Origin: Thaumarchaeota archaeon UBA164
GTDB taxonomy: Archaea; Thermoproteota; Nitrososphaeria; Conexivisphaerales; UBA164
Reading direction: 5' to 3'
Assembly: GCA_002499005.1 (NCBI GenBank)
Contig: DAJU01000010.1
Location: forward strand, 73,750 to 137,749
DNA: 64,000 bases
Shown here: piece after piece, positions 1 through 64,000 of the stretch
Numbering within the stretch: position 1 is the stretch's first letter
How the letters are laid out: each line of letters starts with the position of its first letter
The notes under the pieces: generated by a model
Database searches by the model: none
What the model was told of the DNA's origin: nothing
Seen by the model: the letters and a program-made list of their open reading frames with translations, nothing else
Translations under genes and position numbers: made by a program

Positions 1-168
1 AGAATACGAGGGAAGCTAAAGAGGAGAATATGGATAAGGGATGGCGATCTGGTGCTTGTCGCACCGTGGCCATTTGACGATACAAAATGCGATATACTCT
101 GGAGGTACACTGTCGCGCAAGTTGACTGGCTAAGGGATAATGGATATCTGCCTGCCGGCTTTGTTTAA
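1..168 (+). CDS. translation initiation factor aIF-1A, C-terminal part (5' end lies outside window)
   Basis: Frame 1 reads [55 protein letters not shown]. The RIWI..GD.VLV.PW...DI.WRY pattern is the conserved OB-fold half of aIF1A/eIF1A. Absent from the ORF track because it has no in-window start. Confidence 0.8.
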
Positions 169-241
169 AAACAGGTTTGCGGTTGCCGCTTAAAATTTTC
201 ATAAAGTTCATTAACCGCAAAATCTAACAATTAATGCATTT

Positions 242-1411
242 ATGCCAGCGGAATTCAAAAACAGGATAACCCTTGAAGAGGCGTTGCAGCTTTTAAATGC
301 GCTTAAGGGGTCAGTGGCGCCCTTGGCGCTTCAACCTGAAAAAGCGATAGGCCTTTTCTGCGCTGAAGACGTCAAGTGCAAATCCAGCGTTCCGCCTTTT
401 CCGGTCAGCATGGTTGACGGCTATGCTGTGTCAGCTACTGATAGAAATAGATTTCTTGTTGTGCATTCATTGGGTCCTGGCGAGATGGGACCTAGTGATT
501 TGCCGTTGGACAACGCGTTAAAGGTCAGCACCGGCTCGTATCTTCCAAAAAACGTGTGCTGCGTTGTGCCTCTAGAGAACTCTAGGGCTGATGGCGACTA
601 CGTTATAGTAGATTCATTTCCACCCGAGACAAACATAATGCCCGCAGGATTTGACTGCAATCGGAATGAAGTTGTATGTAGTGCAGGCGAAAGGATAACC
701 CATAAAAAGGCTTTCTTCTTAAAATGGATTGGGGTTCAGGTAGTAAAGGTGCTGCCAAAGCCCCGTGTCAGCATTATATCAGTCGGAAGCGAGCTTGTAA
801 GCGGCGAAGTCCCAAACACAAACTATATGGTTCTTTCTGGAATAATAGAAGACCTTGGCGCGTCGCCAAGTGTTGCGCAACCTGTTCCTGATGACATAAG
901 GGCCATAGCTGAGGCCATTTTATCAGCTCTAAAAGACAGCGATGCTGTAGTCACATCCGGCGGCTCAAGCGTAGGTGAAAGAGACCTTGTCGTTGATGCT
1001 GTTAAGCTGCTTAATGGCACGGTTCTGTTTCACGGGCTAAAGCTCAGACCGGGAAGAACTGGAGGCGTTGCGGTAATAGATGGAAAGCCGTTGATAATCA
1101 CATCTGGCAACATACAAGCCTCTGTAATAGAAACAATGCTGCTGTTGAGCAAGTCCCTTGAAGCAATGGGCTACCCAACCAGCATTAAAAGAACATATGC
1201 GCGCATTGACAATGACATAAAAGTAAATGGACCTGATGACTTCGGCTATGTTATCTGGGTAAAGCTTTACAACATACAAAACGAGCTTTTTGCAAGGACA
1301 ATTGAAGCCATGAGCACTTCAAGAAGGGTTGTTGAACGGGCAGACGGTTTTGTTATCATAAAAGGAAACTACATAAAGAAGAACTCTATTGTGGAAGTTT
1401 TTCTCTTATAA
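242..1411 (+). CDS. moeA: molybdopterin molybdenumtransferase MoeA
   Basis: 389 aa. MoeA-type motifs PVSMVDGYAV, VGSELV and TSGGSSVGERD; typical length. Confidence 0.85.
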   Translation: MPAEFKNRITLEEALQLLNALKGSVAPLALQPEKAIGLFCAEDVKCKSSVPPFPVSMVDGYAVSATDRNRFLVVHSLGPGEMGPSDLPLDNALKVSTGSYLPKNVCCVVPLENSRADGDYVIVDSFPPETNIMPAGFDCNRNEVVCSAGERITHKKAFFLKWIGVQVVKVLPKPRVSIISVGSELVSGEVPNTNYMVLSGIIEDLGASPSVAQPVPDDIRAIAEAILSALKDSDAVVTSGGSSVGERDLVVDAVKLLNGTVLFHGLKLRPGRTGGVAVIDGKPLIITSGNIQASVIETMLLLSKSLEAMGYPTSIKRTYARIDNDIKVNGPDDFGYVIWVKLYNIQNELFARTIEAMSTSRRVVERADGFVIIKGNYIKKNSIVEVFLL

Positions 1412-2515
1412 AATTCCTAGCTGGGAAAAGGTCAGCACCTTAAGGCCTTCAGGCACGTTAATGCCTTCTGCGATTTTATATGCTATAACACATTCGTAAC
1501 CTGCCTTGCTTGCTGCGTCAACAAGTCGTTGGGTTGCTATGCCATCAAGCATCACGCACTTGCCGTTTACCTTATCCAAGTTCTGTAACAGCTCGCTTAC
1601 TGGAAGCCTAGCGAGCTCTTTCTGCTCCCCATCAAGTATAACTGCTTCAAGCGTCTCCTTAAGCCCCGCGTAGATCTCCTTTGCCTTTTCAACAACGCTT
1701 TCCTCGAGAAGCGCTGGACCTGCTGACTTGCCTTCCAGTATCCCCCTTATCTCCTCTGGCGTAAGCTCCTCGACCTCCTTGCCTGGAGGAGCCCTGTAGA
1801 TTGGTATATCCCCTATTACTTGCTTTATTTCCATCTGTATAAGGTCGCCTCCCCTGTCGCCGTCAAGGAACGCTATCATCTTTTTCTTTCCCTTCAGCGC
1901 CTTGACCGTTTCCGGTATCTTAACCCCATTAACCGCAAGCGCGTTGTTATAACCCGCTCGCTGCAGGTTTATTACGTCGGCCCTGCCCTCAACCAGTATT
2001 ATTTCGTTTGACGTTTCAACTTCGGGACCAGCTGGAAGCTTGTCTGGACCATACTCTATGACGTTTACCGGCCTCAAAACGCTGTATATTTCGCTTTCGA
2101 CCTTTTCCCGTTCACTTGATGATTTTATGTACCACTCCTTCAGGATCTCCTTTGCCCTTTCAATTATTTGCTTCCTCTTTGACTCCCTTACGTCCTCTAT
2201 AGATTCAAGCTGTATCTTTGCGTTGCACGGTCCTACCTTTTCCACGCTTTCAACCATGGCCGCTATTAACGCGGTTGTCACTATATCTGTCGATGACGGT
2301 ATTATTATCTCCCCAAATGAAGTGTCATTCTTTGTCTGCATGTTTATCTCTATCCGGCCTATCTTCCAGTTTTTCTGAAGCTCGTTAAGGTTCAGCTCTG
2401 CGCCAAAAAGCCCTTCAGTCTGGCCAAATATGGCGCCTATGATGTCCGCCTTTTCTACTATACCCTCTATTGTGAATTTTAACTTAATTAGATACTTTGT
2501 TGTTGAATCCGGCAA
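1406..2515 (-). CDS. dnaG: archaeal DnaG primase-like protein (TOPRIM)
   Basis: 369 aa. N-terminus KYLIKLKFTIEGIVEKADIIGAIFGQTEGLFG is the archaeal DnaG hallmark. TOPRIM segment ILVEGRADV...FLDGDRGG. TTG start. Confidence 0.9.
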   Translation of the reverse strand: MPDSTTKYLIKLKFTIEGIVEKADIIGAIFGQTEGLFGAELNLNELQKNWKIGRIEINMQTKNDTSFGEIIIPSSTDIVTTALIAAMVESVEKVGPCNAKIQLESIEDVRESKRKQIIERAKEILKEWYIKSSSEREKVESEIYSVLRPVNVIEYGPDKLPAGPEVETSNEIILVEGRADVINLQRAGYNNALAVNGVKIPETVKALKGKKKMIAFLDGDRGGDLIQMEIKQVIGDIPIYRAPPGKEVEELTPEEIRGILEGKSAGPALLEESVVEKAKEIYAGLKETLEAVILDGEQKELARLPVSELLQNLDKVNGKCVMLDGIATQRLVDAASKAGYECVIAYKIAEGINVPEGLKVLTFSQLGIL

Positions 2516-2634
2516 TTAACATCACTACCTAAAGAGCGAACGTCCTTTTTAAAAACGTTTTTAATAATATTGCTCATTGGCGCTTCCTCCCTGGACATGG
2601 ATAAGCGTTTTGTTCATGTCCTGTATGACAGATT

Positions 2635-3981
2635 TCACTGTTTGAGAACCTCCACTTTTTCGCCTGCTGTCTTGAGCCTTTCCCAGTAGTTCCCTACCAT
2701 CTCGAGCGCCTTTTTATTTACCTTCTCTAGGTCCACCGTGGTTGGCACGCCTTTGCTGAGGACAACTCTGCCGTCAACAACTACTGTATCGACGTCTTTT
2801 GAGTTAACGCTGTTCACTAAGTAAGCGTATGCAGAACTCTCAGTTAACGGCGTTGGCCTTATTAAAGGCTTTATAACCACGACGTCGGCGTTCTTCCCGG
2901 GTTCTATGGAGCCAACATTCTCAAGGCCGTATGCCTTTGCCGCATTTACTGTTGCCATTTCAAGCACATCCAAAAAGCCCATTACCCTGGGGTCAAGCCT
3001 GTTCAGCTTGTGCATCAGATAGGCAGCCCGTATATTTTCAAATTCGTCAAATACATAACCGTCATTACCAAGTGAAACGTTTATCCCCATCCTCATCATT
3101 TCTGGAACTGGAGCTGTGCCAACTGCGTTAAGCATGTTGCTTAGCGGGTTGTGGGCAACGTTTGTGCCCGTTTCCCTGATAATACTTAGTTCGTCTTCGT
3201 TTACATTTACTGCGTGCGCCACAACGCTCCTTGGCCCCAGCGCGTTTAAATCCCTTAGCCTTTCAAACGTCCTTTTCCCATACCGCTCAAGGTTATGATA
3301 AAGGTCCCACTTGCCCTCAGAGGTATGTATCGTGAATGGAACGCCAAGCTTGTCGCGCTCCTCGACCGCCTTCTTTATCAAATCATCGGTAACGGTAAAC
3401 GATGCGTGAAGGCTTATCATTCCTCTTACCTTTGTCCCGCCCTTTTTTATGAACCGAATGTTTTCTTCAAGCCCCCTGTATCCTTCTTCAATGTTCCGCC
3501 TTTGTGTGGCTTCAAACGATATTATCCCCTTTATGCCTGCCTCCTTAACGCCCTTTTCTATATAATCAAGAACTCCGTCTATTGCATTGGGCCCGCTGAA
3601 CGTATCGGCGAACATTGTCACACCGCTTCTTAACATCTCAAGTGAGGCCGTTAAAGCGCTAATATATGCGTCATCTCTGTTCATCGTTTCGTCCATTGGC
3701 CACCATATCCTCTGCAGGTTTTGCGTGAAGTCACTCGGTGGAGATATCTTAAGCGGAGACCCCCTTAGAAGTATACCGTAAAGATGCGTATGTGAACATA
3801 TAAGCCCTGGAACAACGATTCCCCCTTCTGCATCTACAACGGTTTCGCCGCTTTCTTTTGACTCACCTTTTATAACGTCGACTATTTTGTCGTTTTCCAC
3901 TATAACATTCCCTTTAAAAACCTCTCTTTTCTTATTCATCGTCACGATTATGCCGTTTTTTACTACAAGGCTTCGGTTCAT
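2635..3981 (-). CDS. metal-dependent amidohydrolase (MtaD/SsnA/chlorohydrolase-type deaminase family); substrate not assignable
   Basis: 448 aa. HxH motif CSHTHLYG, later HAS / HTSE / HAV / NDG metal-ligand-like positions; overall amidohydrolase-1 layout. Confidence 0.7.
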   Translation of the reverse strand: MNRSLVVKNGIIVTMNKKREVFKGNVIVENDKIVDVIKGESKESGETVVDAEGGIVVPGLICSHTHLYGILLRGSPLKISPPSDFTQNLQRIWWPMDETMNRDDAYISALTASLEMLRSGVTMFADTFSGPNAIDGVLDYIEKGVKEAGIKGIISFEATQRRNIEEGYRGLEENIRFIKKGGTKVRGMISLHASFTVTDDLIKKAVEERDKLGVPFTIHTSEGKWDLYHNLERYGKRTFERLRDLNALGPRSVVAHAVNVNEDELSIIRETGTNVAHNPLSNMLNAVGTAPVPEMMRMGINVSLGNDGYVFDEFENIRAAYLMHKLNRLDPRVMGFLDVLEMATVNAAKAYGLENVGSIEPGKNADVVVIKPLIRPTPLTESSAYAYLVNSVNSKDVDTVVVDGRVVLSKGVPTTVDLEKVNKKALEMVGNYWERLKTAGEKVEVLKQ

Positions 3982-4065
3982 TGCTCCCTCAAGTTCATTT
4001 TTTGCCGCAGGTTAAATTCTTTTTTGCCGTTAAAGCACAAAATGCTTTATTCTGAAATTTTAGCA

Positions 4066-4139
4066 AGCCTCGGGCGGGATTTGAACCCGCGACCTTCGCC
4101 TTACCAAGGCGACGCTCTAACCAGCTGAGCTACCGAGGC
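4066..4139 (-). tRNA. tRNA-Thr (anticodon GGU), no intron, no encoded CCA
   Basis: Reverse complement GCCTCGG-TA-GCTC-AGCTGGTTA-GAGC-G-TCGCC-TTGGTAA-GGCGA-AGGTC-GCGGG-TTCAAAT-CCCGC-CCGAGGC-T folds as a perfect 74-nt cloverleaf (7/4/5/5 bp stems). Anticodon loop TTGGTAA gives GGT. Confidence 0.92.
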
Positions 4140-6477
4140 TCAAGTTATGCATTGCGACAAGGTCTTTTGTGAATATGGATAATTCATCCGGTATTTTTAA
4201 GTTTATTGGGTCCTTTAGGCTGAGCCCCCTTTCCTTCTTTGCGTTCCAAACGCTGTGGTTAAACGCCACAAGCTTTTCAGTATAACCTGTCATATCCTGC
4301 ACCTTTGGTTCTGCATCAGGATATTTTTCTGCATGAACGTCTTTGTCGAAAATCATATTATATATATAATATGTTACAAACGGGATGTAAGGCGCTGAAA
4401 GCCTTAATATTATATCCAGCGAATGATAAAGCGTCCATAACGCCGACTTCCTCTCTGCTTCAGTAAAGCCTGGTGCCATATACAGCCTGGGCTTTACCAT
4501 CTCTATGTAGTGATCAGCGAACACAAACCACGTAAAATCCCTTATAAGCGTGAATGCCTTGTTGAACTGGTACTGATCATTTGCTGCTTTCACGTTATTT
4601 ATGAGCGAGTTTAGCTCTGAAGTTATCCAAACATCTGCGTTTGTTATAGGCCCTGACGCCTTTTCCCAGTTAAATGAACTTATAAACCTTGATATGTTAA
4701 GGAGCTTTGTAAGGAACTTAGATGCCGCCTCGAGCCTTGATGGCGAGAATTTAACATCGCCTGTGGTTATGTCGCCCTCTAAAAACGCCCATGCCCTGAA
4801 TGCTTCAGCGCCATATCTTTTTATCACGTCCATTGGATCAACGACATTCCCAAGGCTCTTGCTCATTTTTCTCCCACGCTCATCCACAACATGCATGTGT
4901 ATCCATACGTCCTTAAACGGTTCCTTGCCCAAGAACAGATAGGACTTGAGCAACGTGAAGTAAAGCCAGCTCCTGACTATTTCCTTTCCCTGAGGCCTTA
5001 GGCTTACAGGATAGCTCTTACTGAAAAATTCTCTGTCCCACAGGTATCCGGATATGTAAATTGGCGTATTGCTTGAATCAAACCAGGTGTCAAATATTCT
5101 TGTTTCACCAATGAACTCAGCGCCACCACATTTAGGGCACCTGTCTATGGGAGGCCTTTCCTTCCATGGGACATAATACCTGCCCTTAGGAGGCACGTAC
5201 ACATAACCGCAACTTTTACAGTACCATACAGGTATTTCTGTCCCATAATACCTTCTTCTTGAAATTACCCAATCATCAGTAAGCGATCCTATCCAGCTGT
5301 AAAGCAGCTGGGCGCTTTCCTTTGAATAAAAGCTCATCCTGCCAGCTAACTTTGCCAACTCTTCTTTAAATGCAACCTGTTTAAGGTACAGCTCCTTTCT
5401 AGGAATAAACTCTATAGGTGTTTTGCTTCTCCAGCATATTGGAGTTTCGTGCATTACATCCTCTTCCTTCACTAGCGCTCCTATGGCTTTCAGGTCATCA
5501 GCTATGGCCCTTCTGGCCTCCCTTACCTTCATCCCCCTGTACTTGCCCGCAAGGGGGTTCATCCTCCCGTCTTCATCTATCAAAAATACAGGATCTAGGC
5601 CAAGGTCCTTGAACACTATCATGTCACCTCTGTCACCAAAGCTGCATATCATAACCAGCCCAGTGCCGAAGTCAGGTTTAGCGTATGGGTGATCAACGAT
5701 TGGTATCTCGTTATTGTATATAGGGACTATTGCCTTTTCCCCCTTTAAGGCGGTATACCTTTCATCGCTGGGGTTATAAATTATAGCCTTGCAGGCTGCG
5801 AGCAGTTCAGGCCTTGTGGTGGCTACAACAACGTCCCCGCCTCTTTTTAAGGGGAACCTTATATAGTAAAGCTTAGTTCTTTCCTCTTCGTATTCAACTT
5901 CTGCATCAGAAAGTGAAATCCTGCAGTCCGGGCAGTAGTTTGACACCTTTTCACTTTCATATATAAGGCCCTTGTTGTACAGCTCTATAAAAGTCTCCTG
6001 GGTAAGCCTCCTGAATTCAGGGTCGTCTGTTTCATAAAGGCCTCCGAGTTCATAGGACTTCTCGTAGCTGTTAAAGCTTATCCCGAGTCGTTTAAAGCTT
6101 CTTTTTGTGGCATCGGAGTTCTTATCCAAAAGCTCCCTGCACTTGCCTATGAACTCCGCCCTTGGCGTGGTTCGCACGCTTATCTTGAACTCCTTTTCTG
6201 CCTGTACCTCTATTGGCAACCCATTTCTGTCAAGGCCAAGTGGAAACAAGACGCTGTGACCGGTCATCCGCTTATATCTTGCTATGGCGTCCATGTAAAC
6301 AAATGTAAACGCCTGCCCTATGTGGACTGGCGTGTTTACATACGGGGGAGGCGTGTCAATTATGTAAACCGGCCGATCATCCTTTACAAACCTGTACCAG
6401 CCTTTATCCTCCCATTCCTTTAATATTTCTTCCTCTACTTTAGGGTCCCATCTTGTTGAGATGCTCATGAAATTCAC
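4117..6477 (-). CDS. valS: valyl-tRNA synthetase
   Basis: 786 aa class I aaRS. TPPPYVNTPVHIGQA (HIGH-type motif, read here as HIGQ), KMSKSLGN, Cys knuckles (CPDC, CKSCG, CPKCG). Size fits archaeal ValRS rather than LeuRS/IleRS. The last 23 nt including the stop overlap tRNA-Thr. Confidence 0.85.
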   Translation of the reverse strand: MNFMSISTRWDPKVEEEILKEWEDKGWYRFVKDDRPVYIIDTPPPYVNTPVHIGQAFTFVYMDAIARYKRMTGHSVLFPLGLDRNGLPIEVQAEKEFKISVRTTPRAEFIGKCRELLDKNSDATKRSFKRLGISFNSYEKSYELGGLYETDDPEFRRLTQETFIELYNKGLIYESEKVSNYCPDCRISLSDAEVEYEEERTKLYYIRFPLKRGGDVVVATTRPELLAACKAIIYNPSDERYTALKGEKAIVPIYNNEIPIVDHPYAKPDFGTGLVMICSFGDRGDMIVFKDLGLDPVFLIDEDGRMNPLAGKYRGMKVREARRAIADDLKAIGALVKEEDVMHETPICWRSKTPIEFIPRKELYLKQVAFKEELAKLAGRMSFYSKESAQLLYSWIGSLTDDWVISRRRYYGTEIPVWYCKSCGYVYVPPKGRYYVPWKERPPIDRCPKCGGAEFIGETRIFDTWFDSSNTPIYISGYLWDREFFSKSYPVSLRPQGKEIVRSWLYFTLLKSYLFLGKEPFKDVWIHMHVVDERGRKMSKSLGNVVDPMDVIKRYGAEAFRAWAFLEGDITTGDVKFSPSRLEAASKFLTKLLNISRFISSFNWEKASGPITNADVWITSELNSLINNVKAANDQYQFNKAFTLIRDFTWFVFADHYIEMVKPRLYMAPGFTEAERKSALWTLYHSLDIILRLSAPYIPFVTYYIYNMIFDKDVHAEKYPDAEPKVQDMTGYTEKLVAFNHSVWNAKKERGLSLKDPINLKIPDELSIFTKDLVAMHNLSLGSSAG

Positions 6478-7739
6478 CCCTGCTGTGTCCTATATCTGAG
6501 TATAACGCCTATCCCGCCAAAATTCTTAAACATTTGTCCTGACTCGGACTTTGATGATATTATCTCAAGCTTCGCGCCTATTGACGAAGCGAGGTCGGCC
6601 AAGTAATCTACAAGGTCAAAGTGCTTTACGTCCCAGTTTGTTTTGCCACATACAGGGCATGCTTCTTGCGCCATTGAGGCCTTGACTTCATAAAGCTTAG
6701 ATCCGTCAACAAACTTTTCGTTCACATATCCGCAAGACCTGCACGTTGCCTCTACCCTGAACGTGTTTATATCCTCAGAAACAAGTATTGTATCTGCATT
6801 GGCGGCCTTTATAGCTTTCAGCGATGGCTCAAGGCCGTAAACCGCAAGCCCGTCCTTTTTTGAGGCCTCCTGCAGAAATCTTTCAACAAGTCTTCTTTCT
6901 TCAACAAGCCTAAGGTTCTCTATAAGCTCCCCGCCACGTTCAAGCGTCTCCCTTATGCCCTCGGCCCCTGAATAGCCTGTGTCCACAAATCCTATGGTCA
7001 TCTTTTCAAGCCTGTAGTCAAGATACCCGCCTTTAAAGAAGTCCTCCTTTGCCATCCCAGGGCCACTTATTATAAGCGACTTTATGCTGTATTGATCTAT
7101 GAATATTCGCTTTGCATGCTCGGCGACCCTGTGAAAGTAGTCGTTTATCTCATTTTCGCGTATACGCTCAAACCTTCTGGCAGATTGGCCACCCTGCCTG
7201 TGCTTGCTCCCCACGCCACTGGTTATTACCTCTACAACTTCAACCCTGTCACCCATTATTATCCCAAAGCCCGCCTCAGACAGGTCAATTGAAATTACGC
7301 CTACAAGCGCCTCCTCCTTGACCATTTCCTCTAGTATGTCCAAGTGGAAGTGGTCGTCGCATCTGTAAAGGTACGTTGGCACAGGCTTTGGAGGATTTAT
7401 TTCGTAATAAACAAGCGTTTCATCAGCAGGGTTTTCCGGGGATGGCGTATAACCGCAAAACACAATAAACCCATTTTCGGGGAACTGTTTGTAAAGCTTG
7501 AGCTTTTGCATTATGTGCATGAGCGCGCCCTGCACGTGAGACCTGGTCTGGTCGCTTTTTATGTTTGATGCGGTGCCGTATTCATCCCTTAGCTGGTTTA
7601 TTACGTCATAAACAGGCCTCTTTGGAGGCACATAAAGGGTTACCAGCTCAGTCCCTCGGCCCCTTACGTTCTGGAGTTCCATAAGTAACCTCCTTATCCT
7701 ATAAAGTTCAAGGGAACTTTTTTCAGTCTCCAAAGACAT
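6474..7739 (-). CDS. prf1: peptide chain release factor aRF1
   Basis: 421 aa. NIKS motif (TASNIKS), GGQ motif (HRQGGQSARRF), Cys pairs in the C-domain (CRSCG...CPVCG). Confidence 0.9.
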   Translation of the reverse strand: MSLETEKSSLELYRIRRLLMELQNVRGRGTELVTLYVPPKRPVYDVINQLRDEYGTASNIKSDQTRSHVQGALMHIMQKLKLYKQFPENGFIVFCGYTPSPENPADETLVYYEINPPKPVPTYLYRCDDHFHLDILEEMVKEEALVGVISIDLSEAGFGIIMGDRVEVVEVITSGVGSKHRQGGQSARRFERIRENEINDYFHRVAEHAKRIFIDQYSIKSLIISGPGMAKEDFFKGGYLDYRLEKMTIGFVDTGYSGAEGIRETLERGGELIENLRLVEERRLVERFLQEASKKDGLAVYGLEPSLKAIKAANADTILVSEDINTFRVEATCRSCGYVNEKFVDGSKLYEVKASMAQEACPVCGKTNWDVKHFDLVDYLADLASSIGAKLEIISSKSESGQMFKNFGGIGVILRYRTQQG

Positions 7740-7801
7740 ATTAACGCCTCCAATTTTCGCCTGTTATTATAAAATCGTTTCCATAATTGTGCTCAGGCAT
7801 A

Positions 7802-8413
7802 TTATGAAGACCGTTTCACGCTTATGACCTGCTCAGTTGCCGGTAGAAAAAGCAGCCCCTCATCTTTATCGCCAAGCCCAACTGCCCTTCCTTTCAAATA
7901 CTCAATGCCAAGATAGGCTATCGTTGCCGCATCAGCTTCATGGGGACTTTCAGGAAAACATCCCTTAAGGCCAAGCACCAGCTTTAGGTCGTTTAAGAGC
8001 ATGCCCAACTCCTTGTTTCTGTGCATCCCAAGCAGATCCTGTACCCCACCTGGGTATGATTCAAACACAGAAAATCCGAGCCTGCTGAGCGCGTCCTTGA
8101 TCTTAATTCCCCTTTTGGTAAGGTCTCTCATAGGCCCTAGAGTTATTGGAAAGAACCTTATGCCAAGCTGCCTGAGCTGTAGATCGCACTTCCTGAAGTG
8201 GGGGCCACCTTTATCGTCTATGCTACTTCTGCCACGGGGAATTGAAAGCGGCGCATCTATAAGTATTACATCTGGCATTATCAGCTTTGCGACCATGATT
8301 ATTTCATTATCAGAAAAAACTGTAAATGAAACACAGTTAAGGTTTTCATCAACAGTTGCGATGCCTGTTTGATTTTTTTCAAACGCCGCTAGGTCAATCC
8401 CCATCGCTATCAT
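7802..8413 (-). CDS. RNase H-fold protein, DUF429-like (predicted nuclease)
   Basis: 203 aa. GIDLA...TGIA N-terminus, IDAPLSIPRG, ESYPG and HEADA near the C-terminus resemble the DUF429/COG2410 pattern. Overlaps the ubiX 3' end by 20 nt. Confidence 0.45.
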   Translation of the reverse strand: MIAMGIDLAAFEKNQTGIATVDENLNCVSFTVFSDNEIIMVAKLIMPDVILIDAPLSIPRGRSSIDDKGGPHFRKCDLQLRQLGIRFFPITLGPMRDLTKRGIKIKDALSRLGFSVFESYPGGVQDLLGMHRNKELGMLLNDLKLVLGLKGCFPESPHEADAATIAYLGIEYLKGRAVGLGDKDEGLLFLPATEQVISVKRSS

Positions 8414-8966
8414 TATGGGCCCACCTGGGGTACATTGAGTTGCCTACGCCGGCCGCCTCTAGTGCCCTGCCAACTATGAAGTTTATCATGTCATTGATGT
8501 CGTTTACCCTTCCGTAAAACCCAGGTGAAGCCGGCATCACGATCCCGCCAGCCTCTGAAACGCTTAGCATGTTACGTATATGAATTGTTGAAAGCGGGGC
8601 CTCGCGAATTACCAGCACAAGCCGTCTTCTTTCCTTAAGCTGTACAAGCGCTGCCCTTGTTATCACGTTTTCCTCTATGCCACCGGCTATAAGGCCAAGG
8701 GTTTTCATGCTACACGGTATTATCACCATTGAGTCAAAGACGTTTGAGCCGCTTGCCATCGGGGCATCCCAATCGTTTTCCGAGTAAAGCCTTGTCCCCA
8801 AAGCCTTTAACTCATTTAAAAATCCGGGGAACTCATACTTTGCGGTCTCAACTGCGCCGTTTGAATAAATTACATGCACTTCGTGGCCAAGGGCCTTTGC
8901 GGCCTCCGCCGATCTTAGCCCAAGGACAACGCCGCTTGCACCAGTTATGCCTATTATAACCTTCAT
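8394..8966 (-). CDS. ubiX: flavin prenyltransferase UbiX
   Basis: 190 aa. MKVIIGITGASG N-terminus, IIPCSMKTLG, PASPGFY: typical UbiX/Pad1 flavoprotein. Confidence 0.85.
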   Translation of the reverse strand: MKVIIGITGASGVVLGLRSAEAAKALGHEVHVIYSNGAVETAKYEFPGFLNELKALGTRLYSENDWDAPMASGSNVFDSMVIIPCSMKTLGLIAGGIEENVITRAALVQLKERRRLVLVIREAPLSTIHIRNMLSVSEAGGIVMPASPGFYGRVNDINDMINFIVGRALEAAGVGNSMYPRWAHNDSDGD

Positions 8967-9097
8967 CCAGTGCCTTTTATGTTTCGGCCGTTTAAGGCCT
9001 TTTCCCGTCTATTTTTGACAACCTAGTGCTAAGTAGATTAACCAGCCTTATATGTATCACGTGTACATAAATCAATAGCGACTGCGGCCGCTAACGA

Positions 9098-9331
9098 TTA
9101 CTTAAAAAAGTAGCTTACGACCAAGAGTATTACAAGCATCGCTATAAAGACGCCGTAAATGACCCATAACGTGTTTTTTTCCTTTTTCTGTTGATTCAGA
9201 TCCTTGTCCCTGCACTCCTTGCTGCAATATATTTGGCCTTCAGGTATCGCCTTTCCGCAGACCTTGCAATGTGAATGAGGGGGTATGTAGAAATCCTTTG
9301 GATCCTTCTTTTTCTTTTCGCTTGTGCTCAA
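9098..9331 (-). CDS. small Zn-ribbon membrane protein (DUF2116-like)
   Basis: 77 aa. HSHCKVCGKAIPEGQIYCSKECRD followed by one C-terminal TM helix. 4-nt overlap with pyrH. Confidence 0.5.
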   Translation of the reverse strand: MSTSEKKKKDPKDFYIPPHSHCKVCGKAIPEGQIYCSKECRDKDLNQQKKEKNTLWVIYGVFIAMLVILLVVSYFFK

Positions 9332-9996
9332 GTTATAATCCTTGTTCCTAGGACTTCCCCATATAAGGCTTTCCTAATAACTGCAGGGTCATGCCCGACT
9401 ATCACAGTGTTGATCTTCGACCTCTCTATTATGTTAAGGGCCACTTGGTCCATGAGTTCATAAGTGCCAGCTATGTACGAAGACTTGAGCAGCTCCCTCA
9501 GCCTTGGCACCGTTATCTCCTTTATCAGCTTGGCATCGCCATACACCTCCGGGTTTTTGTCGTACACGCCGCCTGCCTTTGTAGCGTTTACGAACACATC
9601 TGCCTGAAGAAATTCGGCCAGCACAGCCGCCACCGCATTTGTGCTCTGGCCAGGCAGCATCCCTCCTGCCACTGGTATGAGCCCTTCGCTCCAGGCCTCC
9701 CACGCCTCTTCGGGCTTCTCAACAACTTTATAGTAACCCGCGTCCCCAAGGGCCCAGTTAAGCAAGCTTGCGTTTGTGCGGGTAACCATAATGCCTATGA
9801 GATCAAGCTTGGACTCGTTAAGGCCTAGCCCGCGGCCAATCTCTATGTATTCCCTTGAAATAGGCCCCCCACCAACAACTACAGCTATCGTGTAGCCTTT
9901 TTTTCTCTCCTCTTTCAGCATCGACGAAATAGCGCCTATTCTTTCCGCCTTGTTTTTAGCAAACACATCGCCACTAACCTTAAGAACCGCCTTCAA
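9328..9996 (-). CDS. pyrH: uridylate (UMP) kinase
   Basis: 222 aa amino-acid-kinase fold. KVSGDVF, VVVGGGPISR..., typical archaeal PyrH length. Confidence 0.85.
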   Translation of the reverse strand: MKAVLKVSGDVFAKNKAERIGAISSMLKEERKKGYTIAVVVGGGPISREYIEIGRGLGLNESKLDLIGIMVTRTNASLLNWALGDAGYYKVVEKPEEAWEAWSEGLIPVAGGMLPGQSTNAVAAVLAEFLQADVFVNATKAGGVYDKNPEVYGDAKLIKEITVPRLRELLKSSYIAGTYELMDQVALNIIERSKINTVIVGHDPAVIRKALYGEVLGTRIIT

Positions 9997-10077
9997 CCTC
10001 CATTGCTACTTGTACAATGCTTTTTATAGCCATTACGCATTTAAATGCAAAATAAGGGCAGTGCCTGATGCTAACGT

Positions 10078-12306
10078 TCATTTAATGAGCTTTTCTGGCA
10101 AAAACGGAAGGGATGTTATCCTTTTGCCTAGAGCACGCCTCAGAGCATTGCCCACAGCAGAGGCCACCGCAACTATGCCTATCTCACCTATCCCCTTTGC
10201 GCCAAAGGGGCCCATCGGCTCATAGCTATCAACAAACGTAACCTTTATTTTCGGAACATCCGCGGCAGTTGGCACTACATATGTTGTGTAGTTTATGTTT
10301 TGCGGAACACAGTCCCTGTACCTGAGTTCTTCGGTAAGCGTATACCCCACCCCCATTATTAATCCGCCTTCAACCTGCCCAGAGGCTATCTGCGGGTTTA
10401 TTATGCGCCCTCCGTCAACAAAAGCTATTGCGTTGGTCAACTTTACCTCGCCTGTTAATAGGTTTACTCTTACAAGCACCTTAAGCACGTCAAAGCTGTT
10501 AAAGAACCTTGGGGCCTCTTTCATTCCCGATACCGGCCTGTCGACCTTTGGGGCATAATAAGTCCTTGTAAACTTGGTGATGCCCCTGAGCCTTTTTACA
10601 TGCTTTACCACATCGGTAAGGCTTATCCTTGATTCACCAGACCAGAAGTACCCATCTTCATACCTGACTTGTGTTGGATCCACCTTTAGCGCATCGGCCG
10701 CATACACCTTCATGTAAGCTATGGAATCCTCACACGCGAGCTCAAGCGCCTTGCCTCCCGTTACAGTGCTTCTTGATGCGTTTGAAGAACCTGAATCCGG
10801 CGCGCTCTCAGTATCGGCGTTTGCCACCTTAATGCTTTTTATGTCAATGCCAAGCTTTTCGGCAACTATTTGCGCGTGCCCGGTAATTATGCCTTGGCCA
10901 TAATCTGTATTTGAGAACCCTATAACGACGCTGCCGTCATCCATGAACTCTATTGAAACCGTTGATGGATCATCCACATCACTGCCATACGCAACTCCCT
11001 TCATCCCAAGCGAAACGCCTACTGCATGCCTTATATACCATGGAGCGTCTGAGGGCTCATGTAGCTCCTCTGAGCCAGCCATCTCCAGCGCTCTCCTTAT
11101 GCCCGACATGGCTCTTGCTGTGTTGCCAAGGGGAGCAACATCGCCGTCCCTTAACAGGTTCTTTAACCTGAGCTCTATAGGATCCATTCCAAGTCTTATT
11201 GCTATCTCATCTATGTTCTGTTCTATTGCGAAGTTCCCCTGAGGGGCTCCGAAACCCCTGAACGCAGATGAAACGCCGTTGTTTGTATAGACTAGAAACC
11301 CATCAAGCTTTACGGCATCATACCTGTAAGGTCCATTGACGGTCTCCATTATGGTTGCCAGAACGTTGGGCCCCCATATCATATAAGCGCCTGTGTCTGC
11401 ATAAGCTTTAGCCTCGTTAAACGTCAACCTGCCATCCTTTGTGGCGCCAGTGGTTAGCTCTATTTTTGCGGCGTGCCTGTGGAAGCCAGCTATTCCTGAC
11501 TCTTCTCTTGAGTAAAATATTCCGACCGGCCGTTTTGTGTAATATGCTAAGAGTGCAAGGTGCGCTGGAAACGCGGATTCCTCCTTACCGCCAAAGCTTC
11601 CTCCGGTGGGGTAGCTTGCCACCCTCACCCTGTCTTCCTGAAGCATTAGGGCTGAAGCAATTATCTTCCTGTCGCCATAAGGGTTTTGCCCCCCATAAAA
11701 CACGTTTATGCGGCCTGATTCGTCAACATATGCGAGGCCTTCCTCCGGCTCAAGAAACACGTGCTTTTGATACTGAGTGGTGTAAACGTTTTCAACTATT
11801 ATGTCAGAAGCCTCTTTTGCGCCCTGCAGGTTTCCTCTTGAAAATGACTGATGGTCAGCCACGTTTCCTTTATCGTGTATCAGAGTTTCAGATGATAAGC
11901 TTTCATCTATGCCGCCAATGCACTTGAGCGGCCTTATCTTTACATCTACAAGCTCAGCAGCGAGCCTTGCGGCTTCAGGAGACTCTGCAGCTATTAGTAA
12001 AATGGGTTCGCCATAATACCTAACCTTTTTTTCAGCGAGTATCGGCGCGGCCATATAAGGCCCGTAAGCGTTTGTGCCGGGTATGTCCTTTGCGCTGAGG
12101 ACTTTGACCACCCCTGAAGCGCTTAGGGCCTTTTCGTAATCTATTGACTCTATGATTCCGTGTGGGACCGGGCTTCTGTACACAAGCCCATAAAGCATGC
12201 CTTCAGGCCTTATGTCACCAAAGAACTTGAGGGCTCCTGTCACCTTTTGAAGAGAATCTATGCGGCTTACGCTTTTCCCTATAAGAGAAAACTTAACTTC
12301 CTGCAT
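10078..12306 (-). CDS. xanthine dehydrogenase / aldehyde oxidase family, molybdopterin-binding large subunit
   Basis: 742 aa. N-terminal a/b-hammerhead (GKSVSRIDSLQKVTGALKF), central FRGFGAPQG-type motif, C-terminal GAKGIGE. No FeS or FAD subunit gene nearby. Confidence 0.85.
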   Translation of the reverse strand: MQEVKFSLIGKSVSRIDSLQKVTGALKFFGDIRPEGMLYGLVYRSPVPHGIIESIDYEKALSASGVVKVLSAKDIPGTNAYGPYMAAPILAEKKVRYYGEPILLIAAESPEAARLAAELVDVKIRPLKCIGGIDESLSSETLIHDKGNVADHQSFSRGNLQGAKEASDIIVENVYTTQYQKHVFLEPEEGLAYVDESGRINVFYGGQNPYGDRKIIASALMLQEDRVRVASYPTGGSFGGKEESAFPAHLALLAYYTKRPVGIFYSREESGIAGFHRHAAKIELTTGATKDGRLTFNEAKAYADTGAYMIWGPNVLATIMETVNGPYRYDAVKLDGFLVYTNNGVSSAFRGFGAPQGNFAIEQNIDEIAIRLGMDPIELRLKNLLRDGDVAPLGNTARAMSGIRRALEMAGSEELHEPSDAPWYIRHAVGVSLGMKGVAYGSDVDDPSTVSIEFMDDGSVVIGFSNTDYGQGIITGHAQIVAEKLGIDIKSIKVANADTESAPDSGSSNASRSTVTGGKALELACEDSIAYMKVYAADALKVDPTQVRYEDGYFWSGESRISLTDVVKHVKRLRGITKFTRTYYAPKVDRPVSGMKEAPRFFNSFDVLKVLVRVNLLTGEVKLTNAIAFVDGGRIINPQIASGQVEGGLIMGVGYTLTEELRYRDCVPQNINYTTYVVPTAADVPKIKVTFVDSYEPMGPFGAKGIGEIGIVAVASAVGNALRRALGKRITSLPFLPEKLIK

Positions 12307-12347
12307 GAGGAAAATTAATAGGAAAAAATTACAATATAAATGTTTAT

Positions 12348-14006
12348 TTATAAAGTTGCCTTCTGTTCAAAGATCTTCCTTGTATCATCAGCAATGTACC
12401 CGTGCAAAAGGCCTCCCTTAAGCTCAGGCTGGTACTTAGGTATTATCCAGTACTTCATGAGCGGCAGGTAAATAAGCCCAGCGATAAGTATGGCTGATAT
12501 CCATGAATTCTGGAAAACCCAAAGCTGCCCTGGGTAAAGCTGTGAGATGTTTACGGGCAAATAAGAGTTTGGCGGGAACACGAGCACCATTGAAATTGCA
12601 AACGCAATGATTGCGGCTGGATTTACGCCGTGCCAGTATCTAAACCTTCCATGGCTCATGTAATTATCCGGCAATTCAAACTTAAACCGCCTTATTACGG
12701 CATAGTCAAACACTATTATGCCTTCCACGCCTCCAAGCACAGCGCCGTAGGTAAGTAGCCAGCCCTCAACATATGAAAACGCGCTAAAGTAATATGACCA
12801 TGACTGAAGCAACGCAGCTATGAGCACTACAATTAAAACTCCCCTGAACCAGCTCAGCTTCTTTGGGTATATGTTTGAAAAGTCATACGCTGGGCCCACG
12901 GTATCAGCGTATATGTTAACTATTATAACGCCAAGAAGCAGCAGAAAGAGGGCTATATATGCAAGTATCGGGTTTGAAACCACAAGGGCAGTTAAGACTA
13001 TCGGGTCCCATACAGGGAATTTGAACACGGTTATGGATGCCCCAGTTACTATTAAAGCAAGGGCCGCTATGCCTGTCATCAGAAACGGCATAGGTATCTG
13101 GCCCATGGTCTGCGCAAACTGGCTTTTAGCAAACCTGCTGTAGTCTGGCATGCTGAGCGCCATTGTTGCCCAAAATGCCACGTTTGCGTTTATTAGCCCT
13201 ATTAGGGCGTACCAGAAAGCGGAGCCGCTTACAGTGGTTGGCATGCTAAGTATGCCCGTCCAGTTCCAGTTGGCCGCCAGCATTGCGTAATAAAAGAGTA
13301 TTATAAAGCCTATAAAACCGATGAACGGGACGCTCCAACTTATTATTTTAAGCGTTTTCATCCCTGTCTTTGGCGGCGAAAAGTAAAGCAACAGGACCCT
13401 AGCTATGATAGTAACCACAAACACAGACCAGAAGAGCAATGGGTTTACAACTGAGACAAGAAACGGAAGCTCATATGGATACTGCTGCGCTAGGCTTAAC
13501 AGCGTGCTTACCTGGTGTGTAGCTATGATGTACATTGCGCCTATGGCCTCTGTTATTATCCATGTATCTATCCCCCACCAGCCAGCACCAATTATTCCCC
13601 TTAACAAAGACGGAATCCATGCTCCGTAAACTCCCCATCTACTCCTTGTAAGGGGTGTTTCAGGAATACCATATCTAGCGCCGCCATGCGCAATGATTAT
13701 CATGGGAATAAGCACTATTGCGTTGCCAAGAAATACGGTAACAATCCCCCAGAGCCAGTTAAGGCCAAACGAATATGCCACTGAAACGAGAGACCATGAC
13801 TCAACCTCTATAGACATCCCAAACCATATGGAGAAAAACGTAAGAGGGCCCCAGTTTCTGTACTTAACTGGCGTTGGATGGAAGTCCTCATTCCACAGGT
13901 ATTTCTCCTCTGGAAAGCTCTGAGATAGTTCAACGTAGCCTTTATCCGGGTAAAACTTGGTTATGGCAACTCTGTCCACCACGTTTTTATCCTCTGTGGC
14001 CGACAT
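12348..14006 (-). CDS. NCS1 family nucleobase/cation symporter (cytosine/uracil/allantoin/thiamine permease type)
   Basis: 552 aa, about 12 hydrophobic segments. N-terminal NEDFHPTPVKYRNWGPLTFFSIWF matches the N.DL.P....R.W NCS1 signature. Confidence 0.75.
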   Translation of the reverse strand: MSATEDKNVVDRVAITKFYPDKGYVELSQSFPEEKYLWNEDFHPTPVKYRNWGPLTFFSIWFGMSIEVESWSLVSVAYSFGLNWLWGIVTVFLGNAIVLIPMIIIAHGGARYGIPETPLTRSRWGVYGAWIPSLLRGIIGAGWWGIDTWIITEAIGAMYIIATHQVSTLLSLAQQYPYELPFLVSVVNPLLFWSVFVVTIIARVLLLYFSPPKTGMKTLKIISWSVPFIGFIGFIILFYYAMLAANWNWTGILSMPTTVSGSAFWYALIGLINANVAFWATMALSMPDYSRFAKSQFAQTMGQIPMPFLMTGIAALALIVTGASITVFKFPVWDPIVLTALVVSNPILAYIALFLLLLGVIIVNIYADTVGPAYDFSNIYPKKLSWFRGVLIVVLIAALLQSWSYYFSAFSYVEGWLLTYGAVLGGVEGIIVFDYAVIRRFKFELPDNYMSHGRFRYWHGVNPAAIIAFAISMVLVFPPNSYLPVNISQLYPGQLWVFQNSWISAILIAGLIYLPLMKYWIIPKYQPELKGGLLHGYIADDTRKIFEQKATL

Positions 14007-14115
14007 TAAAGAAAAAGTTAATCAATAGCTTTTAAACTTTTTCCTCAGCACGGCAATAACGCGTAACGCATCCGTTTAACGTTTATATTTTATTGCGCGA
14101 TCAATCAATGTTAAA

Positions 14116-14619
14116 TTGCTGGATGCAGTTCTAGCGATAAGGGCGGCAAGCTATGCCATCTCGTTCGCTGTATCGCTTTTAATATTTGGATACAGCTTTT
14201 ATGGGTATGCGAAGATAAGGGATTCTCTATTAGCGCAGGAGGCAGTTGCCTTTTTGCTACTTGCCCTTGGGGCAGCGTTTGGGGTTTTCTCCTTTTGGGG
14301 CTATTACTTTGACGCCGTCGGGTTCCTTATAATAGGGATACTTCACGCAAAAACCGCACAAAAGCTGCCGTTTGCCCTCTTAATAATGCCTGAAATCTTT
14401 GGCGCCGGCATAGCGATAATATTTTCTTTGTATGCAGGAGTTGAAACTCTTCTGTTTTACTCTAAGAAGAAAATGCGTGGAACGCTTTTTTCTGGAATAG
14501 CTTTTCTTATAATAGCCGCATCGATGTTTATTGGAACCATTCCAGCGTTTCCTTCCAGCGTTGCGTACATAGCACAGGCGGTTGGGTATGTGCTTTTGCT
14601 ACCCGCCGTGGTGACTTAG
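14116..14619 (+). CDS. hypothetical integral membrane protein
   Basis: 167 aa, 5-6 hydrophobic helices, TTG start, abuts the next ORF (2-nt gap). No recognisable family. Confidence 0.45.
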   Translation: MLDAVLAIRAASYAISFAVSLLIFGYSFYGYAKIRDSLLAQEAVAFLLLALGAAFGVFSFWGYYFDAVGFLIIGILHAKTAQKLPFALLIMPEIFGAGIAIIFSLYAGVETLLFYSKKKMRGTLFSGIAFLIIAASMFIGTIPAFPSSVAYIAQAVGYVLLLPAVVT

Positions 14620-14620
14620 G

Positions 14621-14896
14621 TTGAGGTACCGGCTGGCGATAATAGTTGATGTGCTGAGGTCTGTTTCAGAGAATCCCGGCGGACTCAAGGTTTCTGAAAT
14701 AGTTAGAAAGGCAAACGTTCCCTATACAAGGTTAAGTGAAATGCTTGATGACCTTGAGGCTTCAGGGCTTATAACAAAGGTCAAGGGTGACGACAATAAC
14801 AGCGCGTACTACATTATAACTTCCAAGGGCACAAAGTTTCTAAAGGAGTATGAAAGGTTCAAACGCTTTGCCGAAAACATGGGTATTGAGCTCTGA
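14621..14896 (+). CDS. winged-helix DNA-binding protein, Sso10a/COG3432-like
   Basis: 91 aa. IIVDVLRSV...KVSEIVRKANVPYTRLSEMLDDLEASGLI...YIITSKGTKFLKEYERF follows the Sso10a-type wHTH plus coiled-coil pattern. Confidence 0.55.
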   Translation: MRYRLAIIVDVLRSVSENPGGLKVSEIVRKANVPYTRLSEMLDDLEASGLITKVKGDDNNSAYYIITSKGTKFLKEYERFKRFAENMGIEL

Positions 14897-14942
14897 AATC
14901 TTAGAAAAAAGTTAAGCGTTAAGCGTCTTTAACAGCTTAGGC

Positions 14943-15443
14943 TTGAGGATAAAGGAAGGGGAAAGGGCTGTTTTGCTGGATTTGCCATCGACGTCAGGAA
15001 GGTTAAGCATGGAAAGATATACTGGAAAATGGCTGGCGCTTTATTTTTATCAGAGGGATTTTTCGGAGCCATCATGGGTGGAATTAAACATACTTAATAC
15101 GAAAATAAATGAAATAAGAGAACTAGGCGGAGAAGTTGTGGGTGTAAGCCCTGATAGCTTGCAGACCCATACCAAGTTTGCTGTTGAAAGAAAGATAATG
15201 ATCGAACTGGTATCTGACCAAAGTGGAGAACTCGCATCATTATACGGAGCGCTAAAGCAAACCGACCCTATAATATTTAGAAAGCGCATAGCTCTTATAG
15301 CTCCAGATGGCACCCTCTTTAAGATATACGTAGGCAGAAGAAGCGCGATGCATGTCTTTGAGCTGTTGTCTAACATGAGAATGATTTACAGGTTAGCCAA
15401 GGCAGATCCAATTAACAACGTCAAGATGATATACCACTTCTAG
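14943..15443 (+). CDS. thioredoxin-fold, peroxiredoxin (Bcp/AhpC-TSA)-like protein lacking the peroxidatic Cys
   Basis: 166 aa. GKWLALYFYQRDFSEPSWVEL aligns by eye to Gk.vVLyFYPkDFTPGCTtE with Cys replaced by Ser. VVGVSPDSLQTHTKFA matches V.GvS.Ds..sH.kF. The protein contains no Cys. TTG start. Confidence 0.55.
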   Translation: MRIKEGERAVLLDLPSTSGRLSMERYTGKWLALYFYQRDFSEPSWVELNILNTKINEIRELGGEVVGVSPDSLQTHTKFAVERKIMIELVSDQSGELASLYGALKQTDPIIFRKRIALIAPDGTLFKIYVGRRSAMHVFELLSNMRMIYRLAKADPINNVKMIYHF

Positions 15444-15911
15444 CGCTGATAAGCTGTCGTTTATTTCCTAGTGCACAAGAATGGCCTTAATGGCATAAAA
15501 CGGCTGCAACATAAGAACCTCCGCATTCATGCAGGCCCGTAGCCAATAAAGACATAACTGGCTTCTCGCTTTGGCTTTGCAGCCGCTCTTATTCCCAGCC
15601 TATACATAACAGCCCGTATTTGAGGCCCTTGAGCATCAGATCCAACTGACTTGTCTGCAAATTACAACTCAGCACCTTAAAGTTAGGAAGCACTGAAACT
15701 TAATAATGAATTATTTGCCTGCGATAAAAAGTTTAGCACTGTTTCTGCTAACATAAAAGTCAACGTGGATGCCTTTTGGCCTTTCTGCATGAGCCTTCAT
15801 CCATACTTACCTCCTAGCCCTAGAGGGTTAGATTTCCCTCAGGACGAAGAGGTTCCCCGATCCGCTCGGGCTTCATCCCGGGCAATCGGGGCCAGAGGCC
15901 TCTCTATACTT

Positions 15912-16112
15912 TCAATGTTTGTATGCGGCGACATCCCTTTTCTCTTCAAAGCTACAGTTTGCGCACCTCATTTTCCTGCATTCGGCCTCGATCAGCTTTA
16001 AGCCGCAGACTGGACATATTAATGAGGAATAGGCGGGACCCGTTACCTTCACCGGAACCCCGTGCTTATGATCAAGACAGCCCATCCAGTGCTCAAGCCT
16101 CCTGTTTAACAA
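15912..16112 (-). pseudogene. tnpB: remnant (C-terminal ~65 codons) of an IS200/IS605-family TnpB (OrfB) gene
   Basis: HGVPVKVTGPAYSSLICPVCGLKLIEAECRKMRCANCSFEEKRDVAAYKH matches the TnpB tail (VdP.yTSq.C..CG....R.f.C..CGf..dRDvNAA). About 1 kb of N-terminal coding is missing, since only 147 nt separate it from the next gene. Confidence 0.65.
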
Positions 16113-16113
16113 A

Positions 16114-16188
16114 CTGTGAAGGGCGTTAGCGAGTTAACCTTCATCTCACGGTCAAGGTTAGCGCTCCCCTCATTAATGCCCTTCACAG
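16114..16188. other. 75-nt nested inverted repeat (perfect 11-bp outer stem)
   Basis: CTGTGAAGGGC (16114-16124) and GCCCTTCACAG (16178-16188) are perfect reverse complements. The spacer holds an inner near-palindrome (GTTAACCT ... AGGTTAGC) and a direct GTTAGCG duplication. Confidence 0.7.
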
Positions 16189-16190
16189 CC

Positions 16191-16241
16191 AAAAAAGAAT
16201 AAAATAAAAATAAACGCTTTGCCCTGCCTCAAAAAGGCGGG
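16191..16241 (-). terminator. hairpin plus T-rich tract downstream of the vps4 operon
   Basis: On the minus strand, CCCGCC-TTTTTGA-GGCAGG (one G.U) is followed by GTTTATTTTTATTTTATTCTTTTTT, starting about 20 nt after the 77-codon ORF stop. Confidence 0.45.
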
Positions 16242-16259
16242 ACTTGCCTTTGCTATTTT

Positions 16260-16493
16260 TCAATAGGGCCCTTTTTCACCTTTGCAGTAGACAACGCCCT
16301 TGTATCTTCTTATAAATGAAGGACACAGATAGCATGCTATAAAAGGCACCTGCTGATTGATGACAGGGCATTCCACGTACTCCTTCTTCATATTTGAAAC
16401 AAGCCTGTTTCCTATTCCCCTTAGCTCGTTTAATTTTTCATCTGGAACTTTGAGCGCGCGGTTTGACTTCTTTATTTCAACTTGAAATTCCAA
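16260..16493 (-). CDS. small Cys-rich hypothetical protein downstream of vps4
   Basis: 77 codons from a TTG start, or 42 aa from internal ATG MKKEYVEC. Cys pattern C-x11-C-x2-C-x12-C. Same strand, 19 nt after vps4. No family recognised. Confidence 0.35.
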   Translation of the reverse strand: MEFQVEIKKSNRALKVPDEKLNELRGIGNRLVSNMKKEYVECPVINQQVPFIACYLCPSFIRRYKGVVYCKGEKGPY

Positions 16494-16512
16494 TTTGCTG
16501 ATATGTTTGCAT

Positions 16513-17685
16513 TTAAAGGGCCTTAAAGCTTTCGCTCCACTTGAGATAAGCCTTAATCAGCTCTGGGCTTACGCTTGGCTTCCTTTGCTTTATTACCTGC
16601 CTGAAGTCATCTATCGTTATCGGCCTTGGTTTGCTGTCAGCTTCAAGCGCCTTGCCTGACTCAAAGAGTTCCCTGACTACGTTTATCTGAACCGCCTGCA
16701 CTATGTCCTTTATGTCGCTTCCTGTATAACCCTCAGTTATCTTTGCCAGCTCATCCAGCTTTACATCATCACTTAGCGTAAGAGGCTTTGTATAAAGCTC
16801 AAACATCTTCTTTCTGGCCGCAAGGTTTGGAAGCCCCACATATATCCTCTTTTCAAACCTTCTAAGGAATGGCGGGTCCAGCGTCCACGGCTTGTTTGTG
16901 GCCGCCAGTATGTAAATCGGCAGCCTTTTCCCTTTCTCCTGTATGCCATCTGTTTCTTTAAGGAACTGGTTTCTCACCCTTATCTCGCCGCCTACTTCCT
17001 GTGACCTTGTGCCAAAGAGGGAGTCCACCTCATCTATGAATATTATAACCGGCATGTTATCCTGTTGCGCCAGTTCCCTTGCCTGCTGAAACAGCGTGGC
17101 AACGTTCTTTTCAGCCTCTCCAAGCCACTTGCTCATAACGCTTGCCGCATCAACTGAGATAAAGTGGGCGTTTATTTCGGCCGCGGTGGCGGCCGCGAGC
17201 ATGGTCTTGCCGCAGCCAGGAGGCCCATAAAGGAGTATCCCGCGGGGCCAGCCCAAAGGGAAAAGGTCAGGCCTTTTGTTTGGAAATATTATAGCTTCCT
17301 CCAGGGCCCTCTTCGCTTCATCAAGTCCAATCACCTCGTCAAGCCTAACGTTTGGCTTCTCCTTTATCACAAGGTCATCAAACTTTGCCTTGAGAACCTC
17401 CACCTTCTCCTGCTGACCGTTTGTCGCGGGCTCCGTCCCCCCATCGTCGTAAACACCTCTAAACCTCTGCAAGAGCTTTATTCTTTCTTGATACGCCTTT
17501 GCCCTTTGAAGGTATATTTTGTTAAGCTGATAATCCGGATAAAGATCAACTAGCTGCATAAGCGTTTCTATGGCCTTCCTGTACATAGCTATGGCCTGCG
17601 GATAATTTCCAGTGCTATCCTGCTTTATGGCTTCTTCAGCATAACGTCTTGCAAGTTCCTCAAGCTCATTTGCCGCGTACGTCAA
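16513..17685 (-). CDS. cdvC: Vps4-like AAA+ ATPase (CdvC) with N-terminal MIT domain
   Basis: 390 aa. MIT-like three-helix N-terminus (AIKQDSTGNYPQAIAMYRKAIETL...), Walker A GPPGCGKT, Walker B IIFIDEVD, second region of homology. Confidence 0.9.
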   Translation of the reverse strand: MTYAANELEELARRYAEEAIKQDSTGNYPQAIAMYRKAIETLMQLVDLYPDYQLNKIYLQRAKAYQERIKLLQRFRGVYDDGGTEPATNGQQEKVEVLKAKFDDLVIKEKPNVRLDEVIGLDEAKRALEEAIIFPNKRPDLFPLGWPRGILLYGPPGCGKTMLAAATAAEINAHFISVDAASVMSKWLGEAEKNVATLFQQARELAQQDNMPVIIFIDEVDSLFGTRSQEVGGEIRVRNQFLKETDGIQEKGKRLPIYILAATNKPWTLDPPFLRRFEKRIYVGLPNLAARKKMFELYTKPLTLSDDVKLDELAKITEGYTGSDIKDIVQAVQINVVRELFESGKALEADSKPRPITIDDFRQVIKQRKPSVSPELIKAYLKWSESFKAL

Positions 17686-17686
17686 C

Positions 17687-18286
17687 TCATACAGCCTCCG
17701 CTAGGTTCTCAAATAAGCTTTCGTCAAATCTAAGATCAGCTTCCTTTATTATTTCATCATATGCTGTATCTATTATTTTTTCTGCGTCATCGCCTAGAAG
17801 GTTTATGGACGGTCCTTCGCCCAGGCTAACCGTGGCAAATCCAGAAATTGCGTCTTTCAAACCTTCAAAGAGCTCCCCATAGCTTTCACTTATAGCCGAA
17901 AGCCTTGGACCTATACTTTTAATTGCCGCGTTTGACTCCTTTATTGCCTCTAAAGCTTCATTTAAGCTGATGAGGGTCTCAAGCCTTATAAGCACCTGAA
18001 GAAGGTAAAGATCTATCTTTGTTACATATGCCACTATTGCCTTGAGCGTTTCCCTTTGTTGCAGATAAATTTCCCTCTCTGCCCCTGAGGTCAGCCTGGC
18101 CCTTTCCTCTACAGAGCTTGCCTTGGCCTCTATCCTTGCAGAGATCAGCTCAAGCTCCTGTCTTTTCTTATAAATAATACGATAAGCCTCTGTAAGGCTT
18201 TTCTTCTTCCTTTTAAAGAGTCTTTTAAGCGCCTCTATCAAACCTAAGCTAGAGGAGCCGCGTTTGGATTTATTAAAAAATGTCAT
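17687..18286 (-). CDS. ESCRT-III/Snf7-family protein (divergent CdvB paralogue)
   Basis: 199 aa, all-helical heptad-rich core, basic N-terminus, acidic C-terminal helix DLRFDESLFENLAEAV. Stop sits 1 nt from the vps4 start (translational coupling). Confidence 0.6.
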   Translation of the reverse strand: MTFFNKSKRGSSSLGLIEALKRLFKRKKKSLTEAYRIIYKKRQELELISARIEAKASSVEERARLTSGAEREIYLQQRETLKAIVAYVTKIDLYLLQVLIRLETLISLNEALEAIKESNAAIKSIGPRLSAISESYGELFEGLKDAISGFATVSLGEGPSINLLGDDAEKIIDTAYDEIIKEADLRFDESLFENLAEAV

Positions 18287-18555
18287 AAATGATTAAGCTG
18301 TCGGTCTATGTTTTTGGTCCTGCTGAAAAAGCTCCTTAAGATCATTTTTGTGGGCGAGGCCAAGAACCAGCTGGTGCTAAGAGGCAGTCGTGAGCTAGCT
18401 CCGTTTTAAGTTGACCAGCAGAAGTTCACATTAAAAAAGTGTGATTTTGCCTTTGAAATCTCACTCTGCTTCATAAGTGCGAGGTTTATCTACTTTTTAT
18501 CACAAAGTTGCTGAATAAAAATCAAAAATTAATTTATAAAAATAATTTAATGCGC

Positions 18556-19197
18556 TTAGATTTGGTGCTTTTCTCCTTCGGGGAGCCCTATAGATGAAAG
18601 ATCTGGTAGCTTTTCCTTCATCTTTGCCTCTGCAAGCGCTCCTGCTTCTGCAAGTATCTTCTCTGCGTCCTCGTTTGCGGCTTCGAAGTTCAGGCTTGTG
18701 CCTGTGAGCTGGCCTGCGTCCACCAGTATGCTGCTCAGCAGCTGTGAGATCTCAGTTATTTCGCCTTCAGCTGATGGCATTACCTGCATCAGGCCTGCCC
18801 TGACAGACTTGATCACTGCAAGCGCCGGAGTGAGCGTAACTACTACGTCACCAAGGTCGGTTACAGTGGATAGCCTTGTGACTATCTGCTCAAGCGCCAG
18901 CTTTGCCTGGCTTATCATCTTGTACATCTTCCTTATCTCGGCAAGCTCATTTGCGTATACTGTTGCGTGATCTGTGTCGTGCTTCTGCAGGTAGTTGACT
19001 ATCTTCTGAAAGAGCTGGGTGTCCTTCTCTTTTAGCCTGTTTGATGTGTTGTCGAGCTTTGTTATCTGTATCTGTAGCTGCCTTATAGCTTGGTCTATCC
19101 TTGGCTTTAGAGGCCCTTCGGGCCTCACTGCTGACTTTATTCTATCCCCAAGGCTTTCTCCCTGTGGCGCGTCCCACTTTTTAGCAAACTCGCTCAT
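18556..19197 (-). CDS. cdvB: ESCRT-III protein CdvB-like (short form, no C-terminal winged helix)
   Basis: 213 aa. ATVYANELAEIRKMYKMISQAKLALEQIVTRLSTVTDL closely resembles the Sulfolobus CdvB core. C-terminal Pro motif KEKLPDLSSIGLP is MIM2-like. Confidence 0.85.
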   Translation of the reverse strand: MSEFAKKWDAPQGESLGDRIKSAVRPEGPLKPRIDQAIRQLQIQITKLDNTSNRLKEKDTQLFQKIVNYLQKHDTDHATVYANELAEIRKMYKMISQAKLALEQIVTRLSTVTDLGDVVVTLTPALAVIKSVRAGLMQVMPSAEGEITEISQLLSSILVDAGQLTGTSLNFEAANEDAEKILAEAGALAEAKMKEKLPDLSSIGLPEGEKHQI

Positions 19198-19415
19198 TTT
19201 GCGACATCTTCTTAATCTGCCGGCATATTTAACGTACTGTAACTGCGCCCGGCTTTACCTTCAGTGACAGGGCCCGCGGTTACAGTATTATGCCTCTTTC
19301 ATACAGAGCAACAGGTCTGAGTGCTGGTTCATCTCCGATAATGGAAAGCGCCTTTCAGCAAAACGGTTTAAGGCACCAAGCTTTCTGGCATGATCCGGCA
19401 TTAAAGACAACCTGT

Positions 19416-20168
19416 ATGAACGACAAAATGAATGTTAAATATGAACTCTGCGAAATAAACGACGTGAACACAGACGATAAATGCACGCCGGACCAGAATG
19501 TCGTGAGGTGTATCTCGCGCATAGCTAGAGTGCTTGGAAGGAGGTTTATGGAATCAATAATTTACAGCGATCCACAATATAAGGCTATAAGGAGCTTGGC
19601 TCTGCGTGCAGACGAACTGCTGCTTTACAGGCTGGTCATTTATAACAGCCTGGTCTCCTACAGGCTCAGGGAAACTGGTGAGGAGTACTGGAGCGCTTTT
19701 GCGCATGAAGTTAGCCTTGACAAGGATCCAATAGCTGCTGTTATTGACTTTATAAGATCCAGGAAGGAACTTGCAGTAAACGGCAAGGTAAAAAGGCTTG
19801 AGGCTTTAAGAGGGCATGATCTGCGCGTGGATTATTACCTAAAACACCCGGCAAAGCTTTACACAGATCTTATGAGCGTATATAAATTCAAGTACAGCAA
19901 GACCGCTGCCTTTGCCGTTAAGATGTTTTGTTATGCGGCTATAGCAAAAGGAAGGAACATCACAATGCCGGCTAGCGTTCCCATGCCTGTTGATTCAAGG
20001 GTGCTAAGGGCTTCTTATAGGATTGGGCTGATAAGCCGTTCATGCAAAAGCCCAGCGGAGGTCGCAAAGGCATGGGAACGCGTTGCGAGGTCTTCAAGGA
20101 TACCTGCGTTAGTGTTGGATAGCTTCGTCTGGGGGTTGATAGAGGGCGAATGGAAAAATCCCTTATAG
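19416..20168 (+). CDS. archaeal 8-oxoguanine DNA glycosylase AGOG (N-glycosylase/DNA lyase)
   Basis: SDPQYKAIRSL, NSLVSYRLRETGEEYWSAF, KTAAFAVKMFCYA and PMPVDSRV match the Pyrobaculum AGOG pattern. ORF is open from 19290; I prefer ATG 19416/19428 because the first 42 codons have no family resemblance. Start uncertain. Confidence 0.8.
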   Translation: MNDKMNVKYELCEINDVNTDDKCTPDQNVVRCISRIARVLGRRFMESIIYSDPQYKAIRSLALRADELLLYRLVIYNSLVSYRLRETGEEYWSAFAHEVSLDKDPIAAVIDFIRSRKELAVNGKVKRLEALRGHDLRVDYYLKHPAKLYTDLMSVYKFKYSKTAAFAVKMFCYAAIAKGRNITMPASVPMPVDSRVLRASYRIGLISRSCKSPAEVAKAWERVARSSRIPALVLDSFVWGLIEGEWKNPL

Positions 20169-20175
20169 ATGATGC

Positions 20176-21411
20176 CTATCCGCGTCTGGAGGCAGATACT
20201 ATGTGTATTACGTCCCCGTCCTTAAGCTTGTAAGACGGGGGAAGGCGTATGCCTGTTCTTATATCCAATCCATAAAGTATGCCCTTAACTAATTCGCTGT
20301 GAACAGCCTCAGCAAGGTCAATTATCGTCGAGCCATCCTTGATCAAAATGGCATCAGGCAGAACTCTGCCCTTTTTGTCTGAAAGCCGTTTTGGATCAGC
20401 AACCGGATAGACCACGTTCATCCTGAGCAGCTTAAAGACGACAAAGTTAAGCGCAAATTGAAGGCCATGTCTCATCATCTCCCTCATGGCAAACTTGTTC
20501 ATAAAGTCAAGCGCCCTTTTTTCTTCTGTGGAAAGCTTTTCGTTGTCAACCACGATGTAGTTATCCTCGACCGGGTTGAACTTCACAGCTCCATTTTCAG
20601 AGGCCCTTTTTAGAAGCAGTTCATACCTCCCGCTTACAGGGATTATTGGCTTGTCGGTTATTTTATCCCTCAGCTTTCTGAGCCCGACATCCGCTGTTGG
20701 CAGGTCCATCTTATTGGCAACAATTAGCGTGGGCTTGGAAAGCTCTCTTACCTTTGCAGCAAAGCTCCACAGGAGGTCCTCGTTTGGCCCCTTTACCAAG
20801 TCCTTAACTGACACGTTCAAATCTTCAAGCGCGACCGTTATGTGCTCCTTTGTTACCTTGATGCCAGCCATAACATCTGACAGGACCTTTATCCCTTCCC
20901 TCTCGCTCCCGGCTTCCTCAACCTTTCTTGCAACCCTGCCCAAGTTGTTTTCTATTATCCCCTTAAACCACTGAATTATTTCGCCTTCTATTTCAGTATA
21001 ATCGAGCATTGGATCGCCACTTCCTGGTTCCGCTATCTTTCCTTCTTCGTCTATGCTTCCCGATGCGTCAACCACATGTATGAACGCGTCTGCAACAGCT
21101 GCTGCTGAAAGAAACCTTGTGCCAAGCCCCTTTCCAAGGCTAGCTCCCTTTATAAGCCCTGGCAGGTCCATGAGCTCTACTGGTATATACCTCCACCCAT
21201 CAATGCAGAGCGAGTTAACCGGGTTATCCTTAACCATGAACTCCTTATGCACACAGGGCGTTGTTACATAAGCCTTCCCAATCATGGGCTCCTTAGTTGT
21301 AAATGAATAATCGCCAATTGGCGCGCTTAGCCCTGTGGCGCTGTTAAACAGTGTTGTCTTGCCGGCATTTGTTTTACCCACAAACACAATTCTAATAGTC
21401 ATCCTTAACAC
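20176..21411 (-). CDS. Obg-like GTPase/ATPase with C-terminal TGS domain (YchF/Ygr210 type)
   Basis: 411 aa. G1 GKTNAGKTT, G3 DLPGL, G4 NKMD, C-terminal TGS-like KLKDGDVIHIVS. Confidence 0.8.
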   Translation of the reverse strand: MLRMTIRIVFVGKTNAGKTTLFNSATGLSAPIGDYSFTTKEPMIGKAYVTTPCVHKEFMVKDNPVNSLCIDGWRYIPVELMDLPGLIKGASLGKGLGTRFLSAAAVADAFIHVVDASGSIDEEGKIAEPGSGDPMLDYTEIEGEIIQWFKGIIENNLGRVARKVEEAGSEREGIKVLSDVMAGIKVTKEHITVALEDLNVSVKDLVKGPNEDLLWSFAAKVRELSKPTLIVANKMDLPTADVGLRKLRDKITDKPIIPVSGRYELLLKRASENGAVKFNPVEDNYIVVDNEKLSTEEKRALDFMNKFAMREMMRHGLQFALNFVVFKLLRMNVVYPVADPKRLSDKKGRVLPDAILIKDGSTIIDLAEAVHSELVKGILYGLDIRTGIRLPPSYKLKDGDVIHIVSASRRG

Positions 21412-21451
21412 TTAATTATTAAAAAGGATACTAAAAAACTTTTTAGAAAGA

Positions 21452-22324
21452 CTAGAGCTTTAGTCGCTCCTTTAACAGCTTCGGTATTTCTGAAGGAGAG
21501 CTTGCAACAGCTACGCCTGCCGATTTAAACGCTTCTACCTTGCTTTGCGCTGTTCCCTTGCCACCAGTTATTATTGCACCAGCATGGCCCATGCGTTTCC
21601 CTGGAGGCGCGCTTCTGCCTGCAATGAACGCTACCACGGGCTTTGTGACCTTTCTCTTTATTAACTCAGCTGTTTCCTCCTCGGCAGTCCCGCCTATTTC
21701 GCCCACAACCACTATTGCCTTTGTTCTTTCATCATCTTCAAACATGCTAACCGCTTCCTGCATGTTCGTGCCGACAACCTGGTCGCCTCCTATGCCTATT
21801 ACTGTTGTTTCCCCCAGACCTGCTTCAGTTATCGTGTTAACTATTTCATAGGTTAACGTGCCGCTCCTTGACACAACGCCCACGCTGCCTTCCCTGAATA
21901 TCGAGTTCGGCATTATCCCGTGTTTGGCAATTCCCACAGACGTTATCCCAGGGCAGTTAGGCCCTATTATTCTTGCGCCCCTTATCTTGGCATAAAGCTT
22001 TAGCTTCACCATGTCATGGAAAGGAATGTGCTCTGTGATCACTGTCACCAGCTCTAGCCCGCTGTCTATGGCCTCAACAACTGAATCAAATGCAAAAGGC
22101 GCAGGCACAAACACAACAGATGCCCTTGCACCTGTATTTCTTATAGCTTCACTTACCGAGTTAAACACAGGAACGCCCTTTACAGTTGTCCCCCCCTTCC
22201 CTGGAGTTACGCCGCCGACTATGTTTGTGCCAAAGATCTTCATCTGTTCTGCATGAAAGCTCCCTTGATGCCCGGTTATTCCCTGCACAATCGTTGGAAC
22301 GTTTTCCTTCAGTATAATTGCCAT
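21452..22324 (-). CDS. sucD: succinyl-CoA synthetase alpha subunit
   Basis: 290 aa. [18 protein letters not shown], phosphohistidine loop MGHAGAI. Confidence 0.92.
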
Positions 22325-22327
22325 TCT

Positions 22328-23431
22328 TCATTCACCTGCCAGCCTTATTACCTCCTTAACGGCCTCATCAAGGTTAAGCAGGGACCTTATTCCGTTTTCC
22401 TCAAGAATACGTCTTCCCTCGTCCTCATTTGCGCCCCTTACTCTTACAACCAGTTTAAAGCTTGGCTTGAGCTCCTTGAATGCCTGAACTATGCCCCTAG
22501 CAACCGTGTCACACTTGGTTACGCCGCCAAATATGTTTACAAAAAGAACTTTGTGCGTAACCTTTGAAGCAAGCCTTAATGCGTCAACTACCTTCTGCGG
22601 ATCGTCGGTGCCACCGAGGTCAAAGAAGTCAGCTGGTTTGCCGCCATTAAGGGCTATGAGATCTATTGTTGCCATGTTGAGCCCGGCGCCGTTGGCTATT
22701 ATGCCTATATCACCTTCAAGCTTCACAAATGCTAAGCCCTTTTCTTTTGCTTCTCTTTCAACCGGGTCAAGTATGTAGTATTTGGGCGTTATATCCTTGT
22801 GCCTGAACAACGCGTCGTCCTCTATGGTTATCTTTGAATCAAGGGCCAAGAGCCCGGAGTCTGTATCTGCAAGCGGGTTTATTTCCGCAAGGCTTGCGTC
22901 CATTTCGTCATATATTTTATACAGGCCTTCCAGTATTTTCCCAAGCTGCTCCGCCTTTTCAGAGCTTAGCCCCAGGAAGGAGCTTAGCTCCCTCTTAAGG
23001 TATTGTGTTACTCCAACGAATGGATTTATTGCGTGCCTGTAGATCTTTTCCTGGGGAACCGAGTTTATATCGACACCCCCTTCGGCTGAAGCTAGAACTA
23101 TTGGAAGCTCAACGCTCCTGTCAAGAGTGACGCTGATATAAAGCTCCCTCTTAACGTTAACCGCATCCTCAAGCACAAACGCTTCAGGCTTGAACCCGTC
23201 AAAGCTTATCTGGCTTATCTCCTGTATTGCCTTAATCGCCTCATCACGGCTGTTAACTATCCTGACACCGCCGCGCTTCCCTCTTCCTCCTGTTGGGACC
23301 TGGGCCTTTACAACCATTCTGCCGTTAAACTCAGGGACATCCTCAGGAGCTCTTATGACATGAAAGTTTGGAACAGGTATGCCATATCTTTTAAAGAGCT
23401 CTTTCCCTTCGTATTCCAAAAAATCTACCAT
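22328..23431 (-). CDS. sucC: succinyl-CoA synthetase beta subunit (ATP-grasp)
   Basis: Start placed at MVDFLEYEGKELFKRYGIPVP (368 aa). The ORF-track 40-codon upstream extension overlaps sdhD and has no family resemblance. Confidence 0.9.
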   Translation of the reverse strand: MVDFLEYEGKELFKRYGIPVPNFHVIRAPEDVPEFNGRMVVKAQVPTGGRGKRGGVRIVNSRDEAIKAIQEISQISFDGFKPEAFVLEDAVNVKRELYISVTLDRSVELPIVLASAEGGVDINSVPQEKIYRHAINPFVGVTQYLKRELSSFLGLSSEKAEQLGKILEGLYKIYDEMDASLAEINPLADTDSGLLALDSKITIEDDALFRHKDITPKYYILDPVEREAKEKGLAFVKLEGDIGIIANGAGLNMATIDLIALNGGKPADFFDLGGTDDPQKVVDALRLASKVTHKVLFVNIFGGVTKCDTVARGIVQAFKELKPSFKLVVRVRGANEDEGRRILEENGIRSLLNLDEAVKEVIRLAGE

Positions 23432-23472
23432 AGCAGGTGATAACCTCCTAAAAGTTAAAAGTTTTTTGGAGA

Positions 23473-23835
23473 TTAAACGACTATTAGCGTATAGGTGCCT
23501 ATCGCCAGCAAAACCGCTATTAGCGCTATTATCACCAGATTTATAGCCCACTGCGCCCTTTTAGGATGTATCCATTCTAGCAATATTATTCTCAGTCCAT
23601 TCATACCGTGTATTACAGCTGCATAAAGCAGTAAACCAAACACTATTCTGTAATATGTTAAATTATGAACCACAAATGAATATGAAAGGGTCTCGTCGAA
23701 GCTTTTGCCAGTTAAGGGGCTGACCAGCAGGAGGTGAAATGTCAACACAAATATCATGATCAATGCAAGCGTGTACATCAGGATCATAACCCATGACTCC
23801 TTTAACAGGCTATACTGGCTTGGCATCTTGCTCAC
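23473..23835 (-). CDS. sdhD: succinate dehydrogenase membrane anchor subunit (SdhD-like)
   Basis: 120 aa, 3 TM helices, directly after sdhC in the sdhABCD order. Confidence 0.65.
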   Translation of the reverse strand: MSKMPSQYSLLKESWVMILMYTLALIMIFVLTFHLLLVSPLTGKSFDETLSYSFVVHNLTYYRIVFGLLLYAAVIHGMNGLRIILLEWIHPKRAQWAINLVIIALIAVLLAIGTYTLIVV

Positions 23836-23836
23836 C

Positions 23837-24316
23837 TCATATTACCCCAAGGCCGGCCAACAGGTAAAGGCCTGCCCATATCCAGAGCGCAACCACAACA
23901 GCCGTTATTATGTATACCGCTGCCTTCTGTGGCCTGCTAAGCGATGTAGGTGAATATGGATATTCAGGAAGAACAGGCTTCCCCAGAAGCATGCCAAATA
24001 CCTCGTTTAGAATAAGCCTGAGGCCGTTTGCGCCGTGGTAAAGGGCAGATCCTGCCACAATCCATAGCCCTATCTGCTCCAGTATTCCAAGCGAGCTTAG
24101 CTCTGCAAGCGTCGAGTACCAGATCTGGGGATTATTGTTTAGTACCGCGAGGCCAACGTGATATATTTCAAATATATGCGCTATAAGATAAAGGGCGAGA
24201 ATTACACCGGTTATCCTATGAAGCATGTAAGTATACCTTTCAAGGTTAAAGCCCTTTGGGTTGAGGCTTCTTATAAGGCCTGACTTGTAACCCTTCTCCT
24301 GCTCTTCGCTGCTCAT
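23837..24316 (-). CDS. sdhC: succinate dehydrogenase cytochrome b subunit (SdhC-like)
   Basis: 159 aa, TM helices with conserved His (HRITG..., YHGANGLR). 4-nt overlap with sdhB. Confidence 0.7.
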   Translation of the reverse strand: MSSEEQEKGYKSGLIRSLNPKGFNLERYTYMLHRITGVILALYLIAHIFEIYHVGLAVLNNNPQIWYSTLAELSSLGILEQIGLWIVAGSALYHGANGLRLILNEVFGMLLGKPVLPEYPYSPTSLSRPQKAAVYIITAVVVALWIWAGLYLLAGLGVI

Positions 24317-25128
24317 GCCTGGCTCACCTCTTCAAACTTGTAATCGAAAGGCGGCGGATGCGGGGCATTGTCTGGAACTTTCTCAACTTTGGGAAGAGTT
24401 GCTGGACTTGAGCTTTCCTTCTTTGACCTGAACAGGCGCCTTTTTAGTATGTCCTTCTTAAGGAACTGTATTGCCTTTGCCGGGTCAACACCCTTTGGGC
24501 AAACATAGCTGCATGATCCAGCAAAGTGGCATCTCCAAACGCCGTGAGCGTCGTCAAGAACTTCAAGCCTATCGTCAAGGCCCTCATCTCTTGGATCAGC
24601 AACATACCTGTAGGCCTGCGCAAGGGCCTGTGGCCCAAGGAAAAGCGGGTCAAGGGCCATTGTAGGGCAGGCCGCGTCGCACAGCCCGCACATTATGCAA
24701 TAGTCAAACTGCACAAAGCTCATGTTTTGCTGCGGCGTCACCACAAACTCGGACGACGCATCCTCCAGCTCTTCTGGGTTTCTTCTTATCATCCATGGCT
24801 TAACAGCCCTGTGCTTGCCAACGAAGCCAGTGAGGTCGACAACAAGGTCCCTTAACACTGGGAAGTTATAAAGCGGTTCAACGCGTATTAGCTCAGTCTT
24901 GAGCTCCAGAACCCTTGTCTGACATGCAAGGGATGGCTTTCCGTTTATGACCATACCGCATGAGCCGCATGACCCCATCTGGCAGCTGTGTCTAAATGCC
25001 AACGTATGATCCTGCCTTTCCCTTATTTTGAGGAGGATGTCAAGAACGGTGTCCCTTTCCTTTGCCTCAACTTCGTAGTCCTGCCACCAGCTTTTGCTTC
25101 CATCAAATCTGCGAATCCTTATCTTCAT
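24313..25128 (-). CDS. sdhB: succinate dehydrogenase/fumarate reductase iron-sulfur subunit
   Basis: 271 aa. 2Fe-2S CQMGSCGSCG, 4Fe-4S CIMCGLCDAACP, 3Fe-4S CHFAGSCSYVCP. Confidence 0.92.
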   Translation of the reverse strand: MKIRIRRFDGSKSWWQDYEVEAKERDTVLDILLKIRERQDHTLAFRHSCQMGSCGSCGMVINGKPSLACQTRVLELKTELIRVEPLYNFPVLRDLVVDLTGFVGKHRAVKPWMIRRNPEELEDASSEFVVTPQQNMSFVQFDYCIMCGLCDAACPTMALDPLFLGPQALAQAYRYVADPRDEGLDDRLEVLDDAHGVWRCHFAGSCSYVCPKGVDPAKAIQFLKKDILKRRLFRSKKESSSPATLPKVEKVPDNAPHPPPFDYKFEEVSQA

Positions 25129-25129
25129 T

Positions 25130-26875
25130 TTAATACACCCTCGCCACAGGCTTCCACATTGTTATTTTAACCGGGATATATGAAAACTGCGGGCCATCGG
25201 GGCCCTTAACCGCCAGCGTGTGCTTTAGCCAGTTCGCGTCATCCCTGTTCGGATAGTCGATCCTGGCGTGCGCCCCTCTGCTTTCCTTCCTTAGAAGCGC
25301 TCCCGTTGCAATCACCTCTGCTTCGTCAAGCATAAACCCAAGCTCAAGGGCGTGCTGAAGGTTGTAGTTAAACACCCTGCCCCTGTCGCTCAGCCTGATA
25401 TTCTTATACCGCTGCTTCAGCTCTTTTATCTTTTTAACAGCCTCCGCTAGACCAGCTTCATTTCTGTAAACGTGCACGTTTTTTTCCATTGTATCTTTAA
25501 GCTCGTCTCTGAGCTCATACACGTCCTCCCCTCCGCTTTCCCTTCCAAGCACTTCACTGAAAATGCGCCTTTCTTCAGCTTCAAGTACGGAAGGTGAAGC
25601 TGATTGAGGCTCAGGCCTTTCATTTGAAATATAATTATATACTTCATTTCCTACAATATAACCGTAAACCAAGCACTCGTTGGTGCCGTTGGAGCCTAGC
25701 CTGTTGGAGCCCTGTACGCTCACGCACGCGGCTTCCCCTGCGGCCCAGAGCCCCCTTACAGGTCCTGAGGGCGACTGGACGTTTCCATTTATATCCGTAT
25801 GCACGCCGCCCATGTTGTAGTGAACAGTTGGTCTTACAGGCAGTGGCTGGTCCACTATGTCAATTCCCAGGTATTTGAGGCCTATCTCCCTTATAAATGG
25901 GAGCTTGCGCTCTATCTTTTCCTTGCCAAGGTGCCTCATGTCAAGCCATACGTGGTCAAGGCCCGATGCCTCGTCCCTGACGCCCCTGCCCTCGTTTATC
26001 TCGGTCATTATTGCCCTTGACACAATATCCCTGGGAGCTAGCTCCATCTTTGAAGGGGCATATCTTTTCATGAACCTTTCCCCGTCACGATTAACCAGAT
26101 ATGCACCCTCTCCTCTTGCGGCTTCCGTTATCAGGAGGCCTTTTGGCACAAGCCCAGTTGGATGAAATTGGACGAACTCCATGTCCTTTAGGTAAAGCCC
26201 CGCGTTGTAGGCTATTCCATATCCGTCGCCTGTTGAGCTTGCAGCAGTTGATGTTATCCTGTAAAGTTGACCCGCGCCTCCTGTTGCTATAACACCAGCC
26301 TTAGCTCTGAAGAACCTCATGTTGCCGCTTCTGAGGTCTATTGTAGTGAACCCCTTGAACTGATTGTTTTCAATTACAACTGACGTAACAAAGTTTTCAT
26401 CAAACCTTTCCCATCCTTCATATTTAAGAAGAGTGTCATAAAGGGCCCTCATTTCAAAGAACCCTGTTTTATCCTGGGCATAAGTAGCCCTGGGAAAGCT
26501 TAAGCCTCCAAACCATCTTTGCTCTATTCTGCCATCTTCGCGTCTGTTCCATGGGACTCCCCAGCGCTCAATAAGCCTTATCTCCTGGGTTGCAAGATGG
26601 ACAAATCTCCATACAGCATCCTGGTCTGCAAGAAAGTCGCTCCCCTTTATTGTGTCCCATGCATAAAGCTCAAAGCTATCACCCTCCTCGGGGAACAAGA
26701 CTGCTGATGTTCCTCCTTCGGCTGATACTGAATGACTCCTCATCAAATATATCTTAGATATGAGAGCCACCCTGACCTTGCCCCGCCCTCCGTCCTTTCT
26801 CATTATTTCAATAGCTGTTCTGAGGCCGGCGAGGCCAGATCCAACTATCGCAACGTCAAAGTCGAGCTGCTCCAT
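25130..26875 (-). CDS. sdhA: succinate dehydrogenase flavoprotein subunit
   Basis: 581 aa. FAD fold DVAIVGSGLAGL, HPTG, RGEGA, SRGAHAR. Confidence 0.92.
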   Translation of the reverse strand: MEQLDFDVAIVGSGLAGLRTAIEIMRKDGGRGKVRVALISKIYLMRSHSVSAEGGTSAVLFPEEGDSFELYAWDTIKGSDFLADQDAVWRFVHLATQEIRLIERWGVPWNRREDGRIEQRWFGGLSFPRATYAQDKTGFFEMRALYDTLLKYEGWERFDENFVTSVVIENNQFKGFTTIDLRSGNMRFFRAKAGVIATGGAGQLYRITSTAASSTGDGYGIAYNAGLYLKDMEFVQFHPTGLVPKGLLITEAARGEGAYLVNRDGERFMKRYAPSKMELAPRDIVSRAIMTEINEGRGVRDEASGLDHVWLDMRHLGKEKIERKLPFIREIGLKYLGIDIVDQPLPVRPTVHYNMGGVHTDINGNVQSPSGPVRGLWAAGEAACVSVQGSNRLGSNGTNECLVYGYIVGNEVYNYISNERPEPQSASPSVLEAEERRIFSEVLGRESGGEDVYELRDELKDTMEKNVHVYRNEAGLAEAVKKIKELKQRYKNIRLSDRGRVFNYNLQHALELGFMLDEAEVIATGALLRKESRGAHARIDYPNRDDANWLKHTLAVKGPDGPQFSYIPVKITMWKPVARVY

Positions 26876-26923
26876 CTCTTATCAATAAGGTAGAGCCATG
26901 ACGATTTTTATGCCTTTCTAAGT

Positions 26924-27370
26924 TCAATTATTTGATGCTGATCCCTTTTCTTTCATAATAACCCTTATATAGTCTATTTTGGTTTCAGGATACTGACCCG
27001 TTTCATCCTTTTCATATTTTTTAACCATATCCCATATGTTAAGCAAAGCCACCGAAACGCCATATAGCGCTTCCATTTCAACGCCGGTCTTTGCGGTAGC
27101 CTTTACCTCTACTGTAACCTTGACCCCGGTTTCATCAATTGAGGCCTCCGCTAAGGTGTTTTCTATAAGAATCTGGTGGCAAAAGGTTATGGCCTCCGGT
27201 GTTCTCTTTACGGCCTGGATGGCTGAAAGCTCTGCAACCTTTAACGGGTCGCCCTTTTCCACGTTGCCCTCTGCTATTCGTTTTAGAGTTTCAGGCCTTA
27301 GCCTTATATGCCCAGCGGCAATAGCAACCCTCCTTTGCACAGGCTTACCCGAAATATCTACTGACTTCAC
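26924..27370 (-). CDS. moaC: cyclic pyranopterin monophosphate synthase MoaC
   Basis: 148 aa. KGDPL.VAELSAIQA, TGVEMEAL and ALLNIWDM are typical MoaC. Confidence 0.85.
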   Translation of the reverse strand: MKSVDISGKPVQRRVAIAAGHIRLRPETLKRIAEGNVEKGDPLKVAELSAIQAVKRTPEAITFCHQILIENTLAEASIDETGVKVTVEVKATAKTGVEMEALYGVSVALLNIWDMVKKYEKDETGQYPETKIDYIRVIMKEKGSASNN

Positions 27371-27424
27371 ATGCTGTTTAGCCTTAAAATTAAATTTAAG
27401 GCGTTCTGTGAAATACCAAAGCTT

Positions 27425-28972
27425 TCACAGCCCTGCAACGCTTCCGTCTGTTCTTAGATCAGCGCCGGCAGAAATCACGCCTTCAGCAGAGAGAATTATG
27501 CCCTGAGCATGACCAAGAGCTGATGAGAGTTCAGGCACAACGCTGACCTTAAGGCCGCAAAGGCCATCTGTTGCATAAGGCGCCAGCCCTTCTTCCACAA
27601 TCATCGTTGATGGGCTTTCATATATTGTATTTGGTATGCCCCATCTTGGCATATCTATTGCCTCTTGAACGTTCATTCCAAGGTCAACTATATCTGTTAT
27701 AAGCTGAACGTGTATCTGCGGCTGAAGATCAGCTCCCATTGACCCGATGGCAAAGGTCGTTCCGTCCTCAGATATGCCAAGCGCTGCTGAAAGCGTATGA
27801 AATGTCCTTTTGCGTGGAGCTAGGCTGTTATGATGTGATTCATCAAGCGTAAAGTACGAGCCCCTGTTGTTTAGAACTATGCCGGTTCCATCAGGCATTA
27901 AGCCTGAACCAAACCCCATGTAATTGCTCTGTATAATTGAGGCGAAGTTTCCCTCTGAATCAGCAACCACGAAGTATGTAGTGTCGCCGTTTTTATTTCC
28001 AGCGGCCCTGCCTCTCTTTTCTGCCATGTATTCATCGGTCGAGAAGAACTTATCAGTAATGGGCATAAGGTCCGGGTCTCCTATATAGCGGCTTCTCTTT
28101 TGGTCTACATATGCGTACGTTTCGCAGAATTCTCTTAAAAGGCTGCCAGCGTCCACAGGAAGAGACCCTAGTTCCTGTATCAGCTTCAGCCAAAGCAGAG
28201 CTGCAGCACCTTGGCTGTTTGGCGCAGTTTCATAAACTTTAAACCCTCTGTAGTTTATGTACAAGGGGTCCTGATAAAAGGATTGGTGTGACTTGAAGTC
28301 CTCGTGCGTCAAAATTCCGCCCTCCTTTTCAATGCCCTTAATGATCTTGTCCGCAAGGGCCCCCCGGTAAAACGTTTCGGGCCCTTCTTCTGCTATTGCT
28401 TTAAGGCTGTTGCCAAGGTCTCGCTGTTTAAGCATGAACCCTGGCATTGGCGCTTGACCGTTTACAAGAAATGTTTTGCCCCAGTTGCGGTAATTCCCCA
28501 GGGCGCTTATGGAGGACCTTATTGAATCGACATAGCTGTGCGTTAGCGGGAAGCCGTTCTCCGCAAGGTCTATTGCCGGCAGAAGCAGGTCCTTGAGCTC
28601 CATTGAGGCCAGGTCCTTATGGATTATACGCCATGCATCGACAATGCCTGGAACCGTTATAGCTGAAAGGGGCCCCCTTTCGGGTATTTTCGATAATCCC
28701 TTGCTTTTGTATAGCTCCAGCGTTGCCAGCTCCCCTGACCTGCCGCTGCCATTTATCCCGTATATTTTGTCCCCGATCTTTATTAGCCCAAACAGATCTC
28801 CCCCAAGCCCGTTTTGATCATTTCTTACCACCGACAGGACGGCGCTTGTAACAAGCGCGGCATCTGCTACGTTGCCTCCATTAAGCAAAGTAAGAGAGCC
28901 ATAATACGATGCAAGCGGATGCGCGCTTGCAACAAGCCATCGTTTACCCATTACTGGGCCGCGTCTGTGCAT
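27425..28972 (-). CDS. ggt: gamma-glutamyltranspeptidase family Ntn hydrolase
   Basis: 515 aa. Autoprocessing/nucleophile site NGDTTYFVVAD, downstream GSMGAD. Confidence 0.85.
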   Translation of the reverse strand: MHRRGPVMGKRWLVASAHPLASYYGSLTLLNGGNVADAALVTSAVLSVVRNDQNGLGGDLFGLIKIGDKIYGINGSGRSGELATLELYKSKGLSKIPERGPLSAITVPGIVDAWRIIHKDLASMELKDLLLPAIDLAENGFPLTHSYVDSIRSSISALGNYRNWGKTFLVNGQAPMPGFMLKQRDLGNSLKAIAEEGPETFYRGALADKIIKGIEKEGGILTHEDFKSHQSFYQDPLYINYRGFKVYETAPNSQGAAALLWLKLIQELGSLPVDAGSLLREFCETYAYVDQKRSRYIGDPDLMPITDKFFSTDEYMAEKRGRAAGNKNGDTTYFVVADSEGNFASIIQSNYMGFGSGLMPDGTGIVLNNRGSYFTLDESHHNSLAPRKRTFHTLSAALGISEDGTTFAIGSMGADLQPQIHVQLITDIVDLGMNVQEAIDMPRWGIPNTIYESPSTMIVEEGLAPYATDGLCGLKVSVVPELSSALGHAQGIILSAEGVISAGADLRTDGSVAGL

Positions 28973-29134
28973 GTTGATTAATATTGAGACTGGTGTAGCT
29001 TAAATCTATTTGCCCAGGACGCATTTGCCTCTAGACCACCAGGCTGGCTCAAAACAACGTTAAATAAAGCTTTCATGCTGGCGGCTTAGCTTATTTGGGA
29101 ACGCGTTTAGCTTTTATATATTCGCCATTCAAAT

Positions 29135-29644
29135 ATGGCTATCATGGACCATCTGCAAAAGACCGCCAGCAACATAAAATTCTGCGTCATAACCGTAAGC
29201 AGCAGCAGATATCTTGAGAAAAACAAAGAGGATTTAAGCGGTGGAATTGCTGTTAAATTTTTAAAGAAAATAGGAAGGCCGTGCTGCCGGTTTCTGGTTC
29301 CTGACGTTTATGATTTAGTTCTTGAAAAGACACTAAAGTCCATGGAGCTAGGTGCTGAAGCTATAGTTTTAATTGGGGGCACAGGGGCCACCAAGGACGA
29401 TTTAAGCGACCTAGTTGTAGAGGGCATTTCAGAAAAGATCCTTTATGGATTTGGCGAGGAGTTTAGGAGAAGGAGCGTTGGGAGTTCAGGGTTAAACGGC
29501 ATCATTGGCAATGCGGTTCTTGGGCTAAGGGGGAACTCTGTTCTGCTTGCACTCCCAGGATCCCCAAACGCTGTAGAGCTGGGGGTAAATCTATTTATCG
29601 AAGTTGCTCCACATATTGTTGGTCAGAGGAGAAATGTCAAGTGA
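29135..29644 (+). CDS. moaB: molybdenum cofactor biosynthesis protein MoaB/Mog-type
   Basis: 169 aa. MoCF-biosynthesis domain with LIGGTGATKDD and LPGSPNA. Confidence 0.8.
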   Translation: MAIMDHLQKTASNIKFCVITVSSSRYLEKNKEDLSGGIAVKFLKKIGRPCCRFLVPDVYDLVLEKTLKSMELGAEAIVLIGGTGATKDDLSDLVVEGISEKILYGFGEEFRRRSVGSSGLNGIIGNAVLGLRGNSVLLALPGSPNAVELGVNLFIEVAPHIVGQRRNVK

Positions 29645-30590
29645 AATAATGTGGGTGGAAAAATACAGGCCTCAGACGTTTAGCGAAGTTGCCAATCAGG
29701 TTGAAATAGTTGAACGATTAAAGGGGTTTGCAAAAAATCCGCTTGAAATGCCACACCTTTTATTTGCAGGCCCTCCAGGCACCGGAAAGACTACAATCGC
29801 ATTTGTTCTTGCCAGGGAAATACTTGGAGAAAACTGGAGGAGTTATACCCTTGAACTTAATGCCTCGGATACAAGGGGTATAGACACTGTAAGGACTACA
29901 ATAAAGAACTTTACCCGATTTGTCGATAAAACCTCTGGCATACCTTATAGGATAATAATACTTGATGAAGCTGACGAAATGACTTCTGACGCACAGACAG
30001 CCATGAGAAGGATTATGGAGGAGTCCTCAACAAATGCCAGGTTTATACTTATCGCAAACGTCTCAAGCAACATCATAGAGCCCATACAGAGCAGATGCGC
30101 TATATTCAGGTTTAAGCGGCTTGACGAAGACTCTGTTGTTAAGAGGCTAAACGAGATATGCAAAAAAGAGGGGGTGAAGTGCAGGGAGGATGCTCTCAAG
30201 TTCATTTATCAGGTAACTGAGGGCGATATGAGGAAAGCGATAAATCAGCTTCAGATGGCGGCTACGCTTGGCGAGGTAACCGTTGAAAACGTAAAGACCT
30301 CTATGGCAATGACAAGGGAGAATGACGTTAAACAGATGATTGAGCTGGCGCTTTCCGGCGACTACAGAAAGGCTAGAGAGTTGCTGTACAAGCTGCTGTT
30401 TATTTATGGGCTCCCGGAGGAGGATGTCCTTAGGCTTATGTTTACAGGTGTTATGGGGAGAAACGACGTTGACACGGCTGCCGCATCAAGGCTGTTTTCT
30501 GAATACGACTACAGGCTCATTCAGGGGGCTCATCCTGATATTCAGCTGTCCGCCCTGCTGGCTGAGTTGCAGTCAATAAAAGCTAAGTAA
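29634..30590 (+). CDS. rfcS: replication factor C small subunit
   Basis: MWVEKYRPQTFSEV, GPPGTGKTT, ILDEADEMT and SRC motifs. ATG 29634 is preceded by GAGGAG and overlaps the moaB stop by 11 nt. Confidence 0.92.
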   Translation: MSSEIMWVEKYRPQTFSEVANQVEIVERLKGFAKNPLEMPHLLFAGPPGTGKTTIAFVLAREILGENWRSYTLELNASDTRGIDTVRTTIKNFTRFVDKTSGIPYRIIILDEADEMTSDAQTAMRRIMEESSTNARFILIANVSSNIIEPIQSRCAIFRFKRLDEDSVVKRLNEICKKEGVKCREDALKFIYQVTEGDMRKAINQLQMAATLGEVTVENVKTSMAMTRENDVKQMIELALSGDYRKARELLYKLLFIYGLPEEDVLRLMFTGVMGRNDVDTAAASRLFSEYDYRLIQGAHPDIQLSALLAELQSIKAK

Positions 30591-30680
30591 AATATCAGTG
30601 CAATATTCTTGCATTTAGCCTAAAGCGAATTTACAGGGATAATAAGCAATAATTTTTCGCTGAACAATTTTGCAAACTTA

Positions 30681-31589
30681 TTGCAAGAAAAGGTTAAATC
30701 TGCAGAATATTTAACACCAAATAAAGTTTTGGAAAAGGAGGAGGAAAGGCTAAGGCGGGTGTATAGAACTCTTGCTAGCAAAAATGCTATTGCCTTGCTG
30801 AGGGAGCTTTCAAAGGGCCTTAAGATTGATGATAGCGCCCTGAACCGACTTAACATGAATAAGAGAACCGCATACTATTTGTTAAAGGAAATGAAGGAAG
30901 AGGGCCTTGTTATAAAGAAGGGGTCTGTTTATACCCTATCCCTCCTTGGGTCATTCATTTTAGGTGTCCAGGAGGAGATGCATTCATTTATAAGAAACGA
31001 AGAAGCCGTTACTCAGCTCAATGAACTCTTGTTTAGCTCAAACGTGTTCACAGTAACAAATGAACTCTTGAAGAGCCTTGAAAACATAGTAGGAATTTCA
31101 AACCTAGAGCCAATAAAAATATATACGGAATGGGATCAGCTTGTGCACTCGCTTGTTCCACGGTTAAAGAACGCAAGGAACTCAATAAACCTTGCGAGCA
31201 GATACCTTAATTCTGAGGTGCTCTGGGCTCTTCTTGAGGCGGCTAACAGAGGGGTCGTGGTTAAAATACTAGGGAACTCGTCAAACCAGGCTGACAGGGC
31301 CAAGTTTTACCTTGCGATAAACCTTAATGAGGAGGTTAAGAAGGTCGCCAAGTTTCTGTACTCGCTCCCCAATGTACAGGTCAGGATTGCTCCTCTAAAT
31401 TACAGCTATATAGTTATAGACCAAGAGGACGTTGGGATAGAAGTCCCAAGCCCACTTAACGATTCGTTCCTTTTTGGCGTTCAGTTCAAAAGCCCTGTAT
31501 TAGCTGAGAGGATGAACCGAGTCTATCAGGAGATATTCTCAAAGGCCCAAGTAGACAGCGTTATCATCTCGCTGTTACAGGAGGGGTGA
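30681..31589 (+). CDS. putative wHTH transcriptional regulator (TrmB-like architecture)
   Basis: 302 aa. N-terminal wHTH-like segment (YRTLASKNAIALLRELSKG...GLVIKKGSVYTLS) plus a long C-terminal domain. TTG start. 4-nt overlap with the next gene. Family call is tentative. Confidence 0.4.
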   Translation: MQEKVKSAEYLTPNKVLEKEEERLRRVYRTLASKNAIALLRELSKGLKIDDSALNRLNMNKRTAYYLLKEMKEEGLVIKKGSVYTLSLLGSFILGVQEEMHSFIRNEEAVTQLNELLFSSNVFTVTNELLKSLENIVGISNLEPIKIYTEWDQLVHSLVPRLKNARNSINLASRYLNSEVLWALLEAANRGVVVKILGNSSNQADRAKFYLAINLNEEVKKVAKFLYSLPNVQVRIAPLNYSYIVIDQEDVGIEVPSPLNDSFLFGVQFKSPVLAERMNRVYQEIFSKAQVDSVIISLLQEG

Positions 31590-32476
31590 TGAATAATATG
31601 AGACATCCAAGCCCGCATGGCGTTCTTTTGCTGATAAGGAGCAGGGTTGTGGCGGTTCTGCTTTACTCTACCGGCATAGCTAGCAATATGGTTGCGCTTG
31701 CAGGCCTAAGGATAAACATAACAACGCTCATAGTTGGAACTGTTATAGCTTTTCTTGCAACTATAAGTTCCTATATACTTAGCGACCTGATGGACCTAAA
31801 GGAGGACATGCTAAATAGCCCCAACAGGCCGCTCCCATCAGGAAAGGCAAAAAAGGAGGATGCTGTTTTCCTTATAATAACAGGCGTTGTTATCTCTTCT
31901 GTAACTGCGTTTAAGCTATTTGGTCCTGTTCCCTTTGCGCTTGTTGTGCTTTCGTTTATCCTTGGAAGCTCCTATTCGCTCCCCGGAATAAGGGGAAAGA
32001 GTCAGTTCTGGTCAAAGGCCATTCTCAGTGCGCTTGGGGGGTTTGTAGGAAGCTTTACAGGGGCATCAATCCTTGGCCTTTATACGATATATGCCCTTGA
32101 CATAGCCACGGTCAATGGCTTGCTAATAATGCTGCTTGTTATGATAGGTGACATCATAGATTATGATGGAGATAAGGCAACCGGCGTTAGATCGCTTGCA
32201 GTAGTATTTGGCAGGGAAACCGCGCTTAAGGTGATGAAAATAACTGTCATGGTCTTGATGGCCCTTGCTTTGTTTGCCTTTAAATTAAGATACCCGGCCG
32301 TAAATCCAGTTTATCTTGTTATAACCTTTGGAGCTTCTGCGTTCACGTTTGTTTCATTTAGCAGGCTTGCGAAGAAAGGATTTGAAAGGCATGAAGCTAA
32401 ACATGTAAAACAGGTTCTGCGGGCTTTTTACTTTATAGTACAAACCGCAAACATTTTATCAGCAATCATAATTTAG
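31586..32476 (+). CDS. UbiA-family aromatic/isoprenoid prenyltransferase (substrate unknown)
   Basis: 296 aa, 8-9 TM helices. First Asp-rich motif SDLMDLKEDMLNSPNRPLPSG, second GDIIDYDGD. Confidence 0.8.
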   Translation: MMNNMRHPSPHGVLLLIRSRVVAVLLYSTGIASNMVALAGLRINITTLIVGTVIAFLATISSYILSDLMDLKEDMLNSPNRPLPSGKAKKEDAVFLIITGVVISSVTAFKLFGPVPFALVVLSFILGSSYSLPGIRGKSQFWSKAILSALGGFVGSFTGASILGLYTIYALDIATVNGLLIMLLVMIGDIIDYDGDKATGVRSLAVVFGRETALKVMKITVMVLMALALFAFKLRYPAVNPVYLVITFGASAFTFVSFSRLAKKGFERHEAKHVKQVLRAFYFIVQTANILSAIII

Positions 32477-32497
32477 CCCTGAGTCCTTAGATAGTTT

Positions 32498-32986
32498 GTG
32501 AAGGGCAGGTACATACTTGATTCAGCGGCCTTATTCAAAATAGGCATAGTTGACCCAGAGCTTGCTTACACTACGCAAGAAAACGTTGACGAAGTCATAG
32601 TTGAATATGAAAAAGCTCTTGTGTTAAAATACATAAGAGAGGGGCGGCTAATAATAAAGGAGCCTGATGACGATCACTACAAAAAGGCTCTAAAGGTAGC
32701 TGATCCTAAGCTTTCATCTGCTGACATAAAGACGCTTGCCCTAGCTGTTGAAATAAACGAGAAAGATAATGTCCCTGTTGTTACTGACGACTACAGTCTT
32801 CAAAATGCGCTCTCTAGGCTGGGAATAAGGTTTATGCCGTTAAAGACAAATGGGATAAGGAAAACTTACAAATGGACTTATCGCTGTGAGTGGTGTGGCT
32901 CTTACTTTCATGATGAGCTAAAAGAGTGCCCAAAGTGCGGAGGGCCCATCAGGCGCGTAGTTTTCCCTGTTAAACATCGCAAATAG
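32498..32986 (+). CDS. nob1: Nob1-like PIN endonuclease with C-terminal Zn ribbon
   Basis: 162 aa. PIN N-terminus (YILDSAAL), VVTDDYSLQN, then CEWCG...CPKCGG. Confidence 0.7.
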   Translation: MKGRYILDSAALFKIGIVDPELAYTTQENVDEVIVEYEKALVLKYIREGRLIIKEPDDDHYKKALKVADPKLSSADIKTLALAVEINEKDNVPVVTDDYSLQNALSRLGIRFMPLKTNGIRKTYKWTYRCEWCGSYFHDELKECPKCGGPIRRVVFPVKHRK

Positions 32987-32987
32987 A

Positions 32988-34226
32988 TCATTTAAGCCTT
33001 TCCTGAATGTATGGGCCAAGGGCGTTTAAGTCCACAGCTGCCTCCTCACGCTTAAGCAGGTCCTTTACCTTTACTTGCCCGCGGGAAAGCTCTTCTGGAA
33101 GCACCAGAACCGCTAACCTAAAGTAGCCTTTTTCGGCATCTGAAAGTTGTGTTGAAAGCTTTGCAGGCCTCATCAGCCGCGCAGGTACGCCGTAATCTCT
33201 GAGAATTTCAGACACTGCCATTGCCCTTTCTCTGAGCTGTTCCAAGTAGCAAACAGCGACGCTAATCTTTGGCGCTGAAGCGCCTGAAACTACAAGCGCA
33301 ATTCTGTCAACTCCTCCTGCGGCGCCAAGAGCCTTTAGCTCCGGTCTCCCAAAAAGTGACGGCAAAACATCGTATCCGCCTCCTCCGGCAAGGGCACCAA
33401 CGTCGCGTTTTGATGTTGAGTAGGCTTCAAAGACTATATCTGTATAATAGTCAAGGCCCCTGACAACACTAAGGTCAAATTTAACAGGAATGTTCATTGA
33501 CTTTGAAAGATCAAGAAGCCGAAGTAGCTCGCCGGCCCTTTCACTTATCGCCGGAATGGAATTCAAGTCCGCATCCGCAAGGTCTAAGGCAGCCCTTACG
33601 TCTTCTTCGTTATAGCCCTTCTGCACGTACTCGCTTATTATTTCGCCCTTTTCCTTCTTGCCCAACTTATCAATTGCCCTTAAAAGGCCATCATCGACTC
33701 TTCCCATAATTGATGTAAGCGCCGCTTCAACCACCCTTCTGTCATTCACCTTTATGATAAGGTCGTTTATTCCCAGGTCCCTGAATACCCTGTATACCAA
33801 CGAAAGGAGCTCAAGATAGTCATACTGATCCTTTGAGACCCCGTACTCTTCGACATCCCATTGATAGAACCACCGGTACCTGCCAAACTGTGGCTCGTCA
33901 TATCGCCATACTCCTGCAAACGAAGCTGCTCTGAAAGGAAGAGGAATATCCCTACGTGAACAAACATATCTCGTTATGCCGACTGTAAGGTCAAACCTAA
34001 GTCCAAGATCCCTTCCGGCCTTATCCTTAAACGCGTATATTTCATTAACAACTTCTTCGCCGCTCTTGGCCTTCAGAGTATCAAGAAGCTCTATTGAAGC
34101 TGGCTCCATTAGGTTGTAGCCGTAAAGCGTTGAGTTTTTTACAAATACATCCCTTATTCTCTCAAGCGTCAAGTAGCTTTCTGGATCGTAGTCTCTAAGC
34201 CCCCGTGGGAGCTCAAAGTACTTCAT
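32988..34226 (-). CDS. hisS: histidyl-tRNA synthetase
   Basis: 412 aa class II aaRS. PRGLRDYDP, FRYDEPQFGRYRWFYQW (motif 2 region), GGGGYD (motif 3 region), C-terminal anticodon-binding domain. Confidence 0.85.
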   Translation of the reverse strand: MKYFELPRGLRDYDPESYLTLERIRDVFVKNSTLYGYNLMEPASIELLDTLKAKSGEEVVNEIYAFKDKAGRDLGLRFDLTVGITRYVCSRRDIPLPFRAASFAGVWRYDEPQFGRYRWFYQWDVEEYGVSKDQYDYLELLSLVYRVFRDLGINDLIIKVNDRRVVEAALTSIMGRVDDGLLRAIDKLGKKEKGEIISEYVQKGYNEEDVRAALDLADADLNSIPAISERAGELLRLLDLSKSMNIPVKFDLSVVRGLDYYTDIVFEAYSTSKRDVGALAGGGGYDVLPSLFGRPELKALGAAGGVDRIALVVSGASAPKISVAVCYLEQLRERAMAVSEILRDYGVPARLMRPAKLSTQLSDAEKGYFRLAVLVLPEELSRGQVKVKDLLKREEAAVDLNALGPYIQERLK

Positions 34227-34275
34227 GCGCTACCTGAAGGCAGGCGAATATTTATCCCTTTGCGCCTAAAGCGAA

Positions 34276-34530
34276 CTAAAAGTCAAAGTCCCCGATAGCT
34301 GCTGCGGCCTTCTCGTCATAAAGCTCAACCCTTTTCTCGCTTTTTGTGGCCCTGCTGACATGAACTAGCCCAGATATCTCAAGATAGAAAAGCTCTCTCT
34401 GCAGATCTCTATATGTTATTGTTGAATCACTCTTTTGAAGCTCGTTAAGCAGCTCCCTGTCAGTCATCGCCCTTTCCCTCTTAAGTATTTCAAGTATGGC
34501 CAGCCTGAGCTCTATCATCTGTTTGACCAT
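34276..34530 (-). CDS. small winged-helix-like hypothetical protein
   Basis: 84 aa. LAILEILKRERAMTDRELLNEL...LEISGLVHV resembles a wHTH; acidic tail GDFDF. No family recognised. Confidence 0.35.
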   Translation of the reverse strand: MVKQMIELRLAILEILKRERAMTDRELLNELQKSDSTITYRDLQRELFYLEISGLVHVSRATKSEKRVELYDEKAAAAIGDFDF

Positions 34531-34589
34531 ATGAACGCCAGCTTAAACGGTTTATGCACAATTTATGGGTTCCTCATCGCCTGGTACCA

Positions 34590-34917
34590 GCTTCTTCCGC
34601 AGCGCAGGGGACATATGGGCTGACGCTAAGGGCCGTTATGTCACCCCTTAAGGCGCTTCTATTCCCTGCTTTATCTGGCTTTAAACAACATCAAGTTGCT
34701 CTTTATGACATACGCCCTTGGCTTTTTTATTTTTGCAGCCAACAGCAGAAGACCATTTCAAGCTACCGCGTAGCCTGTGAACCATCTCTCTTCAGGGAAC
34801 AGCCATTAAGTGACAACCATTCCTAGCGCCTTTGTCTGCCGCAAAGGCACAGTTTTAGTTGGCCCGGCCTAAGAAGCGCCGGCCCGCGGTGAACTGCAAG
34901 GCCTTTCTTCTGAACAA
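34590..34917 (+). repeat. copy A of a ~328-bp dispersed non-coding element (MITE-like or ncRNA candidate)
   Basis: Collinear with 58835-59163, with 6 substitutions and one T-run indel. Sharp similarity boundaries. Internal hairpins 34601-34657 and 34828-34848. T6AT5 tract 34723-34734. Confidence 0.9.
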
Positions 34918-35194
34918 GTGCACTTATAGGCCAAATGGCTGCGGCCTATTTAAATGCCAGCGTGGCTTGTCAACCACGCGCTTAGGGCGTCAATTAGAAC
35001 ACCTTACCGGCTTATGCGAAATACCACTTACACAAATAAATCAAAAAACAACGATTTGAGCTTGATGCTGGCTAAATTAATTTTACTCCGGGAAGTACGG
35101 GCTTTTGCCGTAGTCGGCTCAGTGCTCAAGATCTTAATCATTAAATCATCTGGGCCACACATCATTGCCAAGCATTAATTAAATATTAATTAAT

Positions 35195-36337
35195 TTATTT
35201 CCTTTCCTGCAAAGGAATGTATTTCCTTTCCTGCGGTCCCACATAAACTGCACGTGGCCGTATTAGCCTGTGCTGCTCCTCTACGTATTCAATAAAATGC
35301 GCCGTCCAACCAGTGACCCTTGAAAGCGCGAATAAGGCGGTGTATATGTTATTCTGAAGCGGAAAGCCTAGAGCCATGTAGACTATACCTGAGTAAAAGT
35401 CTGTATTTGGATAGATGCCCCTTGGCCCAAATTTATTAACCCCAAGTTTCTCAAGCTTCGTTGCTATTTCATAAAGGTTCTTTGCCTCACCTGTAAGGCC
35501 TATGTTCTCTGCTATTGACTTGAATATCTTTGCGCGTGGATCATAGGTCTTGTAGACCCTATGGCCGAAGCCCATAAGCCTTTTTTTACCGGAGTCTATG
35601 TTCTCCTTGAACCAGCTTTCAACCATGTCAGGGCTTCCTATTTCCTTGAACTGCATAGCTGCGGCCTCTGCGGCCCCACCATGCAACGGCCCCTTCAGCG
35701 CGGCAAGGGCTCCGGCAACACCAGAGTACATATCCGCCATTGTTGAGACAACCACAAGGCCTGCTGTGGTGGATGCAGGGACCTCATGGTCCAGATAAAG
35801 TATTAACGCCGTATTAAGCGCTGCGACGGCCCTTTCTGATGGCTCACTGTCAAATACTGCGCTTAAGAAGCTTCTTGCAAGGCTGTCTGAGCTTTTGAGC
35901 TTTACAGGCTCTTTGCCAAGGACATGCCTTATGCCTGTTGCAGTTATTGATGCCATCTGCCCTATCAGCTTTGCAGCATAATCTCTGTTTGTCGCCTTAT
36001 CCCACTTGAACGGCTCCGTTGCAGCAAGAGCCGCTATTGCGTTCATTTGAAGGGCAACTACATCAGATGATCGCGGGAGGTTAGTTATAGCGTTTAAGAC
36101 GTAATCAGGGACGTCGTATCCTGCCTCAATCTTTTCCCTGAACAGGTCCAGCTGGGATCTGTTGGGAAGTTCTCCGTTAAGAAACAGATACTGTATTTCC
36201 TCAGCCAATGCGCCAGCGTTAATTATGTCCTCTATTTGATAGCCCGAGTACCTGAGTATCCCCTTTTCTCCATCTATTGTAGTTAGCTTTGTCCATTTGA
36301 TATTTACGTCCTCTAAGCCCTTGCTTATGCTTTCCAT
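35195..36337 (-). CDS. gltA: citrate synthase
   Basis: 380 aa. LHGGA, GFGHRVYK and DPRA motifs. Confidence 0.92.
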   Translation of the reverse strand: MESISKGLEDVNIKWTKLTTIDGEKGILRYSGYQIEDIINAGALAEEIQYLFLNGELPNRSQLDLFREKIEAGYDVPDYVLNAITNLPRSSDVVALQMNAIAALAATEPFKWDKATNRDYAAKLIGQMASITATGIRHVLGKEPVKLKSSDSLARSFLSAVFDSEPSERAVAALNTALILYLDHEVPASTTAGLVVVSTMADMYSGVAGALAALKGPLHGGAAEAAAMQFKEIGSPDMVESWFKENIDSGKKRLMGFGHRVYKTYDPRAKIFKSIAENIGLTGEAKNLYEIATKLEKLGVNKFGPRGIYPNTDFYSGIVYMALGFPLQNNIYTALFALSRVTGWTAHFIEYVEEQHRLIRPRAVYVGPQERKYIPLQERK

Positions 36338-36520
36338 GTTCCCTCGCCTTTTAGACTATTGACAAAAATTGGCATGTGTATAGAAAGCTTTATAATTTTT
36401 CTCATTTTTGGGTCGTGCGTTTATTTATTTATAGATAATATAAGCGTTTCTTTTTTCATCTTTGTGAATAATACAGAATCATCCTGAACCAGTGACAGCA
36501 ATAACTTAAAATACTAACAA

Positions 36521-37243
36521 TTGTTGATCCCAGATATGCCTTTGCATATAAAGGCGGAGCCAAGCGAAGTGGCGGAGACGGCTATACTCGTATCCGAGCC
36601 AGAGCATTCAACGGCAATCTCAAAGATTCTTAAATCACCAAAGCTTGTGAATGAAAACAGAGGCTATCTTACCTATACAGGGCTTTATAATGATAAAGCG
36701 GTTACGGTGTCGGCGCATGGACTTGGTGGACCTTCTACCTCAATAGTGATTGAAGAGCTGGTCCAATTAGGTGTTAAAAGCATGATAAATATAGGAACCG
36801 CGCTTAGCTTATCTGAGACCCTTAAGCCTGGCGATCTGTTGCTGCCAACTGCAGCATCTTACATGCCAGGAGGCACTATTGGAGAATATGTACCTCAGGG
36901 CTACATAACGCTTTCCGCAACTCCTTCTTTTGAGCTTCTTTTAATGGCATACGACGCGCTTAACACAGCCGGGGTTAAGCCAATAACAGGGCCCGTTTTC
37001 AGCAGCGACATGAATTCTCTTGACGCTGATCTTATAGAAGAACTGAAAAGGCTAAAGATTCTGGCTGCTGACATGGAAACGGCAACTGTGTTTGGGCTTT
37101 CACTTATAAGGGGCATCCGCGCCGCTGGCGTTTTAATAATAGTGGGGGACGCCCAAAGAGGGCCTTTATTAAAAAAGGAAGAAATTGTGAATAAAATTTC
37201 CAACGTCGCAAGTTACCTAATTGCAGCCCTCAGCCAGCCCTGA
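36521..37243 (+). CDS. PNP/UDP-family nucleoside phosphorylase (DeoD/MTAP/uridine phosphorylase type)
   Basis: 240 aa. VSAHGLGGPSTSIVIEEL, NIGTA, AADMETA. TTG start. Confidence 0.8.
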   Translation: MLIPDMPLHIKAEPSEVAETAILVSEPEHSTAISKILKSPKLVNENRGYLTYTGLYNDKAVTVSAHGLGGPSTSIVIEELVQLGVKSMINIGTALSLSETLKPGDLLLPTAASYMPGGTIGEYVPQGYITLSATPSFELLLMAYDALNTAGVKPITGPVFSSDMNSLDADLIEELKRLKILAADMETATVFGLSLIRGIRAAGVLIIVGDAQRGPLLKKEEIVNKISNVASYLIAALSQP

Positions 37244-37318
37244 TATTTCGCCAGTAAAAACGTGTTATCAAACGTGTTAGCCTGTTTAGAAAGACCTGTC
37301 TAATGCTGCTTACTTCTT

Positions 37319-37345
37319 CCCCGCCTCAAAGAGGCGGGGCTTTTT
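37319..37345 (+). terminator. intrinsic-terminator-like hairpin plus T tract
   Basis: CCCCGCCTC-AAA-GAGGCGGGG (perfect 9-bp stem) followed by CTTTTT, 76 nt after the phosphorylase stop. Confidence 0.5.
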
Positions 37346-37376
37346 GCCCACCCTTCTGTAAAAACAGTTAGCGCAG

Positions 37377-38378
37377 CTACTTCAACGGATCTGCAAGCCC
37401 CTTTGCTAAAAGATAAACAGCCGCAGACAAAGGCAAAGTTACATCCTCCTGTTTAAACGGGCCGTACCAAGTTCCCTTTATATAAAACCTTGGAGCATAA
37501 ATCACCCTTACCTTTGTGGGCTCATCTGGAAGCATAACGCAGCTTGTCAGCGGGTCACATTCCTGAACATCATCGCACCTGCACTTTGTTATTCCGCTTT
37601 CATCATGAAGACTTCCAGGGAGCCTGAAAACCCTTTTTATATCCATTGTTACGTTTGGGTCTATGGCCACTCTTTCGACGGCTCTGTCATATAAAAGAGA
37701 TGTGTTTGGCGTGTTTGCTTCAAACCGCTTGCTGTCATACCCATTAAGCGTTAAATAGTCTATTATTTCTGCCCTTTCTCTCTGGCTAAGCGTTATTATC
37801 TCTCTAGAATTTACATGAACATGAAATCCATGATCTCCTGAAAAATAAACCGTTATGTCTCGGTTTGAAAAACCAAACCTTTCCGTCAATACGCTAACGA
37901 GCAATGCGGTAGCCGCCTTGACGTCAGCCATGCATTTATCACATACCCATTCCGTTTCAATGATGGACTGAGAGCCGCATTTTGGGCATGCCGGCGGTCC
38001 CTTGCCAGCTCCAATTTCGCCGCATATGCCGCAAACCCAAAACGTGTTCTCCCTGGCTGCTTCGCTAACGTCCTTCATGTCCAAGTCAAAAACTAGATCG
38101 CTCCCTTCCCATCCTTTTATATCCATTGGAGCCGTTGGATCCTTATAGTAGGCCACTGAGCTGTAAATGGATCTCGGCACATTTCTTATAATATATGCCA
38201 GGAGTTCACCTCTGTTCCTAAACTGCATATGTCTTATCATGCTTCCTGAAAAGTCTTTAAACCCAAACTCCCTTTTGCTTATTTCAAAAGGTTCCTCTAT
38301 AACGCTGCTTCGATTAAAGTAATACCATCTGTAAGCTGACTTAAGAAGCTGCAGGCGTGGAGTTTCCGACATACTCAT
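37377..38378 (-). CDS. priS: DNA primase small (catalytic) subunit PriS
   Basis: 333 aa. Catalytic VFDLDMKD, FSGDHGFHVHV, Zn knuckle CGICG...CPKCG. Confidence 0.88.
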   Translation of the reverse strand: MSMSETPRLQLLKSAYRWYYFNRSSVIEEPFEISKREFGFKDFSGSMIRHMQFRNRGELLAYIIRNVPRSIYSSVAYYKDPTAPMDIKGWEGSDLVFDLDMKDVSEAARENTFWVCGICGEIGAGKGPPACPKCGSQSIIETEWVCDKCMADVKAATALLVSVLTERFGFSNRDITVYFSGDHGFHVHVNSREIITLSQRERAEIIDYLTLNGYDSKRFEANTPNTSLLYDRAVERVAIDPNVTMDIKRVFRLPGSLHDESGITKCRCDDVQECDPLTSCVMLPDEPTKVRVIYAPRFYIKGTWYGPFKQEDVTLPLSAAVYLLAKGLADPLK

Positions 38379-40539
38379 AGATCAGGACCTGTGCCCATAT
38401 TCCATTTGACGTAATGCTCAAAGGTGACGCGTAAACAAGCCTGAACGGGGTTGAATTGGTGCCGTAATATATGTTATACGCCCAAACTGGCAACTGGTAA
38501 AGGCCTGTATTGTTTAACTGGTTTTGGGTTATCCCAACTACCTGACCCGTTGAGGGATCGATCTGTGCCCATCCAAGGTACTGCAAAGGTTCAAGCCTCC
38601 CAAGCAATGTATCATTCCAGAAGTATGGAGTTAAAAGCCCAGTTGACTTGTTTATCCATACCGATTCGTTGTTTGTCCATCCAGCCCACACAAGCATGGC
38701 GCTTACCTTGCTTTCATCGCCTCCAATTCCGTAAAGCTCACCTGAAAGCTGGTAACCCTGAAGGTACTGGTCACCTGTTAATAAGTTAGCATAGGCTCCG
38801 GTTGCAAATACCACAACGTACTGCCCGTGAAGCATCTTGAAGTAATGTATTGCCTGGTTAGGAGGCGAGAGGAACATTTTGGCCACGAGGCCAATTTGCG
38901 TTCCGTTAAGCGTTGCGTTATCAACAACCGTGGTCTGGTTGCCCATTACAGTTATCCAGTAGCCGTAGTCCCACCAAGCTACGACAACTGAATGAGGTGG
39001 CATATTAGAGGAGTTTGACATCCACTTTAGCGCGTCTATCCAAGCTGGCACATATCCGTTAAGTATTGTTGCTGAATTTGCTATGGTTACTGGTGAATTA
39101 TTTGCAGGGTACCAGTAATATATTGGGACCGCCGCTAACGATATAAGAAAAGCCGCAGCGGCATATTTTTCAGCCCTGTAGCCTATGGATGGGCCTTTAG
39201 GCGCAGGCTGCCGCGCTTTCTTTTTTACAGGCCGCGCCGCTGCTGGAGCTGGGGCTATTGATGTATAAACATAATATACCCCAATGGGCGCGCCGATTAT
39301 TATCGCCATGCCTATAAAGTCAAGAAGCTCCCCAAAAGCAGATCCTATGTAGAAGCTCCATATGAGAAGTATTGCTGTAGCTAAAGACCCTATGGTTTTC
39401 TTTTTAATCAGATAATAGCCGCCTAGCGCGGTTAAAAGCGCTCCAAACCCGTACATAAAGTCCAGCTCAAGTCCAGAAACTGGAAGTTGCTCTGCAACCG
39501 TGCTTACCACGCTTGGCTTTGTCCTTATGAACAGGTCAATTACAGAGAGATACCGCAGGTTAACCAGCTTTGGCAGAAAATAAGCTATGCCAGCAAGGCC
39601 TCCAATACCAAGCACGAAGAGAATGGCATATAGCGCAGGCTGTGGCATTATCTTCTTTTCCTGATTTATATAGGCCAGCGCGTTTAATATCAACGAAAGA
39701 TAAAGAAGCAGCATGGTCGCTGAATAGATCCAGGAACGACCAGGGTCTGGAAATATGGCCGCTACCATTGCCCCTATCGTGTAAAGCAATTCAAGCGAAA
39801 TCGTCTTTCTGCTTATCTTTATAAGAAGTGGAGCCGCAAGAAATGCGAGACCAATAACCCCGTTAATGTTCTCTGCGCCTCCCCAGACAGTATACGAATA
39901 ACCTACCACAAGGCCCGCTAAAAGCGATAGCGCATAAGGATATTTGTCTTTGTCAAAGGCATAAATTAAAAGCATGAATGCTAATGGCATAAGAAGAAAG
40001 TCGAGAGGCGTTCCCTTGTACCACCCAAAGTCAGTTCTGGTTATCAGGCCTGGTATGCCAAGGCTTAACACGGCAACCAGTAGTCCAATGTACTTGTTGC
40101 CTGTTAAGGATTTTACAATGAAGTACATTGGTATTAATGCTATTATCCCCTCGAAAATAGGGAGAACAACCACAAAGTTGTAAAGCGAAATCTTGAGTCC
40201 GATCCCGCTTACCAGCAAGTAAAGCGTTGCGGTAAAAAAGTAAAGGCCGTCTGGAGATGTGGTAGCTATGTGTCTTCCCCAAGGATACCAAAAGTAAGGT
40301 GACACATAGCTAAAGAATTTCCCTATGCCTGAAAGGCCGTACTGCTGAAGAAAGCTTACCAGCACGCTTGTCGCATAATAGTGGTAAAATGGGTCAAATT
40401 CATTTAAATAGACCCCATACTTGGCGGGCATGAGCCTTATGTATATGTTTGCTGCTAGCAAAGCTGCAAACGTAATGATTGCCAGTGAGTCAGCGAGGCT
40501 GAGACGCGGCCAGTGAATCCTTGGGTTTACTGTGGCCAT
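38341..40539 (-). CDS. aglB: oligosaccharyltransferase AglB (STT3 family)
   Basis: 732 aa, about 13 N-terminal TM helices, WWDYGYW catalytic motif. 3' end overlaps the priS start by 38 nt. Confidence 0.9.
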   Translation of the reverse strand: MATVNPRIHWPRLSLADSLAIITFAALLAANIYIRLMPAKYGVYLNEFDPFYHYYATSVLVSFLQQYGLSGIGKFFSYVSPYFWYPWGRHIATTSPDGLYFFTATLYLLVSGIGLKISLYNFVVVLPIFEGIIALIPMYFIVKSLTGNKYIGLLVAVLSLGIPGLITRTDFGWYKGTPLDFLLMPLAFMLLIYAFDKDKYPYALSLLAGLVVGYSYTVWGGAENINGVIGLAFLAAPLLIKISRKTISLELLYTIGAMVAAIFPDPGRSWIYSATMLLLYLSLILNALAYINQEKKIMPQPALYAILFVLGIGGLAGIAYFLPKLVNLRYLSVIDLFIRTKPSVVSTVAEQLPVSGLELDFMYGFGALLTALGGYYLIKKKTIGSLATAILLIWSFYIGSAFGELLDFIGMAIIIGAPIGVYYVYTSIAPAPAAARPVKKKARQPAPKGPSIGYRAEKYAAAAFLISLAAVPIYYWYPANNSPVTIANSATILNGYVPAWIDALKWMSNSSNMPPHSVVVAWWDYGYWITVMGNQTTVVDNATLNGTQIGLVAKMFLSPPNQAIHYFKMLHGQYVVVFATGAYANLLTGDQYLQGYQLSGELYGIGGDESKVSAMLVWAGWTNNESVWINKSTGLLTPYFWNDTLLGRLEPLQYLGWAQIDPSTGQVVGITQNQLNNTGLYQLPVWAYNIYYGTNSTPFRLVYASPLSITSNGIWAQVLIYEYVGNSTPAAS

Positions 40540-40638
40540 TGAGTAGAGGTATTAATCCCATTTATTTTTATCCTTTTGCTTTTTTATAAGGGAATGCCAG
40601 TGCGAATGGTTTTAAGCCTGTGTCATGTAAATACCCTT

Positions 40639-41196
40639 ATGGAGGACATAATAAACATGATAAAGGAAGCCCTTCAGGCTGAGCTTGAAAATGATGGCCT
40701 GACCGAGCTTCCGCAGGACTTTTACGGGATAGCAGCGCTCAGGATAAAGCAGCTAAGGCTTTATGAGCTCACCGGCGTTTCCGACGATGTTAAGGAGGCC
40801 GCTAAGGGCCTAAGGGAACTTCTTGTCAGCATGATCTTTGACCTTATAGACCTGCGGGCAAAAAAGATGCTTGATGAATGCCTGAAAAGGGGAATCCCTC
40901 AGACGGACGTTTATGAGAGGCCGCTTGCAGAAGCGCTTGCCAGGTTTTTGAAGGAAGTGGATTTGCTAAAGGGGGCTGTTCTTGAAGGCAACGTAAAGGA
41001 CCTTCAGGATAGGTACAGGTCTTACAGGTCTGGCTACAGGCTTGTTAGATTTAACGCTGGCATAGATAGGTTTGTGGGAATAGACCTGGTTGAGTATGGG
41101 CCATTTGAACAGGGCGACGTTGTAGTTATGCCGTTTGAAAATGCGAAAACGTTAATAGAGAAGAAGATTGTTGAGGACTTGGGAGGCGTGCAATGA
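40639..41196 (+). CDS. GINS subunit (Gins15/Gins51 type)
   Basis: About 185 aa from ATG 40639 (ORF is open from TTG 40576). LQAELENDGLTELPQDFYGIAALRIKQL fits the GINS A-domain start. Lies immediately upstream of L44e-S27e-aIF2alpha and near priS, as reported for Sulfolobus gins15. Confidence 0.55.
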   Translation: MEDIINMIKEALQAELENDGLTELPQDFYGIAALRIKQLRLYELTGVSDDVKEAAKGLRELLVSMIFDLIDLRAKKMLDECLKRGIPQTDVYERPLAEALARFLKEVDLLKGAVLEGNVKDLQDRYRSYRSGYRLVRFNAGIDRFVGIDLVEYGPFEQGDVVVMPFENAKTLIEKKIVEDLGGVQ

Positions 41197-41483
41197 AGAT
41201 ACCGGACTTGATAAATACATACTGCCCTAAGTGCAAGAAGTATACTCAGCATGAGGTGTCCATATACAAGAAGGGCAAAGAAAGGTCGATGAGCCTGGGC
41301 GCAAGGTATCACGAAAAGGTAAAACATGGGTACGGAGGACAAAAATACCCGGAGCTTAAAAGAACAGCAAAGACAACAAAGAAGGTTACGCTTAAGCTCA
41401 AGTGTAAGGAGTGCGGCTATGTTATAGTGAAGGAAGGCATGAGACTAAGGAAGACGGAAATGGTTGAAAGCGTTAAGAGGTGA
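41193..41483 (+). CDS. rpl44e: 50S ribosomal protein L44e
   Basis: 96 aa. YCPKCKKYTQHEV...LKCKECGY Zn-ribbon, GGQKYP. Confidence 0.92.
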   Translation: MKIPDLINTYCPKCKKYTQHEVSIYKKGKERSMSLGARYHEKVKHGYGGQKYPELKRTAKTTKKVTLKLKCKECGYVIVKEGMRLRKTEMVESVKR

Positions 41484-41488
41484 AATAG

Positions 41489-41686
41489 ATGCCAATTATA
41501 AAGGATTTAATAATACAGCCAAGGAGCGCCTTCTTGGTGGTTCAGTGCCCAAAGTGCGGAACAGAAAAAATTCTGTTTTCACACACTACGCGCGAGATAA
41601 AATGTGAAAACTGCGGTGAAGTTTTGACCAAACCAACAGGCGGTAAGGCGGTCATTTACGGCAAGATAGTAAGGAGACTGGATTGA
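41489..41686 (+). CDS. rps27e: 30S ribosomal protein S27e
   Basis: 65 aa. FLVVQCPKCG...IKCENCGEVLTKPTGGKA. Confidence 0.92.
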   Translation: MPIIKDLIIQPRSAFLVVQCPKCGTEKILFSHTTREIKCENCGEVLTKPTGGKAVIYGKIVRRLD

Positions 41687-42447
41687 TAAGCTCACAGGGC
41701 TTTCCAGAAACCGGGGAAGTTGTCCTAGCGACTGTAGAGTCTGTCAGCCCATCTGGAGCCTGGGTTACCCTAGATGAGTACGGAGGGCTTAGGGCGTTTC
41801 TCCCTGAGAGTGAAGTATCCAGAGGCAGAGCCCGGTCAATTGACAGAATACTAAAGCCGAAGCAGAAGGTTATAGTGAAGGTTACAAACGTCGATCAGGC
41901 TAGGAGAATAGTGGACGTTTCAATCAAGCAACTAACTCAGGAGGAGGAAAGGCTCAAAAGGATCGAGGTTAAGAAGTCAAGGTGGGCTGAAAGCCTTTTT
42001 AACATAGCTGCGCAAAAGCTTGGAATAAAGGACGTTGATTCCCAAATAAAGCTGGTTCTAAAAAAATATGAAAGCCTTTACGATGCTGTTGAGGCGCTGC
42101 TAAACAAAGGCGCAGATGAATTTGTGGCTCTTGGTATTAACAGAAAGCTTGCTGAAGAAATATATGAACTGGCAAAGGAAAGGTTTGCTCAACAAAAGGT
42201 GTCAATTGTTAAAACTCTTGAAATATACAGCCCCGAGCCAGACGGAATAGAGGTTGTAAAAAGCTCCCTGATAAGCGCAATTTCAGCGCTTCCAGCGGGT
42301 TCAGCAAAGGTCACATATGTCAGCTCTCCAAAGTACAGGCTAGAGATCCTTGCGGACGATTATAAGGCCGCTGAGAAACTTCTTAAAAGGTTTGAGGAAG
42401 AGGTAGAAAGGGCCGGAAGCGGAAAGGTCCTATACAGGATACTTTGA
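41683..42447 (+). CDS. eif2a: translation initiation factor aIF-2 alpha subunit
   Basis: 254 aa. N-terminal S1 domain (PETGEVVLATVESVSPSGAWVTLDEYGGLRAFLPESEVS), helical and alpha-beta C-domains. Confidence 0.9.
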   Translation: MISSQGFPETGEVVLATVESVSPSGAWVTLDEYGGLRAFLPESEVSRGRARSIDRILKPKQKVIVKVTNVDQARRIVDVSIKQLTQEEERLKRIEVKKSRWAESLFNIAAQKLGIKDVDSQIKLVLKKYESLYDAVEALLNKGADEFVALGINRKLAEEIYELAKERFAQQKVSIVKTLEIYSPEPDGIEVVKSSLISAISALPAGSAKVTYVSSPKYRLEILADDYKAAEKLLKRFEEEVERAGSGKVLYRIL

Positions 42448-42456
42448 TTTGTGAAG

Positions 42457-42612
42457 ATGAAAAAGTATATAAGAAAATGCGTTTCCTGCGGCAGATATAC
42501 TATGAAAGAGACTTGCCCTGTATGCGGCGCGCCTACAAAGAGCGCACATCCCCCACCTTTTTCACCTGATGATAAGTACCTGAAGTACAGGCTCAGCCCT
42601 GCTGAACCTTAA
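42457..42612 (+). CDS. nop10: H/ACA RNP protein Nop10
   Basis: 51 aa, below the ORF-track cutoff: MKKYIRKCVSCGRYTMKETCPVCGAPTKSAHPPPFSPDDKYLKYRLSPAEP*. Canonical position after aIF2alpha. Confidence 0.88.
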   Translation: MKKYIRKCVSCGRYTMKETCPVCGAPTKSAHPPPFSPDDKYLKYRLSPAEP

Positions 42613-42627
42613 ACTGACTTCGCGCCA

Positions 42628-42981
42628 TTAATGGCGAGGCTTTCTGCTCACATTAAAGTAAACTCCCAGCGCAGTAGCAACGGTTATGCCGTTCTGTTCA
42701 GCCCTTGCCTCTGCGTAAGCAAGGTTTTTGCCGTACCAGATGGCCTTTGCTTCAGCAACGAGCGGCCCTTCCTTTGCAGGCTGCACGAAGTTTACTGAAA
42801 TGCTGGATGTTACGTACCCCTTAAACAGGGTGCCCATGGCTACGTCTAAAATAGCCGTAATCACCGCGCCATGAACTATGCCGTATTTGTTAAGGTGCCG
42901 CCTATCGCACAAAAGCTCAGCCTTCCCTTCGCCAGCCTTTATCCCTATTTCTTCGCTAAACATATTTAGACCGGCCTGCAA
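42628..42981 (-). CDS. PaaI-type hotdog-fold thioesterase
   Basis: 117 aa. LNKYGIVHGAVITAILDVAMG matches the N..G.vHGG....l.D motif. Confidence 0.7.
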   Translation of the reverse strand: MQAGLNMFSEEIGIKAGEGKAELLCDRRHLNKYGIVHGAVITAILDVAMGTLFKGYVTSSISVNFVQPAKEGPLVAEAKAIWYGKNLAYAEARAEQNGITVATALGVYFNVSRKPRH

Positions 42982-42996
42982 TTCCCGATTTAACTT

Positions 42997-44142
42997 TTAT
43001 TGCATATCTATGCTGGCCAGCCGCGTTTCTGGCAACACATAGAACCCAGCTAGCGCTCCAATGCTTACTGCGCTTATAATTAAAAACGGAACAACAGCGC
43101 TTAGGCCTGATGAAAACGCAAGCGCAAGGACTAATGGTGACACTATTCCGCCAATTCTGCCCCACGCAAGCGCGTTGCCCAGGCCGGTCCCCCTGAGCTC
43201 CTTAGGATAAATCTCTGACGCAATTATAGTTATAAGCCCGAGACATGCCTCCATGCCAAAAGTAGACAAGAACATTGCGGCAAGAAGCCCGGAGCTGCTT
43301 AAAATCAACGGTATCAAAAGCTCTGATGCAGCCGCTACTGCCGCGTTGATCATGCCGAGAATACGTCTGCCAAGCCTATCTACAATTGGCGCCACCGCCA
43401 GCGCCCCTGAAAATGCGCCTATATTGGCTACAAGCAGGGCTACACCCCTTATAGCTTCGGGCATCTTAAAATACCCCCTGTAAATCAATGAGGGAAACCA
43501 TACCACAAGGCCATAAGTCGAAAAGAACACAAAAAAAGTGGTTGCAGAGGCCAGCATTGTTTTAACTCTTAGATCTTTGCTAAATATGGATCCGTTGTGA
43601 GGAGCGTATGATGTTTTAAGCGTTTCAGGCACCCATAATATTGGGACTAACAGCACCAATTGCGCAAGCCCAAAGTAAAAAATGTAGTTTATTGCCCTGA
43701 ATATTATAAACACCGGCGCCACCACAAATCCGAGGTTAAACATGGCGTTCCCAATGGCCATTATAAGGCCCCGTCTACCCGGATCCGACAGCTCATTCAT
43801 CATGGCGTTTGCAACGGGCACGTTTGCCCCTATCCCAAGCCCAGCTATGAAAAACCCGACGAAAAAGGCGTTTATGCCGCCGATGGCCGGGATAAAAGAT
43901 CCTACTGAATAAAGGCCTATGCTCATTGCAAGCGCCTGCCTCCGCCCTATAGAATCTGCTATACGGCCTGAAGCCAGAGAACCAAATAGCATCCCCAGGA
44001 ACTCAAACGAAAACAGGTAGCCCTCTAAGGTGTAAAGGTTTTTAGCAAAGTAAAAGGGCGAGACCACAGATGGCATTATCAATACGGTTCCCGCGGAAAG
44101 TTGCGTGAGGAAAAGATAGGTGTTGCTGCGCAGCCTGTTCAT
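42997..44142 (-). CDS. MFS transporter
   Basis: 381 aa, about 12 TM helices. GRIADSIGRR and DRLGRR loop motifs. Confidence 0.8.
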   Translation of the reverse strand: MNRLRSNTYLFLTQLSAGTVLIMPSVVSPFYFAKNLYTLEGYLFSFEFLGMLFGSLASGRIADSIGRRQALAMSIGLYSVGSFIPAIGGINAFFVGFFIAGLGIGANVPVANAMMNELSDPGRRGLIMAIGNAMFNLGFVVAPVFIIFRAINYIFYFGLAQLVLLVPILWVPETLKTSYAPHNGSIFSKDLRVKTMLASATTFFVFFSTYGLVVWFPSLIYRGYFKMPEAIRGVALLVANIGAFSGALAVAPIVDRLGRRILGMINAAVAAASELLIPLILSSSGLLAAMFLSTFGMEACLGLITIIASEIYPKELRGTGLGNALAWGRIGGIVSPLVLALAFSSGLSAVVPFLIISAVSIGALAGFYVLPETRLASIDMQ

Positions 44143-44249
44143 CTGTGGTGCACTCAGATAACTCTGTCAGGATTATGATATTAAGGTGTTGCAGTATCTT
44201 TAATACGCGGCTTCATAACCTACACAGCAATGCACAATTAGAGTTAAAT

Positions 44250-44858
44250 TCAGGCAGCCTGCTGAGCTACAGGCGTTAAAAGCTTTGTCACAAGCTTCAT
44301 TTTTATCAGGAGATAGCTCTTAATAGGATAAACCTTTTTGGCCTCCTCGGTCACCTTCTGCAGGAGGCTGCCTGAAAGCAATGAGGCCACAAGCTGATCA
44401 TAGTTCATGTTTGGTACTTCATCAGAAAGCGCCTTATCGGCCACAAGCCTGATCTTGTGTATCTTTGACCAGTTTATCTTATCCACTGTAAACAACGCAA
44501 CCTCCAGCCTCACTGTGTATGAATCATTTGTGCTGTATGTCCCCGTTACCTCAACAAGGGACGAGCCGCGCCTTATCATAGCCCTATAAACCTCCCTTGC
44601 GTATTCTATGCCCTTGACCTTTGTGTATGCCCTTCCCCCTTCAACCTTTATTATCTGAAGGTAAAGCTTTATGTTGTTGTTCTCAAAGTTGTCCTGGTAT
44701 ATCTGAAAAAGCGAAATTGGAACAACTCTGCCGATCACTGCCTGTTCCTCGTTTGCAGGTATGCTGGCTACCACCATATTCCCGAGTATTTCAGGAGCTA
44801 AAACGTCAACCCATACTTTTGACTTCCACTTGTCCTTTACCTTTGCGACCTTTGGCAT
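44250..44858 (-). CDS. rps3ae: 30S ribosomal protein S3Ae (S1e)
   Basis: MPKVAKVKDKWKSKVWVDVLAPE... Start set at the second Met (44858); ORF is open to 44882. Confidence 0.88.
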   Translation of the reverse strand: MPKVAKVKDKWKSKVWVDVLAPEILGNMVVASIPANEEQAVIGRVVPISLFQIYQDNFENNNIKLYLQIIKVEGGRAYTKVKGIEYAREVYRAMIRRGSSLVEVTGTYSTNDSYTVRLEVALFTVDKINWSKIHKIRLVADKALSDEVPNMNYDQLVASLLSGSLLQKVTEEAKKVYPIKSYLLIKMKLVTKLLTPVAQQAA

Positions 44859-44899
44859 ACGCAAACTCCTATAGGCAGGCATCTTTTATTCGTTTCTGT

Positions 44900-45673
44900 T
44901 CATTTAACATTATTCAACCATGAGCCTGCTACTGGCTTTGGAAAAAGAACAACTGGCTCTTCCGCTTTTGCAACTGGTTCAAAATAATACGTGTTTTTAT
45001 GCGCCTGCTTTACCTTGCTTACACACGTTCTAAGATAATCCGCGTATTGCTTTGCCTGAACCGCAAGATCAACCCTGAGCCTTAACTGTGGGTTAACGTA
45101 TTCCACAAACTTTGCTACCATGTATATCTCATTGCAATCAACAAGCCCTGGAAAAAGCACGGTTTCCGCTACAGTGGTTTGCGGATTAGCGTATTTCTTA
45201 AAGTTCGCAAGAACTATGGCGTTATCCTTTCCTGTTAATGCCAAATGAAGCGACGGCGTTATAGCCTTAATGCTAAACGTCATTCCATGCAGCAACGAAA
45301 TCAACCGGTCGTTAATGAGTTCCCCGTTTGTTATAAGCCATGGCTTTATGCCTGCCGCGACTAGGCCCTTTAGTATTGCAAAAATGGCTGGGTCATATGT
45401 TGGTTCTTCGCCGCCCAAGAATGCCGTATGCACGCCATTGCTAACAAGCATCTCTAACAGGGCATTAAGGGTTAACGTCTGGCCATAGCTTAGCGCCGAT
45501 TTCTTTTCCTGACTCAGGGATAGGCACCACCTAGAAACGCTCCTTGCAACGCAGTAAACGCAGTTCCACGTACAGCCGTTAAAGAAAAGATATGCGCTCC
45601 CATCGCTGAACTTAACTACATGATAAACTCTAGTCTTCTGGTCTGCGCTCATTTGCCCTGCGCCTTCTTTCAT
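44900..45673 (-). CDS. radical SAM domain protein, small (function unknown)
   Basis: 257 aa. CTWNCVYC (Cx3Cx2C) near the N-terminus, GGEP-like LGGEEPT. Confidence 0.65.
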   Translation of the reverse strand: MKEGAGQMSADQKTRVYHVVKFSDGSAYLFFNGCTWNCVYCVARSVSRWCLSLSQEKKSALSYGQTLTLNALLEMLVSNGVHTAFLGGEEPTYDPAIFAILKGLVAAGIKPWLITNGELINDRLISLLHGMTFSIKAITPSLHLALTGKDNAIVLANFKKYANPQTTVAETVLFPGLVDCNEIYMVAKFVEYVNPQLRLRVDLAVQAKQYADYLRTCVSKVKQAHKNTYYFEPVAKAEEPVVLFPKPVAGSWLNNVK

Positions 45674-46058
45674 GGCCTGACTCCCTGTACATGCTTGTTA
45701 GAAGCTCTGCCGCCTGCCTGTCAAGGTGAACATAAATGGGCCCAAGGGGGGATTCCTGCTCGTCATCGCAAAGGACAAGTTGCCCGGAGTACGCGGCCTG
45801 TCTATTAACCATGAATGTATACCCCTCACCTGATTTGCCAGCATTTATTAGCTCAAAGAGAAGGGCAAGCAGGCCCTTGCTGCTGAAAGTCCTGAAGAGC
45901 CTTATAACCGATTGCTCCCCTCCAGAGGCCTCTATCATGTCTTCTTGTTCACGCACGATGAGAGCTGGATCCTGAGGGTCAAGCACGTTGATCACAGCGC
46001 GCTTGACCTTTTCCTTGGACTCAGAGGGGTTTACCCGCGCTATCGCCTTTATATACAT
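45630..46058 (-). CDS. UPF0201/COG1931-like putative RNA-binding protein
   Basis: 142 aa. MYIKAIARVNPSESKEKVKRAVINVL resembles the UPF0201 N-terminus. 3' end overlaps the radical SAM gene by 44 nt. Confidence 0.45.
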   Translation of the reverse strand: MYIKAIARVNPSESKEKVKRAVINVLDPQDPALIVREQEDMIEASGGEQSVIRLFRTFSSKGLLALLFELINAGKSGEGYTFMVNRQAAYSGQLVLCDDEQESPLGPIYVHLDRQAAELLTSMYRESGHERRRRANERRPED

Positions 46059-46348
46059 CTAAAAAGCCTACAGCAGGCCTCCCTAAAACGGTTTTTGTCT
46101 TCATTTATTGGCAGGCGCTGGCCTTTGTTGATGTCCGTTTAACACGAAAAGCCTATGAAAGGATTTTATGAAGCCTTAATCGCGTGTTGCCTTTTTTAAC
46201 GGCAAACAGCGGCCCTCTCACCTCAGGCTAATGCCATGGCGCCCACTCATTAACATCAAAGCGGTAATTGAAGCATCTGGCCTTCGCCATTTCCGTTTAA
46301 AAATAAGCCCCCTGTTGCCCGCCAGTGTGCTGCACTAGCGCAAATTTG

Positions 46349-46618
46349 TCAGATCCTGTGCATGGCCTTAAAGATATCCTCGTGCTGAACAAGGACCTGC
46401 ACGCCCAGTTCCTTGGCTTTTCCTTCAAGCTTTGCCCTGAGCGGGTCAAGCTCGTTCCCCTGCACTTCTGCAAGCAACACCATTACAAAGAGATCCCTCA
46501 TCTGTGTTGAGGCAAGGTCCAGTATGTTGGCGTTGTTTTCAGCAAGTACAGATGAGATGCCTGCAACTATCCCAACCCTGTCCTTCCCGACCACAGTAAC
46601 AACGACCCTGTAGGGCAT
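46349..46618 (-). CDS. ACT domain protein (UPF0237 type)
   Basis: 89 aa. VVVTVVGKDRVGIVAGISSVLAENNANILD. Confidence 0.8.
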   Translation of the reverse strand: MPYRVVVTVVGKDRVGIVAGISSVLAENNANILDLASTQMRDLFVMVLLAEVQGNELDPLRAKLEGKAKELGVQVLVQHEDIFKAMHRI

Positions 46619-46654
46619 TGTCCATTGCTAAATAACGTTTGAATATAAAAGCTT

Positions 46655-47500
46655 TTGAACAGGAGATTTATAAGTGTCTGGCATATGAAGGGGCCTGAGG
46701 CCGTAAAAATTTACTATGCGCCAATGCCTCGGGCGAAAGCTGGCTTTGACATATGCAAGATGATAAAGCTCTTTTTTAATAGGGTAGGGGTGCAGCCTGA
46801 ACACGGAGACCTGCTAGCCATATCAGGAAAGTACATAAGCACTTCAGAGGAGAGGCTTTACAGCATAGCTGATGTGGTTCCGCTTGAAGATATGAGCAAG
46901 GTCTCGGAGACCTGGGGAGGGGACCCCAAGATAGGCGAACTTGTGGCAAGGGAAAGCGACCTTGTTCTGCCAGGATTTTATGGAATATACTTGGGCGAAG
47001 CAAACGGCATACTGCAACCAAACGCTGGAATAGACAGATCTAACGTGCCTGGGGGTTTTGTGATATTCTACCCTGTTAACCCCGCGAAGTCAGCAGAAAA
47101 GATAAGGGCGTGTATAAGGCTTCTGTTTGAAAGGGACGTTGGAGTTATTATAACAGACAGCAGAATCTTCCCAAGCAAAAGGGGGACAAGCGGCGTATGC
47201 ATCGGATGCAGCGGAGTTATTCCATACGTGGACGACAGGGGCAACTTAGACCTTTTTGGAAAGCCGTTAAAGGTCACAAGAAGGGCAATATCCGATCAGC
47301 TGGCTTCAGCGGCTGAGCTCATGATGGGCGAATCTAGCGAATCAGTGCCAATTGTGCTAATAAGGGGCCTTAAGCAGTACTACAGGTACAGGACCCCGTC
47401 TGTTGATCTTTCTGTAAGCTATGAAGAGGATATTTACTTTTCAGCAATAAAGAACTATTTGAAAATAAAACTGCAGATGGAACAGCCAAAAGACGGGTAA
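46655..47500 (+). CDS. CofE-like (F420-0:gamma-glutamyl ligase family) protein
   Basis: 281 aa. NAGIDRSNVP and VIITDS motifs of the CofE fold. TTG start, uncertain. Confidence 0.6.
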   Translation: MNRRFISVWHMKGPEAVKIYYAPMPRAKAGFDICKMIKLFFNRVGVQPEHGDLLAISGKYISTSEERLYSIADVVPLEDMSKVSETWGGDPKIGELVARESDLVLPGFYGIYLGEANGILQPNAGIDRSNVPGGFVIFYPVNPAKSAEKIRACIRLLFERDVGVIITDSRIFPSKRGTSGVCIGCSGVIPYVDDRGNLDLFGKPLKVTRRAISDQLASAAELMMGESSESVPIVLIRGLKQYYRYRTPSVDLSVSYEEDIYFSAIKNYLKIKLQMEQPKDG

Positions 47501-47598
47501 GGAGACGGTTAAAGATAGAGCTGAACTCTTTAGAAGCCTGAACAGCCATCACGTATCCCATTAAGAATATATTTGAGCTTTATTTACATGAAAATAAG

Positions 47599-48630
47599 TT
47601 GGGCGTTGACCTGTCTCCGCTTATAGATGAGGACGACAAGGAAAAAGTTGAGCTTGACAGCCTTAACAGCAGAAAGCTTTCAATAGATGGCTACAATGCG
47701 CTTTATCAGTTCCTCACCACAATAAGGGGTGAAGACGGCTCACCGCTTATGGATTCGCAGGGAAGGATAACCAGCCATCTAAGCGGCCTCTTCTACAGAA
47801 CCATAAACTTCCTTGAAAAGGGAATAAGGGTTGTTTACGTTTTTGACGGAAAGCCGCCAGAGCTAAAGGCCAAGGAAATCGAGGAAAGGCAAAGGACAAG
47901 GGAGGAGGCGCTTAAGATGTATGAAGAGGCAAGAACGCAGGGGAACGTGGAGCTTATGAAGAAGTACTCTTCAAGGGCGGCGTCCCTTAAAAACTACATG
48001 GTCCAAGATGCAAAAAGGCTCCTTGATCTTCTTGGCGTTCCGTGGGTTCAGGCCCCATCAGAGGGCGAGGCACAGGCAGCGTATATGGCTATGAAGGGCA
48101 TTGTATGGGGATCCGTATCGCAGGATTATGATTCGTTGCTGTTTGGATCTCCCAGGCTTGTGAGAAACCTAACAGTGTCTGGAAAAAGAAAGCTGCCGGG
48201 CAAGGACATATATATTGACATATCGCCGGAAATAATTGAAACGCCAAGGCTATTGGAAAAGTACGGCATAACAAGGGAGCAGCTTGTGGACGTCGCAATA
48301 CTTATAGGGACTGACTTTAACATTGGGGTTAAAGGAATAGGCCCGAAGACCGCGCTTAAGCTTATAAAAAAGTACGGCAGAATAGAGGAGATAACTGAGG
48401 TGCCAGGCCTGAAAGAGCTTCTGCCAGAATCCGTGCTTAATGAAGTTAGAGGCATATTTCTAAAGCCAAACGTAACTGATGTTGAAGGCCTTGAGTGGAA
48501 ACAGGCCGATGAAGAGGGGCTTGTAGAATTTCTTTGTAACGAAAGAAATTTTTCAGAAGAAAGAGTTAGAAACGCCTTGCGCAGAATAAAGAAGAGGCCA
48601 GCAACCGGTGCCCTTGATGAGTGGTTCTAA
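47599..48630 (+). CDS. fen: flap endonuclease FEN1
   Basis: 343 aa. XPG-N/I motifs (VYVFDGKPPELK, SEGEAQAAYM, QDYDSLLFG), H3TH, C-terminal PIP-like GALDEWF. TTG start with an AT-rich AATATATTT box about 29 nt upstream. Confidence 0.92.
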   Translation: MGVDLSPLIDEDDKEKVELDSLNSRKLSIDGYNALYQFLTTIRGEDGSPLMDSQGRITSHLSGLFYRTINFLEKGIRVVYVFDGKPPELKAKEIEERQRTREEALKMYEEARTQGNVELMKKYSSRAASLKNYMVQDAKRLLDLLGVPWVQAPSEGEAQAAYMAMKGIVWGSVSQDYDSLLFGSPRLVRNLTVSGKRKLPGKDIYIDISPEIIETPRLLEKYGITREQLVDVAILIGTDFNIGVKGIGPKTALKLIKKYGRIEEITEVPGLKELLPESVLNEVRGIFLKPNVTDVEGLEWKQADEEGLVEFLCNERNFSEERVRNALRRIKKRPATGALDEWF

Positions 48631-49252
48631 CAAAAACTATCTGATGGTGCAGTCGCTGGTTAGAGATGGGTATATAAGGAGCTGGAAGGTTAGAGACGCC
48701 TTCCTGAAAGTTGACAGAGGGCTGTTTGTATGGCCTGGAACAGAGAGCCTCGCTTACATAGATGAGCCGCTGCCTCTTGGCGATACAGGGCAGACTATTT
48801 CTGCGCCAAGCATGATTGCCATAATGCTTGAAGCCCTGGAGCTTTCCCCGTTTCATAAAGTCCTAGAAATAGGAACAGGAAGCGGCTACAGCGCGGCCCT
48901 TATTTCAACCATAATAAAGCCAGGGCATGTTGTTACCATGGAAATAAATTACAGGCTTTTCCTTTTCGGAAAGAGGAACCTTGCAGGTTACAGCAACGTT
49001 ATGCCTGTTTTTGGCGATGGAACTGTGGGATATCCTCCGTATTCCACCGAACCGCTTTACGACAGGATTATAATAATGGCCGCCGCCAGAAGGGTTCCCC
49101 AGACTCTGTTAAGGCAATTAAATGATGATGGGTTTATTTTGGCCCCAGTAGGTGACAGCGACTATCAGGTGCTGACAAGGGTTTACAAGGACGGAGGCAT
49201 GGACAGATTTGGAGGGTGCGTGTTTGTAAAGCTTAGGGGCATTGGGTTATGA
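48617..49252 (+). CDS. pcm: protein-L-isoaspartate O-methyltransferase
   Basis: SAM motif LEIGTGSGY, TISAPSM. Possible starts GTG 48608, ATG 48617, ATG 48644. Confidence 0.85.
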   Translation: MSGSNKNYLMVQSLVRDGYIRSWKVRDAFLKVDRGLFVWPGTESLAYIDEPLPLGDTGQTISAPSMIAIMLEALELSPFHKVLEIGTGSGYSAALISTIIKPGHVVTMEINYRLFLFGKRNLAGYSNVMPVFGDGTVGYPPYSTEPLYDRIIIMAAARRVPQTLLRQLNDDGFILAPVGDSDYQVLTRVYKDGGMDRFGGCVFVKLRGIGL

Positions 49253-49258
49253 GCTGTC

Positions 49259-49633
49259 TTAACCCGGATTTGGCGTCTTCGCCGCATATTTTATAAGCAG
49301 CTTGGCAGGAGTCCCTGGTCTAGCCGCATCAAGGTCTACCATGCCGGCTGTTCCTACCGGGTTAAGGCCACGTTGCTCTTCGGCGTCTCTTAAAAATACA
49401 GTGAGCCACTGGCCCGGTGGGTCAAATGCCACCTCGTTCTTCTTAAAAGACCTTTTTGGCTTTTCATAGCCTGCCCTTATCTGAACCTTAAACAGCAGCC
49501 TGTCTGAAAGCTTGATAACCATTGTGTTAAACTCGCCCCTTTTGAGCATTTCATTTATGGTGTTGGGGCATATTGATTCGTTAAGGGAACCCGCTACTAT
49601 TACCCTTTCCTTTGACCTTATTTCAAAGATCAC
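49259..49633 (-). CDS. hypothetical protein, possibly cyclophilin-like fold (TM1367/DUF3830-like)
   Basis: 124 aa. NEVAFDPPGQWLTVFL resembles the GdiaYWpPG.al.iFf motif. Weak by-eye call. Confidence 0.3.
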   Translation of the reverse strand: MIFEIRSKERVIVAGSLNESICPNTINEMLKRGEFNTMVIKLSDRLLFKVQIRAGYEKPKRSFKKNEVAFDPPGQWLTVFLRDAEEQRGLNPVGTAGMVDLDAARPGTPAKLLIKYAAKTPNPG

Positions 49634-50571
49634 CTTTTATCAACAAAAATTGTAGATGCCTCCTTTATTACCGTTGCCTTTTGAGCGCTTGCCAGGGCTT
49701 TGTCAACCGCTGCCTGTAACGTAGTAAATGGCAAAAACCCAAGCGACCTCATATAGCTAAATGGAAGACCGGAAACAATGTAAACGCTCACGCCTCTGCC
49801 GGTAGTTGAACGCAGCACGACGTCAAGCAAAGCGCCGGGCTTTGCCTTGCCGGATATGTACCTTAGCGCATCGTCATCGCCAAAGCCGCCTTTTGATCCA
49901 GAAATATAGACAAGGGTCCCGCCGTCGCTAACCATGAGCGACGACTGATAAAGGCCGAAAAGCGAATTGTAAAAGGTTTCGTCGTAAGGCATGCCTCCCG
50001 CTGAGGCTATTACCGCTTCTTTCCCACGTGCAAGCCTTATTCGCGGTAACAAGCCCTTTATCCCGCTAAGCACTTCATGAGCCTTCCCAAAAACAGCCCT
50101 AGAGCCGTTTCCAAAGTAACACAGCGCCTTTGTTCCGGATTCTTCAAGGACACGCTTGGAAAACCACTCAAGCTCCTCACTAAGATTCCAGGGCAAGCTG
50201 GACCTTTTTAAAAAGGCATCTTCCAAATTAAGGGCTTTTGCAAGAAGCCAGTGCGGGCCTGTGAATCCAAAATATTGGTCCACCCTTACGCCGCATACCA
50301 GTATTGCCTTTTCAAGCCCTGCGGGAAACCTTATGAGCTCCCCGTCGATTACGCTTTCCCTGGGGGCAACGTTGCCCTGTTCGAACGCTTTAAGACCCCT
50401 TGACTCTGCAATTGTCTTTGTAACTAAAGAGCCATCACCTATGTACGTCTCTGCATCCAGGCTCTGAGGTGGGGCATCTGCTGCAACCGCTTCAAAAACC
50501 TGTTCTATCTGCGATGAGTTTACCTTAAATGACACGTTTACATCAAGGTAAGGGAGCCAGATTTCAGGCAT
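49630..50571 (-). CDS. hypothetical protein, short LarA-N/DUF2088-like
   Basis: 313 aa. N-terminus IWLPYLDVNVSFKV and DQYFGFTGPHW loosely resemble the LarA N-domain. Shorter than LarA. Weak call. Confidence 0.3.
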   Translation of the reverse strand: MPEIWLPYLDVNVSFKVNSSQIEQVFEAVAADAPPQSLDAETYIGDGSLVTKTIAESRGLKAFEQGNVAPRESVIDGELIRFPAGLEKAILVCGVRVDQYFGFTGPHWLLAKALNLEDAFLKRSSLPWNLSEELEWFSKRVLEESGTKALCYFGNGSRAVFGKAHEVLSGIKGLLPRIRLARGKEAVIASAGGMPYDETFYNSLFGLYQSSLMVSDGGTLVYISGSKGGFGDDDALRYISGKAKPGALLDVVLRSTTGRGVSVYIVSGLPFSYMRSLGFLPFTTLQAAVDKALASAQKATVIKEASTIFVDKR

Positions 50572-50606
50572 ATGGTTTTTAAGTATGGCGCACTTAAAGG
50601 TTTTTT

Positions 50607-51764
50607 ATGCTAAACCTTGTTAAGCCAAAATACGATGGCGAAAGCATTGCGAACATTTATGGTTCCATCACTAGATCCTTCAACGCTGACACTGAACGAT
50701 TAGGACTTAAAAAAGGGCTGGATCCAAATGAAAAGGTCGTGCTGATAATACTCGACGCCTTTGGAATGTCAGTTTACAGAGCAATAAGAAATGACGACGG
50801 CGTTGCCGAATTCTTTGACGGATCTGATGCAAGCGAGATAACAAGCGTTTTCCCTTCAACGACTGCCTGTGCAATGCTTGCGTTCTATGCCGGCCTTGCG
50901 CCCGGTGAAAGCGGAGTGCTTGGGTTTACCACATACATAAAGGAGCTGGGCAGCATAATAAACATGCTTAATCTCTCGCACCCAGCGCAGCAACAGCCCA
51001 TACCTTCGCTTTATAACTCGTTTGAAAGGTTTATTTCAAAAAAGGGTAGACCAATAGGCACGGTCCTTTCTGAGAAGGGGGTAAAGGGCTACGCTATAGT
51101 GCCGGGCAGCATCTTTGATACCCCAACAAACAACTATCACACAATGGGCCTTGAAAAAATCAAGTATTATTATCCATGGGACGCCGTTATGAACCTAAGG
51201 GAGGTCCTCGATACTCCTGGAAGGGCTTTTGCTACGCTTTACATACCAACGGTTGATACGCTTTCACACCACTACGGCCCTCTATCGAATAAAACGTTGT
51301 TTGGCGCAAGGGAGCTTATAAAAGCGCTAAGCGCGGCTCTAAAGGGAGTTAAAAAGGCCACAATAATCATTACGGCTGACCACGGGCAGGTTTTCAGCGG
51401 GATAAACCACGTTGTTGATGAAGAACTTATGTCGGCGCTTGAGCTCCCGCCATTTGGAGATGCACGAGCCGTTTTCATGAAGACAAAGGACGTTGACATG
51501 GTTAAGGCCTACTTTAACGAAAAGCTTAAGGGGTTCAAGATGTTTGAAAAGAAGGACATAATTAACGAAAAGCTTCTTGGAGCTGTTGTTGAGCCTGAAT
51601 TTGAAGACAGGATTGGGGATCTGCTCGCTGTGCCTTTAATTGAAGAATCACTTGTATATTCATATAATCCAGAACAGGACAAGGACTACCTGGCCTTTAA
51701 GGGCCACCATGGTGGGCTTACCGACCAGGAGATGCTTGTGCCCCTTATAGTAAAGGAGCTTTAG
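50607..51764 (+). CDS. alkaline-phosphatase-superfamily protein (type I phosphodiesterase/nucleotide pyrophosphatase-like)
   Basis: 385 aa. ILDAFG, FPSTTA (nucleophile Thr region), TADHG, GHHGG. Confidence 0.6.
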   Translation: MLNLVKPKYDGESIANIYGSITRSFNADTERLGLKKGLDPNEKVVLIILDAFGMSVYRAIRNDDGVAEFFDGSDASEITSVFPSTTACAMLAFYAGLAPGESGVLGFTTYIKELGSIINMLNLSHPAQQQPIPSLYNSFERFISKKGRPIGTVLSEKGVKGYAIVPGSIFDTPTNNYHTMGLEKIKYYYPWDAVMNLREVLDTPGRAFATLYIPTVDTLSHHYGPLSNKTLFGARELIKALSAALKGVKKATIIITADHGQVFSGINHVVDEELMSALELPPFGDARAVFMKTKDVDMVKAYFNEKLKGFKMFEKKDIINEKLLGAVVEPEFEDRIGDLLAVPLIEESLVYSYNPEQDKDYLAFKGHHGGLTDQEMLVPLIVKEL

Positions 51765-51827
51765 CCAGAATTAAAATTCTTGAATCAGCGTTAAATGGCT
51801 TTAATTTGGCAAAAGCGCCTTAGCGGC

Positions 51828-52448
51828 TTAAAATATAAAGCTTCTTCTTCTGGCATACCTGCCTCTTCTCTCTATCTCCTTTACCTTTTCAACAATCAGG
51901 CCAGCGTTTTCTGTAACAGAAGAGTATCCATCAAGAAAGCTCCTGAAGGCCTCCTCATAAACTTCCTGGTGCTGCACAATAAAAACTTCGTTTACCAAAT
52001 GAACGTCCGTGGCGAAGTCCTCGAATCGCCTTGTATGCAACGAAAGGCCAAAATCTATAATATACCACCTGTTAGACGATTCGTTAAATATAACGTTAGA
52101 TGTGTTCGGGTCACCATGCATAATCCCTACTGAGTGCAGCCTGCCCAGATACTCCCCAAGGATCCTTGCCTCAGTGGGTTTATTGCCAAGCTCTTCCTTT
52201 AATCTTCTTCTCCCTACATCTTCCATTACTATAATGCTGTTGCCAACATAGAATATGAAGGGCGTTGGCACGACCTGTCTGGCGGCCAGCATCATTCTTG
52301 CTTCTCTGACTGTGCGCTCCCTTCTAAGCCTCTCATCAAGCTCTGAAATCATGTAAGGCTTGCTTGCCCTCACCTTATATATTGCATCAAGCCCTGCCCA
52401 CCTCCCCTTATAAATATCAGCCTCGGCCCCTTTGCTTATCAGCTCCAA
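51828..52448 (-). CDS. bud32: KEOPS kinase Bud32
   Basis: 206 aa. KGAEADIYKG, HGDPNTSN, IIDFG. 10-nt overlap with kae1. Confidence 0.88.
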   Translation of the reverse strand: MELISKGAEADIYKGRWAGLDAIYKVRASKPYMISELDERLRRERTVREARMMLAARQVVPTPFIFYVGNSIIVMEDVGRRRLKEELGNKPTEARILGEYLGRLHSVGIMHGDPNTSNVIFNESSNRWYIIDFGLSLHTRRFEDFATDVHLVNEVFIVQHQEVYEEAFRSFLDGYSSVTENAGLIVEKVKEIERRGRYARRRSFIF

Positions 52449-53434
52449 GCCAGGTCAACCTCATCTATGCGCCATGACTGATCCACCCAGGCGTTTTCAG
52501 GCTTCGTATACACTCCATTTAAAAAATAAAGATGGCCCACCCATGCTATCTGCGCGCCACAATCGCCCGCATAAGCCGGTGGCACAACCTTTAGCTGAGC
52601 GCCATGCCTTGACGAAGCGGCATCAAGCATTTCCCTGAGCCTTGTGTTTGCGGCAACGCCGCCAACCACCATAACTTCGCTTTTCTTAAGAAGGGCCAGC
52701 GCCCTTTCTGAAGTTTCAGCTAGCATTGAGAACGCAGTTTCTTGAACAGAAAATGCCAGGTCCTCCGGGCTTTCCTTCTTAATTATGCGCTTTACCTCAG
52801 AAATGATCCCTGAATATGATAGGTCATTGCCCTTAACTATGTAGGGGAGGCTCACATATCTCCTGCCCTTTTTAGCAAGATCCTCAACAAGCGGTCCTGC
52901 TGGCGATGGAAGGCCAATGGCCCTGCCAAACTGATCTATAAGCTGACCAAGGGTTATATCTAGAGTCTCCCCAAAGACCCTCCACCGCTTTCCTGCCCTG
53001 GCCAGCAGCATCGTGTGACCGCCAGAAATAAGCACAACAAGGGGGTCCACGGCCCCTGTGAGCAACATGCCCAGCTCCACATGCCCAACGCCATGGTGCA
53101 CCGGTATTATTGGCTTCCTGTAATACGATGAAATAAACCTGGCAAGCGTGGCTCCCACCTTAAGACATGGGCCCAGCCCTGGACCTGCGGAATAAGCTAC
53201 AAAAGACAGATCGCCAAAGCTTACCCCGGCTTCGCTTAAAGCCCTCTTGATAACTGAGGGCGCAACCTCTGAGTGATGCCTTGAGGCATCCCTGGGATGT
53301 ATGCCAGAGCCCGCTGGAGGCCTGTAGACGTCTTTGACGTTTGACAATATGGCCCCTTTCTCAGTCATAACTGACGCGCCAAATGTATGGGCAGTGCTCT
53401 CTATGCCGAGCCCCACTATTCTTCCTCTATCCAT
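52439..53434 (-). CDS. kae1: tRNA N6-adenosine threonylcarbamoyltransferase Kae1
   Basis: IVGLGIESTAHTFG, metal-binding PVHHGVGH, SGGHT. Start set at MDRGRIVGLGIE (ORF is open to 53470). Confidence 0.9.
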   Translation of the reverse strand: MDRGRIVGLGIESTAHTFGASVMTEKGAILSNVKDVYRPPAGSGIHPRDASRHHSEVAPSVIKRALSEAGVSFGDLSFVAYSAGPGLGPCLKVGATLARFISSYYRKPIIPVHHGVGHVELGMLLTGAVDPLVVLISGGHTMLLARAGKRWRVFGETLDITLGQLIDQFGRAIGLPSPAGPLVEDLAKKGRRYVSLPYIVKGNDLSYSGIISEVKRIIKKESPEDLAFSVQETAFSMLAETSERALALLKKSEVMVVGGVAANTRLREMLDAASSRHGAQLKVVPPAYAGDCGAQIAWVGHLYFLNGVYTKPENAWVDQSWRIDEVDLAWS

Positions 53435-53850
53435 TTCTGCGCACCGCTTATGTACACTTCCTTTTTCCATATCGTAGGTTCCTTCTTGTACCTTTCTATG
53501 GCTTCTTCAAGGGCAGCCAACCCCTCCTTCCTGTGCCTGCTGCATATCTGGATAAGGACCATTGGCTCGCCCGGCGCGAATGTCCCCTCGAGGTGATATA
53601 TAAAACAGCTTACAAGCCCGTATTTCCTAGTTAAATCATCACAGATGCTGCTTAACGCTAAGTCGGCATATTCTTTATAAGCCTCTATTATTACGGCCTT
53701 TACTTCTTCGTTTGAAAATTTGCTGCTTGACCTTGCGATGCCCATATAATAATATATTACACCTGCTTCGCCGTCGCATGACGCTGCCGCGTCCTTTATA
53801 ATGTCCAACAGCTCAACATCGCCTTTTTTATAAACCCCGCTTTTTAGCAT
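53416..53850 (-). CDS. moaE: molybdopterin synthase catalytic subunit MoaE
   Basis: 144 aa. GEPMVLIQICSRHRKEGLAALEEAIERYKKEPTIWKKE matches the MoaE C-terminal pattern. Confidence 0.75.
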   Translation of the reverse strand: MLKSGVYKKGDVELLDIIKDAAASCDGEAGVIYYYMGIARSSSKFSNEEVKAVIIEAYKEYADLALSSICDDLTRKYGLVSCFIYHLEGTFAPGEPMVLIQICSRHRKEGLAALEEAIERYKKEPTIWKKEVYISGAQKWIEEE

Positions 53851-53874
53851 TATGTAAAATAAGACGTAAATGGT

Positions 53875-55011
53875 CTATACATATTCTTTTAGTGTATTTT
53901 TAACTATGTCCTCAGCCCTTGTTCGCAGGGCCACCTTCATCATCTCCTCTGCCCTTTTCTTCATGCCGTTATCCTCTGCAACTGTCACTATGGCGTTTGC
54001 TATGTCTTCAGGCCTTGCTTTGTACTGATCAAGCGTTTGGCCAACTCCAAGCAGCTCCGCCCTTGAAGCGTTTTCCAGCTGTTCGCCGTGCAGGGATATA
54101 GGTAAAAGGACCATTGGCCTGCCCCTCATTATGCTTTCGCCAATTGTAGTAAGGCCAGCCCTGGAGACCACCACGTCGGCTTGGCCCATAAACTCATTCC
54201 TGTAAGGGTCCCACTCAAATATAAGCCCCCTGCTAAACCTTACAGGCCCGCCATCAAACCCAGCATAACCTTTGCTGATAACTACAGAATAGTCCTGTGG
54301 AAGAAGCTCCGACGCGTGAATAAGCTTTTTTAATATAAACCTCCTGGTGGGCTCAGGCCCGCTTACCCCCATGTACACAAGCCTTTTCCCAAGGCCGAAC
54401 TTTTCCCTGACATTAAACTTTTGGGGGCCAGGTGGGTCGGCAAAAAAGCCGGCGAATATCCCCTTTTTCTTTACAATCGCTGAATTTACGCCTGCATGCG
54501 ATATTGTATAAGGCGGTGGGAGATCAGGCACGAATATAACGCCTGCGGCATCCCAAAAGACGCCAAAAAGCTCCCCAAAGGCTCGCTCAATGGCCTTAAT
54601 GCCTATGTTTTCCCTTAAAGGAAGAAGCACGTTGGCCTGGTTTATTATAAGGGCGCTGGGTTTCCCTTTAATCCTTGATGCTATAAGCGGCGACACCCTT
54701 GAATCAGATATTACAAAGCTCGGTGAAACTCTTGATATGGTCTCAACTTCCTGAATGACCTGACGCACCAGGGTGGGATATGCGTTATAAAACTCCTTTA
54801 GCGTCTTCTTGAAAGACATGCGCCCCTCATCGGTCCATATAACGTCAAGCGGAATTGATTCGACAGCGACGTGCCTTTTCCTCGCAAGCGCAAGCGCCTC
54901 GCCCCAGGTGCTGAAGACCTTCTCACCAGGAAGCTTTTCAGCTAGCCAAAGGCTTCTTGATATGTGCCCAAGGCCAGAGCCGTATACAGAAAAGTACCAC
55001 TTAGGTTTCAA
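53875..55011 (-). CDS. GT-B glycosyltransferase (GT1/GT28, MurG/UDP-glycosyltransferase-like)
   Basis: 378 aa. YGSGLGHISRS N-terminus and C-terminal SRAGLTTIGES...P donor-binding region. Confidence 0.7.
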   Translation of the reverse strand: MKPKWYFSVYGSGLGHISRSLWLAEKLPGEKVFSTWGEALALARKRHVAVESIPLDVIWTDEGRMSFKKTLKEFYNAYPTLVRQVIQEVETISRVSPSFVISDSRVSPLIASRIKGKPSALIINQANVLLPLRENIGIKAIERAFGELFGVFWDAAGVIFVPDLPPPYTISHAGVNSAIVKKKGIFAGFFADPPGPQKFNVREKFGLGKRLVYMGVSGPEPTRRFILKKLIHASELLPQDYSVVISKGYAGFDGGPVRFSRGLIFEWDPYRNEFMGQADVVVSRAGLTTIGESIMRGRPMVLLPISLHGEQLENASRAELLGVGQTLDQYKARPEDIANAIVTVAEDNGMKKRAEEMMKVALRTRAEDIVKNTLKEYV

Positions 55012-55618
55012 GCGGGACCTGCACTACTTCGCCGTTTGGCTCTTTTTCTCCAAAAACATATGCTGTAAACCTGTAAAGGCGTATCCCTCCTCGCGTCCAG
55101 AGGTTCCTGTCAGCCCCAGCCTTTAAGCATCCATACGAAAGAAATTCCTTTGTGTCCCATCCCTCCTCTACAGGTACCTGCGGAAGAAGAAGCCCCGCGC
55201 CAAGCGCCCACTCCACGATTATGCCGTCTCTTCCAACCTTAATCTCGTTAAGGTAGTCGTTTGGATCAGAAACCTTTACCTCAACAGGCGGCGTAAGTAT
55301 GCTGACCTCTATGAGAACTTCGTCCGCCTGCTCTGGTTTTAAAGGGGGAAACCTGGGGTCATAAAACGCTGCGTCCACGGCGGATTCTATAACGTTTTTT
55401 ATAAGAGGCCCTGAGGGATAAGGCCTTCCTATGCAGCCAAGAAGCTCATTTGACCTGTCCTTTATAGTTACAAAAGCCCCAGCTTTAACAAGATATTTGG
55501 GGTTGACGTCCTTTGGCTCAAGATATTTCCCCGTCCTGCCATAATGCTTTATCGCGTCCCGGGCAACCCTTATAAGAAATCTGCCGTCTTCCACGGTCCA
55601 GAGCGGGGAGCTTGACAT
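55001..55618 (-). CDS. AMMECR1 domain protein
   Basis: 205 aa. GAFVTI...LLGCIG, DPRFPPL. Confidence 0.85.
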   Translation of the reverse strand: MSSSPLWTVEDGRFLIRVARDAIKHYGRTGKYLEPKDVNPKYLVKAGAFVTIKDRSNELLGCIGRPYPSGPLIKNVIESAVDAAFYDPRFPPLKPEQADEVLIEVSILTPPVEVKVSDPNDYLNEIKVGRDGIIVEWALGAGLLLPQVPVEEGWDTKEFLSYGCLKAGADRNLWTRGGIRLYRFTAYVFGEKEPNGEVVQVPLET

Positions 55619-55726
55619 ACCCCACTTTTATGAAGGGGGCTTATTAACTTAACCTTGAAGTGATGCATTATAAATATTGTAAACAGGCTTTGTGTGCCCC
55701 AGGCTTATGTTGCGTAGCTGACGCAA

Positions 55727-56266
55727 TCACATGATTGACTCAACTATATGCACGGGGAGACCGTCCCTGTTTTCCTCGTTTACTTCAAGCAGGAGCGTGT
55801 CGCCACTGTTGATTATCGCCTTCATCAGCGGATGTGCAAGAGATCTATGAATTGTTATTATCGCCCTGTTTGAAGACCTTATAACCCTTTCAACAGCCCT
55901 TGCAAATGCAGGGCTCAGGAGCTCCATAGGCCCGACTTCATCTATGAGGACCACCGTGCTGCTGCTCTCAAGGGCCCGCTCTATTATTCTGGGGACCATT
56001 GAGTCCACCGCAGAAACGTTTACCCTGTACTTGCCAAACCTTATCCCATCGCCCTTAATCGATGCAAGAACAGCCCTTTCCCCGGTCAGGAAGTCTATTA
56101 TTTCAAAGCCTTCCCGTTCCCCTCCCTTTCTGGCCTCCCTTGAGTAAAAGCCATCAACGCTTATGCCATTTGCCACAAGCATTCCTGCAGCCTTGACTGC
56201 AACAGTTGTCTTCCCAATTCCCGGTCTTCCGGTCAGGGCCACTATTCTAACTGTCAACAGAAACAC
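55727..56266 (-). CDS. THEP1/MJ1559-type P-loop nucleoside triphosphatase
   Basis: 179 aa. ALTGRPGIGKTT, Walker B VLIDEVGPMEL. Confidence 0.75.
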   Translation of the reverse strand: MFLLTVRIVALTGRPGIGKTTVAVKAAGMLVANGISVDGFYSREARKGGEREGFEIIDFLTGERAVLASIKGDGIRFGKYRVNVSAVDSMVPRIIERALESSSTVVLIDEVGPMELLSPAFARAVERVIRSSNRAIITIHRSLAHPLMKAIINSGDTLLLEVNEENRDGLPVHIVESIM

Positions 56267-57030
56267 TATCCAAGCTCCTCAAGCTCTTCCGTGCTTAGGC
56301 TTAACTTGTTTGAATCAAGTGCCTCCTGCAGGTGTTCAACGTTAGAAACCGACGGCGCTGCTGATATACGGTTCTGCCTTAACCACGCAAGCGCCACCTG
56401 CGCCGGTTTGACGCCCTTTTGCATTGCAACCTCTCTTAGCGCCATCACCTTTTTGCGCCTGCCAAGAGAAAGAAGGCCGGCGTTCATTATCCTTCCGCCA
56501 TCTAAAGCCGAAGAGGAAAACAGGTTAAGCCTTGTCGACCTCACCTTTTCAATCCCACTAAAGACATTTATGTCAAACTTGAGGTGACTTAAGATGTCCC
56601 TCATACCTCTCGATTCTATAAGCCTTATATCGCCTGGCCATGCCCCTATAACTGAAAAGCCCAGCGCATATCCCTCCTGAACGCTGTACTTTATGGCCCT
56701 CAGAGCCTCCCTAAGGCTAACCAGAAGGACCGGCCTTTTTATTTCCAAGACGTCTATTGGCCTGCCAAGCAAGCCCACTAGATCTCTTACCTCTCTAAGT
56801 ATGTTTTCAAACGTTGGATAAAAAGCACCAACCCTTAAAACTATGCGCGTATCAGGGCTTAGCTCCTTGATAACCAGATCCCTGAACTTTTTATTTTCAA
56901 ATGAATCCCTAAAATCGATGAGCCCTGCACCCAGGTCAACCGCAGCCCTTACAAGCCTTTTAGCAAGCTCGCTGTCAGCGGTTACCTGCCTCCTTATCGA
57001 GATCCCTATTACCGGGGTCTGCAGGAGCAT
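56266..57030 (-). CDS. aldo/keto reductase-like protein, short and apparently degenerate
   Basis: 254 aa. C-terminus KPAQVALAWLRQN...VSNVEHLQEAL...LSTEELEEL is AKR-like. By-eye alignment puts F/R/K where the catalytic Tyr/Lys/His are expected (IDFRDSF, VLRVG, LEIKRP). Confidence 0.5.
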   Translation of the reverse strand: MLLQTPVIGISIRRQVTADSELAKRLVRAAVDLGAGLIDFRDSFENKKFRDLVIKELSPDTRIVLRVGAFYPTFENILREVRDLVGLLGRPIDVLEIKRPVLLVSLREALRAIKYSVQEGYALGFSVIGAWPGDIRLIESRGMRDILSHLKFDINVFSGIEKVRSTRLNLFSSSALDGGRIMNAGLLSLGRRKKVMALREVAMQKGVKPAQVALAWLRQNRISAAPSVSNVEHLQEALDSNKLSLSTEELEELG

Positions 57031-57053
57031 GCGGTAGCATTGCTATTGGGTAT

Positions 57054-57578
57054 TTATAACCTCTGCTCCCCTTTGCTCATCTTCTTTGCCAAAAGCTCTG
57101 CGTAGCCCTCCTTTATTGGGGCCCATTTGATGCCAAGTGAGCTTATAAGAGCTCTGGCCCTTAAAAGTTCCTCGTCGTTTTTAACTTCAATTTCAACAAA
57201 TGCGCCCAGCCCATCGACCAGGTCAAGCTCCACCACCAATCCTTCTAGCAAATAAGCTTCCCTTGTCTTTTTAACCCTGATAAGCTCGTTAAACCCTGAT
57301 AAAAGAAGTATTCTTAGCGCAGATTCAAAGTTCTCTACCTTTACTTCGATCTCTTCCCTTGTTTTGACAACATCCTCTACCAGCGGCCCCTTGTACGTTA
57401 TCCATGCGCCGCCGCTTGAGCCCATTCTTACCCTTAGCGCAGATCCCTCCTGAAGGCATTTGGAGCCGAGGTATACATCGATCTGCTCCTCTGAGCCAAG
57501 AAGTCTGCCATTCTTTGAAAGCCTTTGTCTTGTTTCGTTATAGTTTTCAATCGCTACTTTGATCTCCCTCTCCATCAT
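57054..57578 (-). CDS. CYTH domain protein (class IV adenylate cyclase / triphosphate tunnel metalloenzyme)
   Basis: 174 aa. N-terminal ExExK (EREIK), later EIEVKV and FVEIEV strands. Confidence 0.75.
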   Translation of the reverse strand: MMEREIKVAIENYNETRQRLSKNGRLLGSEEQIDVYLGSKCLQEGSALRVRMGSSGGAWITYKGPLVEDVVKTREEIEVKVENFESALRILLLSGFNELIRVKKTREAYLLEGLVVELDLVDGLGAFVEIEVKNDEELLRARALISSLGIKWAPIKEGYAELLAKKMSKGEQRL

Positions 57579-57659
57579 GCGACTTATCCGCTTGCCGTTT
57601 ATTTAACGGTGATCCCCAAGCACAGCATGCCAAAGGCCTGACGTTTCTATATAATGATA

Positions 57660-58166
57660 TTATGCCTTGTAAAATGCGACCTTTACCTTTTCATTAAACC
57701 CTGTTATGCCCTTCCAATGCTTTCCTATCCAATACACCTTCCCGCATCTGCTGCAAACATAAAAACTTCTGTTAACGGCCTTTACCTTTTCAGGCACATT
57801 GAAAAGGTCGGCGGCACTGGCCCTTTTTAGCTTTCCATTGCACAAAGTGCATCGAACAGCCCTTAACCTAGGCCGTGCCCCAACCGCCCTAAGAACCTCC
57901 GCCACGGCTTTGGCCCTATCCTCGTCGAGTCGCAAAAGCAAAACCTTTCTGCCCGATAAAGTTGCCCTTTTATAGAGATCCTCATCGCTTGTCAAAAGCA
58001 AGCGACATGTGTAGTTCCTTAGAAGCCCTTCGTCGTCGCCGTTCTTATAATACAGAACGTCAAGCCCGTAAAGCCTTAGCTTTCTGGCCACGTCGCCAAG
58101 CATCGAATCAGCTATCAGCTTTGCCAAGCTCCTCGCGGCACTCTTCACAGAGGAACCTGCCATCAA
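57660..58166 (-). CDS. Mut7-C (PIN-like) RNase domain protein with Zn ribbon
   Basis: KLIADSMLGDVARKLRLYGLDV matches the family N-terminus. C-terminal CTLCNG...CSRCGKVYWIGKHW. True start may be TTG at 58127. Confidence 0.75.
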   Translation of the reverse strand: MMAGSSVKSAARSLAKLIADSMLGDVARKLRLYGLDVLYYKNGDDEGLLRNYTCRLLLTSDEDLYKRATLSGRKVLLLRLDEDRAKAVAEVLRAVGARPRLRAVRCTLCNGKLKRASAADLFNVPEKVKAVNRSFYVCSRCGKVYWIGKHWKGITGFNEKVKVAFYKA

Positions 58167-58683
58167 CCTCTAACAGAAAATCTGACCACTGGCCACAGTT
58201 GTCACAGTAGCCCGATATGTATTTTTTGGGCAGAACCGGCCCCTTGCCCCTTAGCATGGCCTTTTCCGACGCTATATCCATCAGCTGGGGAAACAGGTTT
58301 ATTATGTCAGTCATTGAAACAACGCCAACCAGTTCGCCCTTGTATACGACACCAAGCCTTTTAACCCCATACTTTATCATAAGCCTTGCGGCATCCATCA
58401 CTGATGCCTCTGCCTTTACAGTCTGAAGGGGGTTGCCCATTACCTCCCTGACCTTTACGGAGCTTGGTATAAGGTCCTTGCTAACCACCTTTTTAATTAT
58501 GTCCATTTCAGTTATTATTCCTATTGGCTGGCCATTGTCAAATACTATAAGGCTTCCAACGTTAGATTCAGCCATCTTTTTTGCAGCCTCACTTATGCTT
58601 TCATCAGGCGAGGCATAGACTATTGGGCTGCTCATGACCTCCCGGACCTTGACGTTAAGAGATATGCTGTGCTCGAACGCCAT
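58108..58683 (-). CDS. tandem CBS domain protein with C-terminal Zn ribbon
   Basis: 191 aa. Two CBS repeats (VREVMSSPIVYASPDESI..., VREVMGNPLQTVKAEASV...) then CDNCG...CEEC. Confidence 0.8.
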   Translation of the reverse strand: MAFEHSISLNVKVREVMSSPIVYASPDESISEAAKKMAESNVGSLIVFDNGQPIGIITEMDIIKKVVSKDLIPSSVKVREVMGNPLQTVKAEASVMDAARLMIKYGVKRLGVVYKGELVGVVSMTDIINLFPQLMDIASEKAMLRGKGPVLPKKYISGYCDNCGQWSDFLLEVDGRFLCEECREELGKADS

Positions 58684-58834
58684 TACGTAATATATTTGTA
58701 TTGATGGGGATTTATATGTTATCCTGTTTGTGATGCGTCGTCCTTAAATTTATTGCAGTTTGGGCGAGCTTCCAATAGCTTGCGAGTGAGCTACCCTTCA
58801 TATAGACTGCTTGCGGCGTTACAAACCGCTGCAG

Positions 58835-59163
58835 GCTTCTTCCGCAGCGCAGGGGACATATGGGCTGACGCTAAGGGCCGTTATGTCATCCCTTAAGGCG
58901 CTTCTATTCCCTGCTTTATCTGGCTTTAAACAACATCAAGTTGCTCTTTATGACATACGCCCTTGGCTTTTTTTATTTTTGCAGCCAACAGCAGAAGACC
59001 ATTTCAAGCTACTGCGTAGCCTGTGAACCATATCTCTTCAGGGAACAGCCCTTCAGTGACAACCATTCCTAGCGCCTTTGTCTGCCGCAAAGGCACCGTT
59101 TTAGTTGGCCCGGCCTAAGAAGCGCCGGCCCGCGGTGAACTGCAAGGCCTTTCTTCTGAACAA
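58835..59163 (+). repeat. copy B of the ~328-bp dispersed non-coding element
   Basis: Collinear with 34590-34917 in the same orientation. Hairpins 58846-58902, 59074-59094, 59110-59128. T7AT5 tract 58968-58980. Sits in the divergent CBS / topA intergenic region. Confidence 0.9.
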
Positions 59164-59226
59164 ACACATGAAACAATTACAAGCACGGCAATTAACGTTA
59201 AATTTTGGAAAGGACAAGCGATAGCG

Positions 59227-61233
59227 TTGCATGAAGGGCATGTACTGGTTATAGCTGAAAAAAGGGATGCAGCTAAAAGGATAGCCCAGGCGCTGGGAGG
59301 GAGGTATGTGGAAAGGCGAATCGGAAGCGTGCCTTATTATGAGACAACTTGGATGGGAAAAAGGATGTACGTTGCGCCTGCTAGGGGCCACCTCTACGGC
59401 TTAGACAGCGATGTGAAGGACAGAAGCCTGTTTCCTGTACTTGACGTTGAGTGGGTTCCTCTCAGCGAAGTAAAAAAGGAGGACAGGGATATAAGTGCCC
59501 ACGTTAACGCCATGAGGGTTCTTGGAGAAGGAGCTAGCGATATAATAATCGCATGTGATTACGATATAGAAGGCGAAACCATAGGCTACAACATAGTTAA
59601 GTACCTCGGGCTTATACGGGGCGAAGTAAAAAGGGCAAAGTTTTCAACGCTAACTACGCAGGAGCTTAGGGAAAGCTTTGCCTCCTTACTGGTAAGAAAG
59701 GAATGGAGGATGGCCATGGCCGGCAGGGCCAGGCACTTCGTTGACTATATATGGGGGATAAGCCTCTCCAGAATGGTCAGCTCCATGGCCGCCCAAGTTA
59801 AAAGAGCCACACTCAGCATAGGAAGAGTTCAGGGGCCCACGCTTGTCGAGTTAATGAACAGGGAAAGTGAAATCCGCAGCTTTGTCCCTGAGCCTTACTG
59901 GCAGGTAAAGGCGCTTATTGAAGTTAATGGTCAGGAAGTTGAGATGGAGGGGCCTAGGCTTTATACTGCTGAAGACGCGGAAAAGGCTAAAGCGATAAAG
60001 GGGAAGGAGGGCGTTGTCACAGAATTTAAGGAACAGGAAGTAAGCTTGCAGCCGCCTCCGCCGTTTAACCTAAGCGACCTTCAGAGGGAGGCTTATAGAA
60101 TATACGGCATACAGCCATGGAGCGCGTTGCGGGTTCTTGAGGGCCTTTATCTCAGGGCGCTTATATCTTATCCGAGGACAAGCTCGCAAAAGCTTCCGCC
60201 GTCAATAAATTACAGGAGGATAATTTCTGGGCTTTCTTCTATGTATCAGAGAGAAGCCGGCATGCTCACAAGGGATAAGCCTGTTGAGGGCAGCGAAGAC
60301 GATCCAGCGCACCCGGCAATATACCCCACCGGCGAAGTAGCCAAGCTATTTGGAGAGGAGTACAAGCTTTATGACCTTGTTGCAAGAAGGTTTTTGGCAA
60401 CGTTTTCAAAGGACGCCGAAGTCACCAGAAGAGCCTTAAAGGTGAACGTTGAGGGCCTTGACTTCTCAGCTAACGGGCAAAATGTTATTGAAAGAGGCTG
60501 GCTGGAGATTTACCGGTTCAGATCAATTGAGGAAAGGCCTGTCCCCAGCGCAAAAGAGGGAGACGTGGCTCTTGTAAAAGATGTTTCTGTGGATTTAAGC
60601 TACACCAGGCCCCCTGCTCGTTACACGCCATCAACCATACTTGACTGGATGGAGAAGAACGAGCTTGGCACCAAGGCAACAAGGGCCGACATAATAGAGA
60701 CCCTCTATAAAAGGGGTTACATAGCCGACAGAAACATCAAGGTTACTGGGCTGGGCATGGCTGTTGCCAGGTTCTTCGCCAACTCACGTGTTATAACGCT
60801 TAACATGACTAGGACCCTTGAAAGGGACCTTGAAGGGATCGAGGTTGGAAACGTATCGCCTGAAAAGGTTTTAATGGAAAGCGTGAAGGTCCTTATGCAG
60901 GAAGTTGGGGAAGGCGGAAGCAGGGACGAGCTGCTGAGTCTCTATTCCGCGTATTTAAAGGAACCAGTGAAGGTAAGGGGACTATCAATAGGAAAGTGCC
61001 CAGTTTGCGGCAAGGGTGAACTGATCGTGCGCCGGTCTATGGCTGGTAAGAGGTACCTCAAGTGTAACAGCTGTGGTGCTTCAGCGCCGCTTCCATCAAA
61101 GGGGAGACTTGTTTCAGCAAAGGCAATATGCCCCCATTGCGGATGGCCTATGGTTAGGAGAGGAGGATGGGTGTTTTGTCCAAACCTGAATTGTCCGGGA
61201 AAAAAGGCAGGTGTATTGTCTGCGGGGAAGTAG
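59227..61233 (+). CDS. topA: DNA topoisomerase, type IA (Topo III-like)
   Basis: 668 aa. TOPRIM (VLVIAEKRDAAKRIA, DYDIEGE), catalytic Tyr region LISYPRTSS, C-terminal Zn ribbons (CPVCG..CNSCG, CPHCG..CPNLNC). TTG start. Confidence 0.9.
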   Translation: MHEGHVLVIAEKRDAAKRIAQALGGRYVERRIGSVPYYETTWMGKRMYVAPARGHLYGLDSDVKDRSLFPVLDVEWVPLSEVKKEDRDISAHVNAMRVLGEGASDIIIACDYDIEGETIGYNIVKYLGLIRGEVKRAKFSTLTTQELRESFASLLVRKEWRMAMAGRARHFVDYIWGISLSRMVSSMAAQVKRATLSIGRVQGPTLVELMNRESEIRSFVPEPYWQVKALIEVNGQEVEMEGPRLYTAEDAEKAKAIKGKEGVVTEFKEQEVSLQPPPPFNLSDLQREAYRIYGIQPWSALRVLEGLYLRALISYPRTSSQKLPPSINYRRIISGLSSMYQREAGMLTRDKPVEGSEDDPAHPAIYPTGEVAKLFGEEYKLYDLVARRFLATFSKDAEVTRRALKVNVEGLDFSANGQNVIERGWLEIYRFRSIEERPVPSAKEGDVALVKDVSVDLSYTRPPARYTPSTILDWMEKNELGTKATRADIIETLYKRGYIADRNIKVTGLGMAVARFFANSRVITLNMTRTLERDLEGIEVGNVSPEKVLMESVKVLMQEVGEGGSRDELLSLYSAYLKEPVKVRGLSIGKCPVCGKGELIVRRSMAGKRYLKCNSCGASAPLPSKGRLVSAKAICPHCGWPMVRRGGWVFCPNLNCPGKKAGVLSAGK

Positions 61234-61430
61234 CTGAAGGGGACCTCTGCTTTAAGCATGAACGGGCCCTGGAGGAGCTTAGGTCAAAATATACTTCATG
61301 GAAAGCTGCCTTTGGGTATAACGTGCAGGAATACCTCATGGCGTTGCAAAAAAGAAAGGAAACTGGAGAATGGACAAAGGAGCTTATAGCCTACATCGTT
61401 GCCAACAAAAGATTTGAGATGCTGACCTGA
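61167..61430 (+). CDS. hypothetical small protein (C-x2-C...C-x2-H N-terminus) overlapping the topA 3' end
   Basis: 87 codons in the -1 frame relative to topA. ATG preceded by AGGAG at 61156-61160. 67-nt overlap. No family recognised. Confidence 0.4.
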   Translation: MGVLSKPELSGKKGRCIVCGEVAEGDLCFKHERALEELRSKYTSWKAAFGYNVQEYLMALQKRKETGEWTKELIAYIVANKRFEMLT

Positions 61431-61513
61431 GCTTAGCATTTAATGCCAACGGGCCACGTAAACCATAAAATATGCGTATGCCGCAAAGCGCTCAGCCTGC
61501 TTTTTGGACATGG

Positions 61514-62049
61514 TTAGCATTCCCCTTTCATTCCTTTTGGCAGGCCTATGCCGCTCTGGCCCAGGTACGCCCCAGAGTATGAGGCCTTGCCCTCTGCCCT
61601 TACCAAAATTACGTGTAAAAACCTCATGCCGCGCCTTAATATAATGTAGTTCTTGCTGTTGTTTATTATCTCTATAGTTACGTTACCTGAAAATCCTGCA
61701 TCTATGACGGTGGGGCTGATGCTGAGCCCGTACCTGGCAAGCGTCGACCTCAGGTTGCAAAAGCCAACCAAGTCATAAGGAAGCTCCACGCGTTCCATCG
61801 TGGTTAAAAGCACAAACGAATTCGGCGGAACAGGTATAATTCCGTCTTGCGAATCGTTTACATGGAAAAGCGCCTCCGAGCTGCTGAGATCGCATGGATC
61901 AACGGTTTGACCAGAGATCGAATATGTCGCGTACTGAGCACCTATTCTGAGATCGACGCCGTTCTCCCTTATCGTAGACTTGCTAAGCGGGTCTATTTTC
62001 AGCCTTTGGACATTTCGTTTATAATAGCGTCGTGTGAAAGAACGCCCAT
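61514..62049 (-). pseudogene. dcd: dCTP deaminase (Dcd/dUTPase fold) interrupted by a 1-nt frame change after codon 16
   Basis: 62049-61999 encodes MGVLSHDAIINEMSKG then TGA. From 62002, in the -1 frame, it reads LKIDPLSKSTIRENGVDLRIG...PPNSFVLLTTMERVELP...VIDAGFSGNVTIEIIN... to the stop at 61514. Joined, this is a typical 178-aa Dcd. No start codon exists in the long frame upstream of GTG 61813. Confidence 0.8.
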
Positions 62050-62188
62050 ATATCGGGTTTAGCCGAGCGACTTAAAGCTGTGCGGCATAACCGCGTTTGG
62101 CTAAAAAGTTAATAAAATAAAATTCCATGAAAACAATATAAACTTAAAATATGGATAACGCTTTTAGGCAGTACATAAAATAAGCTTA

Positions 62189-62587
62189 TTGAAGTTGCCA
62201 AGGAACAGCAAGGAGGACAAGCTTGCTAGTCTTGTTTATAAGCTTGTTCTTGAAAGCGGTGAAAAAGGAGTTCTTCAGTCTGAGCTATGGAAAAAGCTAA
62301 ACCTTACAAGCAGGGATGGCTCAAGGATAGCGACTAGGTTAGAGAAAAGGAAGCTTATAAAAAGGGAAAAGGTCCTTGAGGACGGAAGATGGACTTATCT
62401 GCTCAGGCCGGTTTCAATGCCCATAAGCGTTAAGGCTATAATGAGAGCTCCATGTATAAACTGCCCGTTTATTGCTAAGTGCTACCCTGATGGGCAGGTA
62501 TCCCCAAGGACATGCACAAAGCTTGAGAGATGGGTGATATCCGAATATGAATCTTTCTTAGCTGGTGTAGTTGTAGATGAGGCCTGA
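62189..62587 (+). CDS. winged-helix plus 4-Cys protein, TFE-beta / RPC34-like
   Basis: 132 aa. wH segment (GVLQSELWKKLNLTSRDGSRIATRLEKRKLIKRE) followed by CINCPFIAKC...C, consistent with the FeS-binding TFE-beta of Crenarchaeota. TTG start. By-eye call. Confidence 0.5.
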   Translation: MKLPRNSKEDKLASLVYKLVLESGEKGVLQSELWKKLNLTSRDGSRIATRLEKRKLIKREKVLEDGRWTYLLRPVSMPISVKAIMRAPCINCPFIAKCYPDGQVSPRTCTKLERWVISEYESFLAGVVVDEA

Positions 62588-63155
62588 CCAAGCGAAAAAG
62601 GAACATTATTACAGAATGGCCAAAAAAGCAGGCTATGCAAGCAGGGCTGCCTTTAAGCTGAAGCAGATAAACAGGAAATACAGGGTATTTAAAAGCGGTC
62701 AGTCTGTGCTTGATCTGGGCGCAGCACCGGGCGGCTGGACGCAGGTGGCTTCAAAGGAGGTAGGGGATACAGGAAAGGTTGTCGCCGTTGACAGGAGGCC
62801 ACTGAGAATTGACCTGGCCAACGTAACCTCGGTTGTTGAGGATGTGCTGAGCTGGATTCCAGGGGAGCAGTTTGACGTTGTTCTCTCTGATATGTCGCCA
62901 AGCGTTACAGGGATCTGGGAACATGACCAGTATGAACAATGGCGGCTTGCAACAAGAGCGCTTGAGATAGCGGAAAAGGTTCTCAAGAAAGGGGGAAATT
63001 TTGTATGCAAGGTCTTTGATGGGGAGGGCGCAAAGGAGCTTTATGAAAGGGCAAAAGGGGAATTCTTCTTTGTAAAGCTAACAAAGCCCCTTGCCAGCAG
63101 GGCTGAAAGCAGCGAGCTTTACTTGGTATGCAAAGGGTATTTTGGAAGGCATTAA
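62577..63155 (+). CDS. rlmE: 23S rRNA 2'-O-methyltransferase RlmE/FtsJ
   Basis: 192 aa. YASRAAFKLKQI, DLGAAPGGWTQVA, VLSDMSP, FVCKVF. Confidence 0.9.
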   Translation: MRPDQAKKEHYYRMAKKAGYASRAAFKLKQINRKYRVFKSGQSVLDLGAAPGGWTQVASKEVGDTGKVVAVDRRPLRIDLANVTSVVEDVLSWIPGEQFDVVLSDMSPSVTGIWEHDQYEQWRLATRALEIAEKVLKKGGNFVCKVFDGEGAKELYERAKGEFFFVKLTKPLASRAESSELYLVCKGYFGRH

Positions 63156-63350
63156 TAACACGGTGCCGTATAAAACAAGCCACATAACATTGCGGGGAGA
63201 TGACCATCATGCAAAGTTCGCAAGACCGATGCTGCGCAACTCCTCGAGCTAACGTTAAAAGCAATTTTTGTAAGATAATGCAAAGAATTTGCCTTTTACT
63301 GTATGATCGGGCAATATTTTAATACCTCTTGCGCCGATTAATGGTATCAA

Positions 63351-64000
63351 ATGCCTACTGTTGAGCTAGTTGACATATGGAAAAGCTTTGGGAAGGTTAA
63401 TGTTCTTAAGGGCGTTAACCTAAAAGTCGAGGAAGGCGAGTTTGTAGTTTTGCTGGGGCCATCAGGTTCAGGAAAAACGACCCTTTTGAGAATAATAGCT
63501 GGCCTTGAATACCAGGACAAGGGCCACGTAATAATAGGCGGCAGGGTTGTTGATGACCTAACCCCGCGAGAACGAAATATAGCGATGGTATTTCAAAATT
63601 ATGCACTTTATCCGCACAAGACCGTTTACGAAAACATAGCGTTGCCATTAAGAACAGCAAGGATGAAACAGGATGACATAGATAAAAGGGTCAGGGACGT
63701 AGCGGCGCTTCTCCAGATAGAGGGGTTACTTGACAGATACCCCAGGCAGCTCAGCGGCGGACAGCAACAGAGGGTTGCGCTTGCCAGGGCTCTTGTCAGG
63801 AGGCCCACAGTATTCCTTATGGATGAGCCCCTTAGCAACTTGGACGCAAAGGTCAGAGTGATGGCTAGAACATTTCTAAAAAGGCTGCAAAAGGAGCTTA
63901 ATATCACCACAATATACGTAACCCACGATCAGGCCGAGGCCATGGCATTGGCTGATAGAATAGCTGTTATTTCTGACGGGGTAATACAGCAATACGATAC
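63351..64000 (+). CDS. ABC transporter ATP-binding protein (MalK/UgpC type), 3' end outside window
   Basis: Own translation: MPTVELVDIWKSFGKVNVLKG..., Walker A GPSGSGKTT, signature LSGGQQQRVALA, Walker B FLMDEPLS, H-loop VTHDQ. Absent from the ORF track because there is no in-window stop. Confidence 0.9.
   Translation, partial: MPTVELVDIWKSFGKVNVLKGVNLKVEEGEFVVLLGPSGSGKTTLLRIIAGLEYQDKGHVIIGGRVVDDLTPRERNIAMVFQNYALYPHKTVYENIALPLRTARMKQDDIDKRVRDVAALLQIEGLLDRYPRQLSGGQQQRVALARALVRRPTVFLMDEPLSNLDAKVRVMARTFLKRLQKELNITTIYVTHDQAEAMALADRIAVISDGVIQQYD

Follow-up and report, generated by a model that had tools for sequence, protein, structure and literature searches.

What is the sharply bounded non-coding unit of about 330 nt that occurs twice in the 64,000-nucleotide stretch of archaeal DNA analysed here (the window)? 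A preliminary reading of the sequence alone had proposed either a MITE-like element of the PATE type, derived from IS200/IS605, or a duplicated gene of a structured RNA of about 300 nt. The host of the unit is a Conexivisphaerales-like thaumarchaeon: the best named relatives of the neighbouring proteins belong to Conexivisphaerales/Nitrososphaeria MAGs with 64–74% identity, and closer matches reach up to 77%. The window's own proteins are singletons on their NCBI contig.

Copies, edges and reality of the repeat

Copy A (34590–34917, 328 nt) and copy B (58835–59163, 329 nt) are collinear, lie on the same strand and share 97.9% identity over 329 columns, as determined by MAFFT alignment with 100-nt flanks and by self-BLASTN. 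They differ by six substitutions (C/T, C/T, C/A, A/C, A/C and A/C) and by one extra T in a T-run, which confirms the original description of the pair. The identity of A and B begins at GCTTCTTCCG and ends at CTGAACAA, and both edges are abrupt in the alignment. For matching to an IS the element ends are given as TTGTTCAGAAG... and ...GCGGAAGAAGC. The four flanks bear no likeness to one another, to the element or to the region of a TnpB remnant (Smith-Waterman comparison against shuffles, all z<2.3), so that the sharp edges and unrelated flanks reported before are borne out. At E≤1e-5 the A/B pair is the sole repeat within the 64-kb window by self-BLASTN. It forms a direct repeat of 328 bp with the copies 24 kb apart. 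Both copies are situated upstream of a minus-strand gene start, as had been noted, at a distance of 60 nt (A) and 152 nt (B) from the ATG. The GC content of the element is 51%, and that of the other intergenic regions of at least 60 nt in the window is 30–49%.

The element codes for no protein. Each of its reading frames is either broken or differs between the copies; in particular, the ORFs 34554..34826 and 58811..59026 diverge past the indel, in accordance with the non-coding status assigned by the sequence-only reading. No stop-free peptide of the element matched Pfam. For the sole long frame (78 aa, plus strand) no relative was found in a set of 5.8 billion clusters, nor by phmmer among 1.84 billion representatives, and an exact look-up of a 34-aa minus-strand ORF was also negative; these searches would also have revealed spurious ORFs called in other copies. 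A minus-frame peptide (…CHKEQLDVV, followed by a stop) faintly recalls the TnpB C-terminus, but a coding relic was rejected, as BLASTP gave no alignment.

The repeat was further compared with independent read assemblies. Logan contigs of SRR5036737 and SRR1297186 are 100% identical to the window, and at three junctions they break off precisely 30 nt (k-1) into the element. Such stops occur at the left ends of both copies, and one contig of 23,977 nt extends exactly from the last 30 nt of A through the first 30 nt of B. A de Bruijn graph breaks in this way at a true repeat with differing flanks. Since the independent assemblies branch exactly at the element ends, the repeat is not an assembly artefact. 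A third copy was also looked for by following the contig ends. At its far end contig SRR5036737_11 reaches the 3' end of a tRNA and not the element, and another Logan contig begins at 61646, within a truncated dcd-like ORF.

These data bear on three readings that can be considered together, namely a classical MITE moved by a DDE transposase, the edge of a larger segmental duplication, and an artefact of assembly. The size of the element falls within the known MITE range and both copies are intergenic. However, the termini are not inverted repeats, there is no duplicated flank of any length, similarity ends abruptly on both sides, the copies differ at seven positions, and the junctions agree between two independent read sets. 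Within the limits of two copies all three readings are already refuted, and we regard them as scarcely credible. The 24 kb between the copies was considered as an integrated element in its own right and this was rejected too, as the stretch consists of housekeeping genes syntenic with those of relatives.

Further copies were sought on several scales. None was found in the window and 14 related loci by self-BLASTN (word size 7) and nhmmer, and a covariance model of the central domain (see below), run with the filters off, recovered nothing else in the window and 65 kb of related loci. The exact 21-mer of the GCCTTTG hairpin gave only three chance bacterial matches against 185,579 species-representative genomes. 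Two exact patterns gave no copy in the JGI metagenomes, four patterns gave none in IMG/VR, and BLASTN in the distant mode gave none in plasmids and phages. As only two copies are known, the boundaries of the element rest on just two sequences.

Syntenic sites in relatives and age of the copies

Two closer relatives were obtained from Logan assemblies, L008 for site A and L009 for site B. L008 carries citrate synthase (87% aa identity), an 84-aa gene and HisRS in the same gene order as at site A, while in L009 the topoisomerase and the CBS gene (90% aa identity) are divergent as at site B. The intergenic spacer at site A is 664 nt long in the window versus 122 nt in L008, and that at site B is 543 nt versus 160 nt in L009. 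BLASTN of the relatives against the window skips 35115–34548 at site A (568 nt in the window versus 17 nt in L008) and 59221–58730 at site B (492 nt versus 94 nt in L009). The element is missing at both syntenic sites in these closest sampled relatives; it entered two intergenic sites after the split from them. The DNA identity of the coding flanks to the relatives is 69–79%. Compared with this value, the 97.9% identity of the copies means that both insertions are young, far younger than the species split. The insertion-like and non-coding behaviour is the part of the MITE/PATE reading that holds; the specific assignment to PATE/IS200-IS605 is not established.

The DNA specific to the window exceeds the repeat at both sites. 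The lineage-specific stretch at site A (34548..35115) contains the element as its middle part, with 198 and 42 nt of single-copy DNA around it (~240 nt extra), and the stretch at site B that could not be aligned to the closest relative (58730..59221) contains copy B together with 100–160 nt of extra DNA. The additional sequences of the two sites are single-copy and mutually unrelated. The location of both copies inside a further 100–240 nt of lineage-specific single-copy DNA speaks against a clean insertion.

The same observations can be read in another way: a lineage-specific 328-nt piece of intergenic DNA may have been copied once, non-transpositionally, to a site 24 kb away with no mobility machinery at all. 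Such a one-off duplication agrees with there being just two known copies, near each other and in direct orientation, and with the lack of family members in the genomes, metagenomes, IMG/VR, plasmids and phages searched. Both copies reside within larger lineage-specific blocks, so one of these blocks could be the source. On the other hand, the source copy is absent from the relative too, and its origin would still need an explanation. The junction sequences, which also bear on this reading, are considered below.

Predicted RNA structure of the minus strand

The whole element, folded as RNA, gives z-scores against shuffles of −2.5 to −2.7 (A) and −2.2 (B) for the minus strand, and of −0.2 to −0.3 (A) and −0.7 (B) for the plus strand. 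The central part of the minus strand forms a predicted structured domain of 143 nt in copy A (34660..34802; 58905..59048 in B), in which a 9-bp closing helix (UGUUCCCUG/CAGGGAAUA) encloses three hairpins, with several G.U pairs. Its z-score is −4.56 in A and −4.53 in B, with 0 of 200 shuffles folding as well, versus −1.35 for the plus strand. Copy B differs from A in this domain by two substitutions and one indel, all of them in loops or at unpaired positions. As the domain had been picked from the predicted fold, it was also placed among all 143-nt segments on both strands of the 64 kb by an energy corrected for composition: it falls in the top 0.15% in A and the top 0.05% in B, whereas its plus strand is unremarkable. 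Comparable folding was seen in two other regions of the window, namely the tail of the TnpB remnant (15751–15900, minus strand, z −4.1) and a long hairpin at 16101–16250. The tail consists of a closing helix around three hairpins and thus has the general shape of the central domain. In the two-sequence consensus fold (alifold) all seven variable positions are unpaired, which is weak evidence because only two sequences were available and the method avoids broken pairs.

By these fold predictions the minus strand carries a strongly strand-specific structure of the RNA type. On the basis of the fold z-scores the minus strand is proposed to be the functional (top, transcribed) strand of both copies. 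The alternative of a structured RNA of about 300 nt thereby gains real support with regard to structure; the strand carrying it is the minus one. The earlier interpretation of the oligo-T tract fares differently. The T6AT5 tract is located where it was described (34723..34734 in A and 58968–58980 in B) and is the site of the single A/B indel, but on the minus strand it makes up the 13–14 nt A-rich loop of a UUGGCU/AGCCAA hairpin, and on that strand the terminator reading does not hold. As there is no oligo-T terminator on the minus strand, transcription would continue beyond the element in the direction of the genes that follow.

The search of Rfam called for by the sequence-only reading was carried out with Rfam 15, and neither copy matched a covariance model of any known RNA family, even at E≤10. 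Rfam also recognises no family in the TnpB remnant's own tail; the negative result therefore says nothing on membership among omegaRNAs. A weak match to the C/D-box RNA sR49 at 34537–34581 was set aside, as it scored 17.7 bits versus a gathering score of 50 and the canonical boxes are missing.

It is conceivable that the structured RNA is all there is, i.e. that the unit is a free-standing ncRNA gene of ~330 nt, or of its 143-nt core, present as two recent paralogues. Its minus strand would be transcribed from promoters in the flanks, and the product would serve the cell in its own right, e.g. as a trans-acting RNA or a regulatory leader. The strong minus-strand-specific structure suits such a gene, as do the GC content of 51%, above that of other intergenic DNA, and the unpaired state of all seven variable positions. 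Inspection also revealed a consensus TTTAAATA box ~30 nt upstream of the minus-strand start of A (34947–34954, minus strand, with a 7-bp hairpin ATAGGCC...GGCCTAT, beyond the right-junction palindrome of A) and AT-rich boxes similarly placed in B, and the missing terminator would let transcripts enter the downstream genes. However, the promoter-like boxes of the flanks differ between the copies, the unit is missing at the syntenic sites of relatives with 87–90% protein identity, and neither the covariance model in the 65 kb of related loci nor Rfam gives a match. Moreover, base-precise edges at a new locus demand some copying mechanism, and two sequences give no covariation test. As an explanation in itself the free-standing gene, which overlaps with the best explanation given below, seems to us quite unlikely.

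Ends, junctions and relation to known systems

The element has neither terminal inverted repeats (TIRs) nor target-site duplications (TSDs), as was proposed initially. A repeat search found no inverted-repeat relationship between the termini GCTTCTTCCG... and ...CTTCTGAACAA, and on inspection of the junctions no direct repeat was seen across either copy (flanks CGCCTGGTACCA and GTGCACTTATAG, AAACCGCTGCAG and ACACATGAAACA). The hairpins named in the sequence-only reading, as well as the T tract, the diverging ORFs and the TnpB remnant, are all present at their reported positions. The candidate right end is a long imperfect hairpin on the minus strand (34601..34657 in A, 58846–58902 in B) of the form AGCGC / GGGG-GACAT ... 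ATGTC-CCCC / GCGCT. Its foot is 11 nt from the minus-strand 3' end, its z-score as ssDNA is −0.4, and a G>A change in B weakens one of its pairs. The candidate left end is a GC-rich hairpin, GGGCCGGCG-CUUCUUA-GGCCGGGCC (34861..34885 in A, 59107–59131 in B, minus strand), starting 32 nt from the minus-strand 5' end; its CCGGC-9-GCCGG part occupies 34864–34882, 35 nt from the plus-strand 3' end. A perfect 7-bp hairpin, GCCTTTG-7-CAAAGGC, is found at 34828..34848 in A and 59074–59094 in B. Judged against dinucleotide shuffles, the subterminal hairpins are of ordinary stability as ssDNA (z −0.4 to −1.0), and the left one does not resemble the right one.

The loop GCUUCUU of the left-end hairpin is complementary to AAGAAGC at the minus-strand 3' terminus. 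AGAAG occurs at each of the minus-strand termini as well as at the base of the right hairpin, with its complement in the left-hairpin loop, and the five occurrences of AGAAG/CTTCT in the element place it in the top 1.2% of 328-nt segments. This arrangement is no more than suggestive. With two copies only, the 4 nt located 5' of the element in the minus orientation are GCAC versus GTGT, and a common 5' target emerges solely if the TTGT(T) with which the repeat begins is assigned to the flank.

The junction flanks are unusual in another respect: three of the four are perfect palindromes of 6–8 nt that abut the element, TGGTACCA at the left and GTGCAC at the right of A, and CTGCAG at the left of B. 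Both palindromes of copy A reach 10 nt by taking in one or two element bases, the left one as CTGGTACCA/G (34581..34590, flank part TGGTACCA) and the right one as AA/GTGCACTT (34916..34925, flank part GTGCAC). The palindrome of copy B closes an 8-bp flank hairpin, CTGC-GCGG ... CCGC-GCAG (58807..58834), which ends in CTGCAG exactly at the left junction; the B junction region including this hairpin has a z-score of −2.4 as ssDNA. The chance of finding three of four flanks palindromic is ~1e-5 to 3e-5 for a pattern noticed after the fact. The palindromes could reflect structure-directed targeting, or else stalling of replication and template switching that produced the second copy. They are not predicted by the IS200/IS605 mechanism. 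Several other end rules were tried by eye: neither a 2-bp core of a serine recombinase, nor the IS91/Helitron rules, nor a tyrosine-recombinase core (an imperfect TTCTTCYG direct repeat near both ends) fits both copies.

Hairpin and palindrome sequences cause replication forks to stall and favour a switch of template. The one-off duplication introduced above would have arisen through such a switch during replication, or through illegitimate recombination, at sequences able to form hairpins; three palindromic junction flanks out of four, and a flank hairpin ending at a junction, are favourable to it. Nevertheless, no microhomology is visible at the junctions, and the copied unit coincides with a structured module that is complete in itself, not with some random stretch. 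Defined ends are also suggested by AGAAG at both termini together with its complement in the hairpin loop. We consider such a duplication unlikely, though it retains appreciable weight.

Palindromic targets raise a further candidate, a non-autonomous derivative of the IS110/IS1111 type in which the structured RNA would be a guide resembling a bridge RNA. Members of these families have no TIRs or TSDs, frequently land in palindromes and encode a structured RNA. The element is likewise devoid of TIRs and TSDs, its junctions adjoin palindromes, and its structured RNA has internal loops and a loop GCUUCUU complementary to one terminus. However, a count by eye shows the joined empty sites of A and B to agree at 7 of 21 positions, as expected by chance. 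One guide RNA would be expected to pick similar targets, so the unrelated sites count against this family. The junctions share no core dinucleotide, and the window's ORF lists, read without systematic screening, gave no sign of a DEDD recombinase. This origin is very improbable.

In our opinion the best explanation, to which we give slightly less than even confidence, is that the element is mobile but non-autonomous, young and of low copy number, that it lacks TIRs and TSDs, and that its functional strand is the minus strand. For a non-autonomous mobile element in general the balance is even. Within this explanation an IS200/IS605-type PATE with an omegaRNA-like scaffold is the likeliest form, yet that specific mechanism is a tentative and rather doubtful part of it. 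IS200/IS605-type elements exit and enter DNA as a single-stranded circle of the top strand. If the element is an IS200/IS605-type derivative (PATE), an HUH/Y1 TnpA made elsewhere in the genome would cut and rejoin this circle by means of the subterminal hairpins, that of the left end starting 32 nt from the minus-strand 5' end and that of the right end finishing 11 nt from the 3' end. The 3' two-thirds of the element, comprising the central four-way domain and the right-end hairpin, would be transcribed as an omegaRNA-like scaffold. Such a transcript would read out into the flank and might be used by a TnpB supplied in trans.

The TnpB remnant expected from the sequence-only reading lies at 15912–16112 on the minus strand (Pfam PF07282, E=1.3e-10) and shows that the IS200/IS605 family was once present in this genome. 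Smith-Waterman, BLASTP and a covariance model revealed no likeness of the element to the remnant, to the tail or to the C-terminal peptide, and no tnpA stood out in the window's ORF lists, which were read without systematic screening. PATEs are non-autonomous IS200/IS605 derivatives described first from Haloquadratum walsbyi (PMC3119063) and also from Geobacillus stearothermophilus (PMC10055086). They have no inverted repeats and no duplications, and carry near-terminal palindromes, the 5' one of which is further from the end (PMC3119063). In archaea IS200/IS605 is the commonest IS family (PMC13343696). IS608 is cleaved at a distance of 19 nt from its left hairpin, on the 5' side, and of 10 nt from its right hairpin, on the 3' side (PMC3201880). 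The distances of the candidate hairpins of the element in the minus orientation, longer at the 5' end and about 10 nt at the 3' end, have the asymmetry of IS608 and agree with the PATE description. No pairing of guide and cleavage site in the IS608 style is evident by eye in the element according to the published rule (PMC3201880). The mobile-element and structured-RNA readings are compatible, since PATEs often carry omegaRNAs, in which case TnpB is needed in trans (PMC10055086). Membership in the family is unproven: the end hairpins are statistically ordinary, no shared target motif is visible at the sites, and likeness to the TnpB remnant is lacking. With two copies only, the family of the element cannot be fixed.

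A bolder version of the mobile-element reading would see here a new kind of non-autonomous mobile unit of Conexivisphaerales-like archaea, a mobile ~330-nt gene of a structured RNA with a four-way-junction core. It would be inserted at the foot of short palindromes or hairpins, with no TIRs, TSDs or sequence-specific targets, and recognition of its ends would depend on the terminal AGAAG motifs and on the hairpin loop complementary to them. Its partner would be an enzyme directed by structure, HUH-like or RNA-guided, that acts beyond the known rules of IS200/IS605 and IS110. Taken jointly, these assumptions are improbable.

The significance of the locus depends on which reading is correct. A PATE with an omegaRNA-like scaffold would indicate recent activity of the IS200/IS605 type, possibly with a trans-acting guide for TnpB, in a little-studied thermoacidophilic thaumarchaeal lineage, and would provide a new RNA scaffold without sequence relatives. 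If the palindrome-adjoining junctions represent a real targeting rule, they would hint at a mechanism of insertion not described so far. The importance of a one-off duplication would be limited to a deletion substrate (a 328-bp direct repeat around 24 kb of housekeeping genes) and to broken short-read assemblies.

The element can be compared with several known systems. Classical archaeal MITEs, e.g. SM1–SM4 of Sulfolobus, have TIRs matching a DDE-type IS and usually TSDs. The element resembles them in being short, non-coding, intergenic and repeated, but tests for their TIRs and TSDs were negative. With IS110/IS1111 it has in common the lack of TIRs and TSDs, insertion at palindromes and a structured RNA, whereas its sites are unrelated, its junctions have no common core and no recombinase gene was noticed in the ORF lists. 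Unlike PATEs, the element has two known copies, dissimilar and ordinary hairpins, palindromic junction flanks and no visible conserved target oligonucleotide, and no related IS605-type element was found. Like PATEs, it shows no TIRs or TSDs, lineage-specific insertions and high identity of the copies, and the geometry of its candidate end hairpins is similar, the 5' one lying at the greater distance (32 nt versus 11 nt in the minus orientation). The last system to be compared is the TnpB omegaRNA (reRNA), which IS200/IS605 and IS607 elements encode at their right end. In contrast to omegaRNA loci, the element has no adjacent tnpB and no similarity to the remnant's tail in sequence or by covariance model. 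It has a predicted strand-specific structured RNA beside one end, on the strand that would read out into the flank as in an omegaRNA, and the fold statistics and overall shape of this RNA resemble those of the tail of the TnpB remnant.

DNA flanking the two element copies

Both copies of the 328-nt element (copy A, 34590-34917; copy B, 58835-59163) are embedded in single-copy DNA, which extends over 34918-35115 and 34548-34589 at site A and over 58730-58834 and 59164-59221 at site B. This DNA is either missing from the closest relatives or cannot be aligned to them. At site A it carries a 7-bp hairpin and two features on the minus strand: a terminator-like T-rich run (35030-35047) and, some 30 nt upstream of the element, a consensus TTTAAATA box (34947-34954). 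Three of the four element junctions are abutted or spanned by perfect palindromes (34581-34590, 34916-34925 and 58807-58834), and none of the known insertion mechanisms considered accounts for them. Four of the six substitutions between copies A and B are A/C transversions, a sample too small to interpret.

C/D-box sRNA candidates and gene order near site A

Immediately 3' of the citrate synthase stop lies a likely C/D-box sRNA gene (35113-35171, minus strand), as judged from its sequence features: a terminal GGC/GCC stem, C box AUGAUGU, C' box AUGAUUA and D box CUGA. The candidate is not recognized by Rfam. It is kept in L008, the closest relative at site A, which lacks the element there (~1443-1507 of that locus), whereas the adjoining spacer is not. 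A weak Rfam match to the C/D-box family sR49 is placed between the 84-aa gene and copy A (34537-34581, minus strand); it reaches 17.7 bits, where the gathering score is 50, with E=0.58. This match is probably due to chance, because its boxes are non-canonical.

The gene order of 35195-42981 is not the same in L007, a relative locus with 77% identity, where the genes next after citrate synthase are those for the 4HBT thioesterase, GINS, L44e, S27e and eIF2-alpha. This rearrangement is older than the element, because the order found in the window is common to L008.

TnpB remnant and the adjacent hairpin

The TnpB remnant and its tail occupy 15700-16112 on the minus strand. What is left of the protein is a C-terminal piece of 66 aa, which includes the zinc ribbon (Pfam PF07282). 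The GC-rich tail behind it (15751-15900, minus strand) folds into three hairpins enclosed by a closing helix (z -4.1). There is no Rfam family for this tail; it is probably the omegaRNA, or right end, of an IS605-type element that has decayed.

The strongest folding in the window (z -5.8) belongs to the segment 16101-16250 on the plus strand, in which a near-perfect hairpin of 74 nt (CTGTGAAGGGC...GCCCTTCACAG) is succeeded by a run rich in A and then by another hairpin. It lies exactly at the truncation point of the tnpB reading frame. The segment may be a small hairpin element that has inserted into the IS; alternatively, it may be the region in which the 77-aa gene at 16260-16493 terminates.

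Contig breaks outside the element

The dCTP-deaminase-like ORF at 61514-61813 comprises only 99 aa, with its N-terminal part missing, and adjoins a gene-free gap of 375 nt; a Logan contig from SRR1297186 begins inside it, at 61646. This would fit an incomplete second copy of a gene located elsewhere, or a strain variant.

About 4.4 kb to the left of where the window starts, the Logan assemblies of both runs (SRR5036737 and SRR1297186) break at the final 30 nt of a tRNA gene (ggttcaaatccaccccccgct; positions 1-30 of the contig locus L012). Such a shared break would imply that this tRNA 3' end recurs elsewhere, as is the case at an integrated element's attachment site.
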